From an uncultured Clostridia bacterium (GTDB lineage: Bacteria; Bacillota; Clostridia; TANB77; CAG-508), in NCBI GenBank assembly GCA_944392455.1, contig CALXWP010000004.1:18870-82869 (forward strand): a DNA stretch of 64,000 bases, in the 5' to 3' direction. A model generated the notes under the pieces. That model did not search any database, was not told the origin of the DNA, and saw only the letters and a list, made by a program, of their open reading frames with translations. The position numbers and the translations under genes were made by a program. Position 1 is the stretch's first letter; the number at the start of each line of letters is the position of its first letter. Positions 1 to 64,000 of the stretch are shown here, piece by piece.

Positions 1-10281: not shown

Positions 10282-10425
10282 TAGTTTTATGAAACTTTTT
10301 TCATGTTTTTCTAAATTTATTTTTATGATCAATACATGAAAAAAAGCAATAAATATTAAAAACATTTACTGCTCCTCTATTTAATTATTTTATTCTTTAT
10401 TAGCCTTTAATCTTATGTATATTTA

Positions 10426-11580
10426 TTATTTAGCAAATAATACTTTTTCAGATTTATATTGTTTAATAATATATGCTAATATTAAACCAATGTATACTAT
10501 AGTTGAAACAAACATTAATCCAATATGTAATATATTAATATTTCCGGCAGATATATCTGTGAAAATCATTGTAAAATTAATAAATGGTATTATTGATAAA
10601 ACATTAGTAGTTGTTACACCTATCATAAATGCAATCATTCCAGGAAAGAATGATATAAATGTTAAAGGTGTCAATGCGCTTTGTGCTTCTTTAAATGTTT
10701 TTGATGTGCTTGCAATTGAAATACATAATCCACTTATAAATATTGAATATGCTATTATTACTATAATACTAAATACTATACTAGATGCACTATACATTAT
10801 ATTTACATCTTCATATATTGAAAATGCATTTTGAGCAATTAGTAAAGAAATTATAGCCAAAACTAAACTTAATATTCCAGTAACAATAGATGATATAGAT
10901 ACACCTAAAAACTTACCTATAATTATATCTTTACTTCTAATTGGAAATGTTAATAATGTTTCTAATGTACCTCTTTCCTTCTCTCCTGCCGTTGTATCTG
11001 TTGCAGGATATGTTGCAGATACTGTAATTGCCATAATTATAAATAAAAAGGCATAATTTTTAATATAATCTCCAAAATAGTTGTTATTACCATCCTCTAT
11101 TAAATTTTCTTCGACAGTAATAATATTTAGTACTTCATTTGCATTTATATTATTTTCTTCAAGATATTTTTGTTGTAAATATTCTTTATATGTATTAAAA
11201 TAACTTTCTGCTAATCCTTTTGCATATGAACTATCATCTGATCCATCATTATTTATTATGTATTTATTATCATTTTTAGTTATATATAAATCTATTTCTC
11301 CATTATCATACTTTTGTTTTAGTTCTTCTTCTGATCCGTTTATAACTTCAATATTCATAAGACTTGCTATTTGTCTTTCATCTTCGCTTAGTTCATATCC
11401 AAATCCTATTTTATTATATTCTGTTATATCTTTATTTACTTGTGATTCAAAAAGAGCTGACATTCCGAGTACAATAAGAGGAATAAAAATAGGTATTATA
11501 AGCATCATGGCAAGTGATTTTTTATCTCTAAATAATTCTCTTAATTCTTTCTTTAATATATTCCATAAATTACTCTTCAT
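10426..11580 (-). CDS. ABC-2 type transporter permease (NatB-like)
   Basis: About 384-aa polytopic protein with a large extracytoplasmic loop after TM1. It lies downstream of, and overlaps, the ATPase gene. Start chosen at the ATG 11578-11580 (MKSNLWN), preceded by GGAGGTG. Confidence 0.7.
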   Translation of the reverse strand: MKSNLWNILKKELRELFRDKKSLAMMLIIPIFIPLIVLGMSALFESQVNKDITEYNKIGFGYELSEDERQIASLMNIEVINGSEEELKQKYDNGEIDLYITKNDNKYIINNDGSDDSSYAKGLAESYFNTYKEYLQQKYLEENNINANEVLNIITVEENLIEDGNNNYFGDYIKNYAFLFIIMAITVSATYPATDTTAGEKERGTLETLLTFPIRSKDIIIGKFLGVSISSIVTGILSLVLAIISLLIAQNAFSIYEDVNIMYSASSIVFSIIVIIAYSIFISGLCISIASTSKTFKEAQSALTPLTFISFFPGMIAFMIGVTTTNVLSIIPFINFTMIFTDISAGNINILHIGLMFVSTIVYIGLILAYIIKQYKSEKVLFAK

Positions 11581-12328
11581 TTGAAACACCTCCAATCATA
11601 GTAAAAAATGCATCTCTTAAATTAGTTGTTTTTGTATCATTTTTAATTTTATCAGGTGTTCCAGAATTTATTACTACTCCCTTATTTATCATTATAACTC
11701 TGTCACATATATTTTCTGCCTCTTCCATATAGTGAGTAGAATATAGAATAATTTTACCTTTTTTCTTTTCTTCTTTTATAAAATCTAGAATGATCTGGCT
11801 TGAAATTATATCTAGCCCAGTTGTTGCTTCATCTAAAATATAATATTTAGGATTATGTACTAAACATCTAGCAATATTAACTCTCTGAGTCTGTCCAGTT
11901 GATAGTGTAGAAATTCTATTGTATAAAAAGCTATCCAGATTTAATATCTTTGATAATTCTTTAATTCTATTTTCTGCATCTTCTTTTTTTACTCCATAAA
12001 TGTCTGCACACATTTTTAATAATTCATAAGTTGATAATGTATCATATAATTTTGTATTTCCTGAAAGGTATGCTATATTTTGTTTGATTTCTATTTCATT
12101 ATTCTTATAATTTAATTTGTCAAAATTAATTGTACCCTCTGTAGGCTCTAGTATACCTGCAATCATTCTTAATAATGTAGTTTTTCCTGCTCCATTAGGT
12201 CCTAATATTCCTATAATCTCTCCATCTCTTGCTTCAAAAGAAATTCCGTTATTTGCATAAAATTCTTCTTTTTCTTTTTTATTTTTGTAATGAACAAATT
12301 TCTTTTTCACATTTTCAACTTTAATCAT
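11570..12328 (-). CDS. ABC transporter ATP-binding protein (NatA-like)
   Basis: Walker A GPNGAGKTT, signature LSTGQTQR and Walker B YILDEATTGLD. Confidence 0.85.
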   Translation of the reverse strand: MIKVENVKKKFVHYKNKKEKEEFYANNGISFEARDGEIIGILGPNGAGKTTLLRMIAGILEPTEGTINFDKLNYKNNEIEIKQNIAYLSGNTKLYDTLSTYELLKMCADIYGVKKEDAENRIKELSKILNLDSFLYNRISTLSTGQTQRVNIARCLVHNPKYYILDEATTGLDIISSQIILDFIKEEKKKGKIILYSTHYMEEAENICDRVIMINKGVVINSGTPDKIKNDTKTTNLRDAFFTMIGGVSNEE

Positions 12329-12353
12329 AAAATCCCCCTATTATTTATATAGT

Positions 12354-12857
12354 TTAATTTTCAAAATTAATTTCTTTTAAATCATCTTCTTTAAAATAAC
12401 ACATTTCTTCATGAATATCTATATCTCCAGCTATTTGTTCTGTTTTTAGTTTCAAATATTTTACTTCTGCATTAGCTAGTACTTGTCCTTTTACATCAAG
12501 TATTTCTGTATGTATTTTTAAAAACTTAGTATTTTCAAGTTCGATCTTTCCTCTTCCAATTAATTTTTCATTATATGGTACAGGTTTTCTATATTTTACC
12601 TCTAAAGACATAGTAACACCCCATGTATCTTCTTCCCCTTTTGCCCAACAAGCTCTTAATCCTAATTCATCAAGCATTGCTGCAATTAATCCTCCATGAA
12701 CTCTACCTGGATAGCTTTGATGTTCTTCTCTAAATACAAAAGGTGTCATTACACTTCCATCTTCCATGTTATAAAATTGTGCTTTTACTCCAAAAGCATT
12801 ATCTAAGCCACATATTGCACACATTCTACTATTTCTTTGTTTTCCTACTACTTTCAA
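12354..12857 (-). CDS. PaaI/4HBT-family hotdog-fold thioesterase
   Basis: 167 aa with the RVHGGLIAAMLDE motif. Confidence 0.7.
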   Translation of the reverse strand: MKVVGKQRNSRMCAICGLDNAFGVKAQFYNMEDGSVMTPFVFREEHQSYPGRVHGGLIAAMLDELGLRACWAKGEEDTWGVTMSLEVKYRKPVPYNEKLIGRGKIELENTKFLKIHTEILDVKGQVLANAEVKYLKLKTEQIAGDIDIHEEMCYFKEDDLKEINFEN

Positions 12858-12901
12858 TATTTTTTCCTTCTTTTTATTATATTTTTATATTAATCTATAT
12901 T

Positions 12902-14179
12902 TTATTTAACTATTTCATCTATGTTTAACTGATTATCTTCTGGACTATCTAATATTATGCAAATAAATTTATCTCCTGAATCTAACACATATGTACTTGT
13001 AACATAATTTTTATCATTATATGAACTTGTATATGGTTGTTCCACATAATAGTACTCATTACCATTTACATCTGTTTTCTCTACTTCTACTTCTTCAGCT
13101 TCATCTCCTAATGCTAATGTTAGATATTCTTCTGCTGTATATTCTTCTTCATAATTTGATTTTTCATCAGTAAATACCATGACCATTCTTTCAAAATCAG
13201 TACTTACTCCTACACAATCATATATACCTATATATTGTGTACCTAAATATTGCCCTACTTCTTCATCAGTAAGAATAACTATATCATCAGGCATATCTAC
13301 TTTAATATCGCTTGTTTCTACTTCATATATATTATTTGTTAATCTTTCTGGATCTGAAAGTGCATTTTGTTGTTCTTCATTTTGATATCTTTGTGAAAAT
13401 ACAATTATTACTGCAAGAACAATTGCTATTATTAAAATTATAATAAATGTTTTAGCACCAGACATGCCATATCTATACCATGAACTATTTTGAGCTTTTT
13501 CACAAAAATAATATTTATTAGATTTTTTCTTAATAATTTGTTGAACCTTTAAATATGTAAATATGCTATTTGCTTTTGATTCTCCAAATTCTTTTATTAA
13601 ATCTTCCATAACTAAGTCTTTTGTAATTGTATGTTTTTTATCTAAAGCATCATTTCTATCAAATATTTGTCTTACTTTATTTATATCTTCTTTAGAATAA
13701 TCCTCTGTACTTGCATCTTTTGCAAGAATCCTTATATCTTCTTCTTTTATGCCTTCTCTTATTTGTTTATTTAGACTAACAACAATACCGCCAATTACAA
13801 TAATTCCAAATATTAGTGATATTACATAATCTGTCAAGATGGCTGTTTGAAATTCATGAACACTATAAATTGCTTGTAAATATTCCATACTAATAGGATA
13901 TCCCATTTTATATAAATAACATATAGGTATAATTAAAAGCATAACTAATGTTATTGCTATAAAAGAAGATATTGATAATATAACAGGAACTTTTTTATTG
14001 ATTTTAGCTTTAGTTAATTTATATCCATAAAAACTTCCTGCTACTATAAGAATTGCTAATACAGAATAAATCACATTTAAAAATACATATGCTAAAACCC
14101 AAGGTATAGCTCCTATTATTGCTCCTATTAATGCTCCTACAATACCAATCAAATATTTATTTTTTACTTCTTCCTCCAT
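12902..14179 (-). CDS. membrane protein, function unknown
   Basis: Several TM helices at the N-terminus, one central TM helix and an acidic C-terminal domain. Start chosen at the ATG 14177-14179 (MEEEVKNK), preceded by GGGGGAAG. Confidence 0.5.
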   Translation of the reverse strand: MEEEVKNKYLIGIVGALIGAIIGAIPWVLAYVFLNVIYSVLAILIVAGSFYGYKLTKAKINKKVPVILSISSFIAITLVMLLIIPICYLYKMGYPISMEYLQAIYSVHEFQTAILTDYVISLIFGIIVIGGIVVSLNKQIREGIKEEDIRILAKDASTEDYSKEDINKVRQIFDRNDALDKKHTITKDLVMEDLIKEFGESKANSIFTYLKVQQIIKKKSNKYYFCEKAQNSSWYRYGMSGAKTFIIILIIAIVLAVIIVFSQRYQNEEQQNALSDPERLTNNIYEVETSDIKVDMPDDIVILTDEEVGQYLGTQYIGIYDCVGVSTDFERMVMVFTDEKSNYEEEYTAEEYLTLALGDEAEEVEVEKTDVNGNEYYYVEQPYTSSYNDKNYVTSTYVLDSGDKFICIILDSPEDNQLNIDEIVK

Positions 14180-14368
14180 AGATCTTCCCCCTACGTTTTT
14201 TACTTTTTTAATTATAACATAACACATTTTATAAAAACAATTATTTTATACAAATATATTTTTATAATTAAAATAAAAATAAAAAATGGATTATATTTTC
14301 TATAATAAATTTAAATAATTTTTAATATAACCCATTTTAATTAAGTATTTATTTATTAAATTCTTTAA

Positions 14369-15754
14369 TTAAGAATTATATAATATTATCGGTATTGATG
14401 TATCTATATTATTATATATAGTTTTTGCAGCTGAATATGGTAAATTAACACATCCATGAGATCCATTTGTCATATATATATTTCCTCCGAAGCTTGATCT
14501 CCATAAAGCATCATGTAGTCCTATTCCTCCATTAAAAGGCATCCAAAAATTAACATGTGAAGAATATTTACTTCCATCACTATTATATCCTTCAAGATAT
14601 GTATCTGTTGTTTTATATGTTAAATAATAAATTCCTGCCGGAGTTGCATATCCACCTGATACACTTCCTGTAACACATTTAGTATCAACAATACATTTAC
14701 CATCAACATACATCCATACTTTTTGTCTTGTTAAATCTATCTCAACATATGTATCAATATTTAAATAATCTGGTAATGGATTATATATAGGATCAAAAGT
14801 AATTTTTTCATTTTTTCCTAATTGCTCTTTTATTCTTTCTATCTCTTTATCTGTATCTAAGTCTGCATAGGTTTTTCTACCAAATGGAATTTTTATTTTT
14901 CCCTTTCCTGTTGCATTAAATTCAGTTGAAGTTAAACTATATGAAGCTTTTTCATTAAGTTCTTCTACAAATTTAGGAAGATTTCCATCTATATCTATAT
15001 TATAGTATCCTTCCTCATCTCTATAAATCCATTCTTTCATTACATTTGCATCTAATACATATTTACTTCCGTCATATAAGTTATATTCAATAGTTGATGA
15101 AAGTATTGAATTAATATAATCTTTTTCTGAATTTAGTTTTTCATTTGTAGATAAAATTTTTGGTGTTACGTTTGTAATTTCTTTAAAATCTATAACAGTC
15201 TGACCTGCTTTTAAAGCTTTTATCATATATTTATATGCTGTATCTAAACTTAATTCATTTCCATATTGTTCTGGTTTTATAACTAACTGATTATTATCAT
15301 TTAGCTCAAGATATGCATTTTCTGGTTTTCTAACATTATTCTCATGAAATACTGATAAACTAGATAAATATTCTTTAACTTTCTCTTCATTTAAACTATA
15401 TAAGTTTTCTATATTGTATTCTTTCTCTTCTTCTCCATTTTGAGAATATATTATTTTTTTTAGTTCATCTTCATTTTCTACTTTTATTTCAAAATATGCA
15501 CCTAAACAAGTATATTGCTTATCATCTGCAAATAGTAATTTTATTTCTGAATTATCCATGTTTTGTTCTAATTTGTTTGTTGCAGAATCTAAATTTAAGA
15601 AAGAACATTCTACTCCATTAATATATGTTTTGTATTGAAAACTATCTTTACTAAATGTTCTAACTAAAAATGCTACTAATGCAAACATTAATATTGTACA
15701 TATAAATACAACAATCTTCAGTACTTTTCCTTTCTCTTGTTGTGCCCTATTCAT
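14369..15754 (-). CDS. L,D-transpeptidase (YkuD domain) with N-terminal membrane anchor and a large pre-domain
   Basis: The C-terminal domain contains the catalytic motif NGSHGCVNLP. Confidence 0.8.
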   Translation of the reverse strand: MNRAQQEKGKVLKIVVFICTILMFALVAFLVRTFSKDSFQYKTYINGVECSFLNLDSATNKLEQNMDNSEIKLLFADDKQYTCLGAYFEIKVENEDELKKIIYSQNGEEEKEYNIENLYSLNEEKVKEYLSSLSVFHENNVRKPENAYLELNDNNQLVIKPEQYGNELSLDTAYKYMIKALKAGQTVIDFKEITNVTPKILSTNEKLNSEKDYINSILSSTIEYNLYDGSKYVLDANVMKEWIYRDEEGYYNIDIDGNLPKFVEELNEKASYSLTSTEFNATGKGKIKIPFGRKTYADLDTDKEIERIKEQLGKNEKITFDPIYNPLPDYLNIDTYVEIDLTRQKVWMYVDGKCIVDTKCVTGSVSGGYATPAGIYYLTYKTTDTYLEGYNSDGSKYSSHVNFWMPFNGGIGLHDALWRSSFGGNIYMTNGSHGCVNLPYSAAKTIYNNIDTSIPIILYNS

Positions 15755-15887
15755 ATTATGTGATCTCCTTTTTTGTCTATAAATTTTCGATTTCTATTAT
15801 AACATAAATATAAAAAAAATAAATATCTATCTTGTATTTTATTGTTATATTTTGTCATATCTTGTATTTATCTGTCTTAATATTTTT

Positions 15888-16904
15888 CTATAAATCTACA
15901 TGGCTATTTTTAGGAAATATAATTCTTACACTTGTTCCAATATTTCTTTCGGAAGTAATATCTATACCTAAACCTAATTTTGTACATAAATTCTTACATA
16001 GATATAACCCAATACCTGTAGACTTTTTACCTATAATTCTTCCATTTTCTCCTGTAAAACCTTTTTCAAATACTCGTTTTATTTCATTTTGTTTTATTCC
16101 CATTCCATTGTCGTCTATAAATAATATTACTTTATTTTTTTCTTCTTTTGCATATATTTTAATGGATTTGATTTCTTTATTCATATATTTTATAGAATTA
16201 TGTATAATTTGATTTAAAATAAATATAATCCATTTTCCATCTGTGTATACTTCTTTTTCAATACCATCTAATATATCTATATTTATATTATTTTGAATTA
16301 ATATATTTTTATTTTTAATTATAGTATTATTTACTATATCTTTTAAATTGGTCTTTGAAATATAATAATCTTTTTCTACAGTGCTACTTCTAGCATAATA
16401 TAAGGCTTGATCTATATAATTTTCTACTTTATCTAGTTCTTCATCTATACTTTTAGTTGCTTCAGATTTATTATTTTCTATTATCATTTTACTTGCTGCA
16501 ATTGGAATCTTTATTTCATGTATCCATAATTCTATATACTCTTTATAATCTTCTGCTAAATGTTTGTATTTATTAACATTTTCAAGCATAGATTTTCCTG
16601 TATCCTCTATTACATTTTTTAATATTTTTCCTCCTATAAATCCTGGATTACTTATTACTTCATTTAATAAATATTTTTCATCTAACTCATCCAATTTATT
16701 TAAAAGATTTTTATAAAAACTATTCTTTATATTATATTCAATTAGCATGCATATTAAAAGCCCTATCAACACTGATAATAAAATATATATTCTTATCCAT
16801 AGATCAATATCATACATTGATAAAAATATTTCAATTGTTATAAGTATTAATACTAAAATTATTACATAAATGAACTTTTCTTTAAAAAAATATCTAAATT
16901 TCAT
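15888..16904 (-). CDS. sensor histidine kinase (two TM helices, short extracellular loop; intramembrane-sensing type)
   Basis: H-box HEIKIPIAA. HATPase motifs DDNGMGI and STGIGLYL. Confidence 0.85.
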   Translation of the reverse strand: MKFRYFFKEKFIYVIILVLILITIEIFLSMYDIDLWIRIYILLSVLIGLLICMLIEYNIKNSFYKNLLNKLDELDEKYLLNEVISNPGFIGGKILKNVIEDTGKSMLENVNKYKHLAEDYKEYIELWIHEIKIPIAASKMIIENNKSEATKSIDEELDKVENYIDQALYYARSSTVEKDYYISKTNLKDIVNNTIIKNKNILIQNNINIDILDGIEKEVYTDGKWIIFILNQIIHNSIKYMNKEIKSIKIYAKEEKNKVILFIDDNGMGIKQNEIKRVFEKGFTGENGRIIGKKSTGIGLYLCKNLCTKLGLGIDITSERNIGTSVRIIFPKNSHVDL

Positions 16905-17572
16905 TTTAATAAATACCCCTGTCCTCTCTTTGTTTCAATTATATCTTTTAGATCTATTTCTTCTAGTTTATTTCTTAATCTTTTTATATTAACAGTTAAA
17001 GTATTATCATCTATAAAACTTTGACTATCCCATAAGTAATCCATTATTTCTTCTCTTGATACAATACATCCTCTTTTCATAACTAGATAATGTAATATTT
17101 TCATTTCATTTTTTGTAAGTTCTATTTTAACATCATCTTTTTCTAATAAACTTTTTGATATATTTAATATAAATTCATTACAATCTATTTTATTTTGATT
17201 AGTATCAGTTTCTTTACTCCTTCTTAATAGTGCATTAATTTTAGCAAGTAAAATTTGGATGTTATATGGTTTAGTCACATACTGATCTGCTCCATAATTT
17301 AAACTAATCAGTTCATCTAATTCACTATCTCTACTAGTTACCATTATTATTGGAATATTTGAAACTTTTCTTATTTCCTTACATATAAACTCTCCGTCCA
17401 CATATGGCAAGTTTATATCTAATAATATAAGGTCTGCTTTTAAATTCAGAATATCTTGTACAATATTCTTAAAATTGTCCATTATTACAGCATTAAAACC
17501 ATTTCTTTCTAAAAATATTTTTAACTCATTTCTTAATTTTTCATCATCTTCAACAATTAAAATTTTATACAT
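16901..17572 (-). CDS. OmpR-family response regulator
   Basis: Receiver domain (ILIVEDD, LLDINLP) plus winged-helix output (TVNIKRLRNKLE). It has a 4-nt ATGA overlap with the kinase gene. Confidence 0.9.
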   Translation of the reverse strand: MYKILIVEDDEKLRNELKIFLERNGFNAVIMDNFKNIVQDILNLKADLILLDINLPYVDGEFICKEIRKVSNIPIIMVTSRDSELDELISLNYGADQYVTKPYNIQILLAKINALLRRSKETDTNQNKIDCNEFILNISKSLLEKDDVKIELTKNEMKILHYLVMKRGCIVSREEIMDYLWDSQSFIDDNTLTVNIKRLRNKLEEIDLKDIIETKRGQGYLLK

Positions 17573-17711
17573 GTTTTTCTCCTACTACAAAAATATAATA
17601 TATAATAAATTATGATAAAATCTTGTTTATATTAATTTATATATCTCATTCCTAATTTATATTAATTATATCATATATCTCATATATATTAATATTACAT
17701 TTTTGTAAGAT

Positions 17712-17743
17712 AGCAAATAAAAGAGGCACTATCAGTGCCCCTT
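17712..17743 (-). terminator. rho-independent terminator overlapping the stop codon of 17732..18394
   Basis: Minus strand: GGGGCAC-tgata-GTGCCTC followed by TTTTATTT. Confidence 0.6.
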
Positions 17744-18394
17744 TCTTCGTCCTACAACTCTGTCTACAATAACTAGTAAAAAAGAAATTACCAGAATAAA
17801 TATCACCATGATGACAATTGCCCAAGCAACTCCAGTATAACCTATTTGTGTATAATCAAGAAAAAAATATGCATATTTTCTTGATCCACCGATTCCAAAA
17901 AACTTTCCACCATTAGCACTATATGTATACACATACATTAAATAGTTAAGAGGAATAATCAGCCATAAAAACGGATAATAAAATTTAAATTTTCCCTTTT
18001 TGTCAAAGAAAAAATAATCCAAAATGACTAAAATTGGAGATAACCGGTGTACCAAAAAATTAGACATAAAATTCTTAAGTCCACTAGTATCGATTTGCAT
18101 ATCGAAACCAATAGGTCCAAGAGCTATTGCATATACTAAACCAGTAATTGCAATTATAATGGTTATACATCCTTTTACAAGATGATAAACATCACTTTCT
18201 TGGTAATCATCCTTTACAGCAGAAACAATCAATATAAATACAAAAAAAGCTAAACAAATTATATTGCTTTGTAATGTGTAATATGAAAGTATAGCTGATA
18301 CAGATGTTGTGTCAATCACATTTAGGATAATCCCTGTAGACAAAGAAGCAATTAGAAGAATCCGGTAGAAATAAGAAAGTGTTCTCCTATCCAC
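17732..18394 (-). CDS. polytopic membrane protein, function unknown; compositionally atypical
   Basis: 220 aa with about 6 TM helices. It looks GC-richer than its neighbours and contains two in-frame CGG codons (18044-18046 and 18362-18364). Confidence 0.55.
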   Translation of the reverse strand: MDRRTLSYFYRILLIASLSTGIILNVIDTTSVSAILSYYTLQSNIICLAFFVFILIVSAVKDDYQESDVYHLVKGCITIIIAITGLVYAIALGPIGFDMQIDTSGLKNFMSNFLVHRLSPILVILDYFFFDKKGKFKFYYPFLWLIIPLNYLMYVYTYSANGGKFFGIGGSRKYAYFFLDYTQIGYTGVAWAIVIMVIFILVISFLLVIVDRVVGRRKGH

Positions 18395-18462
18395 CTAAAA
18401 TACCCTCCCTTCTTTGTAGGTTATTATATATTATACTATATTTTCCTGTTTTTTTAAAGTAA

Positions 18463-18500
18463 AAAGGCAATCAACTAATATTAAATTGATTACCTTTAAT
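18463..18500 (-). terminator. hairpin terminator downstream of rnpB
   Basis: Minus strand: AAAGGTAATCAA-loop-TTGATTGCCTTT followed by a T-rich tail. Confidence 0.5.
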
Positions 18501-18524
18501 TCTACTTGAATATTATTTATTTTT

Positions 18525-18878
18525 AAAGTAAATCTATAAGCCGGGTTCTGTCTTAAATAGTCATCTATCTAGTACATATATTACTATATGCATCATGCCA
18601 CCAAATCAAGAAGACTGACGAGCAGCCATTAACCTTCTTTGCTCGGTGTTGCTCCTGATGGGGTTTACACTGACCCAGTATGTCACCATACCAGCGGTGA
18701 GCTCTTACCTCGCCTTTTCACCCTTACCTTAAAAATTAAGGTGGTTATTTTCTGTTGCACTTTCCTTAAGGTTTCCCTCACTGGACGTTATCCAGCATCA
18801 TTGCTCTATGGAGCCCGGACTTTCCTCGTACGCCGCCTTTCGACCTTGCTATACGCGACTATTCGGTTTACTCTTTAT
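18525..18878 (-). ncRNA. rnpB: RNase P RNA, bacterial type A
   Basis: The minus strand contains GAGGAAAGTCCGGGCTCCATAGAGCA, AGTGCAACAGAAA, GGTAAGGGTGAAAAGG, GGTAAGAGCTCACC, GTAAACCCCA and the 3' ACAGAACCCGGCTTA, matching the universally conserved RNase P core. The ends are approximate, inferred from P1 pairing. Confidence 0.93.
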
Positions 18879-18947
18879 CCATTTTACTATATTTTTCTTT
18901 TGTAGTCAAATAAATAACTATTATAAGTTTACTATTACAAATTTATT

Positions 18948-19700
18948 TTATTCGTTTATTTCTTCTATATATTTTGTATATTCAAAACTGCTTAATGTTT
19001 TAATATAATTGAAATTACCACTTCTAGGATCATCTTCTTTAAAAAACATTGTTTTAGTATCTCCATCTTCCACATATATATATTGATTGCCCAAATTATC
19101 TGTATTCCAGATAGTTTCTGGTAAATTAATCGTATATAAATATCCTTTTACTTGAACACATTCAATATCATCTATAGAAAATTTTTTATTTATTGTTTTT
19201 ATACCATCTTCTGTATCTTCTTCAATCATTACCCCTATTTGATTTATAGAATCTGAATAATCAGTTCCACCTATAATAGCAACTGTTTGCTCCTCATTCT
19301 TTATATACGGATTCCATTTGTCTGGATTAGTAACTTTTAATTTTAATACTAAATATCCACATATATCATCTTTTAATTTTATTTGTGTTCCATTAGTAAT
19401 AGATTCTACTTCTCCAAACTCGTTTCTAGTCTCATTTTTTACATCTTCTACAACTATATAATCTTTCCAATTATTATCTGTTATTTGTATTTCTGTTTTA
19501 TATTGTGAAAGTTCTTCTTGTGAAATAGTTTTAGCACTATTATTTCTTCTAATATATACTATAGCAACAAAAACAATTATAGCAATTAACAATAAAATAA
19601 AAAATACAATCATTTTCTTCCTTCTTGATTTCTTCATTTCTTGCTTTATTTCTTGTTTAACCTCTTGCCTCAATTGTTCTTTTAGCTCTTGTTCATTCAT
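18948..19700 (-). CDS. N-terminally anchored extracytoplasmic protein, function unknown
   Basis: 250 aa. Charged N-terminus, a single TM helix, then a soluble domain. Confidence 0.5.
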   Translation of the reverse strand: MNEQELKEQLRQEVKQEIKQEMKKSRRKKMIVFFILLLIAIIVFVAIVYIRRNNSAKTISQEELSQYKTEIQITDNNWKDYIVVEDVKNETRNEFGEVESITNGTQIKLKDDICGYLVLKLKVTNPDKWNPYIKNEEQTVAIIGGTDYSDSINQIGVMIEEDTEDGIKTINKKFSIDDIECVQVKGYLYTINLPETIWNTDNLGNQYIYVEDGDTKTMFFKEDDPRSGNFNYIKTLSSFEYTKYIEEINE

Positions 19701-19812
19701 TTAAATATCCCCCTTTTATTTTATATTGCCATATTATCACAGTAGATCACAAAACACAAGGGATATTTATATAAAAGAAATAAGCCTTTTTTAAGACTTA
19801 TTTCTTATTATA

Positions 19813-20655
19813 TTATATATTTTCTAACTCTTGCATTACTTCTCCATAATTTATATAAAATGTCTTTTCACTTTCTTTTTTCACATCATCTGCTAATTCA
19901 TTAATTAATATATATGATTTATTTATTTCATCAATACTATTCATATTATTAATTTGATTATTCATTATTTTATTAAATTCATTTTTTGCTTTTTCTATAT
20001 AATTATTTGCTTCTTCCCATTTTTTAGAATCTATAACAGAATATGCATATAGTATATATGATTTTGTATTATAAATATTTTTCATCTGTTCATCATCTGA
20101 GAAATCATTTAAATACAAAGCTAATAGATTATATAGATCTGCTGTATATGCTAAACACTCTGCTTTATTTTCTTCGTCTTCTGCTGTTATCATTTGATCT
20201 AATAAATCATTAAATTTAAGTAAATTTTCTTTGTTTACATTTAATGTTGTTAAATCTATTAATATAGTGGTCCAACTTGAATATATATTTTCTGTAGTTT
20301 CTTTAATTTCTTCCCAATCTATTTTATTATTATCTTCATTTAAAGTACTTTCAAATTCTATGCTTGAACTATCTATTGTATTTTCACTAGTTTTTACGTC
20401 ATTTTCAGAACTATCACTTGATATATTTACATCTTGATTTATTATTTTATAATTAGTATATGAGATATTATTTAATCCATTCATTATATTTATTATTTCA
20501 GTATTTAAAAAACCTATTTCAGATACAGCCTTTTCTTTTAATGTATCAACACTACTTCCTTGATTTTCTTTTACATTTGCAAATACAAAATATCCACATA
20601 TGGATAATAAAATAATTAAAAACAATACTATTATAGTAATAATATATTTTTTCAT
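19813..20655 (-). CDS. N-terminally anchored or secreted protein, function unknown
   Basis: Signal/anchor MKKYIITIIVLFLIILLS. Start chosen at the ATG 20653-20655, preceded by GAGGA. Confidence 0.5.
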   Translation of the reverse strand: MKKYIITIIVLFLIILLSICGYFVFANVKENQGSSVDTLKEKAVSEIGFLNTEIINIMNGLNNISYTNYKIINQDVNISSDSSENDVKTSENTIDSSSIEFESTLNEDNNKIDWEEIKETTENIYSSWTTILIDLTTLNVNKENLLKFNDLLDQMITAEDEENKAECLAYTADLYNLLALYLNDFSDDEQMKNIYNTKSYILYAYSVIDSKKWEEANNYIEKAKNEFNKIMNNQINNMNSIDEINKSYILINELADDVKKESEKTFYINYGEVMQELENI

Positions 20656-20832
20656 TTTTATCCTCAATTCAATATTAAATTTTAATTAAAATTAGTATAT
20701 CCAGATTTTTTCCTTTTATTCTCTAGTATTTTAATTGCTTTTTTATCCATAATTAATATTAGAAAATATATTTATTATATTTTTATAATTCTTATTTAAT
20801 ATTTATATTTTAATTATCAAAAATTTTGTTTT

Positions 20833-21126
20833 GTGGGTTTAATTATGTTTAGTATTGTAAGATTATATAGTTCAGAAAAAAATGAAATAAATAAATTTTT
20901 AAATAAATTTTATAATGAAAACAATGAACATATCAATTTATTAGAATGGGAAAAAAAGTACCAAAATCCCATTGAAATGGTTGATATTATTGGTACTTTC
21001 ATTGATAATAATGATAAATATTCAATTAATATGTGGATTAGTTTAGACAAAGGTCTTTTCATAAATATAAATGACTATAATGCTGATAAAATAATCAAAT
21101 ATATTTTTGAAAGATATCCTTGGTAA
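20833..21126 (+). CDS. small hypothetical protein (one of three plus-strand genes)
   Basis: 97-aa ORF convergent with gpsA. There is no clear RBS, and an internal ATG at 20845 is equally possible. Confidence 0.35.
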   Translation: MGLIMFSIVRLYSSEKNEINKFLNKFYNENNEHINLLEWEKKYQNPIEMVDIIGTFIDNNDKYSINMWISLDKGLFININDYNADKIIKYIFERYPW

Positions 21127-21134
21127 AGCAAAAA

Positions 21135-22118
21135 TTATTCACATTTTTTATCACGTGTCATTAATTGAGTTACTGCTTCTCTTGGTTTTAATCCATTATA
21201 TAGTACATCATATACAGTATTTACAATTGGCATTTCTATATTATATTTTTCTGCTAATTTATGTGCAACCTCTATATTGTCTATACTTTCTATTGTTTGA
21301 CCAACTTCTATTTTAGTTTCCTCAACAGTTAGTCCCTTTCCTATACATCTACCAGCTCTTCTATTTCTGCTATGTTCACTAAGACAAGTAACAATTAAAT
21401 CTCCAAGTCCTGATAGCCCATAAAAAGTATTATGATTTCCTCCTAAAGCAACTCCTAAACGAGAAAGCTCTGTTAATCCTCTAGTTATTAAAGCTGCTAA
21501 TGTATTGTCTCCCATATTTAATTCTGCTACTATTCCAGCACAAAAAGCTATAATATTTTTTAAAGCTCCTCCAAGCTCTGCTCCTTTTACATCAGAGCTT
21601 GTATATATTCTTAAATTTTCATTCATGAATGTATCTTGTACTAGATATTGTACATCTAAACTTTGAGATGCTATTACTATAGCTGTTGGAATTCCTAAAG
21701 ATACTTCTTCTGCATGACTTGGTCCTGTAAACACACCAATTTTTGCAGAAGGTAATTCTTCATGTACAACTTCATTTAATGTATATAAAGTTGAAGATTC
21801 AAAACCTTTTGAACATAATATTATTGGTTGATCTTCTACATATCCTTTATACTTTTTTATTGTATCTCTAGTAAACTTTGAAGGTGTTACATGTAATATC
21901 ATATCACTTCCAACTACAGCTTCCTTGATATCAGTTGTACATTTAATATTATCTGGCATTACTGCCATAGGTAGAAATTTACATTTGTGCTTATTATTTA
22001 TTAAATTTTTTTCATCTTCTGAAAAAGACCACAATCTTATTTCATGTCCTAATTTTGCTGCGTGTATTGCCAAAGCAGATCCCCAGCTTCCGCTACCTAT
22101 TATACATACTTTCTTCAT
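21135..22118 (-). CDS. gpsA: NAD(P)H-dependent glycerol-3-phosphate dehydrogenase
   Basis: N-terminal GSGSWGSALA Rossmann motif. The ALKNIIA and GLGDLIVTC motifs are typical of GpsA. Confidence 0.92.
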   Translation of the reverse strand: MKKVCIIGSGSWGSALAIHAAKLGHEIRLWSFSEDEKNLINNKHKCKFLPMAVMPDNIKCTTDIKEAVVGSDMILHVTPSKFTRDTIKKYKGYVEDQPIILCSKGFESSTLYTLNEVVHEELPSAKIGVFTGPSHAEEVSLGIPTAIVIASQSLDVQYLVQDTFMNENLRIYTSSDVKGAELGGALKNIIAFCAGIVAELNMGDNTLAALITRGLTELSRLGVALGGNHNTFYGLSGLGDLIVTCLSEHSRNRRAGRCIGKGLTVEETKIEVGQTIESIDNIEVAHKLAEKYNIEMPIVNTVYDVLYNGLKPREAVTQLMTRDKKCE

Positions 22119-22167
22119 ATTCGCTCTCCTTTATTTTACATTTTTATATATTTAATATTCTTTTTCC

Positions 22168-22797
22168 TTATTTTGTATTCTTAAAGCTAATTCTATTTTC
22201 TGTTCCACTTAAAAGTCTTTTTACATTTTCTCTATGGTTAAATATTATTATAATTGCTAAAATAATACTATATATTAAATAATTTCCTGGTACTATGTAG
22301 TTTTGTGGAATAAATAGAGTAAGAACTGGATATAGTACAGCAGCTGCTATAGATCCTACTGAAACCATTTGTGTAAGAAGTATTAGTATAAGTGCAAATA
22401 CTAAACATATTAATCCAATTTGCCAATTAGACATTATTAATACTCCAAGTGATGTAGCAACACCCTTTCCTCCTTTAAACTTAAAGAATATTGGAAAAGT
22501 ATGTCCAAGTATTACTGCAACTCCTGCTATTTGCACTAATAATGCACTATTTGCATCTTTAAATATTTTTCCAAAAGCAATTGCTATTAATATTGAGACA
22601 ACTCCTTTTAATATATCACAAATTAATGTAATTGCCGCTGCTTTCTTTCCAACTGATCTTAACATATTAGTTGTTCCAGCATTTCCGCTTCCTTTGTCTC
22701 TTACATCAAAGCCGGCCATCTTTTTACTTAGTATAACTGAAAAATTAATACTTCCTATTAAATACGCTATTATTGCCATTATTGCACATTCTATCAT
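22168..22797 (-). CDS. plsY: glycerol-3-phosphate acyltransferase (acyl-phosphate dependent)
   Basis: 209-aa membrane protein with the SGNAGTTN and FKGGKGVAT motifs. Confidence 0.9.
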   Translation of the reverse strand: MIECAIMAIIAYLIGSINFSVILSKKMAGFDVRDKGSGNAGTTNMLRSVGKKAAAITLICDILKGVVSILIAIAFGKIFKDANSALLVQIAGVAVILGHTFPIFFKFKGGKGVATSLGVLIMSNWQIGLICLVFALILILLTQMVSVGSIAAAVLYPVLTLFIPQNYIVPGNYLIYSIILAIIIIFNHRENVKRLLSGTENRISFKNTK

Positions 22798-22842
22798 ATT
22801 TTTTCCTCCTTTATTTAGTACACACTTATTATATATTAAATT

Positions 22843-23295
22843 TTAATTTTTCAATAGTCTTTTTATAAAATTTAATAATTTTTTATACCATTTTTCTTTT
22901 TTAGTTGTTATTAAAGTTTCTTTCTTATTATTTTCTCTTTTTTCATTTGAGTCTTCTACTAAAGATTTTGTTAAATTATTCTTAAATATATCAGATTCAA
23001 ATTTTTCTTTTTTCTTATTTTCTTTATTTAAGTATACTATTTTTTCTTTATTTTTTATTATTTTTCTCTCTTCTTCAGAAGATATATAATCTGTATATAA
23101 AACAGATAGAATCTTTTCAGTATCATCCATTAATTCTAAATCATTTATATTATCTAAATCTATATTAAATTCGTAATTTTTATCCATTTTATATTTGATT
23201 GTTTGTATTACTTTATTTGGAATCTTTTCTTTATATTCATCTGACATGCAATTTATTATATTATATACTTCTGTATATGCTTTTGAATCCATCAT
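22843..23295 (-). CDS. small Lys/Glu-rich hypothetical protein, translationally coupled to the upstream helicase
   Basis: 150 aa. It has a 4-nt overlap (23292-23295) with the helicase stop codon. Confidence 0.5.
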   Translation of the reverse strand: MMDSKAYTEVYNIINCMSDEYKEKIPNKVIQTIKYKMDKNYEFNIDLDNINDLELMDDTEKILSVLYTDYISSEEERKIIKNKEKIVYLNKENKKKEKFESDIFKNNLTKSLVEDSNEKRENNKKETLITTKKEKWYKKLLNFIKRLLKN

Positions 23296-25796
23296 TTATC
23301 TTTCCCATCTCTACTCTCTTCTACTTCCATCACTAAGCCAAATAATTCTTTTCTTGTATCATCATTATTTTTTATTTGTCTTCTCACACTTGTTTTCATT
23401 TTATTTAAAACATCTCTATTAATACGCATCTGTTCAAGGTCTCTTAATTTCAATATTTGCTCTTTATATTGTTTAAATTCTTCTGGTAAATCATCTATTG
23501 GTATTCCTATTGTTTTCTTATATGCAATATATTCAGGAAGTCTTCCCATTCTATAATATAGATTTCTTTCATATTGTTCTTCATCACTTAGTTCTATTGC
23601 TTTAAGTCTTTTACCATTTTTTGAAATAATACCTCTAGGAATCTGTCCATCATGTTCTTCCATCCATTCTATTAATAATTCATATGAAGTCTTACCTAAA
23701 CCATAGCTTCTTAAAACTTTTATTTGTTCTTTATATTCAGAATACTTTTCTGGTAATTCATCTATTTGTATTCCCTTACATGCTTCTAAAGCTTCTCTAA
23801 TTTTTGATCTATTCCATCTAGCATATAAATTTCTTTCATCTTGCTCTTCATTAGTTAAATCTTCTACTCTTAATTGTTTTCTATTTTTCATTTTAGATCC
23901 TTGGGGCATTTTTCCTTTATGTGTTTCAAGCCACTGTATTATTTCTTCATACACATTTTTTTGTTCTAATCCTAGTCCAAATCCCCTTAAAATCTCTATC
24001 TCATCTTTATATTTTTTATATTTTTCCGGAATATTATCTAAACTTAAACCAACACAGTCTCTTAAAGCTTTATATTCTATAGAATTCTGCCATCTACCAT
24101 ATAAATTAATTTCATATTGTTCTTCTTCTGTTAAATTCTGAACTTTTACTCTTTTATTATTTTCACTTTTTTGTGATAGAGGCATCTTACCATCATGAGA
24201 TTCTAGCCACTCTATTATTTCTTCATAGGTTCTTTTTTGTTTTAATCCTAATCCATAACTTCTTAATAATTCTATATTATCTCTATATTCTTCTGGTACT
24301 TCACTTAATGCCACTCCTACATATTTATCAAGTATTCTTTTTTCTTCAGATCTAAGCCATCTCATATATAAGTTTCTTTCATACTTTTCATCTTCAGTAA
24401 GAGCTTCTGAATTTAATTGTTTTCCTTTTTTACTTATATTTCCTCTTGGCATATTTCCATCATGAGACTCTAGCCATTGTATTATTTCATCAAAAGTATT
24501 TCTATTGTGATAACTTAATTCTTCTCTAATTTCTTTTAATACATCAAGGAATTCTATTTCTTCATCTGTTATTCTTAGTATGTCTTGCTCTTGCTTGTCT
24601 TCTCCTTCTTCTTTTTTCTTGATATTGTTTCCTCTTCTAACAGCTCCTTGTAATTCCTTATATGTATCTATTTGTCTTATCCAGTTATTTACTGCATCAA
24701 CTATAACCGTTTCGTCTGCATCTCTATCTGCTGATAATACTCTTCCTACCATTTGTTTATACCTTATTTTAGAATTAGTTGGTTTAAATTGTATTTCGCC
24801 ATCTACTCCTTCTATATGCATACCTTCATTTAGCATATCTACACAAAAAAGTAAGTTTAAAGAATCATCTTTTTCTCTTGTTTCAAATTCTTCTAAAGTT
24901 TTTCTATTTTCTCTTTGAGTCTTTCCTGTCTTTCCTTTTTTACTAATAACATAATCCATCTTAATATTAGTATTAACTTTACCAAAGATTTCTTGTGCTT
25001 GATTCATTTTTTCAAACATTTCTTCTCTATTTGAACAAAATACTATATATTTTCCATTCTTTTTCTTCATAGCAGATTTCATAATATCTGATATGTCTGG
25101 TGAATTACTTACTATAGCCTTTAATTCTTCATATTTTTTTAATAATTTTTGTTTTTTACTAGCATCTTTTAATAAATCTATTTGTTCTTTATATAACTCT
25201 ATCTCTTCTCTAAAAGCTGATAGTACTTTTACATATCTTGCACCATTTAGAACAACTTCATTTTCCTTTGAACCACTTAGTGCTTCTGTTAAGCTCATTT
25301 CATATACAACATTTTCTCCAAACTTTTCATATGCCATATTTCTCTTATCTGTTCTTTCAGGTGTTGCTGACATTCCAATAATTTCCGCATCTGGATTTGC
25401 AGCAATTAATGCATCAATAGCAGGCTCCCAATTTTCTGCTCCCATTCTATGTATTTCATCAAATATTATTACATCAGGTTTCCAATTAGCAATTTCTTTA
25501 GTTAAACTAATTTTTTGATATGTTACAGCTCTAAAATTTGGAAAACTATTTTTGTTTACTCTTTTTTCATCTAGAATATATTTACTTATATATCCTTTAA
25601 ATTGATTTATTAAAAAAATATTAGGAGTTACTAAAAGAACTTTTTTACCAGGATATTCTTCCATGTATTTTAAAGGAGGAAAGCTTTTTCCCCCTCCCAT
25701 TGGATATATATGTGCTGATCTTTTATGTTTCTTTAAAGATTGTTTCATTAATTTATATGTTTTTTCTTGATGCCTATATTTTAATTCTACACTCAT
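23292..25796 (-). CDS. SF2 helicase (Res-subunit / DEAD-like N-terminal core) fused to four helicase-associated (HA-like) repeat modules
   Basis: Walker A PMGGGKS, DExH box FDEIH, SATP and motif VI QMVGRVLS. The C-terminal half holds four modules of about 90 aa of the form EEIIxWLExHxGKMP...EExYExNLYxRW...LRxxGLG. Confidence 0.8.
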   Translation of the reverse strand: MSVELKYRHQEKTYKLMKQSLKKHKRSAHIYPMGGGKSFPPLKYMEEYPGKKVLLVTPNIFLINQFKGYISKYILDEKRVNKNSFPNFRAVTYQKISLTKEIANWKPDVIIFDEIHRMGAENWEPAIDALIAANPDAEIIGMSATPERTDKRNMAYEKFGENVVYEMSLTEALSGSKENEVVLNGARYVKVLSAFREEIELYKEQIDLLKDASKKQKLLKKYEELKAIVSNSPDISDIMKSAMKKKNGKYIVFCSNREEMFEKMNQAQEIFGKVNTNIKMDYVISKKGKTGKTQRENRKTLEEFETREKDDSLNLLFCVDMLNEGMHIEGVDGEIQFKPTNSKIRYKQMVGRVLSADRDADETVIVDAVNNWIRQIDTYKELQGAVRRGNNIKKKEEGEDKQEQDILRITDEEIEFLDVLKEIREELSYHNRNTFDEIIQWLESHDGNMPRGNISKKGKQLNSEALTEDEKYERNLYMRWLRSEEKRILDKYVGVALSEVPEEYRDNIELLRSYGLGLKQKRTYEEIIEWLESHDGKMPLSQKSENNKRVKVQNLTEEEQYEINLYGRWQNSIEYKALRDCVGLSLDNIPEKYKKYKDEIEILRGFGLGLEQKNVYEEIIQWLETHKGKMPQGSKMKNRKQLRVEDLTNEEQDERNLYARWNRSKIREALEACKGIQIDELPEKYSEYKEQIKVLRSYGLGKTSYELLIEWMEEHDGQIPRGIISKNGKRLKAIELSDEEQYERNLYYRMGRLPEYIAYKKTIGIPIDDLPEEFKQYKEQILKLRDLEQMRINRDVLNKMKTSVRRQIKNNDDTRKELFGLVMEVEESRDGKDK
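23430..24500 (-). repeat. four diverged tandem coding repeats (about 270 nt each) inside the helicase gene
   Basis: The protein-level repeats begin TFDEIIQWLESHDGNMP, TYEEIIEWLESHDGKMP, VYEEIIQWLETHKGKMP and SYELLIEWMEEHDGQIP. Boundaries are approximate. Confidence 0.75.
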
Positions 25797-25820
25797 TTTT
25801 TCTCCTATTAAATATTATAT

Positions 25821-27149
25821 TTATATATCTTTTTCATTTCTTTCTCTAACTATCATTCTTACTGGTGTTCCTACCAAACCAAACTCTTTTCTAATTTGAT
25901 TTACTAGATATCTTTCATAAGAAAAGTGAAATAATTCTTTATCATTTACAAATACCACAAATGTTGGTGGTTTTGTTGTAGCTTGTGTCATATAAAATAT
26001 GCGAAGTCTTTTTCCTTTATCAGTTGGTGGCTGAACTATTGCTATTGCCTCATTTAATACTTGATTTAATACAGATGTAGATACCCTTAATGCATTTTGA
26101 CTTGCTACACTATTTATCATTTCAAACAATTTATTAACTCTTTGACCTGTTTTAGCTGATATAAATATTATTGGTGCATATGATAAATATGATAATTTAT
26201 TATATACTTCTTTTTTATATTTTTCTAAAGTTCCATTATCTTTATCATATTCATCCCATTTATTAACAACTATAATTATACCTTTACCGGCTTCATGTGC
26301 TTCACCTGCAATTTTAGTATCTTGCTCAGTTACACCTTCATTTGCATCAATCATAAGTAAACATACATCAGCTCTTTCTACTGCAAGTAAGCTTCTTATA
26401 ACACTGTATTTTTCTATTTTTTCTGATACTTTATTTTTTCTTCTTATACCTGCTGTATCTATAAATACGTATTTACCAAATTCATTTTCAAACTCAGAAT
26501 CTATAGCATCTCTTGTTGTTCCAGCTATATTGCTTACAATCATTCTATTTTCGCCTAATATTTTATTAACTAATGATGATTTCCCTACATTTGGTTTTCC
26601 TATAATTGCAACTTTGATTGTATCTTTATCATCTTCATTTTCGTCTAAAGGTGGTAATTTATCATATATTGCATCTAGTACATCTCCAATTCCTATTGCA
26701 TTTGCAGCAGATACTCTATATGGTTCTCCAAGTCCTAGATTATAGAATTCATATATTTCTTCTGGAGTTTTTCCATAATTATCTGCTTTATTACATACCA
26801 ATACAATTGGCTTTTTTGATTTTCTAAGCATTAATGCAATTTCATTATCTTGAGCTGTAACACCTTGTTTTATATCTGTTATAAATACTATTACATCAGC
26901 CATTGCGATTGCAAGATTTGCTTGCTCTCTCATTTGAGATATTATTATATCATCTGATTCTGGTTCAATTCCGCCTGTATCTACTAAATTAAAAGATCTT
27001 CCTCTCCAATTTGCTTCAGCATATACTCTATCACGAGTAACTCCTGGCGTATCTTCTACAATCGATATTCTACTACCTACTATGTAATTAAAAAATGATG
27101 ATTTTCCTACATTTGGTCTTCCTACTATAGCTACTGTTGGTCTTCCCAT
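25821..27149 (-). CDS. der: ribosome-associated GTPase Der (EngA), tandem G-domains plus KH-like domain
   Basis: Two GxPNVGKSS P-loops (GRPNVGKSS and GKPNVGKSS) and two DTxG motifs. Start chosen at the ATG 27147-27149 (MGRPTVAIVG), preceded by GGAGGT. Confidence 0.93.
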   Translation of the reverse strand: MGRPTVAIVGRPNVGKSSFFNYIVGSRISIVEDTPGVTRDRVYAEANWRGRSFNLVDTGGIEPESDDIIISQMREQANLAIAMADVIVFITDIKQGVTAQDNEIALMLRKSKKPIVLVCNKADNYGKTPEEIYEFYNLGLGEPYRVSAANAIGIGDVLDAIYDKLPPLDENEDDKDTIKVAIIGKPNVGKSSLVNKILGENRMIVSNIAGTTRDAIDSEFENEFGKYVFIDTAGIRRKNKVSEKIEKYSVIRSLLAVERADVCLLMIDANEGVTEQDTKIAGEAHEAGKGIIIVVNKWDEYDKDNGTLEKYKKEVYNKLSYLSYAPIIFISAKTGQRVNKLFEMINSVASQNALRVSTSVLNQVLNEAIAIVQPPTDKGKRLRIFYMTQATTKPPTFVVFVNDKELFHFSYERYLVNQIRKEFGLVGTPVRMIVRERNEKDI

Positions 27150-27324
27150 TTTTTTAACCTCCATATTATATACTTTTTATATTTTGAATTTTCAATTTTA
27201 TTTATTTTACAAATTTATTAATTTTCTTGTTTTTTATTGTATTTATATATTTATTAATATTTAATATTGATATCTCAATCTTTTAAATAAATATAATCAC
27301 ATAATAATTTTACTATAATCACAA

Positions 27325-27352
27325 AAAAATAGCAAGAAAATCTTGCTATTTC
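27325..27352 (-). terminator. rho-independent terminator after 27391..28266
   Basis: Minus strand: ATAGCAAGA-tttt-CTTGCTAT followed by TTTTTTT. Confidence 0.6.
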
Positions 27353-27390
27353 ATATGTTTTTACTATTTTTGATCTATTAAAATTAATAT

Positions 27391-28266
27391 TTATTTTGAT
27401 GTTTCACCTCTGAAATTAACATATTCTTTTATAATAGACATTAATCCATCATGAATATCCTTATCTGTTTTAAAAATATATAAATTATTATAATAATGAA
27501 CTAATCTCTCATATAAATATATTTTTCTTTCTTTATTAGTTTCTTTTTTCAAAGCACCTTCTAAATTCCTAATTACAGTTATATATGCTGTAATTATTTT
27601 ATCACTTGCTTCATATTCTAATCCTGCATCTCTAATATACTTGACTACACCTATATCAGGAATATTTCTTAATTTTATTCCTACCATTTTTGATAAATAT
27701 TCAATCTCATTTTCATTTTCTTTTCTTGGAAAGATCAGAAACGAATATCTCAGAATATTATATGCAAGCTCATGTTTTTTAGTTTCTATACAAAAATATG
27801 CATATTTTCTATATAGCATCGATAATTCAACTGGCTCTAATATTATTTCTTTTGCTTTATTAAAATATATCTCAAAATTATGAAAATCCTTTAATCTAAT
27901 ATAATTTTCTAATAATTCTAAATACATTTTTCCACTAATAGGATCCCATTTAAAAGCATTATTTATTTCTTTTATTGATTCTTTATACATTCTTTTTTCA
28001 AAACAAATTACGGCTTTTAAATAATATAGTTCGGATATAAAATTTCTTGTCCAAGAAATATTAACATGCTTATCTAGTGTTTGACAAAATAATATAAATT
28101 CTAGTTCATTTGCAAAATCATATACTCTACCATGATTATTTATTTCAACAACTTCAATTTGATTAAATAAATTATCTAATTTTTTCTCTGCATCTTCAAT
28201 ATTCCTATGTCTTATAAGTTCATTAATTTCTTCAATCTTTTTTATTATGCTTGAATTATCACTCAT
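27391..28266 (-). CDS. alpha-helical (TPR-like) hypothetical protein
   Basis: 291 aa with no TM helix and a helical-repeat-like composition. Function unknown. Confidence 0.45.
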   Translation of the reverse strand: MSDNSSIIKKIEEINELIRHRNIEDAEKKLDNLFNQIEVVEINNHGRVYDFANELEFILFCQTLDKHVNISWTRNFISELYYLKAVICFEKRMYKESIKEINNAFKWDPISGKMYLELLENYIRLKDFHNFEIYFNKAKEIILEPVELSMLYRKYAYFCIETKKHELAYNILRYSFLIFPRKENENEIEYLSKMVGIKLRNIPDIGVVKYIRDAGLEYEASDKIITAYITVIRNLEGALKKETNKERKIYLYERLVHYYNNLYIFKTDKDIHDGLMSIIKEYVNFRGETSK

Positions 28267-28294
28267 GTTTTACTAAACTCCTTTTTTATTTATA

Positions 28295-30016
28295 TTAATC
28301 TTTGTTAATACTTTCATTTGGTATCTTCTTGTCTCTAACTTTAAGATATATCAAAATCACAATTATTGCAATTAATGTTATAAAAGATATGATATATGAA
28401 ATTTTCATTAATAATGTACCAGTATATTTAACAATAATCTTTCCAGTATTCTCTTCTTGCAAATTTATTTGCACAAAACCATTTTCTGACTCTGATATAT
28501 CGATTTTTTCTTCTCCATTTTCATTTTGACAAATAACATCATATCCTAGGTAGTATATATATGGTAACTCTAAAATAGTATTATCCTTTATTTCTGATAC
28601 ATAAAATTCCATTTCTGAACCACTTTTGTTCTCATATTCTATATTAGCATAACCATTTAATATATATATAGTATTTTCTCTATGTTTTATATAATCTAAG
28701 TTTTCAAAAGCTTTACTTGGCAAATATTCAAAAGTAGCACATCCAGCATGAACTCTTCCAGTATAATCAGTAACAGCTACAGATGGCCATAGATCAGACT
28801 CTTCCCAATCTTTTTTAAAATCAATTCTTCTAACATAGGGTATTACTAATAATATGCAAATTGTACTTAATACAATTACATCTTTCATTTGAAAATCTTT
28901 TATTACTACCGAATAATTCACAGCTACAATAAAAACTAAAAAGAATGATGAAAATTCTAATAATCTAAAAGTAAATTGTATCATCTTTAGTATTGATGGC
29001 ATTTTTTCAAACGGAAAGATTCTTAATGAAACAAATATACATATTATTCCCATAATTAAAGAAAACCAATAAATCATTTTATTATTTTTATCTATCTTTT
29101 TATATGCTATAAATGTTAAAATTAATCCCACAATTGTAACAAAGCCAATTTCTCTAATAAGCTGTCCATCTTCTGTATATATTAAATCTATTAAATCTGT
29201 TTTATTATTTATTAATTTTTCTGTACTTTCCATTCTACCTTCTTTAAACACTTCATACTCTGTATTTAATCTATGTTCTAGCATAGGTAAAATATAAAAA
29301 CTTGAAAGTAGTATAATTAGCAAAATATTAATACCTAACATTTTTAATACTGTCTTATCTTTTAATTTCTTTATATTAATAACTAAATATATTAAACAGA
29401 ATATAGCTATATACATTGCTATAACAATATGAGTAGTTATTAATCCTACTGCTCCTAAAGTTAATATTAAACTCTTTTTTATATTCTTTTCTTCACTATT
29501 AAAAATATTATATACTCCTTGGAAAGTTATAGGAATAAATATAAATGAAGCAAGTTCTGCAATAGCAACTCTCATATACATATCAGTTAACCTATATGGA
29601 ACAAATATATATAAAGCTGAGGCTAAAAGTCCTGCATATCTGTTTTTTGTTACTTTTGTTGTAAATTCATACATTGCAATTCCACTTAAAAAGCTAATTA
29701 ATCCTATAAAAATTTTTAGAATTAATTCATATGAATTTGTAAATATTTTAAATATCATAGGTATATATGCTGTAAAAGGACTATAAAATATATTCCATGA
29801 ATACCCAAAACCATTACAGAAATTTGACATTATAACAGGAAAAACTTGTCCGTCTTCTGTAATTGACTGATATGTTCCCATAAGTCTAGCTACATGCTGA
29901 ATTCCATCATCTCTATATATATCAAAATCACTATTAATAAGTGGAATAGACACTATTAATGTAAATACTAATATAATTAAATAATCTTTAATTTTCACTT
30001 TTATTTTTTCTTTCAT
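28295..30016 (-). CDS. large polytopic membrane protein, GT-C-fold glycosyltransferase-like (paralog 2)
   Basis: 573 aa with about 12 TM helices. It has an N-terminal DDG..H..R motif, a C-terminal beta-rich domain (ELPYIYYLGYDV) and a final TM helix. It is a clear paralog of 29988..31733. Confidence 0.6.
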   Translation of the reverse strand: MKEKIKVKIKDYLIILVFTLIVSIPLINSDFDIYRDDGIQHVARLMGTYQSITEDGQVFPVIMSNFCNGFGYSWNIFYSPFTAYIPMIFKIFTNSYELILKIFIGLISFLSGIAMYEFTTKVTKNRYAGLLASALYIFVPYRLTDMYMRVAIAELASFIFIPITFQGVYNIFNSEEKNIKKSLILTLGAVGLITTHIVIAMYIAIFCLIYLVINIKKLKDKTVLKMLGINILLIILLSSFYILPMLEHRLNTEYEVFKEGRMESTEKLINNKTDLIDLIYTEDGQLIREIGFVTIVGLILTFIAYKKIDKNNKMIYWFSLIMGIICIFVSLRIFPFEKMPSILKMIQFTFRLLEFSSFFLVFIVAVNYSVVIKDFQMKDVIVLSTICILLVIPYVRRIDFKKDWEESDLWPSVAVTDYTGRVHAGCATFEYLPSKAFENLDYIKHRENTIYILNGYANIEYENKSGSEMEFYVSEIKDNTILELPYIYYLGYDVICQNENGEEKIDISESENGFVQINLQEENTGKIIVKYTGTLLMKISYIISFITLIAIIVILIYLKVRDKKIPNESINKD

Positions 30017-31733
30017 GTACTTCCTCTTTATTCTTTTTTCTAAAGTATATTATATAACAAATAAACAATATTACAGATAATCCAGATACAATATATATTG
30101 TTTTTTCTAATATTGTTCCTGTATAACTAACAATAATTTTTGCTTTAGTTAAATCATTAGGTATTATTATTTTTATAAAACCATTTTCTGACTCATTAGT
30201 TTCTAATTCAACAATTAAGTCGTCTTCTATTAACTCTACTTTATATCCAGGATAATATAAATATGGTAATTCTAATTCTGTTTGTTTCTTTACATTTTTA
30301 AGATCTATTTCCATATAAAGCCCGTCTTTATATTCATTTTCAATATCTGCCTCACCATTAAGAATATATGTTTCATCAGTCCTTACTAATAAATAATCTC
30401 TTTGTTTTGTAAGTGCTTTATATGGCATATAATCTCTATTAACTGAAAAATAATGTATTATAGGACTTGACCTAATTTTTTGTTCATAATTGTAATCCAA
30501 ATTGTAGTCATCTGTCTTATATACAGATAATTCCTTTACTGTAGATATTGCTATAATAATTATAACTAAAATATATATAAAATTTTTAATTTTCTCTATT
30601 TGTATGTTATTTAATAAAAAACATACATTTATTGCACATAAAGGTGTTAAGAAAAATAAAGCAAACCCGAGCATTCTCCAAGGATATTGTAAAGTACATA
30701 AAAAATCTGGCATAATCATCCATGGAAAAAATTTAGTGCACATTAGTATAGCTATAACAGCGAATACTATACTTGTTAAATAAAAATCTTTTAATCTATT
30801 ATCTAAATTTTTATATACAAATACACCTAATAATAGCATTGTAATAAAAGGTATTCCTAAAACAAAAGATACACCATTTTCTTCTTCTTTATCTTTTATA
30901 AGTTGCCATAATTCAATTGTATTGTCAGTCACGTATTCTCCACTCGTTTTTAGTGCATCAGGTTCAAATATTGAATAATGTGCTGATAATTCAAATTCAA
31001 TCATAGGTACCCAAAATATTGCTGTAATCAATAAAATAAAAATTATATTTATAATACATTTTGTTATAACATCTTTTTTAAAAAACAGTTTTAAATTAAA
31101 TAATATATATATAATGCAAAACAGAGCTGTATATACAGTTGAAATAGTATGTGATAGCATTAATCCTGTTGCTCCAATTGTAATATAATAATGTTTTTTA
31201 CCATCTCTATTTAACAAATTATATAATCCTTGAAATACTAATGGTATAAATACAAAAGCTGTAAATTCTCCTATTGCAAATCTATTATATATATCTTCTA
31301 ATCTGTAAGGTAAAACCATATAAATTATAGCGGCAAGTAGGGCAATTCTCTTCTTGTTGGTTACTTCTAATAAAAGATTATACATAAAAATTCCAGATAA
31401 AATAATTGTGATACAAGCAAATATTTTTATACCATTTGTAAATGTCCCTGCAATTATTCCTAAAAAATATGGAATATACGAAACAATTGTAGGATAAAAA
31501 GCTGTCATGCTATATCCCCAGTCATTACAAAAAAATGGTGCAATCAAAAATGGAAAACTCCCATTTTTCACAGCATTATCAATACCTATTAATCTTAATA
31601 GATGAAGCCATCCATCATCTGTTGATCTTATTTGTAACCATATAAGAGGTATTGATAATAATAAACCAATAATCAATATTATTAAGTAATAAATACTTTT
31701 CTTTTCTTTTAAAAGTTCTAGTATTTTTTTCAT
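29988..31733 (-). CDS. large polytopic membrane protein, GT-C-fold glycosyltransferase-like (paralog 1)
   Basis: 581 aa with the same architecture (DDGWLHLLRLIG, ELPYLYYPGYKV). It overlaps the downstream paralog by 29 nt. Confidence 0.6.
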   Translation of the reverse strand: MKKILELLKEKKSIYYLIILIIGLLLSIPLIWLQIRSTDDGWLHLLRLIGIDNAVKNGSFPFLIAPFFCNDWGYSMTAFYPTIVSYIPYFLGIIAGTFTNGIKIFACITIILSGIFMYNLLLEVTNKKRIALLAAIIYMVLPYRLEDIYNRFAIGEFTAFVFIPLVFQGLYNLLNRDGKKHYYITIGATGLMLSHTISTVYTALFCIIYILFNLKLFFKKDVITKCIINIIFILLITAIFWVPMIEFELSAHYSIFEPDALKTSGEYVTDNTIELWQLIKDKEEENGVSFVLGIPFITMLLLGVFVYKNLDNRLKDFYLTSIVFAVIAILMCTKFFPWMIMPDFLCTLQYPWRMLGFALFFLTPLCAINVCFLLNNIQIEKIKNFIYILVIIIIAISTVKELSVYKTDDYNLDYNYEQKIRSSPIIHYFSVNRDYMPYKALTKQRDYLLVRTDETYILNGEADIENEYKDGLYMEIDLKNVKKQTELELPYLYYPGYKVELIEDDLIVELETNESENGFIKIIIPNDLTKAKIIVSYTGTILEKTIYIVSGLSVILFICYIIYFRKKNKEEVHERKNKSEN

Positions 31734-31765
31734 TTGATATTTTGACCTTTCGATTTAAGTTTTAT

Positions 31766-32266
31766 TTAATAAGTAATTTTTCCCTCTAATAAATCATCAT
31801 GTTTGATCCATTCTTCAACATCTATTTCTTGATATTCTGAATCATTAATTCTAACAAAAACTTTCTTTATCCCGCTATTAATAATCATTTTCCTGCACAT
31901 TTGGCAACATCCGGGATTTTCTTCGTAATTTCCTGATTCAGTTCTATATTGTACAAGATAAAGACTTCCTCCTATCATATCTTTTCTTGCTCCACTTATA
32001 ATTGCATTTTGTTCTGCATGAACACTTCTACATGCATCATATCCAGCATGTCTTACATCTGGAAAGTATTTCTTTTTAGAACAAAATCCTAAATCAATAC
32101 AATTTTCTCTTCCTCTTGGTGCTCCACTATATCCAGTTGCAATTATTTCATCATTATTAACAATAACAGCACCTGATTTTTTTCTTAAGCAAGTACTTCT
32201 ATCAGCTACAGATTTTGCTATGTTTAAATAATAATTTACTTTATCAATTCTGTTTACCATATTCAC
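31766..32266 (-). CDS. dCMP/cytidine deaminase family protein (ComEB-like)
   Basis: Zinc-binding motifs HAEQNAI and PCxxC (GCCQMCRK). Confidence 0.8.
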   Translation of the reverse strand: MNMVNRIDKVNYYLNIAKSVADRSTCLRKKSGAVIVNNDEIIATGYSGAPRGRENCIDLGFCSKKKYFPDVRHAGYDACRSVHAEQNAIISGARKDMIGGSLYLVQYRTESGNYEENPGCCQMCRKMIINSGIKKVFVRINDSEYQEIDVEEWIKHDDLLEGKITY

Positions 32267-32446
32267 TCCTATATTTTTATTTTATATTTTTAACATTATA
32301 TCATTTAAATATTAGTGTATCAATTATTTAAAGAAAAAAAATACTATTTAGAATTTATTCCTAAATAGTATAAAAAAATAATATAAAAGTAGCTTTAAAA
32401 GCTACAAGATATTTTATTTAATTTTCAATTAGCTAAAACTATTTTA

Positions 32447-32629
32447 TTAGTTTTCTTTTTTAGCAACTACTTCTTTTCCATCATAATATCCACATGTAGG
32501 ACATACTGTATGTTGTTTTATTAATTCATGACAATGTGAACATTCAACTAAATTTTGGTTTTCTAATTTCCATGTTGATCTTCTTAAACCTGTTCTTGCT
32601 TTTGACCATCTTCTTTTTGGTTGTGCCAT
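32447..32629 (-). CDS. rpmF: 50S ribosomal protein L32
   Basis: 60 aa. MAQPKRRWSKARTGLRRS with CSHC...CPTCGYY zinc knuckles. Confidence 0.93.
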   Translation of the reverse strand: MAQPKRRWSKARTGLRRSTWKLENQNLVECSHCHELIKQHTVCPTCGYYDGKEVVAKKEN

Positions 32630-32798
32630 CTTTATTCCCTCCTCTAATAAATTATCTATTGTATATGTATTTATACTTTTTCTCTTATTTGGTACTATAA
32701 GATTATACTAACTTTTTTTTAATTTGTCAATACTAGTTACATTTTTCTTAAAATATTCATATACTAATTATATAGTTATGAAAGGAATTGATTGTTTT

Positions 32799-34646
32799 AT
32801 GTGCGGTTTTGTTGGTATAGTTAATCTTAAAGAAAATTTAGACTCTAAAAAAGATTATTTAATTTCTATGAATAATACTTTAGGCAAAAGAGGTCCTGAC
32901 GAATGTGGTTATTATACAGATTCTAATATACTTTTAGCTCATAGAAGACTTTCTGTTATTGACCCAGAAGGTGGAAAGCAACCTATGACATTTAAATATA
33001 ATGGTAATACTTATGTAATTGTATATAATGGTCAAATATATAATACTAAAGAATTAAAAGAAACTTTGATGCAAAATCATATTAAACTCGAAACACATTC
33101 AGATACAGAAATACTTTTAAAATCATATGTATTTTATAAAGAAGAGATTGTAAATAAATTAAATGGGATATTTGCATTTGCTATATGGAATGAAAAAGAA
33201 AGGAAACTATTTATAGCACGTGATCATTTTGGTGTAAAACCTTTATACTATACAATTTATGATAATAATTTAATATTTGCATCTGAAGTAAAGGCAATTT
33301 TAAAATATCCTGGAATAGAAACAATAATAGATTCTCAAGGTATTAGTGAATTATTTGGAATAGGTCCAGCTCATACTAATGGAATAACAGCATTTAAAAA
33401 CATATATGAACTTCCTCCTGCAAATTATGCTATATTTAATGAATCAGGATTTCATAAAGAACGTTATTGGAAATTAAAAAGTAAACCTCATACAGATAGT
33501 TTTGAAGAAACTTGTGATAAAGTCTTATTTTTATTAGAAGACTCAATAAAAAACCAACTTGTAAGTGATGTACCTTTATGCACTTTTCTTTCTGGAGGAT
33601 TGGATTCAAGCATAATTACTCTATATGCTTCTCAATACTATAAAGAACATAATCTCCCTACATTGAATACTTATTCTGTAGATTATATAGATAATGATAA
33701 GAATTTTCAAAAAACGGATTTTCAACCTAATTCAGATAACTATTATATTGATTTAATGAAAAATAAATTAAATACTATTCATCATGTTGTAATGCTTGAT
33801 ACACCTGAACTTGCTTCAAGTTTAGAAGATGCTATGATAGCAAGAGACTTTCCTGGTATGGCAGATGTTGACTCTTCTCTTTTATTATTCTGTAAAAATG
33901 TAAAACCTGAAGCAACTGTTACTCTAACAGGAGAATGTGCAGATGAAATATTTGGCGGATATCCATGGTTTTTTAGAGAAGATGCTTTAAATAGTGGTAC
34001 TTTTCCTTGGTCAATTGCACTTAAAGAAAGGCAACAATTATTAAATCCAGGAATTTCTAAACATATTAATTTAAAGGAATATATTAACTTTAGATATAAT
34101 GAAAGTTTAGATGATGTAGAAATATTAGATTGTGATTCAAAAGAGACTGCAGAAAAAAGAAAAATATCACATCTAACATTAAATTGGTTTATGCAAACAT
34201 TATTAGATAGATCTGATAGAATGGGAATGTATAATGGATTTGAAATTAGAGTTCCATTTTGCGACTATCGTTTAGCTGAATATGTATGGAATATACCTTG
34301 GGAAATAAAGGCATTGAATGGTAGAGAAAAAGGATTACTTAGATATATAATGAAAGATAAACTTCCAGCTGAAATAGTTGATAGAAAAAAGAGTCCATAT
34401 CCTAAAACATGGAATCCTAGCTATTTAAAAACTGTAAAAGAAATGCTTACAAAAATAATGAATAATAAAAATGCACCAATAAATAATTTATTAAATAGAG
34501 AATATATATTGCAAATATTAGAAACAGATGGAAAAGCATTTACTAGACCTTGGTTTGGTCAGCTTATGACTGGTCCTCAACTTATGGCTTATTTGTGTCA
34601 GGTTAACATGTGGCTTGAGAAATATGAGCCAAGGATTGAAATATAA
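32799..34646 (+). CDS. asnB: asparagine synthase (glutamine-hydrolysing)
   Basis: The true start gives MCGFVGIV (Ntn Cys2). Has the SGGLDSS PP-loop. The track ORF starts upstream at 32724, but the class II amidotransferase N-terminus and the AAAGGA RBS favour 32799. Confidence 0.9.
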   Translation: MCGFVGIVNLKENLDSKKDYLISMNNTLGKRGPDECGYYTDSNILLAHRRLSVIDPEGGKQPMTFKYNGNTYVIVYNGQIYNTKELKETLMQNHIKLETHSDTEILLKSYVFYKEEIVNKLNGIFAFAIWNEKERKLFIARDHFGVKPLYYTIYDNNLIFASEVKAILKYPGIETIIDSQGISELFGIGPAHTNGITAFKNIYELPPANYAIFNESGFHKERYWKLKSKPHTDSFEETCDKVLFLLEDSIKNQLVSDVPLCTFLSGGLDSSIITLYASQYYKEHNLPTLNTYSVDYIDNDKNFQKTDFQPNSDNYYIDLMKNKLNTIHHVVMLDTPELASSLEDAMIARDFPGMADVDSSLLLFCKNVKPEATVTLTGECADEIFGGYPWFFREDALNSGTFPWSIALKERQQLLNPGISKHINLKEYINFRYNESLDDVEILDCDSKETAEKRKISHLTLNWFMQTLLDRSDRMGMYNGFEIRVPFCDYRLAEYVWNIPWEIKALNGREKGLLRYIMKDKLPAEIVDRKKSPYPKTWNPSYLKTVKEMLTKIMNNKNAPINNLLNREYILQILETDGKAFTRPWFGQLMTGPQLMAYLCQVNMWLEKYEPRIEI

Positions 34647-34650
34647 TAAA

Positions 34651-34680
34651 CTTTATGGTCGCAAATTGCGACCATTAAAG
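34651..34680. terminator. GC-rich palindrome between the convergent asnB and ORF6N genes (bidirectional terminator candidate); core GGTCGCAAATTGCGACC
   Basis: CTTTATGGTCGCAA/TTGCGACCATTAAAG arms. The 17-nt core (34657-34673) is identical to 35451-35467 inside the ORF6N CDS. Confidence 0.55.
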
Positions 34681-34760
34681 CTTATGTTATCCTTTTATTG
34701 TTTAAAACATTTTCGTAACATCACAAAAGGTTCTTTCTGTTGTATATTAGCATCTTTTCT

Positions 34761-35711
34761 CTATCCATATTCACTAATTATATTTATATATTCTTGATCA
34801 TCTATCTTAGAAATTGCAAAACATTTTTTTCCTAAATCTTTCAAAGAAGCACCCACATGATATAATTCTTTGTTATCTATTACAATAAATCTATCATGAA
34901 ATTTATTGGTATATGCTAATTTTAATACTGGATACTGCTTATTAAATTTTTGAATATCCAATTTTCTTATATTGCTATTCTGTGTCGTTAATATTACTAC
35001 TTCTACATCTTTATTTTTCCTTGATAACATTTTCAAAATACTATCATCTATGTAATTGTCTATGATTAAAATTTTTTGTTTTGCTCTCTTTATAATATCT
35101 ATAATCAAACTATATGCATCGTAAATCTGTCCATCAAAAAATATATTTTGTTTAAATCCTTTTTTTTCATTTTTTTGAAGTTCATCAAAAACTTTTTCAA
35201 ATTTCTTTTCATGTTCTGTTAACATTTTATTTTGATTCAACACCCTATATTCTATTCTAGTCAGTCTTTCAAATACTTGTCCATTGGTTGCTATAAATCT
35301 CCTCATCTCAACAAAAGCATTCATTATATTTATACTTACTTGAATTGCAATATCATTTTTTAGCAAACCTGAAAGCATAGCAATTCCTTGTTCTGTAAAA
35401 ACATATGGCAAATATCTTCTACCTCCATAATTTTCTTTTTCTAAACTTGAGGTCGCAAATTGCGACCTCAAGTTTTCTGCTTCAATTTCAGTTAATTTAA
35501 AGCAAAAATTTTCAGGAAATCTCTCAATGTTTCTTCTTACTGCTTCATTTATACGTTTAGTTGGATAATGATATAACATAGCCACATCACTATATAACAT
35601 TACTTGTTTTCCTCTAATTGTATAAATTAAATTTTTTATTTTTTCTGTTTCATATTTTTCTACATCTGATTCTTTATTTACTAAAATAACATTATCATTT
35701 TCTTTTTCCAT
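34761..35711 (-). CDS. ORF6N (KilA-N-like DNA-binding) domain protein with a C-terminal HDRFIVID...GASLKDLGKK domain
   Basis: The N-terminal half has IRGKQVMLYSDVAMLY, FPENFCFKLT, LRSQFATSS, YVFTEQGIAMLS and MRRF, which are characteristic of ORF6N. Start chosen at the ATG 35709-35711. Confidence 0.7.
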   Translation of the reverse strand: MEKENDNVILVNKESDVEKYETEKIKNLIYTIRGKQVMLYSDVAMLYHYPTKRINEAVRRNIERFPENFCFKLTEIEAENLRSQFATSSLEKENYGGRRYLPYVFTEQGIAMLSGLLKNDIAIQVSINIMNAFVEMRRFIATNGQVFERLTRIEYRVLNQNKMLTEHEKKFEKVFDELQKNEKKGFKQNIFFDGQIYDAYSLIIDIIKRAKQKILIIDNYIDDSILKMLSRKNKDVEVVILTTQNSNIRKLDIQKFNKQYPVLKLAYTNKFHDRFIVIDNKELYHVGASLKDLGKKCFAISKIDDQEYINIISEYG

Positions 35712-36132
35712 AACTATCACTTTCCTTGTAATATAACTCATAATAGCATATTTATATCGTTTATTATTTTATTTTTAGTACATTTATTACAATTTTTATG
35801 ATATTATTGTATGATATATTTTAAAACACTTGTTTGTTATTGTCAAGTATCTTTTCCTACATTCTACTTATCTAAATCATTTAATTTCATAAGTTTTAAT
35901 ATATATTATATCTAAAATTAATATATACAATGTTTTGAAGGTCGCCGAAGCTGCGACCTTCCTCTTATAATAATTCAATTACTTTATCCCATGGGATAAA
36001 AATTATCGCCAATCCCAATACCATAAGTACTAGTGCAGCTCCTTCTTCATTTCTCCATGCTAGAATTCCTGCGACTAGTCTTTTTTAACTATATTTGTTT
36101 ATTTAATTTACTTACTAAAAAATAGGAAGCCT

Positions 36133-36414
36133 TCAATGGCTTCCCTTTCTTTGAGCTAAAAAATATTTCGGAATTAGAACTCTCATCATGATTATCTGCT
36201 GAAGAACTATACCATATATATCTTCATATTCATGGTTATTCTCAAGCATTCTTGTCTTCTCTGCATATGCTTGAGAATACAAGTTCATGAACATATACTG
36301 TATTTCTACAGCATTATTTATATCCACGTCCTTAACAATCTTTGAAAGTTGAACAGCAGTTAATCCTCTCTCCTTCCGAAGAGCTCTTAATATCTCTCCA
36401 AAATTATTTGGCAT
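36133..36414 (-). CDS. short protein with an XRE-type HTH beginning only (possible remnant)
   Basis: The N-terminus EILRALRKERGLTAVQLSK resembles helix 1-2 of the XRE family, but the remainder is unrelated. It has its own terminator overlapping the stop codon (36126-36150). Confidence 0.4.
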   Translation of the reverse strand: MPNNFGEILRALRKERGLTAVQLSKIVKDVDINNAVEIQYMFMNLYSQAYAEKTRMLENNHEYEDIYGIVLQQIIMMRVLIPKYFLAQRKGSH

Positions 36415-36576
36415 AATATCATCCCTCCTACTTATTTTTATTCCTATATATTATATCTTATAGGTTACATAATGTAAATCTGATAATTTTATACATATAT
36501 ATTTTTAAATAAAAATCACTCAATAATATAAAAATAGAACGAATCAATTAAGCAGTAAATTAATTCGTTCTATTAT

Positions 36577-37389
36577 TTATTCTTCCTTTTTTCTACCTAT
36601 GACAGCAAATCTACCATTCTCAGTATGGTATGAACATGTAGATAAAGTAATTAATTGATCTGGATATTCCACTTCAATTCCTGTTTCATAAATTGCACTT
36701 TTCTTTGCACTTTGAATAAATTCATTATATTCTTCTTCATTCTCTGTATCTATAAATTGATAATATCTAAAAACATTTTCTTCTGATTCATAATACACTC
36801 TTGATTTAAATACTGATAATATTTCATATTCTGAATCCTCTTCAGTAGTTGTATATCTAATAATTGGGTGTGTTTTATAAAACTCCTCGTCCGAATATTT
36901 TAATAAATCTTTAAACATCTCTCCTGTTATTAAATTATGACCATATATTAATAAATTATTACTAGGTTTGTCTAATTCATATCTATAATCTAAAAAAATT
37001 GATCCTTTTTCTGATTTTTCTTTTTTATAATTATGTGACATATAATAATCATTATCATCACCCTGTAAAACTGGATAATTTATTTTTGTACCTTCTATTT
37101 GGATCCAACCAACTATATCTTTATACTGCTTATTTAATTCTTTTACTTTTTCTATCCTTTCTTTTTTCTCATTATTTGCCTTTTCTTTTTCAGATATTTT
37201 ACTATTATTATAACTAATATTGTTTTCTAATATTATATCATTTAATAAACTACTTTCTTCTATAGCTTCTTTTTTTAATAATAAATACTTAAAAATATAG
37301 CATAATGATAAAATAATTATAAAAAGAAGAAAAATATAAACAATAGCTTTACATGAAATTCTACTACTTTCATTAATATTTTTATTCAT
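36577..37389 (-). CDS. class B-like sortase
   Basis: TM anchor, DIVGWIQIEGTKINYPVLQG, YGHN (His), TLSTCSY (Cys) and RFAVIGRK (Arg). Confidence 0.8.
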   Translation of the reverse strand: MNKNINESSRISCKAIVYIFLLFIIILSLCYIFKYLLLKKEAIEESSLLNDIILENNISYNNSKISEKEKANNEKKERIEKVKELNKQYKDIVGWIQIEGTKINYPVLQGDDNDYYMSHNYKKEKSEKGSIFLDYRYELDKPSNNLLIYGHNLITGEMFKDLLKYSDEEFYKTHPIIRYTTTEEDSEYEILSVFKSRVYYESEENVFRYYQFIDTENEEEYNEFIQSAKKSAIYETGIEVEYPDQLITLSTCSYHTENGRFAVIGRKKEE

Positions 37390-37434
37390 AAATTGAATCC
37401 ATAATTATATATTAAAAGAATAGACTTTTTAAGT

Positions 37435-38571
37435 CTATCCTATTTTATCTCTTTTCCTCATAAATATTACAATTATTGCTGAAAATATTATAGCAAGTAA
37501 AGCTATTCCTAAATAACTCTTGGTTCCTGTCTTAGGTGTTTCATCACTTTCTCCTTTATTTTGTTCTGTATCTATTACAACATTTTCATTATCATTATCT
37601 TGAGTCTGTGTAATTTTAGCATATATAGTTGTATCAGAGCTTATATTAGTATTAAAATCAAATTCGTTTTTATATTCTTCATCTAAGAAAAATCCATCTA
37701 CTTTATATCCATCTTCTAATACTATGTGAGATTCTAATAATTCTTTTGTTATTTTCTCATCTTTATTTACAGTTATTCTCTTTGTTTCATCATTAACTAC
37801 TAATGAAATTATAACTTTTTCTTGATCAGAATTTGCAGTAACACTTCCAGGCACATCTGATTCTGCAATTACATTATTATTTTCATCTGTTAAAACGACT
37901 TTATCACCTGCAATAACAACTTTATTTGTCGTATTTTCAGTGTTAGTCACTGTAAATTCAGTCATATATCCATTATCAGCTGGTCTAACTACATTTTCTT
38001 TTGATTCAGATGTTAAAGTTCCGTTCATAGTTAATGTAGGATTATTAGTTGCAGATGCTCCTTTATCAATTTCTATACCATTATTTGCTCCTGTACCATT
38101 AAAACCCAAATGCAAGTCTCTTACTTCAACATTACCACCATTTACCAAAACTCCTCCATATCTAAAACCTGTTATTGATACATCTTCTAATATTACAGTT
38201 GCTCCATCATATGCTTGTACTCCATATTTAGGACCATTATTTAAATCTATATTTCTTAATGTTAATTTTCCTTCAGTAAACTGAGCTGTAAACATTGTTT
38301 GATTTCCTGATGTAGATGTCCAATCACTTGAACCTGATATTGTATATCCATTACCATCTATTATTAATTCTTTTTGAATTACTATAGGTTTATTTATTGT
38401 TATATTGTTTTCTATTTCGATAGTATCACCACTATTAGCACTTGAAATAACACTATTTAAAGATTCTTCATCATTTGCATTTAATGTTGCAGCATTACTT
38501 ATATTTGGTAATATAAATAAAATTGCAAAAAATAGAATAAATAGAATTGTTAGTTTTAATTTATTTTTCAT
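37435..38571 (-). CDS. cell-wall-anchored surface protein (beta-helix-like repeats) with a C-terminal sorting signal
   Basis: Signal peptide, then repeats of the GxxVxxxDVxI type. The C-terminal TPKTG motif is followed by a hydrophobic helix and an RKRDK tail. Confidence 0.7.
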   Translation of the reverse strand: MKNKLKLTILFILFFAILFILPNISNAATLNANDEESLNSVISSANSGDTIEIENNITINKPIVIQKELIIDGNGYTISGSSDWTSTSGNQTMFTAQFTEGKLTLRNIDLNNGPKYGVQAYDGATVILEDVSITGFRYGGVLVNGGNVEVRDLHLGFNGTGANNGIEIDKGASATNNPTLTMNGTLTSESKENVVRPADNGYMTEFTVTNTENTTNKVVIAGDKVVLTDENNNVIAESDVPGSVTANSDQEKVIISLVVNDETKRITVNKDEKITKELLESHIVLEDGYKVDGFFLDEEYKNEFDFNTNISSDTTIYAKITQTQDNDNENVVIDTEQNKGESDETPKTGTKSYLGIALLAIIFSAIIVIFMRKRDKIG

Positions 38572-38672
38572 TTTATACCTCCTTACTCAATTTTATTTTT
38601 TCCAATAAAAATTTTTTTATTTATATTTTTTTTTATTTTTAATAACAAAATTTTACAAATAAAAATATAAAA

Positions 38673-38790
38673 TAAAAAATATAAGAAAAGTGGCTTTGCC
38701 ACATGTGCGTTTTGCTTCGCAAATACGCACAACCAAGGTAACTTAACCTTGTTGCTCCGGAAATTTCTTGCGAAATTTCCTATGCAATAA
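38673..38790 (-). ncRNA. structured element copy A: four consecutive hairpins ending in a hairpin plus U-run (candidate sRNA, leader or REP-like repeat)
   Basis: Minus strand, in order:
- UUAUUGCAUA.
- H1: GGAAAUUUC-GCAA-GAAAUUUCC (38759-38780).
- H2: CAACAAGGU...ACCUUGGUUG (38730-38754).
- H3: GUGCGUAUUUGC-GAA-GCAAAACGCAC (38705-38730).
- H4: GUGGC-AAA-GCCAC (38690-38702), then UUUUCUUAU.
A homologous copy lies at 45171-45340. Confidence 0.5.
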
Positions 38791-38818
38791 AAAATAGAGG
38801 CGCTAAATAAAGCGCCCT
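38787..38818 (-). terminator. rho-independent terminator of the 106-aa island gene
   Basis: Minus strand: GGGCGCT-ttattt-AGCGCC(TC) followed by TATTTTTTATT. Confidence 0.7.
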
Positions 38819-38838
38819 GATAATCAAAAAAGGTATAT

Positions 38839-39159
38839 TTAATCTGTAAATTCATGTGGATTAGAAGAAAGTTCAACTTTCCATATTTCACCCATTTTTC
38901 CACCATCAACTCTAGCGGCACACAGGTCTGGATATAGTTCAGCCTCAACCAGTCTTCGTGCAATGCGATAGCCACAATCATCGCCGCCTTCTTGTTTGCA
39001 GTCAACTATTATGTCTACTATTTGCTGCTTGTCTGGTATTAAAGCATCTGATATTACCGAGATATATAAATCTTTACTTACAGCTAATACATCTCGGTAT
39101 TTCTCCCGTTCCACCTTTTCTTTTCCTTTTGGAAAGCATCCAAAAAATTTTTTAATCAT
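38839..39159 (-). CDS. 106-aa hypothetical protein (partner of the radical SAM gene; GC-rich island)
   Basis: Start chosen at the ATG 39157-39159 (MIKKFFGCFPKG), with a GGAGGT RBS at 39169-39174. It has four Cys, uses an in-frame CGG codon, and has its own promoter-like motif and terminator. Confidence 0.6.
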   Translation of the reverse strand: MIKKFFGCFPKGKEKVEREKYRDVLAVSKDLYISVISDALIPDKQQIVDIIVDCKQEGGDDCGYRIARRLVEAELYPDLCAARVDGGKMGEIWKVELSSNPHEFTD

Positions 39160-39200
39160 AAAGTCTATACCTCCTTGTATTTGATATATATATTTTATCA

Positions 39201-39217
39201 TTTATGTAAATTTAAGT
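39201..39217 (-). promoter_or_regulatory. 17-mer ACTTAAATTTACATAAA (contains a -35-like TTTACA) upstream of the 106-aa gene
   Basis: Identical to the 17-mer at 40436-40452 upstream of the radical SAM gene. The -10 here is poor. Confidence 0.45.
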
Positions 39218-39241
39218 CAATTTTATATGGTTTCAGATAGT

Positions 39242-39285
39242 AAATAAAAATACCCCTTCAGGACCATTTGACCGGTCCCAAAGAG
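39242..39285 (-). terminator. rho-independent terminator of the radical SAM gene
   Basis: Minus strand: CUCUUUGGGACC-loop-GGUCCUGAAGGGG (with G-U pairs) followed by UAUUUUUAUUU. Confidence 0.6.
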
Positions 39286-39312
39286 ATTTTAACAGTACAC
39301 TGCATGGATTTC

Positions 39313-40377
39313 TTACAACTTCTTACCGCAAGACCAATCAGAGAACAAATCTCCATTTGGCATAGCAGAATAATTGTAAGTGCGCCTTTTGGCACTCTTC
39401 CAATATGCGCGGAGCAGATCTTCAGGAATATACTCCTTAAAAGATACAGTCATCTTTCTTCCTACAACTGCCTCTGCTTTCACGGATGGAATCATATCTT
39501 CCATTCCCATAAGGCTCATTACGAGCTGAAGTTCTGGAGGAAGAAATGTTCCTTCCACTTCTTTTTTGGTTTCAATGATTCCATCAAAGGTTGTGAGCTT
39601 AAAACCCGCACTAAAAGCAATCGGTTTATCTGACTCAAAACCTCTTTCGCTAAGTTCCTTCATAGCCTTCTGAAAGATCTTCGGATCACAGCTTAAGTTT
39701 TCTTTTGCCAAATCCGGTGTTACATCATCCTGGAAGTTACTGAACATTACATTAGTAATTCCAAGTTTTGCAGCCCACTGAATGTATTCAATCACGTCTT
39801 CAAGGGTATTTATACCACCTTTCTGGCACAGACAAGAAAGCTGAATTTTTTTCTTCATAGAATGGCATATTTCTTCCAAATCTTCTGAAGAAAGAAGCTC
39901 CTCATTGCTCCTTGGCCGGAAGATACTTTTGTTAATCTCATCATCATAGTGATAACGTGAAAAGATTATTGTCTGGAATCTTCTGCAAGTCGCACAATTG
40001 TGATCCAGTTCCTCTAAAAAGAGCTCTCTTGCTCCATTTGTTACAATAGAATAGTAAGTTACCTTCTCGTCGTCATCTTCCTCGTCGAAATTAGCTTCCA
40101 TTTCATTTCTCATATCTAGTTCGGTAATGAGTCTCCAGATCTTATCGATCTTATATAACGGCTCGCCACCTCCAAATACGATATGACGGAACTGTTTGTA
40201 GTTCTTTTTCAGAACTTCATCCAGTATGTACCTCTTGCTCTGCATTTCGTCATCACTGAAAACCTTATTCCGACAGCACTGGCAATTGCATTGACAATAT
40301 CCATCATAAGTCACATAGAGCTGTTTTTGTTCTGTACGTCCTAACCGTCTATGTATCCTCTGAAAATCTTTTGACAT
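39313..40377 (-). CDS. radical SAM enzyme of unassigned subfamily
   Basis: Has the CX3CX2C cluster embedded in CQCNCQCC (YVTYDGYCQCNCQCCRN) and the GGGEPL SAM-binding motif. No SPASM-type C-terminal Cys cluster is obvious. GC-rich, with at least three in-frame CGG codons. Confidence 0.7.
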   Translation of the reverse strand: MSKDFQRIHRRLGRTEQKQLYVTYDGYCQCNCQCCRNKVFSDDEMQSKRYILDEVLKKNYKQFRHIVFGGGEPLYKIDKIWRLITELDMRNEMEANFDEEDDDEKVTYYSIVTNGARELFLEELDHNCATCRRFQTIIFSRYHYDDEINKSIFRPRSNEELLSSEDLEEICHSMKKKIQLSCLCQKGGINTLEDVIEYIQWAAKLGITNVMFSNFQDDVTPDLAKENLSCDPKIFQKAMKELSERGFESDKPIAFSAGFKLTTFDGIIETKKEVEGTFLPPELQLVMSLMGMEDMIPSVKAEAVVGRKMTVSFKEYIPEDLLRAYWKSAKRRTYNYSAMPNGDLFSDWSCGKKL

Positions 40378-40416
40378 AATTTAATGTCCTCCTTTTTATT
40401 TTATTGTACAACTTAT

Positions 40417-40452
40417 ATTATACCATATTTTTGAATTTATGTAAATTTAAGT
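40417..40452 (-). promoter_or_regulatory. strong sigma-A type promoter of the radical SAM gene, including the shared 17-mer
   Basis: Minus strand: TTTACA (40440-40445), 17-nt spacer, TGgTATAAT (40417-40425). Confidence 0.6.
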
Positions 40453-40477
40453 ACTTTTATTAAATTTCTAAGCATAG

Positions 40478-40521
40478 AAAAACATCATATCTATCTACTA
40501 TCAAATTAATATGATGTTTTT
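40478..40521 (-). terminator. 13-bp perfect inverted repeat terminator after 40565..41527
   Basis: AAAAACATCATAT...ATATGATGTTTTT. The T-run sits on the minus-strand side. Confidence 0.65.
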
Positions 40522-40564
40522 ACATAGTTATTTAAATAAAAATCTTTATAACTTATATAATATG

Positions 40565-41527
40565 TTACTTCTGTAAATTATAGATTTGGTTATTCTCAAC
40601 TTCTTGTAACTGATTATTTCCTATAATTCTAAATTCTCTTTCTCCATTTCTGAAATTTATAATATCATGCTCTAGAACGTAACTATTTGAATGTTCATAA
40701 TGATTTATAAGTCCATCGTCATATGTAAATACAGCTGAGCTATCTGAATTCATTGTAAATGTATATTCATCACCACATACATATGTACCATATTCTGCTG
40801 TATATTTTGCATTAGATATTCCTTTTGAGTCAGCAACTAAAACATTATCTTTTATTTCTTGCATTTGCTCATCTATTGTTTGTTGCATAGTTGCATCTAT
40901 AACTTCTGTATTTTGGTAGGTCGTATATAGATTTTGTAAGTCTTGTGATAAATTTTCAAAACTTATCTCGTTCATTGCAACCATTTTATTTAAATTTATA
41001 TATTTATAATACATTGTTTCATCATCAACATCTATTTCAGTTATTATACTATTTTGGTTAACAATATCATTTACAAAAATGTATTTATCATCATCTTCCA
41101 CAAAATAATTTAATCTATCATCTTCTACATTATATAACATTCTTATATTTGCTTCATAGTATTCTTTACTTTCTTGAACTTCATCACCATTTAATGATAA
41201 AAATCCTAAACTATAATCTCTTTTATATGCCAATACCGGAATTGCGTTTTCGTCATTTTGTATATTAATAAAAACAGCAGTAACATTTGAAGAAGTATTT
41301 TCGAATATATTTTCTCTTAAGTATTGTGCATATTTTTCTACAAATTCATTATTATTTGTAACTACATCTGATTGAATCACTGTATTTGTATCCTGCGCTA
41401 TTACATTAGCTGGTTCCCCATTTGCTTGCTTTGTATCTTTTGGAAGTAAAGACCATATTATTCCTCCAATTAACAGACAACATACAAGAGCTAAAACTAC
41501 AATTGTTATTATTAATTTTTTTCTCAT
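40565..41527 (-). CDS. N-terminally anchored extracytoplasmic protein, function unknown
   Basis: 320 aa. TM anchor MRKKLIITIVVLALVCCLLIGG followed by a soluble domain. Confidence 0.5.
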   Translation of the reverse strand: MRKKLIITIVVLALVCCLLIGGIIWSLLPKDTKQANGEPANVIAQDTNTVIQSDVVTNNNEFVEKYAQYLRENIFENTSSNVTAVFINIQNDENAIPVLAYKRDYSLGFLSLNGDEVQESKEYYEANIRMLYNVEDDRLNYFVEDDDKYIFVNDIVNQNSIITEIDVDDETMYYKYINLNKMVAMNEISFENLSQDLQNLYTTYQNTEVIDATMQQTIDEQMQEIKDNVLVADSKGISNAKYTAEYGTYVCGDEYTFTMNSDSSAVFTYDDGLINHYEHSNSYVLEHDIINFRNGEREFRIIGNNQLQEVENNQIYNLQK

Positions 41528-41606
41528 AAAAAGACCCCCTATTATTTTTTATTACATTTGATATTATATCAAAAAAAGAATTTATAGTACATATATTATA
41601 AAATTT

Positions 41607-42167
41607 TTATATTTTTATTTTTTCTAATGCTTTTTTTCTACTACTAATTTTATTTTTTTCTTTTTTACTTAACTCTGCTAATGTTCTTCCATCTTCTAGT
41701 TCAAATATTTCGTCAAATCCAAACCCATTATTTCCTCTTTTTTCTTTTGAAATATAACCTTCTAATATGCCTTTGTATACATTAGTTTTTCCATTTGGTT
41801 TTGCTACTGCAATACAAGTAACTACCTCTGCTTTTCTATTAGATATATCTTTCATCATTTCTAATATATATGTATTTCTTTCTTTTTGATTTGCATTTTC
41901 TCCTAAAAATCTTGCTGTTTTCACTCCAGGAAATCCATTAAGTGCTTCAACACATAATCCACTATCATCAGCAATACATATTTTATTAGTTAATTTACAT
42001 ATTTCTATTGCTTTTTTTAAAGCATTTCCTTCAAATGTATCTTGATCTTCATCAACTTCAATATCAATATTTGCTTCTTTTAATGATATTATTTTATATT
42101 CTTTTAATATTACTTGAATTTCATTTACTTTTCCTTGATTATTTGATGCTAAAATTATCTCTTCCAT
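41607..42167 (-). CDS. rdgB: non-canonical purine NTP pyrophosphatase (RdgB/HAM1 family)
   Basis: 186 aa with the SNNQGKVNE, DDSGLCVEALNGFPGV and GFGFDEIF motifs. Confidence 0.85.
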   Translation of the reverse strand: MEEIILASNNQGKVNEIQVILKEYKIISLKEANIDIEVDEDQDTFEGNALKKAIEICKLTNKICIADDSGLCVEALNGFPGVKTARFLGENANQKERNTYILEMMKDISNRKAEVVTCIAVAKPNGKTNVYKGILEGYISKEKRGNNGFGFDEIFELEDGRTLAELSKKEKNKISSRKKALEKIKI

Positions 42168-42283
42168 TTTCTCTCCTTATTTATATTTTATTATCTTTTA
42201 TCATATTTAGAATTCTATCATATTATATTTATTTTATCTATATATACCCTAAAAAAATAAGAAAATTATTCGGCAGTTTATTG

Positions 42284-42341
42284 AAAAAAAATAACCCAAA
42301 ATTGTTAAAGTTCTTATTATAACAATTTTGGGTTATTTTTA
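42284..42341. terminator. long inverted-repeat terminator downstream of ppdK
   Basis: AATAACCCAAAATTGTTA...TAACAATTTTGGGTTATT, flanked by an A-run and a T-run. Confidence 0.7.
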
Positions 42342-42384
42342 AATTAGCAAAAGTTTATTTAAGTTTATTTATAAAATTTATATT

Positions 42385-45006
42385 TTACCTAGGATATTTA
42401 ATAGCTGCTTGTGCTGCTGCTAAGCGTGCTATTGGAACTCTATATGGTGAACAAGAAACATATGTTAATCCTATTCTATGACAATATTCAACTGTTGGTG
42501 GATTTCCACCATGCTCTCCACAAATACCAAGTTCTATATCAGGTCTTGTTTGTCTTCCTAGTTTTACAGCATGTTCAACAAGCTGTCCTACACCTTCTTC
42601 ATCTATTCTTGCAAATGGATCAAAATCATAAATATTTTTAGAATAATATTCACCTAAGAATTTTCCTGCATCATCACGGCTAAATCCAAATGTCATTTGT
42701 GTTAAATCATTTGTACCAAATGAGAAAAATTCGGCTTCTTTAGCAATTTTATCTGCTATTAATGTAGCTCTAGGTATTTCTATCATTGTTCCTACCATAT
42801 ACTTAATATCCATTTTTTCTTGCTGTAACATTTCATCTGCTGTTTTTGTAATAATGTTTTTAACATAAACAAGTTCTTTAAAGTCACCAACTAAAGGTAT
42901 CATTATTTCAGGCTTTACATCTATACCTTCTCTTTTTACATTTATTGCTGCTCCAATAATTGCCTTAGTTTGCATTACACCTATTTCAGGATATGTTATA
43001 TCTAATCTACATCCTCTATGTCCCATCATTGGATTAAATTCATGTAAACCAACAACAACATCTTTTAATTCTTCAAATGTCATATTCATATCTTTAGCTA
43101 GGTCTGCTATTTCTTCATCAGTATGAGGTAAGAATTCATGTAAAGGTGGATCTAGTAATCTAATTGTTACTGGAAGTCCTTTCATTTCTCTAAACAATCC
43201 TTCAAAATCTTCTCTTTGCATTGGAAGTATTTTATCTAAAGCCTTTTCTCTTTGTTCCTTTGTTTTTGATACTATCATCTCTCTTATAGCTGCTATTCTT
43301 TCTGGAGCAAAGAACATATGCTCTGTTCTGCATAAACCAATCCCCTGTGCTCCAAATTCATATGCTTGTTTTGCATCTTTTGGTGTGTCAGCATTTGTTC
43401 TAACTTCCATTTGTCTATATCTATCAGCCCATTCCATAAATTTAGCAAAATTTCCTGAAACTGTAGCATTTACAGTATCAATTTTTTCTCCATAAACATT
43501 TCCTGTAGAACCATCTAAAGAAATCCAGTCTCCTTCATGATATGTGTTTCCATTTACTGTAAATGTTCTAGTTTCTTCATTTACTGATATTTCTGAACAT
43601 CCAGATACACAACAAGTACCCATACCACGTGCAACAACTGCTGCATGTGATGTCATACCACCTCTTACAGTAAGTATTCCATGGCATACATGCATTCCAT
43701 CAATATCTTCTGGAGATGTTTCAAGTCTTACTAATATTAAGTCTTTTTCACCTGCTTCATGTTTTACTAGAGCATCATCTGCTGTAAATACAACTTTTCC
43801 AGTTGCAGCTCCTGGAGATGCAGCAAGGCCTTTAGCAATTGGTTTTGCTTGTTTTAATTTTTCCTGATCAAAATTAGGATGTAATAATTGATCTAATTGA
43901 TTTGGTTCAACTCTTAAAACTGCTTCTTTTTCTGTAATCATTCCTTCATTAACTAAATCAACTGCTATTTGAAGTGCTGCTGTAGCTGTTCTTTTACCAT
44001 TTCTAGTTTGTAAGAAATATAACTTTCCATTTTCAATCGTAAATTCCATATCTTGCATATCTTTATAATGTTTCTCAAGTTTATTTGCATACATTACAAA
44101 ATCCTGATATGCTTCCATATCTGTTTCTTTTAATGTCTCAATTGGCATAGGTGTACGAATACCTGCAACAACATCTTCACCTTGTGCATTCATTAAATAC
44201 TCACCAAATATTTTGTTTTCACCTGTTGCTGGGTTACGTGAAAATGCAACACCTGTACCACAATCTTCTCCCATATTTCCAAATACCATTTCCTGTACAT
44301 TAACAGCTGTACCCCAGCTACTTGGTATATCGTTTAATCTTCTATATGTTATAGCTCTTGGATTATTCCATGATCTAAATACTGCAGTTACAGCTTCTAT
44401 TAATTGCTCTTCTGGATTTATAGGAAATTCTGAACCATGTTCTTTTAAATATATTCCTTTAAATATTTCTACTAATTCTTTTAAATCTTCTGCATTTAAT
44501 TCTGTGTCTAATTTAACTCCTCTTTGATTCTTCATTTCATCTATAGCATTTTCAAATAATGTTTTTGGTATTTCCATTACAACATCACTAAACATTTGTA
44601 TAAATCTTCTATAACTATCATAAGCAAATCTTTCATTCTTTTTAGCCATAGATTCAACTACTTCTTTATTTAAGCCAAGATTTAATATTGTATCCATCAT
44701 TCCAGGCATTGAAGCTCTTGCTCCTGAACGAACTGAAACTAAAAGTGGATTTTCAGGATCTCCAAATTTCTTTTTAGTCATATTCTCTAATTCTCTTAAA
44801 CTTGAAAAAATTTGTGATTTTACTTGGTCTGAAATTTTTTCTCCATTATCATAGTATTCTATACAAGCTTCTGTTGTAATTGTAAATCCTTGTGGAATTG
44901 GAAGCCCTAAATTAGTCATTTCAGCAAGGTTTGCTCCTTTTCCTCCAAGTAGTTCACGCATTGATGCATTTCCTTCTTTAAATAGATATACATACTTTTT
45001 ATCCAT
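42385..45006 (-). CDS. ppdK: pyruvate, phosphate dikinase
   Basis: LLGGKGANLAEM, the catalytic-His region GGMTSHAAVVARG, and the PEP-utilising C-terminal domain with GICGE. Start chosen at the ATG 45004-45006 (MDKKYVY), preceded by GGGAGG. Confidence 0.94.
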   Translation of the reverse strand: MDKKYVYLFKEGNASMRELLGGKGANLAEMTNLGLPIPQGFTITTEACIEYYDNGEKISDQVKSQIFSSLRELENMTKKKFGDPENPLLVSVRSGARASMPGMMDTILNLGLNKEVVESMAKKNERFAYDSYRRFIQMFSDVVMEIPKTLFENAIDEMKNQRGVKLDTELNAEDLKELVEIFKGIYLKEHGSEFPINPEEQLIEAVTAVFRSWNNPRAITYRRLNDIPSSWGTAVNVQEMVFGNMGEDCGTGVAFSRNPATGENKIFGEYLMNAQGEDVVAGIRTPMPIETLKETDMEAYQDFVMYANKLEKHYKDMQDMEFTIENGKLYFLQTRNGKRTATAALQIAVDLVNEGMITEKEAVLRVEPNQLDQLLHPNFDQEKLKQAKPIAKGLAASPGAATGKVVFTADDALVKHEAGEKDLILVRLETSPEDIDGMHVCHGILTVRGGMTSHAAVVARGMGTCCVSGCSEISVNEETRTFTVNGNTYHEGDWISLDGSTGNVYGEKIDTVNATVSGNFAKFMEWADRYRQMEVRTNADTPKDAKQAYEFGAQGIGLCRTEHMFFAPERIAAIREMIVSKTKEQREKALDKILPMQREDFEGLFREMKGLPVTIRLLDPPLHEFLPHTDEEIADLAKDMNMTFEELKDVVVGLHEFNPMMGHRGCRLDITYPEIGVMQTKAIIGAAINVKREGIDVKPEIMIPLVGDFKELVYVKNIITKTADEMLQQEKMDIKYMVGTMIEIPRATLIADKIAKEAEFFSFGTNDLTQMTFGFSRDDAGKFLGEYYSKNIYDFDPFARIDEEGVGQLVEHAVKLGRQTRPDIELGICGEHGGNPPTVEYCHRIGLTYVSCSPYRVPIARLAAAQAAIKYPR

Positions 45007-45133
45007 AATTGTTCCTCCCATATTTATATCTTTTGCAATTAATATTTTTTTATGTATTAAATTTAGTACTTTTTTACTAAACTTTAATTATTAATTAATA
45101 TTAATACAAATATTATATATATAATATTAAAAA

Positions 45134-45169
45134 AAGTAAACAAATTTCTTTAATAATTTGTTTACTTTT
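45134..45169 (-). terminator. 13-bp perfect inverted repeat; on the minus strand it is followed by a T-run
   Basis: AAAGTAAACAAAT...ATTTGTTTACTTT. It probably terminates transcription coming from the DUF1294 gene before the ppdK promoter. Confidence 0.55.
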
Positions 45170-45170
45170 A

Positions 45171-45340
45171 TTATTGTATAGGAAAAATCGACTTTTTCTC
45201 TGAAATTTCAGTATTTTTAATGATTTTTCCCTATACAACAATGTTAATTTTCCTTGGGCTGTGCATATTTGCGAAGCAAAATGCACATGTGGACGTCGAA
45301 ATCTTGGATTTCATTAACGTCCAATTTTCTTATTTATTTT
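45171..45340 (+). ncRNA. structured element copy B (inverted relative to copy A)
   Basis: Plus strand, in order:
- UUAUUGUAUA.
- GGAAAAAUC...GAUUUUUCC.
- CAACAAUGUUAAUUUUCCUUGGGCU.
- GUGCAUAUUUGC-GAA-GCAAAAUGCAC (45261-45286).
- UGGACGU...ACGUCCA (45290-45323), then AUUUUCUUAUUUAUUUU.
The core is about 85% identical to copy A, with compensatory changes in two stems. Confidence 0.5.
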
Positions 45341-45618
45341 ATAAAATCATTATATATCATAAATACTAATAATATTTGTAAAATTAATATTACTGGAAAT
45401 CCTATAGAAAATCTAAGTTTCTTAGTTTTATGCCTAAATGTATACATTCCAGCAATTGCTCCAATACTTCCTCCAATTAAAGCAACAATAAATAATGTTT
45501 GTTCTGGAATTCTCCATTTTCCGTATTTTGCTTTTCTTTTATCTAAAAACATTACTAAGAAGGCTATTAAATTAATTACAATCAAATATATGATTAGATA
45601 TTTAGTTATATCACTCAT
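45334..45618 (-). CDS. DUF1294 family small membrane protein
   Basis: 94 aa. DKRKAKYGKWRIPE...GGSIGAIAGMYTFRHKT matches the DUF1294 pattern. Confidence 0.7.
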   Translation of the reverse strand: MSDITKYLIIYLIVINLIAFLVMFLDKRKAKYGKWRIPEQTLFIVALIGGSIGAIAGMYTFRHKTKKLRFSIGFPVILILQILLVFMIYNDFIK

Positions 45619-45640
45619 TTTATTCTCCTAATTTTGAAAT

Positions 45641-47299
45641 TTATTTTAATGGCTCTTTTTCTTCTTTATATATTTTTAATTTTTCTAAAATATTATATAT
45701 TTTAGTTCCATAAGGAATCATCATTATATCATCTTTTGATAATGTTTTTGTAAATAATATTAATAAACAATAAGAAACAGCTCCTAATACAATCGATAAT
45801 AAAGTACTAATTGTATTTCCTAAGAACATATTCATTATATTATATCCGATATATACTATTATACCCATTCCAATTACTGAAATTACAGGCTTTAATATAT
45901 GACTTCTAAATTTAATATGCATATTAACACTTCCATTTAGAACTCTATAACATATTACAAATACGATGATTTGATATATGAAAGAACTTATAGCTGCTCC
46001 ATATATACCTATATTTGGATTACTTATTAAAATCATATTAAGTATAAATTTAGTAACTGCCCCCAGTCCTGCAGCAATAGCTGGAATTTTTGATTTATTT
46101 ACTCCATAAAGACCACCTGTCATTGTTTGTGAAAGCGCAGTTAATATCATTGAAACTGATGCGATCATTAATATTCCAGCGCCTTCTGATGCTGTTGGGT
46201 ATATCATTTGTAATATTGGCTGAGCTAAAGTTATAAATCCTACTGCACATGGCAATATTATAATTAATGAAGCAAAAAATGAAAATGATAATCTTCTAGA
46301 TGCTGTAGCTTTATCTTTTTTTGCAAGAGCTTCTGAGATTGCAGGTGTAAGTGCTGTAGAAAATGCTAAATTTATTGCCAGTGGAAAACTTACTAAAGTA
46401 TCAACTTTTGATAAAATTCCTGTTGCACTCATTGCAGCCTGTTCTAAAGCTTCTTTTGTCATATTTGCATTTTGAAGTGAAATTTGTATACAATTACTTA
46501 CTGTTGCAGTATCTATAACTCCGCTAATAACTGAAATAACTGAGCTTATAGTTATTGGAATAGATATTCCAAGTATTGTTTTTAATAATTGCTTATCAGA
46601 TTTTCTCTTTTCTGGTGATTTTATTGAATCTCTTGTATCAAGCTTATTTCTCTTATAATACATAATTAAATACATAAATGTAATCATTATAGCAAGTGTT
46701 GTAGAAAGATTTCCTGCTGCTGCCATTATATATGTATCTCTTCCTATACAAGCATATACAAAAGTTATTGTTAATACACAATTAAAAAATTGCTCTAATG
46801 TTTGTGATACACTTGTTGGTTTCATATCTTGTTGTCCTGAAAAATATCCTCTAAATACAGCTGACATTGCAACAAAGAATATCGCTGGAGACAATACTTT
46901 CATTACATATGCAACATCTGGCACATTTAGAATATTAGTAGCTATAAAATCTGCTCCTAAAAATAAGCCAATTGATAATACAAGTCCTAAAGTAGTGAAG
47001 AATTTAAAAGCAACTTTAAAGATTCTTTGTGCTCCTTTTGTATCACCTATTGCGATCCTTTCAGATACTAATTTTGATATTACACTTGGTATTCCTATTG
47101 ATGAAAGTGTTAATAAAAGAGAATATATTTGATATCCAGCTGAGTAATATCCAAGCCCAGTATCTCCAAACCCTTCTATATTTGTTATAACGAGCTTATA
47201 TATTAATCCTAATACTTTTATAAGAAATTGAGAGCATATAAGTATTACAACATTTTTCATAAAAGAGTTTGTCTTTTTTTTAAATCTTTTTCCTTTCAA
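45641..47299 (-). CDS. MOP-superfamily flippase (polysaccharide biosynthesis protein / SpoVB-MurJ-like)
   Basis: 552 aa with about 14 TM helices, and the N-terminal charged leader typical of this family. Confidence 0.65.
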   Translation of the reverse strand: MKGKRFKKKTNSFMKNVVILICSQFLIKVLGLIYKLVITNIEGFGDTGLGYYSAGYQIYSLLLTLSSIGIPSVISKLVSERIAIGDTKGAQRIFKVAFKFFTTLGLVLSIGLFLGADFIATNILNVPDVAYVMKVLSPAIFFVAMSAVFRGYFSGQQDMKPTSVSQTLEQFFNCVLTITFVYACIGRDTYIMAAAGNLSTTLAIMITFMYLIMYYKRNKLDTRDSIKSPEKRKSDKQLLKTILGISIPITISSVISVISGVIDTATVSNCIQISLQNANMTKEALEQAAMSATGILSKVDTLVSFPLAINLAFSTALTPAISEALAKKDKATASRRLSFSFFASLIIILPCAVGFITLAQPILQMIYPTASEGAGILMIASVSMILTALSQTMTGGLYGVNKSKIPAIAAGLGAVTKFILNMILISNPNIGIYGAAISSFIYQIIVFVICYRVLNGSVNMHIKFRSHILKPVISVIGMGIIVYIGYNIMNMFLGNTISTLLSIVLGAVSYCLLILFTKTLSKDDIMMIPYGTKIYNILEKLKIYKEEKEPLK

Positions 47300-47373
47300 A
47301 ACTATTCTTCTCCTAATTATAAATAAATTTTGTTACTCTCTTACTCTATCTTTTATCTCATAATATATTTATT

Positions 47374-48387
47374 TTACTCTATATTAAATTTTGGCATCAT
47401 TCCGATTTTATCTGGAGTATGTTCAGGTAATTGATATATATCATGACCAGGGAATTCATTTCCCTCTACAAAAATTGGTCCATCTGGTGTAAAGCAAACA
47501 TCCCATCCTATATATCCCATTTGTGGAACTACCTTAGCTGCTTCTTTACACATTTGGATTGCTTTATCCCAATCCGGGAATTTAAAGCCTTTTATTTTTG
47601 CTCCCGTTTTAGGATGTGTTTCATATAAGTTTTTATTTTTATCAATTGCTTTATCCATAACTTCACCTGTCATCTCATTTACAGGAGCAACCATTCCGCC
47701 ACTATTAAAATTGTCTACAAATTTTCCATTTCCAATCCTAAAATATGCGCATATAACATGTGGGATTCCATTTTTTAATATTGTCACCACTCTAACTGTA
47801 TTTATAGCATCTGGATATATTTTACTAACTTCTGGATGTTGTTTAATAACTTCTTCTAATTCAAAATTATTATTACCTTCTACTAATTTTTTATATACTT
47901 CGTCAAGTGAGCTATAATCTTGAGTATTTATTTTTTCTATCCCATGACCGCATCCGCCATCAACAGGCTTTGCCATAAATTCATTATGCTTTTCCATAAA
48001 TGCTATTACATTTTCTTTTGGAGTATCTCTAACATTTATCCAATCTCTTTTTATATAATCTTTAAAAACTTCATTAAATTCATTTTTATTTTCAAATATA
48101 TGGAAATATGCTTTATCATTATATTTACTAACTATTTCGTTGTTTCTACCTCTTGTGATATATGTATCACGTTGTTTTGCATTTAAATTATACATTTCAA
48201 ACAAATCATAATCCATATATCCAGCACCATATTTCATAGCACATCTTTGCATATCAAATAACAAATATAATTTAGATTTTCCTGTTTTTTTATGTATAGA
48301 ATCTATTTTGTCAAACATGGCTTTTTTATCCATAGATTTTATTCTTTTTAATACATATTTAATATTTCCCAATATTTTCTCCTCCAA
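47374..48387 (-). CDS. ATP-grasp fold protein (sugar-transfer-associated ATP-grasp-like)
   Basis: 337 aa. Has PVDGGCGHGIE, and IGWDVCFTPDGPIFVEGNEFPGH resembles the ATP-grasp C-terminal Mg-binding region. Confidence 0.55.
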   Translation of the reverse strand: MEEKILGNIKYVLKRIKSMDKKAMFDKIDSIHKKTGKSKLYLLFDMQRCAMKYGAGYMDYDLFEMYNLNAKQRDTYITRGRNNEIVSKYNDKAYFHIFENKNEFNEVFKDYIKRDWINVRDTPKENVIAFMEKHNEFMAKPVDGGCGHGIEKINTQDYSSLDEVYKKLVEGNNNFELEEVIKQHPEVSKIYPDAINTVRVVTILKNGIPHVICAYFRIGNGKFVDNFNSGGMVAPVNEMTGEVMDKAIDKNKNLYETHPKTGAKIKGFKFPDWDKAIQMCKEAAKVVPQMGYIGWDVCFTPDGPIFVEGNEFPGHDIYQLPEHTPDKIGMMPKFNIE

Positions 48388-48428
48388 ACTTTATCATGAG
48401 TAAATTTTACTAAACTTTACAATGATTA

Positions 48429-49811
48429 TTAAAATTTAATTTTATCTTCTAACCAATTTACAAGCTCATCAATTTTTACTCTAACTTGCTCCATTGTATC
48501 TCTATCTCTAATTGTTACTGAGTTATCTTCTAAAGTATCAAAATCTATTGTTACACAATATGGTGTTCCTATTTCATCTTCTCTTCTATATCTTTTTCCA
48601 ATACTTCCTGCTTCATCATAATCACACATAAATTCTCTAGATAGCATTTCATAAACTATTCCTGCTTTTTCACTTAGTTTCTTAGAAAGTGGTAATACTG
48701 CTACTTTATATGGGGCTAAAGCTGGATGTAAATGAAGTACTGTTCTTACATCTCCATCTGCTATTTCTTCTTCATCAAAACTATTACATAAAAATGCTAA
48801 AGCAACTCTATCACATCCAAGTGATGGTTCAATACAATATGGTATATACTTTTCGTTCGTTTCTGGATCCAAATATGTCATATCTTCTTTTGAATGATCC
48901 ATATGTTGTTTTAGATCATAATTTGTTCTATCAGCAATACCCCATAATTCTCCCCATCCAAATGGGAATGCAAATTCTATATCTGTTGTACCGTTACTAT
49001 AATGTGAAAGCTCTTCTGGTGAATGATCTCTTAGTCTAATATTTTCCTTTTTCATTCCTAAGCTTAATAACCAGTTTTCGCAAAATTCTTTCCAATATTT
49101 ATGCCATTCTAAATCTGTTCCTGGTTTACAGAAAAATTCTAATTCCATTTGTTCAAATTCACGTGTCCTAAATGTGAAATTTCCAGGAGTTATTTCATTT
49201 CTAAAAGCCTTTCCTATTTGTGCAATACCCATTGGTAATTTTCTTCTTGTTGTACGCATTACATTTTTAAAATTAACAAATATTCCTTGAGCAGTTTCTG
49301 GTCTTAAATATATTTCTGATTTACTATCTTCAGTAACTCCTTGGAATGTTTTAAACATTAAATTAAATTTACGAATGTCTGTAAAATTTTCTTTTCCACA
49401 GTTTGGACAGGGAATATGATTCTCCTTTATGAAATTTATCATTGCTTCATCACTCATTCCATCAGCAATCATATCATTTCCTTGACTATGTGCCCATTCT
49501 TCAATTAATTTATCAGCTCTGTGTCTTGTTTTACATTCTTTACAATCTATTAAAGGATCTGAAAAATTTCCAACATGCCCTGATGCAACCCAAACTTCTG
49601 GATTCATAAGAATTGCAGCATCTAATCCAACATTATATTTACTTTCTTGTACAAATTTTTTCATCCATGCTTTTTTTATATTATTTTTTAATTCTACACC
49701 TAAAGGCCCATAATCCCATGTATTAGCAAGTCCTCCATAAATTTCAGAACCCGGATATACATATCCTCTGTTTTTGCATAGTGCAACTAGTGTGTCCATT
49801 GATTTTAACAT
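48429..49811 (-). CDS. glyQS: glycine--tRNA ligase (alpha2 homodimeric type)
   Basis: [13 protein letters not shown], the class II motifs ([21 protein letters not shown]) and an anticodon-binding C-terminus. Confidence 0.94.
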
Positions 49812-49904
49812 AAAAATTCCTCCCTTTAATTTTATTTGCTAATATATGAAAGTTTTTTATACATGCAAGTTAATGTGCACGACATTGATTTCCATTAATT
49901 AAAA

Positions 49905-50144
49905 TCAAAAAAACTTTCATACCTAGCATATTTTTAATAGCTAGGGACGAAAGTTATATTCCGCGTTTCCACCCTACTTCTTAAAACTTAGATTCTATTA
50001 AAATTAATCCCAGTTTTAAGCACCTTAATTTGGTATGTTACTCCAAAGCTCCCCATATGCATTTATTATTGGTTTTCCACCATCACCAATTCTCTAAAAA
50101 TAAATGTTATCATATTTTTTCTTTTTCACAGTAACTATTTTATT
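49905..50144 (-). promoter_or_regulatory. T-box riboswitch leader of glyQS (probable Gly specifier GGU)
   Basis: Minus strand: AGAGA (50091-50095), T-box sequence GUAGGGUGGAAACGCGG (49961-49977), and terminator CUUUCGUCCCUAGC...GCUAGGUAUGAAAG plus a U7 run (49907-49953). The putative specifier GGU at 50022-50024 is tentative. Confidence 0.85.
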
Positions 50145-50150
50145 GTCAAT

Positions 50151-50179
50151 ATTATATGCTCTTGTTTTAGAATTGTCAA
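50151..50179 (-). promoter_or_regulatory. consensus sigma-A promoter of the T-box/glyQS transcript
   Basis: Minus strand: TTGACA (50174-50179), 17-nt spacer, TATAAT (50151-50156). Confidence 0.75.
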
Positions 50180-50265
50180 GATTTATTTTAGTACTTTTAA
50201 AGATTTAAGTTTTAAAACATTTTTAAACATTTCAAAAAATATACGATTAAGGTTAAATTTTATTT

Positions 50266-50445
50266 TTATCCACAGACTTTTTTCTACTTTTTTATTTATA
50301 TATTTTCTTTTTTAATTATATTGTGACATTATGTTGCATAATTATTGTAATTTTTTAACAAATTACTATCCACATGCATGTGGATAATGTGGATAACTCT
50401 GTGAATAACTATAAATAGTGGGTTTCATTTTAGACTTTTTCCACA
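50266..50445. promoter_or_regulatory. DnaA-box cluster (six boxes, three perfect)
   Basis: Boxes found:
- TTATCCACA at 50266-50274.
- cTATCCACA at 50366-50374.
- TGTGGATAA at 50379-50387 and 50388-50396.
- TGTGaATAA at 50400-50408.
- TTtTCCACA at 50437-50445. Confidence 0.75.
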
Positions 50446-50577
50446 TTAATATTTGAAATATTTTATGGTAACTTTTTTTCATGCTTTTTTTGTTTTTATT
50501 AAAGACATTATGTCTATATAAGAAATAAAAAGTAATGTTTTCATATATAATTTTGTATTTTTATATAATAAGAATGA

Positions 50578-50622
50578 TAAAAAAATAGTAGCTTATATCT
50601 ATAATTATATATAAGCTACTAT
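50578..50622 (-). terminator. rho-independent terminator after the AraC-family gene
   Basis: ATAGTAGCTTATAT...ATATAAGCTACTAT, with a T-run on the minus strand. Confidence 0.65.
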
Positions 50623-50649
50623 TTTAATCACATTATTATTATTTTAGAC

Positions 50650-51471
50650 TTAATCCTTAATTATTGGAATATGAATATATGTAACTCCATCAACATATTC
50701 TTCAATATCAGGAGATCTATCTATATCATATCCAAATTCACTTATAAAATTTTTATAAATTGTTTTAGTATATTCTGAAATTTTTTGTGCATTATTACTA
50801 TTTAATTTAAATACTAAATAATTTTTGTTTAATATCTCTATTTTTTTACCGCCTTTAAACTTTTCTTTTGTAGCCACATAATATTTTGCATCATCATTCT
50901 GATTTTGTATAACATTATTATATTCAACAACACCAAAATCAAAATCAATTCTATCTTGATATTTTTTGCTAGTTTCTTTCCATAGAGCATCTGCATACTT
51001 AGGAATTTCAAAAACTTTCATTTCAGCACTGATTCCATATAATTCAAGACTAAGATTATTTACTTCTTTGTATTCAAATTCTAGATCCAAATCATTATCA
51101 GAAGTATCATTAAATTTTAAGATAGGAAATAATTTTATAAAATCTTTATTTTTCTTAATATCTTTTGGATTAAATCCCATCATTTTTTTAAATGCTCTAG
51201 AAAAACTTATACTAGAATCATATCCATATTTAACAGCTATATCAATAACTTTAGAATTACTATTTATCAGCTCCATTGCTGCCATACTAATTCTTCTTTT
51301 TCTTATATATTCAGTAATCGACATATTAGTAACAAAAAGGAATATTCTAGATAAAGTATATTCATTAACAGCAAGTATTTTTGCTAATTTATCATACTTT
51401 ATTTCATCTGTTAAATGTTTTTCTATATACTCTACTAATTCATTTAATCTATCATTACTATCTTTGTACAT
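50650..51471 (-). CDS. AraC-family transcriptional regulator with a GyrI-like effector-binding domain
   Basis: N-terminal double HTH (ITEYIRKRRISMAAMEL, GYDSSISFSRAFKKMMG). The C-terminal half of about 150 aa resembles the GyrI-like fold. Confidence 0.75.
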   Translation of the reverse strand: MYKDSNDRLNELVEYIEKHLTDEIKYDKLAKILAVNEYTLSRIFLFVTNMSITEYIRKRRISMAAMELINSNSKVIDIAVKYGYDSSISFSRAFKKMMGFNPKDIKKNKDFIKLFPILKFNDTSDNDLDLEFEYKEVNNLSLELYGISAEMKVFEIPKYADALWKETSKKYQDRIDFDFGVVEYNNVIQNQNDDAKYYVATKEKFKGGKKIEILNKNYLVFKLNSNNAQKISEYTKTIYKNFISEFGYDIDRSPDIEEYVDGVTYIHIPIIKD

Positions 51472-51513
51472 ATATTACTCCTTATTTATTACTAATACGT
51501 TAATATCTATCTT

Positions 51514-54500
51514 TTATCCGAATAAACTCATTTGATTACTTTGACTCATTCCTTTTAAGCATCCCACTCTATCCAAAAGTTCTATAACTGATTTACCTAT
51601 TTTAGAACGTATCTTCATATCATCTATTGACATGAATTTTCCGTCTTTTTTTGCATCATCTATTCCTTCTGCAGCAACTGTTCCTAAGCCTGGTATACTA
51701 TTAAGTGGTGGACGTATTCCTTCTTCTTCTACTAAAAATTTAGTAGCATGTGATTTATATAAATCTATTGGAAGGAAATTGATTCCTCTTTCATACATTT
51801 CTAATACTAATTCTAAGATTGCATACATATTTTTATCTTTTGTAGTAGCACTATTACCAGCTAAATCAATTTCTTTCATTTTGTTTATAACTTTTTCTTT
51901 TCCATAGCACATTATATCACTATCAAATTCATCTGCTCTTATTGTAAAATATGCTGCATAATATGCTTTTGGCTCGTGTACCTTAAACCATGCTATTCTA
52001 AATGCATTCGTTACATAGGCTGCAGCATGTGCCTTAGGGAACATGTATTTAATTTTTTCACATGACTTAATATACCATTCTGGTACATCATGTTCTTTCA
52101 TTAATGCTACAAATTCTGCCCATTTTTCTGGATCTTTTAATGCTTTACCTTTACGAACAGTTTCCATTATCTTAAATGCTTTATTTGGTGGAAGACCCTT
52201 CTTTATTAAATAAATCATAATATCATCACGACAACATATAGCCTCATTTAAGGTTACTGTTCCTTCATCAATTAAGCTTTGCGCATTTCCAAGCCATACA
52301 TCAGTACCATGTGATAATCCAGATATACGAATTAATTCATCGAAAGTTGTAGGTTTAGTATCCACAAGCATTCCTCTTACAAATTTGGTACCAAACTCAG
52401 GAATTCCATAGCTTCCTACTTTACTTTTAATTTGTTCAGGAGTTACACCTAAAGCATCTGTTGAACTAAATATTGACATAGTTTCTTTATCATCTAGTGG
52501 TACTTTAGTTGGGTCTATACCTGTTATATCAAATAACATTCTAATCATTGTTGGATCATCATGTCCTAGAATATCTAACTTAAGTAAGTTTTGATCTATT
52601 GAGTGATAATCAAAATGTGTAGTAATTATATCTGAATTAGGATCATCTGCAGGATGTTGTACAGGACAAAATTCATAAATTTCTCTCCCTTTTGGCACAA
52701 CTATAATTCCTCCTGGATGTTGTCCAGTTGTTCTTTTTATACCCGTACATCCTTTAGCTATACGTAATACTTCAGCATTATTTATTGGCACTCCTCTTTC
52801 TTCATAATATTTCTTAACATAACCATATGCAGTTTTATCAGCAACAGTACCAACAGTACCTGCTTTGAAAGTTGTTCCTTTACCAAATATTACTTCTGTA
52901 TATTTATGAGCTTTTGCTTGATATTCTCCTGAGAAGTTTAAGTCAATATCAGGCTCTTTATCTCCATTAAATCCAAGGAATGTTTCAAATGGTATATCTA
53001 TTCCATCTTTAACCATTTTAGTTCCACATTTTGGACAGTCTTTATCTGGAAGGTCAAATCCACAAGCATACCCATAATCAGTAAAATCTGAATATTTACA
53101 TTTAGGGCATCTATAATGTGGTGGAAGTGAGTTTACCTCTGTAATACCAGTCATGTTTGCAACAAATGATGAACCAACAGATCCTCTTGAACCAACTATA
53201 TACCCATCTTCATTCGATTTCCACACTAATTTTTGAGCTATAATATACATAACCGAGAATCCATTTTTTATAATTGAATTTAGTTCTTTATCTAATCTTT
53301 CTTGAACCAAATCTGGTAATGGATCTCCATATAATTCATGTGCTTTACCATAAGCTATATCTTTAATTGTTTGTTCACATCCATCAATATGTGGAGCACA
53401 TTTTTCTGGTGAAATTGGACTTATTTTTTCACACATATCAGCTATTTTATTTGTATTTGTTACTACAACCTCATATGCTTTTTCTTCACCTAAATATTCA
53501 AATTCTTTAAGCATTTCTTCTGTAGTGCGAAGATATAGTGGTGCTTGTTCATCAGCATCATCATATCCCTGACCTGCCATTAATATACGTCTATATATTT
53601 CATCTTGTGGATCCATAAAATGAACATCACAAGTAGCAACTACTGGTTTTCCAAGTTTATCTCCTAGTTCTACTATCTTTTTATTTATATCTTGAAGTGC
53701 TTCCACATCTGGTACTGTACCATTTCTAACCATGAACATATTATTTCCAATTGGTTGAATTTCTAAATAGTCATAATCAGCAGCTATTGCTTCTATTTCT
53801 TCATCAGTTTTACCTGCAACTATTGCTCTATATATTTCTCCTTGTTCGCATGCGCTTCCAAGTATTAATCCCTCTGAATATTCTTTATATAGAGATTTAA
53901 GAATACGAGGTTTTTTATAGAAATAATTTACATGTGAAAAAGAAATTAATTTATATAAATTCTTAAGACCAACATAATCTTTGGCTAGAATTATTGCATG
54001 ATATGTTGGAAGTCTTCTAAAATCTGTGCTCCCCGCACAAAGTATATCTATATCTTCAATTTTTTTAGCACCTTTTTCTTTAAGTATATCAAGCATAACT
54101 CTAAACACTTTAACTGTTGTATCAACATCATCTAAAGCTCTATGAGCAACTTCAACTTTAATTCCTAAATTTTCAGCAATTATTCCTAACTTATATTTTT
54201 TAAAATCTGGGAATAATTCTTTTGATAATCTTAATGTATCTAAATATGTATTATCTAATGTATACCCTAATTCTTTAGCATTATATTTTAAAAATCCTAT
54301 ATCAAAATCCGCATTATGTGCAACTAATATACTATCTCCTATAAACTCTAACATCTTAGGAAATACTTTATCTATTGTCTCTGCATCTTTTACCATATCA
54401 TCAGTAATATTGGTTACTTCAACTACTCTTTGAGGTATTGGTTTTTCTGGATTTACAAAACATGAAAATTCATCTAAAACTTCCCCATTCTTTACTTTCA

Positions 54501-55893
54501 TTATTCCTATTTCAGTAATTTTCTCTGTTCTAAATGAAAAACCTGTTGTTTCTAAGTCCAGTACACAGAATGTTGCATTTTCTAAATCTTGTTCTTTAGG
54601 AAATGATACAACTGGTGTTCTATCTGGTGCTAAATATGCTTCTACTCCATAGATTACTTTAAGATCTGGATTTTTCTCACAAAAATGATGTGCTTCTGGG
54701 AAAGCTTGTACAACACCATGATCTGTTATAGCAATAGATTTCATTCCCCATTTAGCTGCTCTTTTTAATAAATCAGTTGCAGAAGTCATACCATCCATTT
54801 GGCTCATTTGAGTATGCATATGAAGCTCTACTCTTTTTTCTTTAGCTTCATCTTTTCTAACTTCCCTTTTTATACCTGTGCTTTCTATTATTACATTTGC
54901 AATAACACCAAGTTCTTTTGCAAATGGATCAAATTGTGCAGTTCCCTCAAGTTTTATTCCTTTTGCACCTTTTAATCTTCCTATTAATTCTTTTGATTTA
55001 TCTCCTTCAGAAAATACCTTACATGTAATTGTGCTTGATCCATCATATAAATCGAACATAACTAAAACTTTGCCACTTTTTAGTTCGCGTGAATCTATAT
55101 TTAATATTTCTCCATCTAAAACTACTTTTCCACTATCAACACTTAAGTCAATTACTTTGACTAATTGTTCTTTTAATTTTAAGCTTCTTCCATATATTAA
55201 TGGAGATGTTTCTTGTTCTTCTTTATTAGATGGTACTTCTATTGACACACTAACTTCAGCCATTTGCCCATTTTTAGAAGTGTTTTCTTTGGCTTTATTT
55301 TTATTGCTGTTTTCAGATTCTTCTTTTTCTTTTCTTAATTCTTCAGCCATTTGCATTGCCTGTGCAATGGCCTCTTCTTCAAGCATTTTACTATGCTCCA
55401 TATATTCTCTTAAGGCTTCTTCCGATATATTTTCTACAAATGTGACTTTATATATTTTTCCATATATATCTTTTATTATATTAGATAAGGCTTCATCAAA
55501 TTTTTTAGCATCAAGTACCATTTTTCCTTTCATTGCCATATTGACAACTATTTCATTATCATTAATTTCTATAGTACTATTTTTTAAAAAAGCTTTACTT
55601 AATGGGTGCTTATGTGCCATATAACATATTATTAAATTCCATTCTTGTTTTAAATCAATATCTATTTTTTTAGTATATTCTACCTTTACATTAACTTCAA
55701 ATATATTAAATCTTTGTTTTAAATATTGTTCAAATTTATATATATCTTCAATTTTTATAAATTCATCAGCTGTAATAATCAATTCTAATTTATTTATTTT
55801 TTTAAATAGATTAATTGATTTAATTCTTCCTGCATTTAATGAAAAACTTTCTGAATTATAATCTTTAAATATTTCTTTTATTGTTTTATCCAT
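51514..55893 (-). CDS. polC: DNA polymerase III alpha subunit, PolC type (with intrinsic 3'-5' exonuclease)
   Basis: PHP domain (VELHMHTQMS), DnaQ-like exonuclease (FCVLDLETTG, HNADFDIGF, HRALDDV), Zn finger CPKC...CPKCG, and the polymerase core. Start chosen at the ATG 55891-55893 (MDKTIKEIF), preceded by GGGGGAG. Confidence 0.95.
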   Translation of the reverse strand: MDKTIKEIFKDYNSESFSLNAGRIKSINLFKKINKLELIITADEFIKIEDIYKFEQYLKQRFNIFEVNVKVEYTKKIDIDLKQEWNLIICYMAHKHPLSKAFLKNSTIEINDNEIVVNMAMKGKMVLDAKKFDEALSNIIKDIYGKIYKVTFVENISEEALREYMEHSKMLEEEAIAQAMQMAEELRKEKEESENSNKNKAKENTSKNGQMAEVSVSIEVPSNKEEQETSPLIYGRSLKLKEQLVKVIDLSVDSGKVVLDGEILNIDSRELKSGKVLVMFDLYDGSSTITCKVFSEGDKSKELIGRLKGAKGIKLEGTAQFDPFAKELGVIANVIIESTGIKREVRKDEAKEKRVELHMHTQMSQMDGMTSATDLLKRAAKWGMKSIAITDHGVVQAFPEAHHFCEKNPDLKVIYGVEAYLAPDRTPVVSFPKEQDLENATFCVLDLETTGFSFRTEKITEIGIMKVKNGEVLDEFSCFVNPEKPIPQRVVEVTNITDDMVKDAETIDKVFPKMLEFIGDSILVAHNADFDIGFLKYNAKELGYTLDNTYLDTLRLSKELFPDFKKYKLGIIAENLGIKVEVAHRALDDVDTTVKVFRVMLDILKEKGAKKIEDIDILCAGSTDFRRLPTYHAIILAKDYVGLKNLYKLISFSHVNYFYKKPRILKSLYKEYSEGLILGSACEQGEIYRAIVAGKTDEEIEAIAADYDYLEIQPIGNNMFMVRNGTVPDVEALQDINKKIVELGDKLGKPVVATCDVHFMDPQDEIYRRILMAGQGYDDADEQAPLYLRTTEEMLKEFEYLGEEKAYEVVVTNTNKIADMCEKISPISPEKCAPHIDGCEQTIKDIAYGKAHELYGDPLPDLVQERLDKELNSIIKNGFSVMYIIAQKLVWKSNEDGYIVGSRGSVGSSFVANMTGITEVNSLPPHYRCPKCKYSDFTDYGYACGFDLPDKDCPKCGTKMVKDGIDIPFETFLGFNGDKEPDIDLNFSGEYQAKAHKYTEVIFGKGTTFKAGTVGTVADKTAYGYVKKYYEERGVPINNAEVLRIAKGCTGIKRTTGQHPGGIIVVPKGREIYEFCPVQHPADDPNSDIITTHFDYHSIDQNLLKLDILGHDDPTMIRMLFDITGIDPTKVPLDDKETMSIFSSTDALGVTPEQIKSKVGSYGIPEFGTKFVRGMLVDTKPTTFDELIRISGLSHGTDVWLGNAQSLIDEGTVTLNEAICCRDDIMIYLIKKGLPPNKAFKIMETVRKGKALKDPEKWAEFVALMKEHDVPEWYIKSCEKIKYMFPKAHAAAYVTNAFRIAWFKVHEPKAYYAAYFTIRADEFDSDIMCYGKEKVINKMKEIDLAGNSATTKDKNMYAILELVLEMYERGINFLPIDLYKSHATKFLVEEEGIRPPLNSIPGLGTVAAEGIDDAKKDGKFMSIDDMKIRSKIGKSVIELLDRVGCLKGMSQSNQMSLFG

Positions 55894-55992
55894 TAGCTCA
55901 TATCTCCCCCGAAATAACATTAGTAAAATAATTTTTAATTATTTTTTATTTTTAATGTATTTTTAAGCTTATATTCACTACGTTTTTATCTT

Positions 55993-56724
55993 CTATATTA
56001 ATCTTCCGACATCATTAAAAGCAACACAAACCGATAAAGTAATAAGTAATAAAAATCCTATCATTTGAAGTTTCAGTTCAAAATCTTGTTTCATTGGTTT
56101 TCTCCTTATTGCTTCAATAATATATATTAAAATTTTTCCTCCATCTAATGGTGGAAAAGGAAGTAAATTAGTAACACCAAGTGACATTGATATTAAGGCC
56201 ATAATGTATAAAAAGTCTATAATTCCACTTGTACTCGCTATTACACCTGATATTCCTATTGGCCCCATCAAATTATCTACAGACACTCCTCCTGTAAATA
56301 ATAATTTTATGCTATCCCACATAGCTATAACAAAACTCTCTGCCCCACTTATTCCTGCCCACAAGCTACCTGTTACAATCCATATAAGTACAATATATAA
56401 AAGAATTGCAAAAATAATATTAACTAATCCTCCTGCTGCTACAATTGCAATTCTTTTTGGTATTCCTGCTTTACTAAAGGAACCCTCTTCGCAAGAGACT
56501 TCCTCTTCTCCTAACATATTTACAAAACCTCCAAGAGGTATTAGTCTTAATGCATACTTGGTATTTTCAGTTTCTTTTTTCCAAATTACTGGTCCAAACC
56601 CTATAGCAAATTCTTTAACCTTTACTTTGCAGAATCTTGCTACCACAAAATGTCCTGTTTCATGAATTAAAACTAAAAATCCAAGTATGACAATTATTTT
56701 AATAGCTGTAATTAAAAAACTCAA
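55993..56724 (-). CDS. rseP: site-2 protease (M50 family, RseP/RasP position) lacking a PDZ domain
   Basis: HETGHF (HExxH) and NLLPFPPLDGG motifs. At only 243 aa, there is no room for a PDZ domain between the TM segments. Confidence 0.75.
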   Translation of the reverse strand: MSFLITAIKIIVILGFLVLIHETGHFVVARFCKVKVKEFAIGFGPVIWKKETENTKYALRLIPLGGFVNMLGEEEVSCEEGSFSKAGIPKRIAIVAAGGLVNIIFAILLYIVLIWIVTGSLWAGISGAESFVIAMWDSIKLLFTGGVSVDNLMGPIGISGVIASTSGIIDFLYIMALISMSLGVTNLLPFPPLDGGKILIYIIEAIRRKPMKQDFELKLQMIGFLLLITLSVCVAFNDVGRLI

Positions 56725-56739
56725 AATTTTTCCTCCACT

Positions 56740-57546
56740 TTATATTATGCTTAATAAAAAATATGCAAATGGTAATATAAATATTACACTATCTATTCTA
56801 TCCAATAAGCCACCATGTCCTGGAATTAAGTTGCTAAAGTCTTTTATTTTACAATGTCTCTTTATACTTGATGCAGCTAAATCTCCTATTTGACTAATTA
56901 TACTTAAGAATATAGATATTCCTAATATGTATAGATAATTGATATTTAAATTCCATACTGTGTTACAAATTACAGTATAAATCATACATGCTAAAATTGA
57001 TCCAAATAAACCTGCAATACATCCTTCTATAGATTTATTTGGGCTTATTTCAGTAAATTTATGTTTTCCAAATTTTCTTCCTATAAAATATGCAAAAATA
57101 TCTGTTCCCCAAGATATAAAGAATACATACCATAATAGTATTCTGCCATTTTCTAAGTTATCTCTTATTAGAGGAAGAAACACTAAAAAGAATGATATAT
57201 AACATATTCCTAAAAGAGAAATTGATATATCTGTTATATTACGTTTCAAATTAGTTACAACAACTTGTGTAAATAGGACTAATAAATTAAATAGTATAAC
57301 TAATGTAATAGCAGGTAAAATGTACTCTACTGGTATTAGATGAACAAAACATATAAGTGCTGATGTTATATAACCAGGCCAAGTTATAGGTTTTGCTTTT
57401 CCTTTAAATGCTTTATAAAATTCATGTATACTCATTATAGATACAATACTTATAAATACATCTACTAAATATTTATTTCCAAATATTAATATTATTGCCA
57501 TTATAGGAAATAATATTATTCCTGATAATATTCTTTTTAAGTTCAT
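56740..57546 (-). CDS. cdsA: phosphatidate cytidylyltransferase
   Basis: 268-aa polytopic protein with the C-terminal signature SSIKRHCKIKDFSNLIPGHGGLLDRIDS. Confidence 0.9.
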   Translation of the reverse strand: MNLKRILSGIILFPIMAIILIFGNKYLVDVFISIVSIMSIHEFYKAFKGKAKPITWPGYITSALICFVHLIPVEYILPAITLVILFNLLVLFTQVVVTNLKRNITDISISLLGICYISFFLVFLPLIRDNLENGRILLWYVFFISWGTDIFAYFIGRKFGKHKFTEISPNKSIEGCIAGLFGSILACMIYTVICNTVWNLNINYLYILGISIFLSIISQIGDLAASSIKRHCKIKDFSNLIPGHGGLLDRIDSVIFILPFAYFLLSII

Positions 57547-57607
57547 TTTTTTGTCCCTTTCAAGATAATTTTATATTATTTTGAAATCAGTGATTTCTTT
57601 TGTCTTT

Positions 57608-58330
57608 TTATTTTCCACCAAATTTTCTATTTCTTTTCTCAAAAATAGATATAGAATTTAGTAAATCTTCTTCTGTAAAATCTGGCCAATATTTATCAAT
57701 AAATAAAAATTCCGTATATGCCAATTGCCATAACAAGAAATTACTAATTCTCAGTTCTCCACCTGGTCTTATTAGTAAATCGGGTTCTGGCTGCCCATTA
57801 GTAAATAAATTATCACTAATCATTTTTTCGTCGATATCTTCTACATTAATATTTCCTTTTTTAACATCTTCGGAAATATTTCTTACGGCTCTTACTATTT
57901 CATCTCTACCACCATAATTAAACGCTATATTTAATGTAAGTCCTGTATTATTTTTTGATTTTTCTACTATTTTATTTATACTTGTTTTTAAACTATTGTT
58001 TAAATTTTCAGTATTTCCAAGCACTCTGATTTTTATATTACGTAAACTTTCTCTATTTAAGAATTTATCTAAATAATTGTTTAGTAGAATCATTAATGCT
58101 CCTACTTCTTCTTTTGTTCTTTTCCAGTTTTCTGTTGAAAAAGCATATACTGTTAAGTATTTTAAACCTATATCATTCGCAAAAGAAGCTATTTTTTCTA
58201 AAGTCTCAGCTCCTGCTTTATGACCAAATTTAGTGTCTAACCCTTTCTCTCTTGCCCATCTCCTATTTCCGTCCATTATTATTGCTATATGGTTTGGCAT
58301 AAATTCTTTATCTATGTCTTCTATTGTCAT
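57608..58330 (-). CDS. uppS: isoprenyl transferase (undecaprenyl diphosphate synthase)
   Basis: HIAIIMDGNRRWA, LTVYAFSTENWKR and RISNFLLWQLAYTE. Confidence 0.93.
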   Translation of the reverse strand: MTIEDIDKEFMPNHIAIIMDGNRRWAREKGLDTKFGHKAGAETLEKIASFANDIGLKYLTVYAFSTENWKRTKEEVGALMILLNNYLDKFLNRESLRNIKIRVLGNTENLNNSLKTSINKIVEKSKNNTGLTLNIAFNYGGRDEIVRAVRNISEDVKKGNINVEDIDEKMISDNLFTNGQPEPDLLIRPGGELRISNFLLWQLAYTEFLFIDKYWPDFTEEDLLNSISIFEKRNRKFGGK

Positions 58331-58355
58331 TTCTATCTCCTTTTAGTTTTATAAT

Positions 58356-58904
58356 TTAAATGCTCATAATTTCTTTTTCTTTTTTCTCTAAAATACTATC
58401 AATTTCATCAACATATTTATCTGTTAATTTTTGGATCTTATCCTCTGCTACTTTTAATTCATCTTCAGATATTTCTGAATTCTTTTGCATAGCTTTTGCA
58501 TCATCAATAGCATCTCTTCTGATACTTCTTATAACTACTCTTGCATCTTCTGCCATTTTTTTGATATCTTTTACTATTTCTTTTCTTCTCTCTTCATTTA
58601 ATTCTGGGAAATTAAGTCTTATTACTTTTCCATCATTATTTGGATTAATTCCAATATCTGATTTTAAAATTTCTTTTTCTATCTCTTTTAAAACACTTGA
58701 ATCCCATGGTTGAATAACTATTAATCTAGCTTCAGGTACAGAAATTCCTGCAACTTGATTAATAGGTGTTGGTGTTCCATAATAATCTATTGTAATTTTA
58801 TTTAATATTGCTGGGTTAGCTCTACCAGCTCTTATTTCTGCTAAATTTTCTTCGAATATACTAATTGATTTTATCATTTTATCTTCATATTTATTATAAT
58901 CCAT
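58356..58904 (-). CDS. frr: ribosome recycling factor
   Basis: 182 aa with [20 protein letters not shown] and [20 protein letters not shown]. Confidence 0.93.
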
Positions 58905-58914
58905 AACTATATTT

Positions 58915-58944
58915 GTACAAGTATTTAATTACTTGTACTCTCCT
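58915..58944 (-). promoter_or_regulatory. 9-bp hairpin inserted between the only SD-like sequence (AGGAGA, 58939-58944) and the frr start codon
   Basis: Minus strand: AGGAGA-GUACAAGUA-auuaaa-UACUUGUAC-aaauauaguu-AUG. Confidence 0.45.
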
Positions 58945-59002
58945 TTCTTTATTTCTCTAATTTTATTTGATTTTACTTATTATTTTTTCTTATTAATATT
59001 TA

Positions 59003-59716
59003 TTATTTGATTAAAGTACCTACTTTTTCACCTTTAACAATTTTTATAATATTATTTGGTTTTGCTATTTCAAATACTATTAATTTAATATTATTATCTC
59101 TGCAAAGTGATATTGCTGTTGCATCCATTACTTTTAAATTATCACTTAATATGTCTAAGTATGAAATCTCATCATATTTTTTAGCATTTTTATCAATTTT
59201 TGGATCAGCTGAATATACTCCATCAATAGTTTTTCCAACTAAAATAACTTCTGCATCAATTTCAGCTGCTCTTAATGCAGCTGCTGTATCTGTTGTAAAA
59301 TATGGATTTCCTGTTCCACAGCCAAAAATTACAACTCTTCCCTTTTCTAGATGTCTAACAGCTCTTCTTTTTATGTATGGTTCTGCAACTTCTCTCATTT
59401 CAATTGCTGTTTGAAGTCTTGTGTAAACTCCTTTTTCTTCTAGAGCATTTTGTAATGCTAATCCATTCATTGTTGTAGCAAGCATTCCCATGTAGTCTGA
59501 TGTAGTTCTTTCCATATTTTTATTAGCACCTCTCCAGAAATTGCCTCCTCCTACAACTATGGCTACTTCTGTTTTCATCTTTACTAGTTCTTTTATTTGT
59601 TCACAAATTTTATCAACTGTTTCTTCATCAATTCCTACTTTATTTTTTCCAGCTAAGGCCTCTCCACTTAATTTTAAAAGTATTCTTTTATACTTGTTCT
59701 CAGGCACTTTAAACAC
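59003..59716 (-). CDS. pyrH: UMP kinase
   Basis: [21 protein letters not shown] and [15 protein letters not shown]. Confidence 0.94.
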
Positions 59717-59965
59717 TCTCCTTACCTTTTATTTTTAACTGTTTTCTATTCTATCATATATTCGTCTTTTTTTGCACCATTTTTTTAAAATTTATTAAGA
59801 CTTTTTTAATTTTTTCATTTTTTATTTTTATTTTCAATTTATTTTAATCTATTTTTATTTTTTTATTTATTTACCTATTTTAATTTTATTTGTTATTTTA
59901 TTTCTTTATTTTGTTAATTATATTTTTTTATTTTTGATTAATACTAATTATGTAAGGAGTTTTTT

Positions 59966-60604
59966 ATGAATCAAATTTTATTTTTTAAAAATGAAAAAAA
60001 TAGAGAAAACTTTAATAAAAACAAAAAAGTGTATATAGTTATATTTTTAATATTTATTATTTTTACGTCAATTCTTTCCTTTATATTATTTTATAAAGTA
60101 TATAATAACTATAATAATGAAAAGTTATCACAAAAACTAAATAATTCATACTCTATATCAACTCTATACTCAGATACAAGCAATACTACTAATATTGATA
60201 CAACCTCCACCAATCCATTTGTTATAGGGATTATACAAATAGACAAAATAAATCTAAATTATTCTATTTTATCTATTTGTAATAATGAACTATTAGATAT
60301 ATCTGTATGTAGATTTGCAGGTCCAATGCCAAATGAAATAGGTAATTTATGTATTGCAGGTCATAATTATGTTGATTATAATTTTTTCAGTAGAATAAAT
60401 GAATTAGATATTAATGATAAAATCAAAATTTATGATTTAAGTGGTAATTACATTGAATATTCAATATATGATATATATGAAACTCACTCAGATGATACAT
60501 CATGTACATTTCAAGACACGAACAACAAAAAAATTGTTACATTAATAACATGTAACAATGTAAATGGAAAAAGACTGATTATACATGCAAAAGAAATACC
60601 TTAG
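59966..60604 (+). CDS. sortase (class A/D-like)
   Basis: TM anchor, AGHN (His), TLITC (Cys) and RLIIHA (Arg). Confidence 0.8.
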   Translation: MNQILFFKNEKNRENFNKNKKVYIVIFLIFIIFTSILSFILFYKVYNNYNNEKLSQKLNNSYSISTLYSDTSNTTNIDTTSTNPFVIGIIQIDKINLNYSILSICNNELLDISVCRFAGPMPNEIGNLCIAGHNYVDYNFFSRINELDINDKIKIYDLSGNYIEYSIYDIYETHSDDTSCTFQDTNNKKIVTLITCNNVNGKRLIIHAKEIP

Positions 60605-60658
60605 GATTTAAGGTATTTCTTTTCATATTAAACAATTATTTATTTTTCTATTAAATCA

Positions 60659-64000: not shown

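What the first reader, a model, noticed from the sequence alone, without database searches (positions are those of the whole stretch)
45171..45340. Second, inverted copy of the element shows three compensatory base-pair changes; the two copies bracket 6.4 kb head-to-head
Copy B (plus strand) aligns with copy A (minus strand) through these segments:
- TTATTGYATAGGAAA.
- CAACAAKGTTAA..CCTTGG.
- TGTGCRTATTTGCGAAGCAAAAYGCACATGTGG.
- The tail TTTTCTTAT.

Stem 1 is GGAAAUUUC/GAAAUUUCC in A and GGAAAAAUC/GAUUUUUCC in B, which is two U-A to A-U flips. Stem 3 is GUGCGU/ACGCAC in A and GUGCAU/AUGCAC in B, which is G-C to A-U.

Pairing is therefore conserved while the sequence changes. That is the classical signature of selection on structure, whether RNA or single-stranded or cruciform DNA.

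B carries a 32-nt insertion in the stem 1 loop and a longer terminal hairpin. Stem 2 is degraded in B.

The heads of A and B face each other across the rSAM island, a secreted protein gene, rdgB and ppdK.
Basis: seen in the sequence. Interest (0 to 1): 0.65.

Follow-up and report, generated by a model that had tools for sequence, protein, structure and literature searches.

The report
Small mobile hairpin repeat of gut Clostridia
The two inverted "structured elements" are copies of a short, gene-less mobile DNA repeat that is scattered through many uncultured gut Clostridia and lands just after transcription terminators; it is a new family of a known kind of selfish repeat, not a dedicated regulatory RNA pair.

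Summary
Copy A (38681-38786, minus) and copy B (45175-45333, plus) are homologous and fold into four hairpins.

They are not a locus-specific pair.
- B is an insertion polymorphism. Of ten near-identical metagenome contigs, three carry it (as does the window) and seven lack exactly these 159 nt.
- A core-pattern scan found more than 116 loci in about 46 MAGs of low-GC uncultured Clostridia. Copies within one MAG are about 98% identical.
- Twelve exact head-to-tail dimers occur, and assemblies break at the element.

The "conserved head TTATTG and tail TTTTCTTAT" are the insertion junctions. The left flank is always T-rich (TTTTTTAT|), usually right after a terminator-like hairpin. The element ends in hairpin+TTTTCTTAT|, and the right flank is random.

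Covariation is strong family-wide: 33 of 37 pairs show double changes. G·T and A·C mismatches are equally common. No promoter, Rfam family, linked transposase or proper terminal inverted repeat was found.

Best reading: a non-autonomous, trans-mobilised, hairpin-dependent element, analogous to bcr1 of Bacillus cereus and SPRITE of pneumococcus. The mobilising enzyme is unknown. The 6.4-kb "bracketing" is coincidental.

The parts
38681..38786 (-). Copy A: 106-nt short-type element, TGCATAGG...CTTTTCTTAT.
   Evidence: The covariance model scores it at 112 bits over model positions 1-106. It is present in all related contigs that span the site.
38753..38786 (-). A, stem 1. The left-end hairpin has an outer stem TGC/GCA and an inner stem GGAAATTTC/GAAATTTCC.
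   Evidence: MFE fold. Family covariation in helices 1-2.
38734..38751 (-). A, stem 2: CAAGG-UUAAGUUA-CCUUG.
38704..38731 (-). A, stem 3: a 12-bp hairpin with one bulged A and a GCGAAGC apex.
   Evidence: helix 4, 97.9% paired
38681..38702 (-). A, right end: the 3' hairpin GTGGCAAAGCCAC followed by TTTTCTTAT.
   Evidence: Scored terminator-like at 38702-38690. The right end is conserved in 77 of 85 copies.
38787..38817 (-). Target of A: the native terminator hairpin of the 106-aa gene (38798-38817), followed by CTATTTTTTAT up to the insertion point.
   Evidence: Terminator-like call. Left-flank consensus TTTTTTAT.
45175..45333 (+). Copy B: 159-nt long-type element. It is exactly the segment missing in the empty alleles.
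   Evidence: The covariance model scores it at 83 bits.
45175..45237 (+). B, stem 1 with a 31-nt loop insert.
45239..45256 (+). B, stem 2 (CAATG/CCTTG, one mismatch).
45260..45287 (+). B, stem 3.
45290..45333 (+). B, right end: the long 3' hairpin (TGGACGT...ACGTCCA) followed by ATTTTCTTAT. It abuts the DUF1294 stop codon at 45334-45336.
45136..45174 (+). Target of B: the AT-rich hairpin GTAAACAAATT...AATTTGTTTAC has an A-run on one side and a T-run on the other. It probably serves as the terminator of DUF1294 on the minus strand. TTTTATTAT follows, up to the insertion point.
   Evidence: Sequence. The stretch is present unchanged in the empty alleles.

Best explanation
A and B are two independent insertions of a small (about 106-159 nt), non-coding, non-autonomous mobile element. 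The family populates the intergenic regions of a clade of low-GC uncultured gut Clostridia.

**Shown**
- The element is present or absent at an otherwise identical site.
- It is multi-copy and nearly identical within genomes.
- It always has the same ends, TG(Y)ATAGG...hairpin-TTTTCTTAT.
- It sits in one orientation directly 3' of a T-rich TTTTTTAT motif that usually follows a terminator-like hairpin.
- It forms exact head-to-tail dimers, because its own right end (hairpin+TTTTCTTAT) mimics the target.
- Its four hairpins are maintained by compensatory changes across subfamilies. Loop inserts give four modular size classes.

**Inferred**
- It is moved in trans by an enzyme encoded elsewhere.
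- That enzyme recognises a folded hairpin followed by TTTTYTTAT and cuts or joins after TTAT. The most likely candidates are a single-strand-DNA HUH-type transposase or a site-specific recombinase, rather than a DDE transposase.
- The hairpins are conserved because only copies that fold can be mobilised. That is selection on the element's propagation, not on a host function at each locus.
- Once inserted, copies decay neutrally.

**Local effects in the window**
- These are probably limited to adding hairpins.
- For A, the added terminator-like 3' hairpin lies between the 106-aa gene and the secreted-protein gene.
- For B, the reverse complement is added to the DUF1294 3' UTR.
For: **Mobility**
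- Ten contigs encode the identical DUF1294 protein. Three are filled (L002, L003, L006), like the window, and seven are empty (L001, L004, L005, L007-L010).
- The empty ones lack exactly 159 nt. The empty site reads ...ACTTTTATTAT|TTATTTT.

**Copy number and spread**
- 16 loci come from one MAG (E08__bin232) and 10 from another.
- Median pairwise identity is 97.7-98.5% at unrelated flanks.
- Contigs end inside the element.

**Ends and target**
- The left flank is TTTTTTAT, with 59-84 of 85 T or A as expected at each of the 8 positions.
- The right end is TTAT in 77 of 85 copies, followed by unbiased sequence.
- The 10 apparent exceptions on the left were mis-set heads.

**Terminator adjacency**
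- The upstream 45 nt fold at a median of -9.2 kcal/mol, against -2.3 downstream (Wilcoxon p = 2e-12).
- 61 of 93 non-tandem copies have a hairpin next to the site. Only 83 of 321 unoccupied intergenic TTTYTTAT sites do (odds ratio 5.5, p = 5e-12).

**Tandem dimers.** Twelve exactly abutting pairs were found.

**Structure**
- 92% of cells are paired, against 30-61% when partners are slid.
- 33 of 37 pairs show changes on both sides.
- On a structure-blind MAFFT alignment, 90.6% are paired against 32-52% slid.

**Against an RNA gene**
- No Rfam hit, even at E <= 10.
- No promoter-like site upstream on the element's strand.
- G·T 86 against A·C 95.

**Analogy.** bcr1 of B. cereus is about 155 bp, has TTTAT flanking repeats and keeps a cruciform-like fold by compensatory changes. 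Its mechanism is unknown (PMC3184786, PMC6199540, PMC6542083).
Against: - No mobilising enzyme was identified. No transposase-like gene recurs next to the copies in about 0.8 Mb of flanks.
- No ORF-bearing version with the same ends was seen among more than 116 loci.
- Sequence alone cannot tell whether TTAT is a 4-bp target duplication or part of the element.
- The single-strand/HUH idea lacks its usual signatures. Only 62% of copies have their top strand on the G-rich (leading) strand, which is no more than the coding bias.
- The left-end and right-end hairpins are unlike each other.
- No wobble asymmetry marks one strand.
- Transcription was not resolved. The only 'RNA-Seq' run is held as unstranded contigs.
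- Copy A was filled in every contig that spans it, so its mobility is inferred from family membership only.
Confidence: 0.85

Rival explanations
1. This is a family of small RNAs or cis-acting RNA elements under host selection. Each copy would be transcribed and would act as a structured RNA, for example a portable terminator, insulator or mRNA stabiliser. Mobility would be only the way the family spread.
For: - Four hairpins with strong covariation.
- The 3' hairpin plus U-tract scores as an intrinsic terminator.
- Copies lie co-oriented behind an upstream gene about twice as often as not (63 against 29), so many would be co-transcribed by read-through.
- bcr and pneumococcal repeats are known to be transcribed as parts of UTRs (PMC3446304, PMC3049150).
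- Contigs of a chicken-gut run labelled RNA-Seq cover the element core.
Against: - No promoter-like site on the element strand.
- No conserved neighbouring gene.
- B lies antisense to its neighbours.
- G·T and A·C mismatches are equally common, unlike RNAs selected on one strand.
- The reverse complement folds equally well.
- The presence/absence polymorphism between near-identical strains shows the copy is dispensable.
- No Rfam match.
Confidence: 0.1
2. This is a classical MITE. It would be an internally deleted insertion sequence moved by a DDE transposase that binds terminal inverted repeats and duplicates a 4-bp TTAT target.
For: - TTAT is present on both sides in 60 of 85 scored copies, and more after correcting the mis-set heads.
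- The size, AT-richness and copy number are typical of MITEs.
- An imperfect inverted match exists between ATAGGAAAAATCG near the left end and CCACTTTTCTTAT at the right end. It is 10 of 13 in the short type and 12 of 15 in B, read from the sequences.
Against: - The inverted match is offset. It starts 3 nt inside the left end but includes the TTAT at the right end, so it is not a pair of true termini.
- Target preference is strongly one-sided. Eight conserved T-rich positions lie on the left and none on the right. The element has one fixed orientation relative to the target, which is not expected for a symmetric DDE synaptic complex.
- Variant tetranucleotides never match between the two sides. 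Examples are TCAT, TAAT and CTAT on the left with TTAT on the right, and TTAC or TTAA on the right with TTAT on the left.
- No parent IS was found.
Confidence: 0.2
3. This is a derivative of an IS200/IS605-type element (a 'PATE'). A Y1 HUH transposase would move it as single-stranded DNA and insert it 3' of a TTAT/TTTAT tetra- or pentanucleotide without duplication.
For: - One-sided conserved target immediately 5' of the left end.
- No true terminal inverted repeats.
- Subterminal hairpins; the right-end hairpin foot lies 9 nt from the end.
- d(GCGAAGC), known from my own knowledge as an exceptionally stable DNA mini-hairpin, lies at two apices.
- The left and right tetranucleotide variants are uncorrelated.
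Against: - The left- and right-end hairpins are dissimilar, whereas one TnpA dimer normally binds near-identical hairpins.
- Only 62% of copies are oriented with the G-rich strand.
- No tnpA- or tnpB-bearing relative appeared among more than 116 loci.
- No match to the IS605-related RNA motifs in Rfam.
Confidence: 0.2
4. The two inverted copies make the 6.4-kb rSAM-rdgB-ppdK block a composite transposon or an invertible segment.
For: Only the geometry supports this. The copies are inverted and 6,388 bp apart.
Against: - B is missing in 7 of 10 related contigs, while ppdK stays next to the DUF1294 gene.
- The same gene order is found in all contigs spanning the block.
- Shared identity is only about 43 nt at 86%.
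- ppdK and rdgB are housekeeping genes.
Confidence: 0.02
5. This is a retro-mobile, SINE-like element. Its borders would be RNA ends, with the right end being the terminator release site. It would be copied back into DNA behind other terminators, as group IIC introns target terminator stem-loops.
For: - The right border lies 9 nt after a terminator-like hairpin, and the target lies at the same distance after native terminators.
- Several 5'-shortened copies start at CTATAC behind a native terminator (L034, L051, L085, L112, L119).
Against: - The shortened copies all break in T-runs, so they are explained by slippage deletion.
- There is no internal promoter.
- No reverse transcriptase is linked.
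- No group II domains are present, and Rfam gives no hit.
Confidence: 0.04

Closest known systems
bcr1 (bcr group A repeats) of the Bacillus cereus group
   Same: - A Bacillota chromosomal repeat of about 155 bp.
- Variable location between close strains.
- Flanked by a T-rich TTTAT motif.
- Independent stem-loops kept by compensatory base changes.
[quoted passage not shown]

Here the left flank ends in TTTAT in most copies.
   Different: - bcr1 is confined to the B. cereus group; this family is in uncultured low-GC Clostridia.
- No sequence similarity was detectable. blastn of B against 72,556 plasmids found nothing. B. cereus group plasmids are reported to carry bcr1 (PMC6542083).
- The right-hand repeat here is CTTAT/TTAT, so at most 4 bp are shared.
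- Terminator adjacency and tandem dimers have not, to my knowledge, been described for bcr1.
SPRITE, RUP and BOX repeats of Streptococcus pneumoniae
   Same: - Small AT-rich interspersed repeats with extensive predicted hairpins.
- SPRITE looks like a Rho-independent terminator and is enriched close to the 3' ends of genes.
- About 60% of copies follow the coding-strand bias.
- No matching IS is known for SPRITE (PMC3049150).

Here 62% of copies follow the GC-skew strand, and 66% sit beside a hairpin.
   Different: - SPRITE is a single 18-bp duplex plus a U-rich tract with AAAA/TTTT ends, and no empty site was available for it.
- This element has four hairpins, a defined TTTTTTAT| junction, a documented empty site and modular length classes.
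IS200/IS605-derived miniature elements (PATEs) and REP/RAYT systems
   Same: - Hairpin-rich.
- No true inverted terminal repeats.
- Oriented insertion next to a short conserved motif.
   Different: - No related tnpA, tnpB or RAYT gene was found.
- The end hairpins are dissimilar.
- There is only a weak replication-strand bias.
Group IIC introns (target choice only)
   Same: They insert just downstream of intrinsic-terminator stem-loops, in one orientation (from my own knowledge).
   Different: - This element is 106-159 nt.
- It has no intron domains.
- It has no reverse transcriptase.
- It gives no Rfam intron hit.

Membership tests
Classical MITE | Short, non-coding, multi-copy and interspersed, with insertion polymorphism. 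| tested here: met
   The element is 106-159 nt. More than 116 loci were found in about 46 assemblies. Filled and empty alleles exist.
Classical MITE | Terminal inverted repeats at the very ends. | tested here: not met
   Only an offset, imperfect match was found: ATAGGAAAAATCG, starting 3 nt inside the left end, against the right end CCACTTTTCTTAT (10 of 13). This was read from the sequences.
Classical MITE | Target-site duplication. | tested here: inconclusive
   TTAT lies on both sides. The empty site is equally compatible with a 4-bp duplication or with an element-borne TTAT. Variant tetranucleotides never match between the sides.
Classical MITE | A parent IS that shares the ends. | tested here: not met
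   None was found in about 0.8 Mb around more than 116 copies. Whole genomes could not be read.
bcr1 / bcr group A | Flanking TTTAT-type direct repeat. | tested here: met
   The left flank is ...TTTTTTAT and the right end is ...CTTAT. Only TTAT is common to both sides.
bcr1 / bcr group A | Stem-loops maintained by compensatory changes. | tested here: met
   33 of 37 pairs show double changes, and 92% of cells are paired.
bcr1 / bcr group A | Sequence homology to the bcr1 consensus and restriction to the B. cereus group. | tested here: not met
   The host is Clostridia. There was no blastn match in plasmids. The bcr1 consensus itself was not at hand.
IS200/IS605-derived element (PATE) | Oriented insertion 3' of a fixed tetra- or pentanucleotide, with no inverted terminal repeats. 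| tested here: met
   TTAT lies 5' of the left end in at least 67 of 85 copies. The rest were mostly mis-set heads.
IS200/IS605-derived element (PATE) | Similar subterminal hairpins at the left and right ends. | tested here: not met
   The left hairpin is GGAAAAATCG..CGATTTTTCC. The right hairpin is GTGGCGAAGCCAC or GGACGTCG...CGTCC.
IS200/IS605-derived element (PATE) | A related tnpA- or tnpB-bearing element, and a strong lagging-template strand bias. | tested here: not met
   No such gene recurs. The strand split is 54 against 33 (62%).
Bacterial sRNA gene or described RNA family | A match to a curated RNA family. | tested here: not met
   Rfam 15 gave no hit at gathering threshold or at E <= 10.
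Bacterial sRNA gene or described RNA family | Own promoter and a discrete transcript. | tested here: inconclusive
   No promoter-like site lies on the element strand. The only RNA-labelled run is held as unstranded contigs.
Group IIC intron | Ribozyme domains (D5/D6) and intron boundaries. | tested here: not met
   There was no Rfam intron hit, and the element is only 106-159 nt.

The most novel reading that the evidence does not exclude
The family may represent a distinct way of moving DNA. It would be a gene-less element recognised as a folded hairpin plus a T-rich tail, homing to the T-tract behind intrinsic terminators. The enzyme would not be linked to it and would not belong to the usual IS partners. 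Candidates are an unrecognised HUH nuclease or a Xer-like host recombinase. If so, it would share the still unsolved mechanism of bcr1, and a cryptic terminator-targeting transposition system would be widespread in Bacillota.
Probability: 0.25. Interest if true: 0.7.

Novelty: new member of a known kind. Interest (0 to 1): 0.4.

Why it matters
- **For annotation.** These copies should be masked as interspersed repeats. They should not be called as sRNA genes or riboswitch-like leaders in gut Clostridia MAGs. They also explain recurrent contig breaks in those assemblies.
- **For biology.** The family offers a clean, data-rich case: a documented empty site, recent bursts, tandem dimers, and subfamilies with flipped stems. 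It shows a hairpin-dependent mobile repeat that targets the T-tract behind terminators and has no visible transposase.
- **For an open question.** The same puzzle has stood for bcr1 for two decades. Finding the enzyme would be of interest for transposition mechanisms.
- **For the window itself.** The finding is ordinary. There are two selfish insertions, one of them polymorphic in the population.

Tried and rejected
- **Rfam** at gathering threshold and at E <= 10 on both loci gave only chance-level hits.
- **blastn** of B against the plasmid and phage collections gave nothing.
- **IMG/VR scan** with the core gave 4 chance hits, none recognised by the model.
- **Search for an autonomous parent.**
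  - Orphan left and right ends in the loci were mostly palindrome artefacts, deletion derivatives or solo stem-1 remnants.
  - All-against-all clustering of 638 flanking ORFs showed no recurrent transposase.
- **Xer-type recombinase genes** lie near elements in three loci. They look like housekeeping xerC and xerD in three different arrangements, so I treat this as chance.
- **Strand assignment by wobble pairs** showed no asymmetry.
- **Replication-strand bias** was weak.
- **RNA evidence.**
  - The second showed only unstranded contigs from many loci.
- **Empty allele of copy A.**
  - The exact-protein look-ups gave only filled or broken contigs.
  - A metagenome scan for the predicted empty junction found nothing.
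- **RNAalifold** on the raw MAFFT alignment mis-paired stem 1. I therefore imposed a hand-drawn structure and checked it with slid controls.
- **Singleton versus recurrent substitutions** were compared to separate decay from selection. The result was not clear-cut.

Full report
**1. The observation**

- A 33-nt core, TGTGCRTATTTGCGAAGCAAAAYGCACATGTGG, occurs exactly twice in the window, once on each strand. It never occurs in shuffled sequence.
- A covariance model built later from other genomes' copies delimits copy A at 38681-38786 (minus) and copy B at 45175-45333 (plus). It finds nothing else in the 64 kb.
- Each copy folds into four hairpins, far more stably than shuffles. Their reverse complements do too.
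- The compensatory differences are as stated. Two flipped pairs lie in stem 1, and a G-C to A-U change lies in stem 3.
- B has a 31-nt loop insert in stem 1, a long 3' hairpin, and one mismatch in stem 2.

**2. What it is: B is an insertion**

A look-up of the DUF1294 protein next to B returned ten near-identical metagenome contigs.
- L002, L003 and L006 carry B like the window.
- Seven (L001, L004, L005, L007-L010) lack exactly 159 nt and are otherwise almost identical.
- The empty site reads ...GTTTACTTTTATTAT|TTATTTTATAA.
- The filled site reads ...TTTTATTAT|TGTATAGG...CCAATTTTCTTAT|TTATTTT.
- ppdK stays next to the DUF1294 gene in the empty alleles, and gene order across the 6.4-kb block is the same wherever it is assembled. 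The "bracketing" therefore has no functional meaning.
- Copy A was filled in all contigs spanning it. Two short contigs break inside it.

**3. A large family**

- All but one chance hit lie in about 46 MAG assemblies labelled uncultured Clostridium, Clostridia or Eubacteriales. One is Candidatus Merdicola faecigallinarum (Clostridia incertae sedis).
- The MAGs come from chicken, rabbit and human gut.
- One MAG supplies 16 loci and another 10. Within each, copies at unrelated flanks are 97.7-98.5% identical in the median, which indicates recent amplification.
- Many copies sit at contig ends.
- Eighty distinct full-length sequences fall into four modular length classes: about 106, 130, 136 and 159 nt. 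These combine a short or long stem-1 loop with a short or long 3' hairpin.
- Rarer variants carry a 50-nt insert in the stem-2 loop.
- A belongs to a short subfamily (GGAAATTTC stem, G-C in stem 3) and B to the long/long one. Both subfamilies have members in other MAGs, so the A/B differences predate the insertions.

**4. Ends, target and arrangement**
- The element starts TG(Y)ATAGG and ends hairpin-TTTTCTTAT.
- The eight bases left of it are TTTTTTAT in nearly all copies. The bases to its right are unbiased. The ten apparent exceptions were mis-set heads.
- The upstream 45 nt fold much more strongly than the downstream 45 nt (median -9.2 against -2.3 kcal/mol, p = 2e-12).
- 66% of non-tandem copies sit beside a hairpin. 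Only 26% of unoccupied intergenic TTTYTTAT sites do (odds ratio 5.5, p = 5e-12).
- In the window, A follows the terminator of the 106-aa gene.
- B follows an AT-rich hairpin with A- and T-runs on either side. This explains how B came to lie antisense to its neighbours, with its 3' end abutting the DUF1294 stop codon.
- The element's own right end resembles the target. Twelve loci contain exactly abutting head-to-tail dimers.
- Deletion derivatives exist with breakpoints in T-runs, as do solo stem-1 remnants.

**5. Structure**
- On 117 distinct copies aligned to the model, 92% of cells pair, against 30-61% when partners are slid. 33 of 37 pairs show changes on both sides.
- On a structure-blind MAFFT alignment of 34 short copies, 90.6% pair against 32-52% slid. 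Nine pairs show double changes.
- One subfamily even has the outer part of stem 3 swapped (GCAC...GTGC instead of GTGC...GCAC) while keeping the GCGAAGC apex.
- Selection for pairing is therefore real.
- G·T (86) and A·C (95) mismatches are equally frequent, so no strand is marked as the folding one.
- I read this as selection acting on propagation, followed by neutral decay: only copies that fold are mobilised.

**6. What it is not**
- No Rfam family matches, even permissively.
- No promoter-like site precedes either copy on its strand.
- Neighbours are not conserved.
- Nothing similar exists in the plasmid, phage or IMG/VR collections.
- No transposase-like gene recurs beside the copies.
- Xer-type recombinase genes near three copies look like housekeeping xerC and xerD in different arrangements.
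- True terminal inverted repeats are absent. There is only an offset, imperfect match that makes the right-end/left-end junction a palindrome, TTTTCTTAT-TGT-ATAGGAAAA.
- Orientation follows the G-rich strand in only 62% of cases. Upstream genes are co-oriented 63 against 29. That is the ordinary coding bias, not the strong bias of IS200/IS605 elements.

**7. Mechanism**

*Shown.* The element is a mobile, non-autonomous, oriented insertion at TTTTTTAT| behind hairpins. Its right end mimics the target.

*Inferred.*
- It is mobilised in trans by an enzyme that recognises hairpin+TTTTYTTAT and acts after TTAT.
- I favour a single-strand (HUH-type) or site-specific recombination route over a DDE transposase. 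The reasons are the one-sided target, the fixed orientation, the lack of true inverted termini, and the uncorrelated variants of the left and right tetranucleotides.
- The evidence is indirect, and several expected HUH signatures are missing.
- Sequence alone cannot separate a 4-bp duplication from an element-borne TTAT.

**8. Comparison with known elements**
- The closest described analogue is bcr1 of the B. cereus group. It is about 155 bp, has TTTAT flanks, keeps its stem-loops by compensatory changes, and has an unknown enzyme (PMC3184786, PMC6199540, PMC6542083).
- The terminator-like SPRITE repeat of pneumococci is also close (PMC3049150).
- The present family shares their logic but not their sequence or host. 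It adds a clear terminator-adjacent target and tandem dimers.
- It is not a member of either family, nor of classical MITEs or IS200/IS605 derivatives, by the features tested.

**9. Verdict**

This is a new family of a known kind, of moderate interest, mainly for the unsolved mobilisation mechanism and for MAG annotation.

Noticed in passing
window 18521-18874 (-) and 63562-63634 (-): A bacterial class A RNase P RNA (292 bits) and a tRNA gene are present. Class A RNase P fits Clostridia rather than Bacilli.
   Followed up: no
window 38000-40400: A patch of higher G+C (33% against about 25%) holds a 106-aa ORF (38839-39159, -) and a 354-aa protein with a faint radical-SAM hit (39313-40377, -). 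Copy A sits at its edge. The patch may be acquired DNA or a small peptide-modification cluster.
   Followed up: no
L056 4215-5183, L060 467-1444, L114 1014-1904: Xer-type tyrosine recombinase genes lie 80-450 nt from element copies in three MAGs. Two are XerC-like and score below the NCBIfam cut-off. One is XerD and scores above it. The arrangements differ, so this is probably chance, but a host recombinase is one candidate mobiliser.
   Followed up: partly
L068 287-466 and L121 4876-5030: The same roughly 50-nt extra hairpin (AGTTAGCCGTTCGAGCAAAGCGAGTTACGG...) is inserted in the stem-2 loop. L027 has a roughly 60-nt insert in the stem-1 loop. Loops therefore accept modules.
   Followed up: no
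L016 7662-7784 and L092 1533-1663: Two species carry a similarly diverged copy upstream of an ABC ATPase gene. This looks like one orthologous, vertically inherited insertion. It would be useful for testing selection after insertion.
   Followed up: no
L024, L028, L119 (upstream partners of tandem dimers): One subfamily has stem 3 written GCACAATAATTGCGAAGCAATTTTGTGC. The outer stem is swapped relative to the main type, and the GCGAAGC apex is kept.
   Followed up: partly
L037 38-75 and L102 (minus strand, about 2222 from the reversed start): Solo stem-1 hairpins with the normal TTAT|TGTATAG left junction are followed by unrelated sequence. They are either remnants or a separately mobile sub-module.
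   Followed up: no
window 45135-45340 laid with runs X1-X3: In a chicken-gut run labelled RNA-Seq, contigs cover the element core at word depth 59-115, while the adjacent DUF1294 gene has depth 0. Loose ends lead into many different flanks. This fits many copies in the community. It does not resolve strand or transcription.
   Followed up: partly
L006, L012, L013 (contig ends): Short-read assemblies end inside the element, at hairpin apices. The repeat fragments MAG assemblies of this clade.
   Followed up: no
window 36577-37389 (-) and 37435-38571 (-): A sortase-family gene follows a 378-aa secreted protein that has a C-terminal hydrophobic anchor-like tail. This is probably a sortase-substrate pair lying just downstream of copy A.
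   Followed up: no
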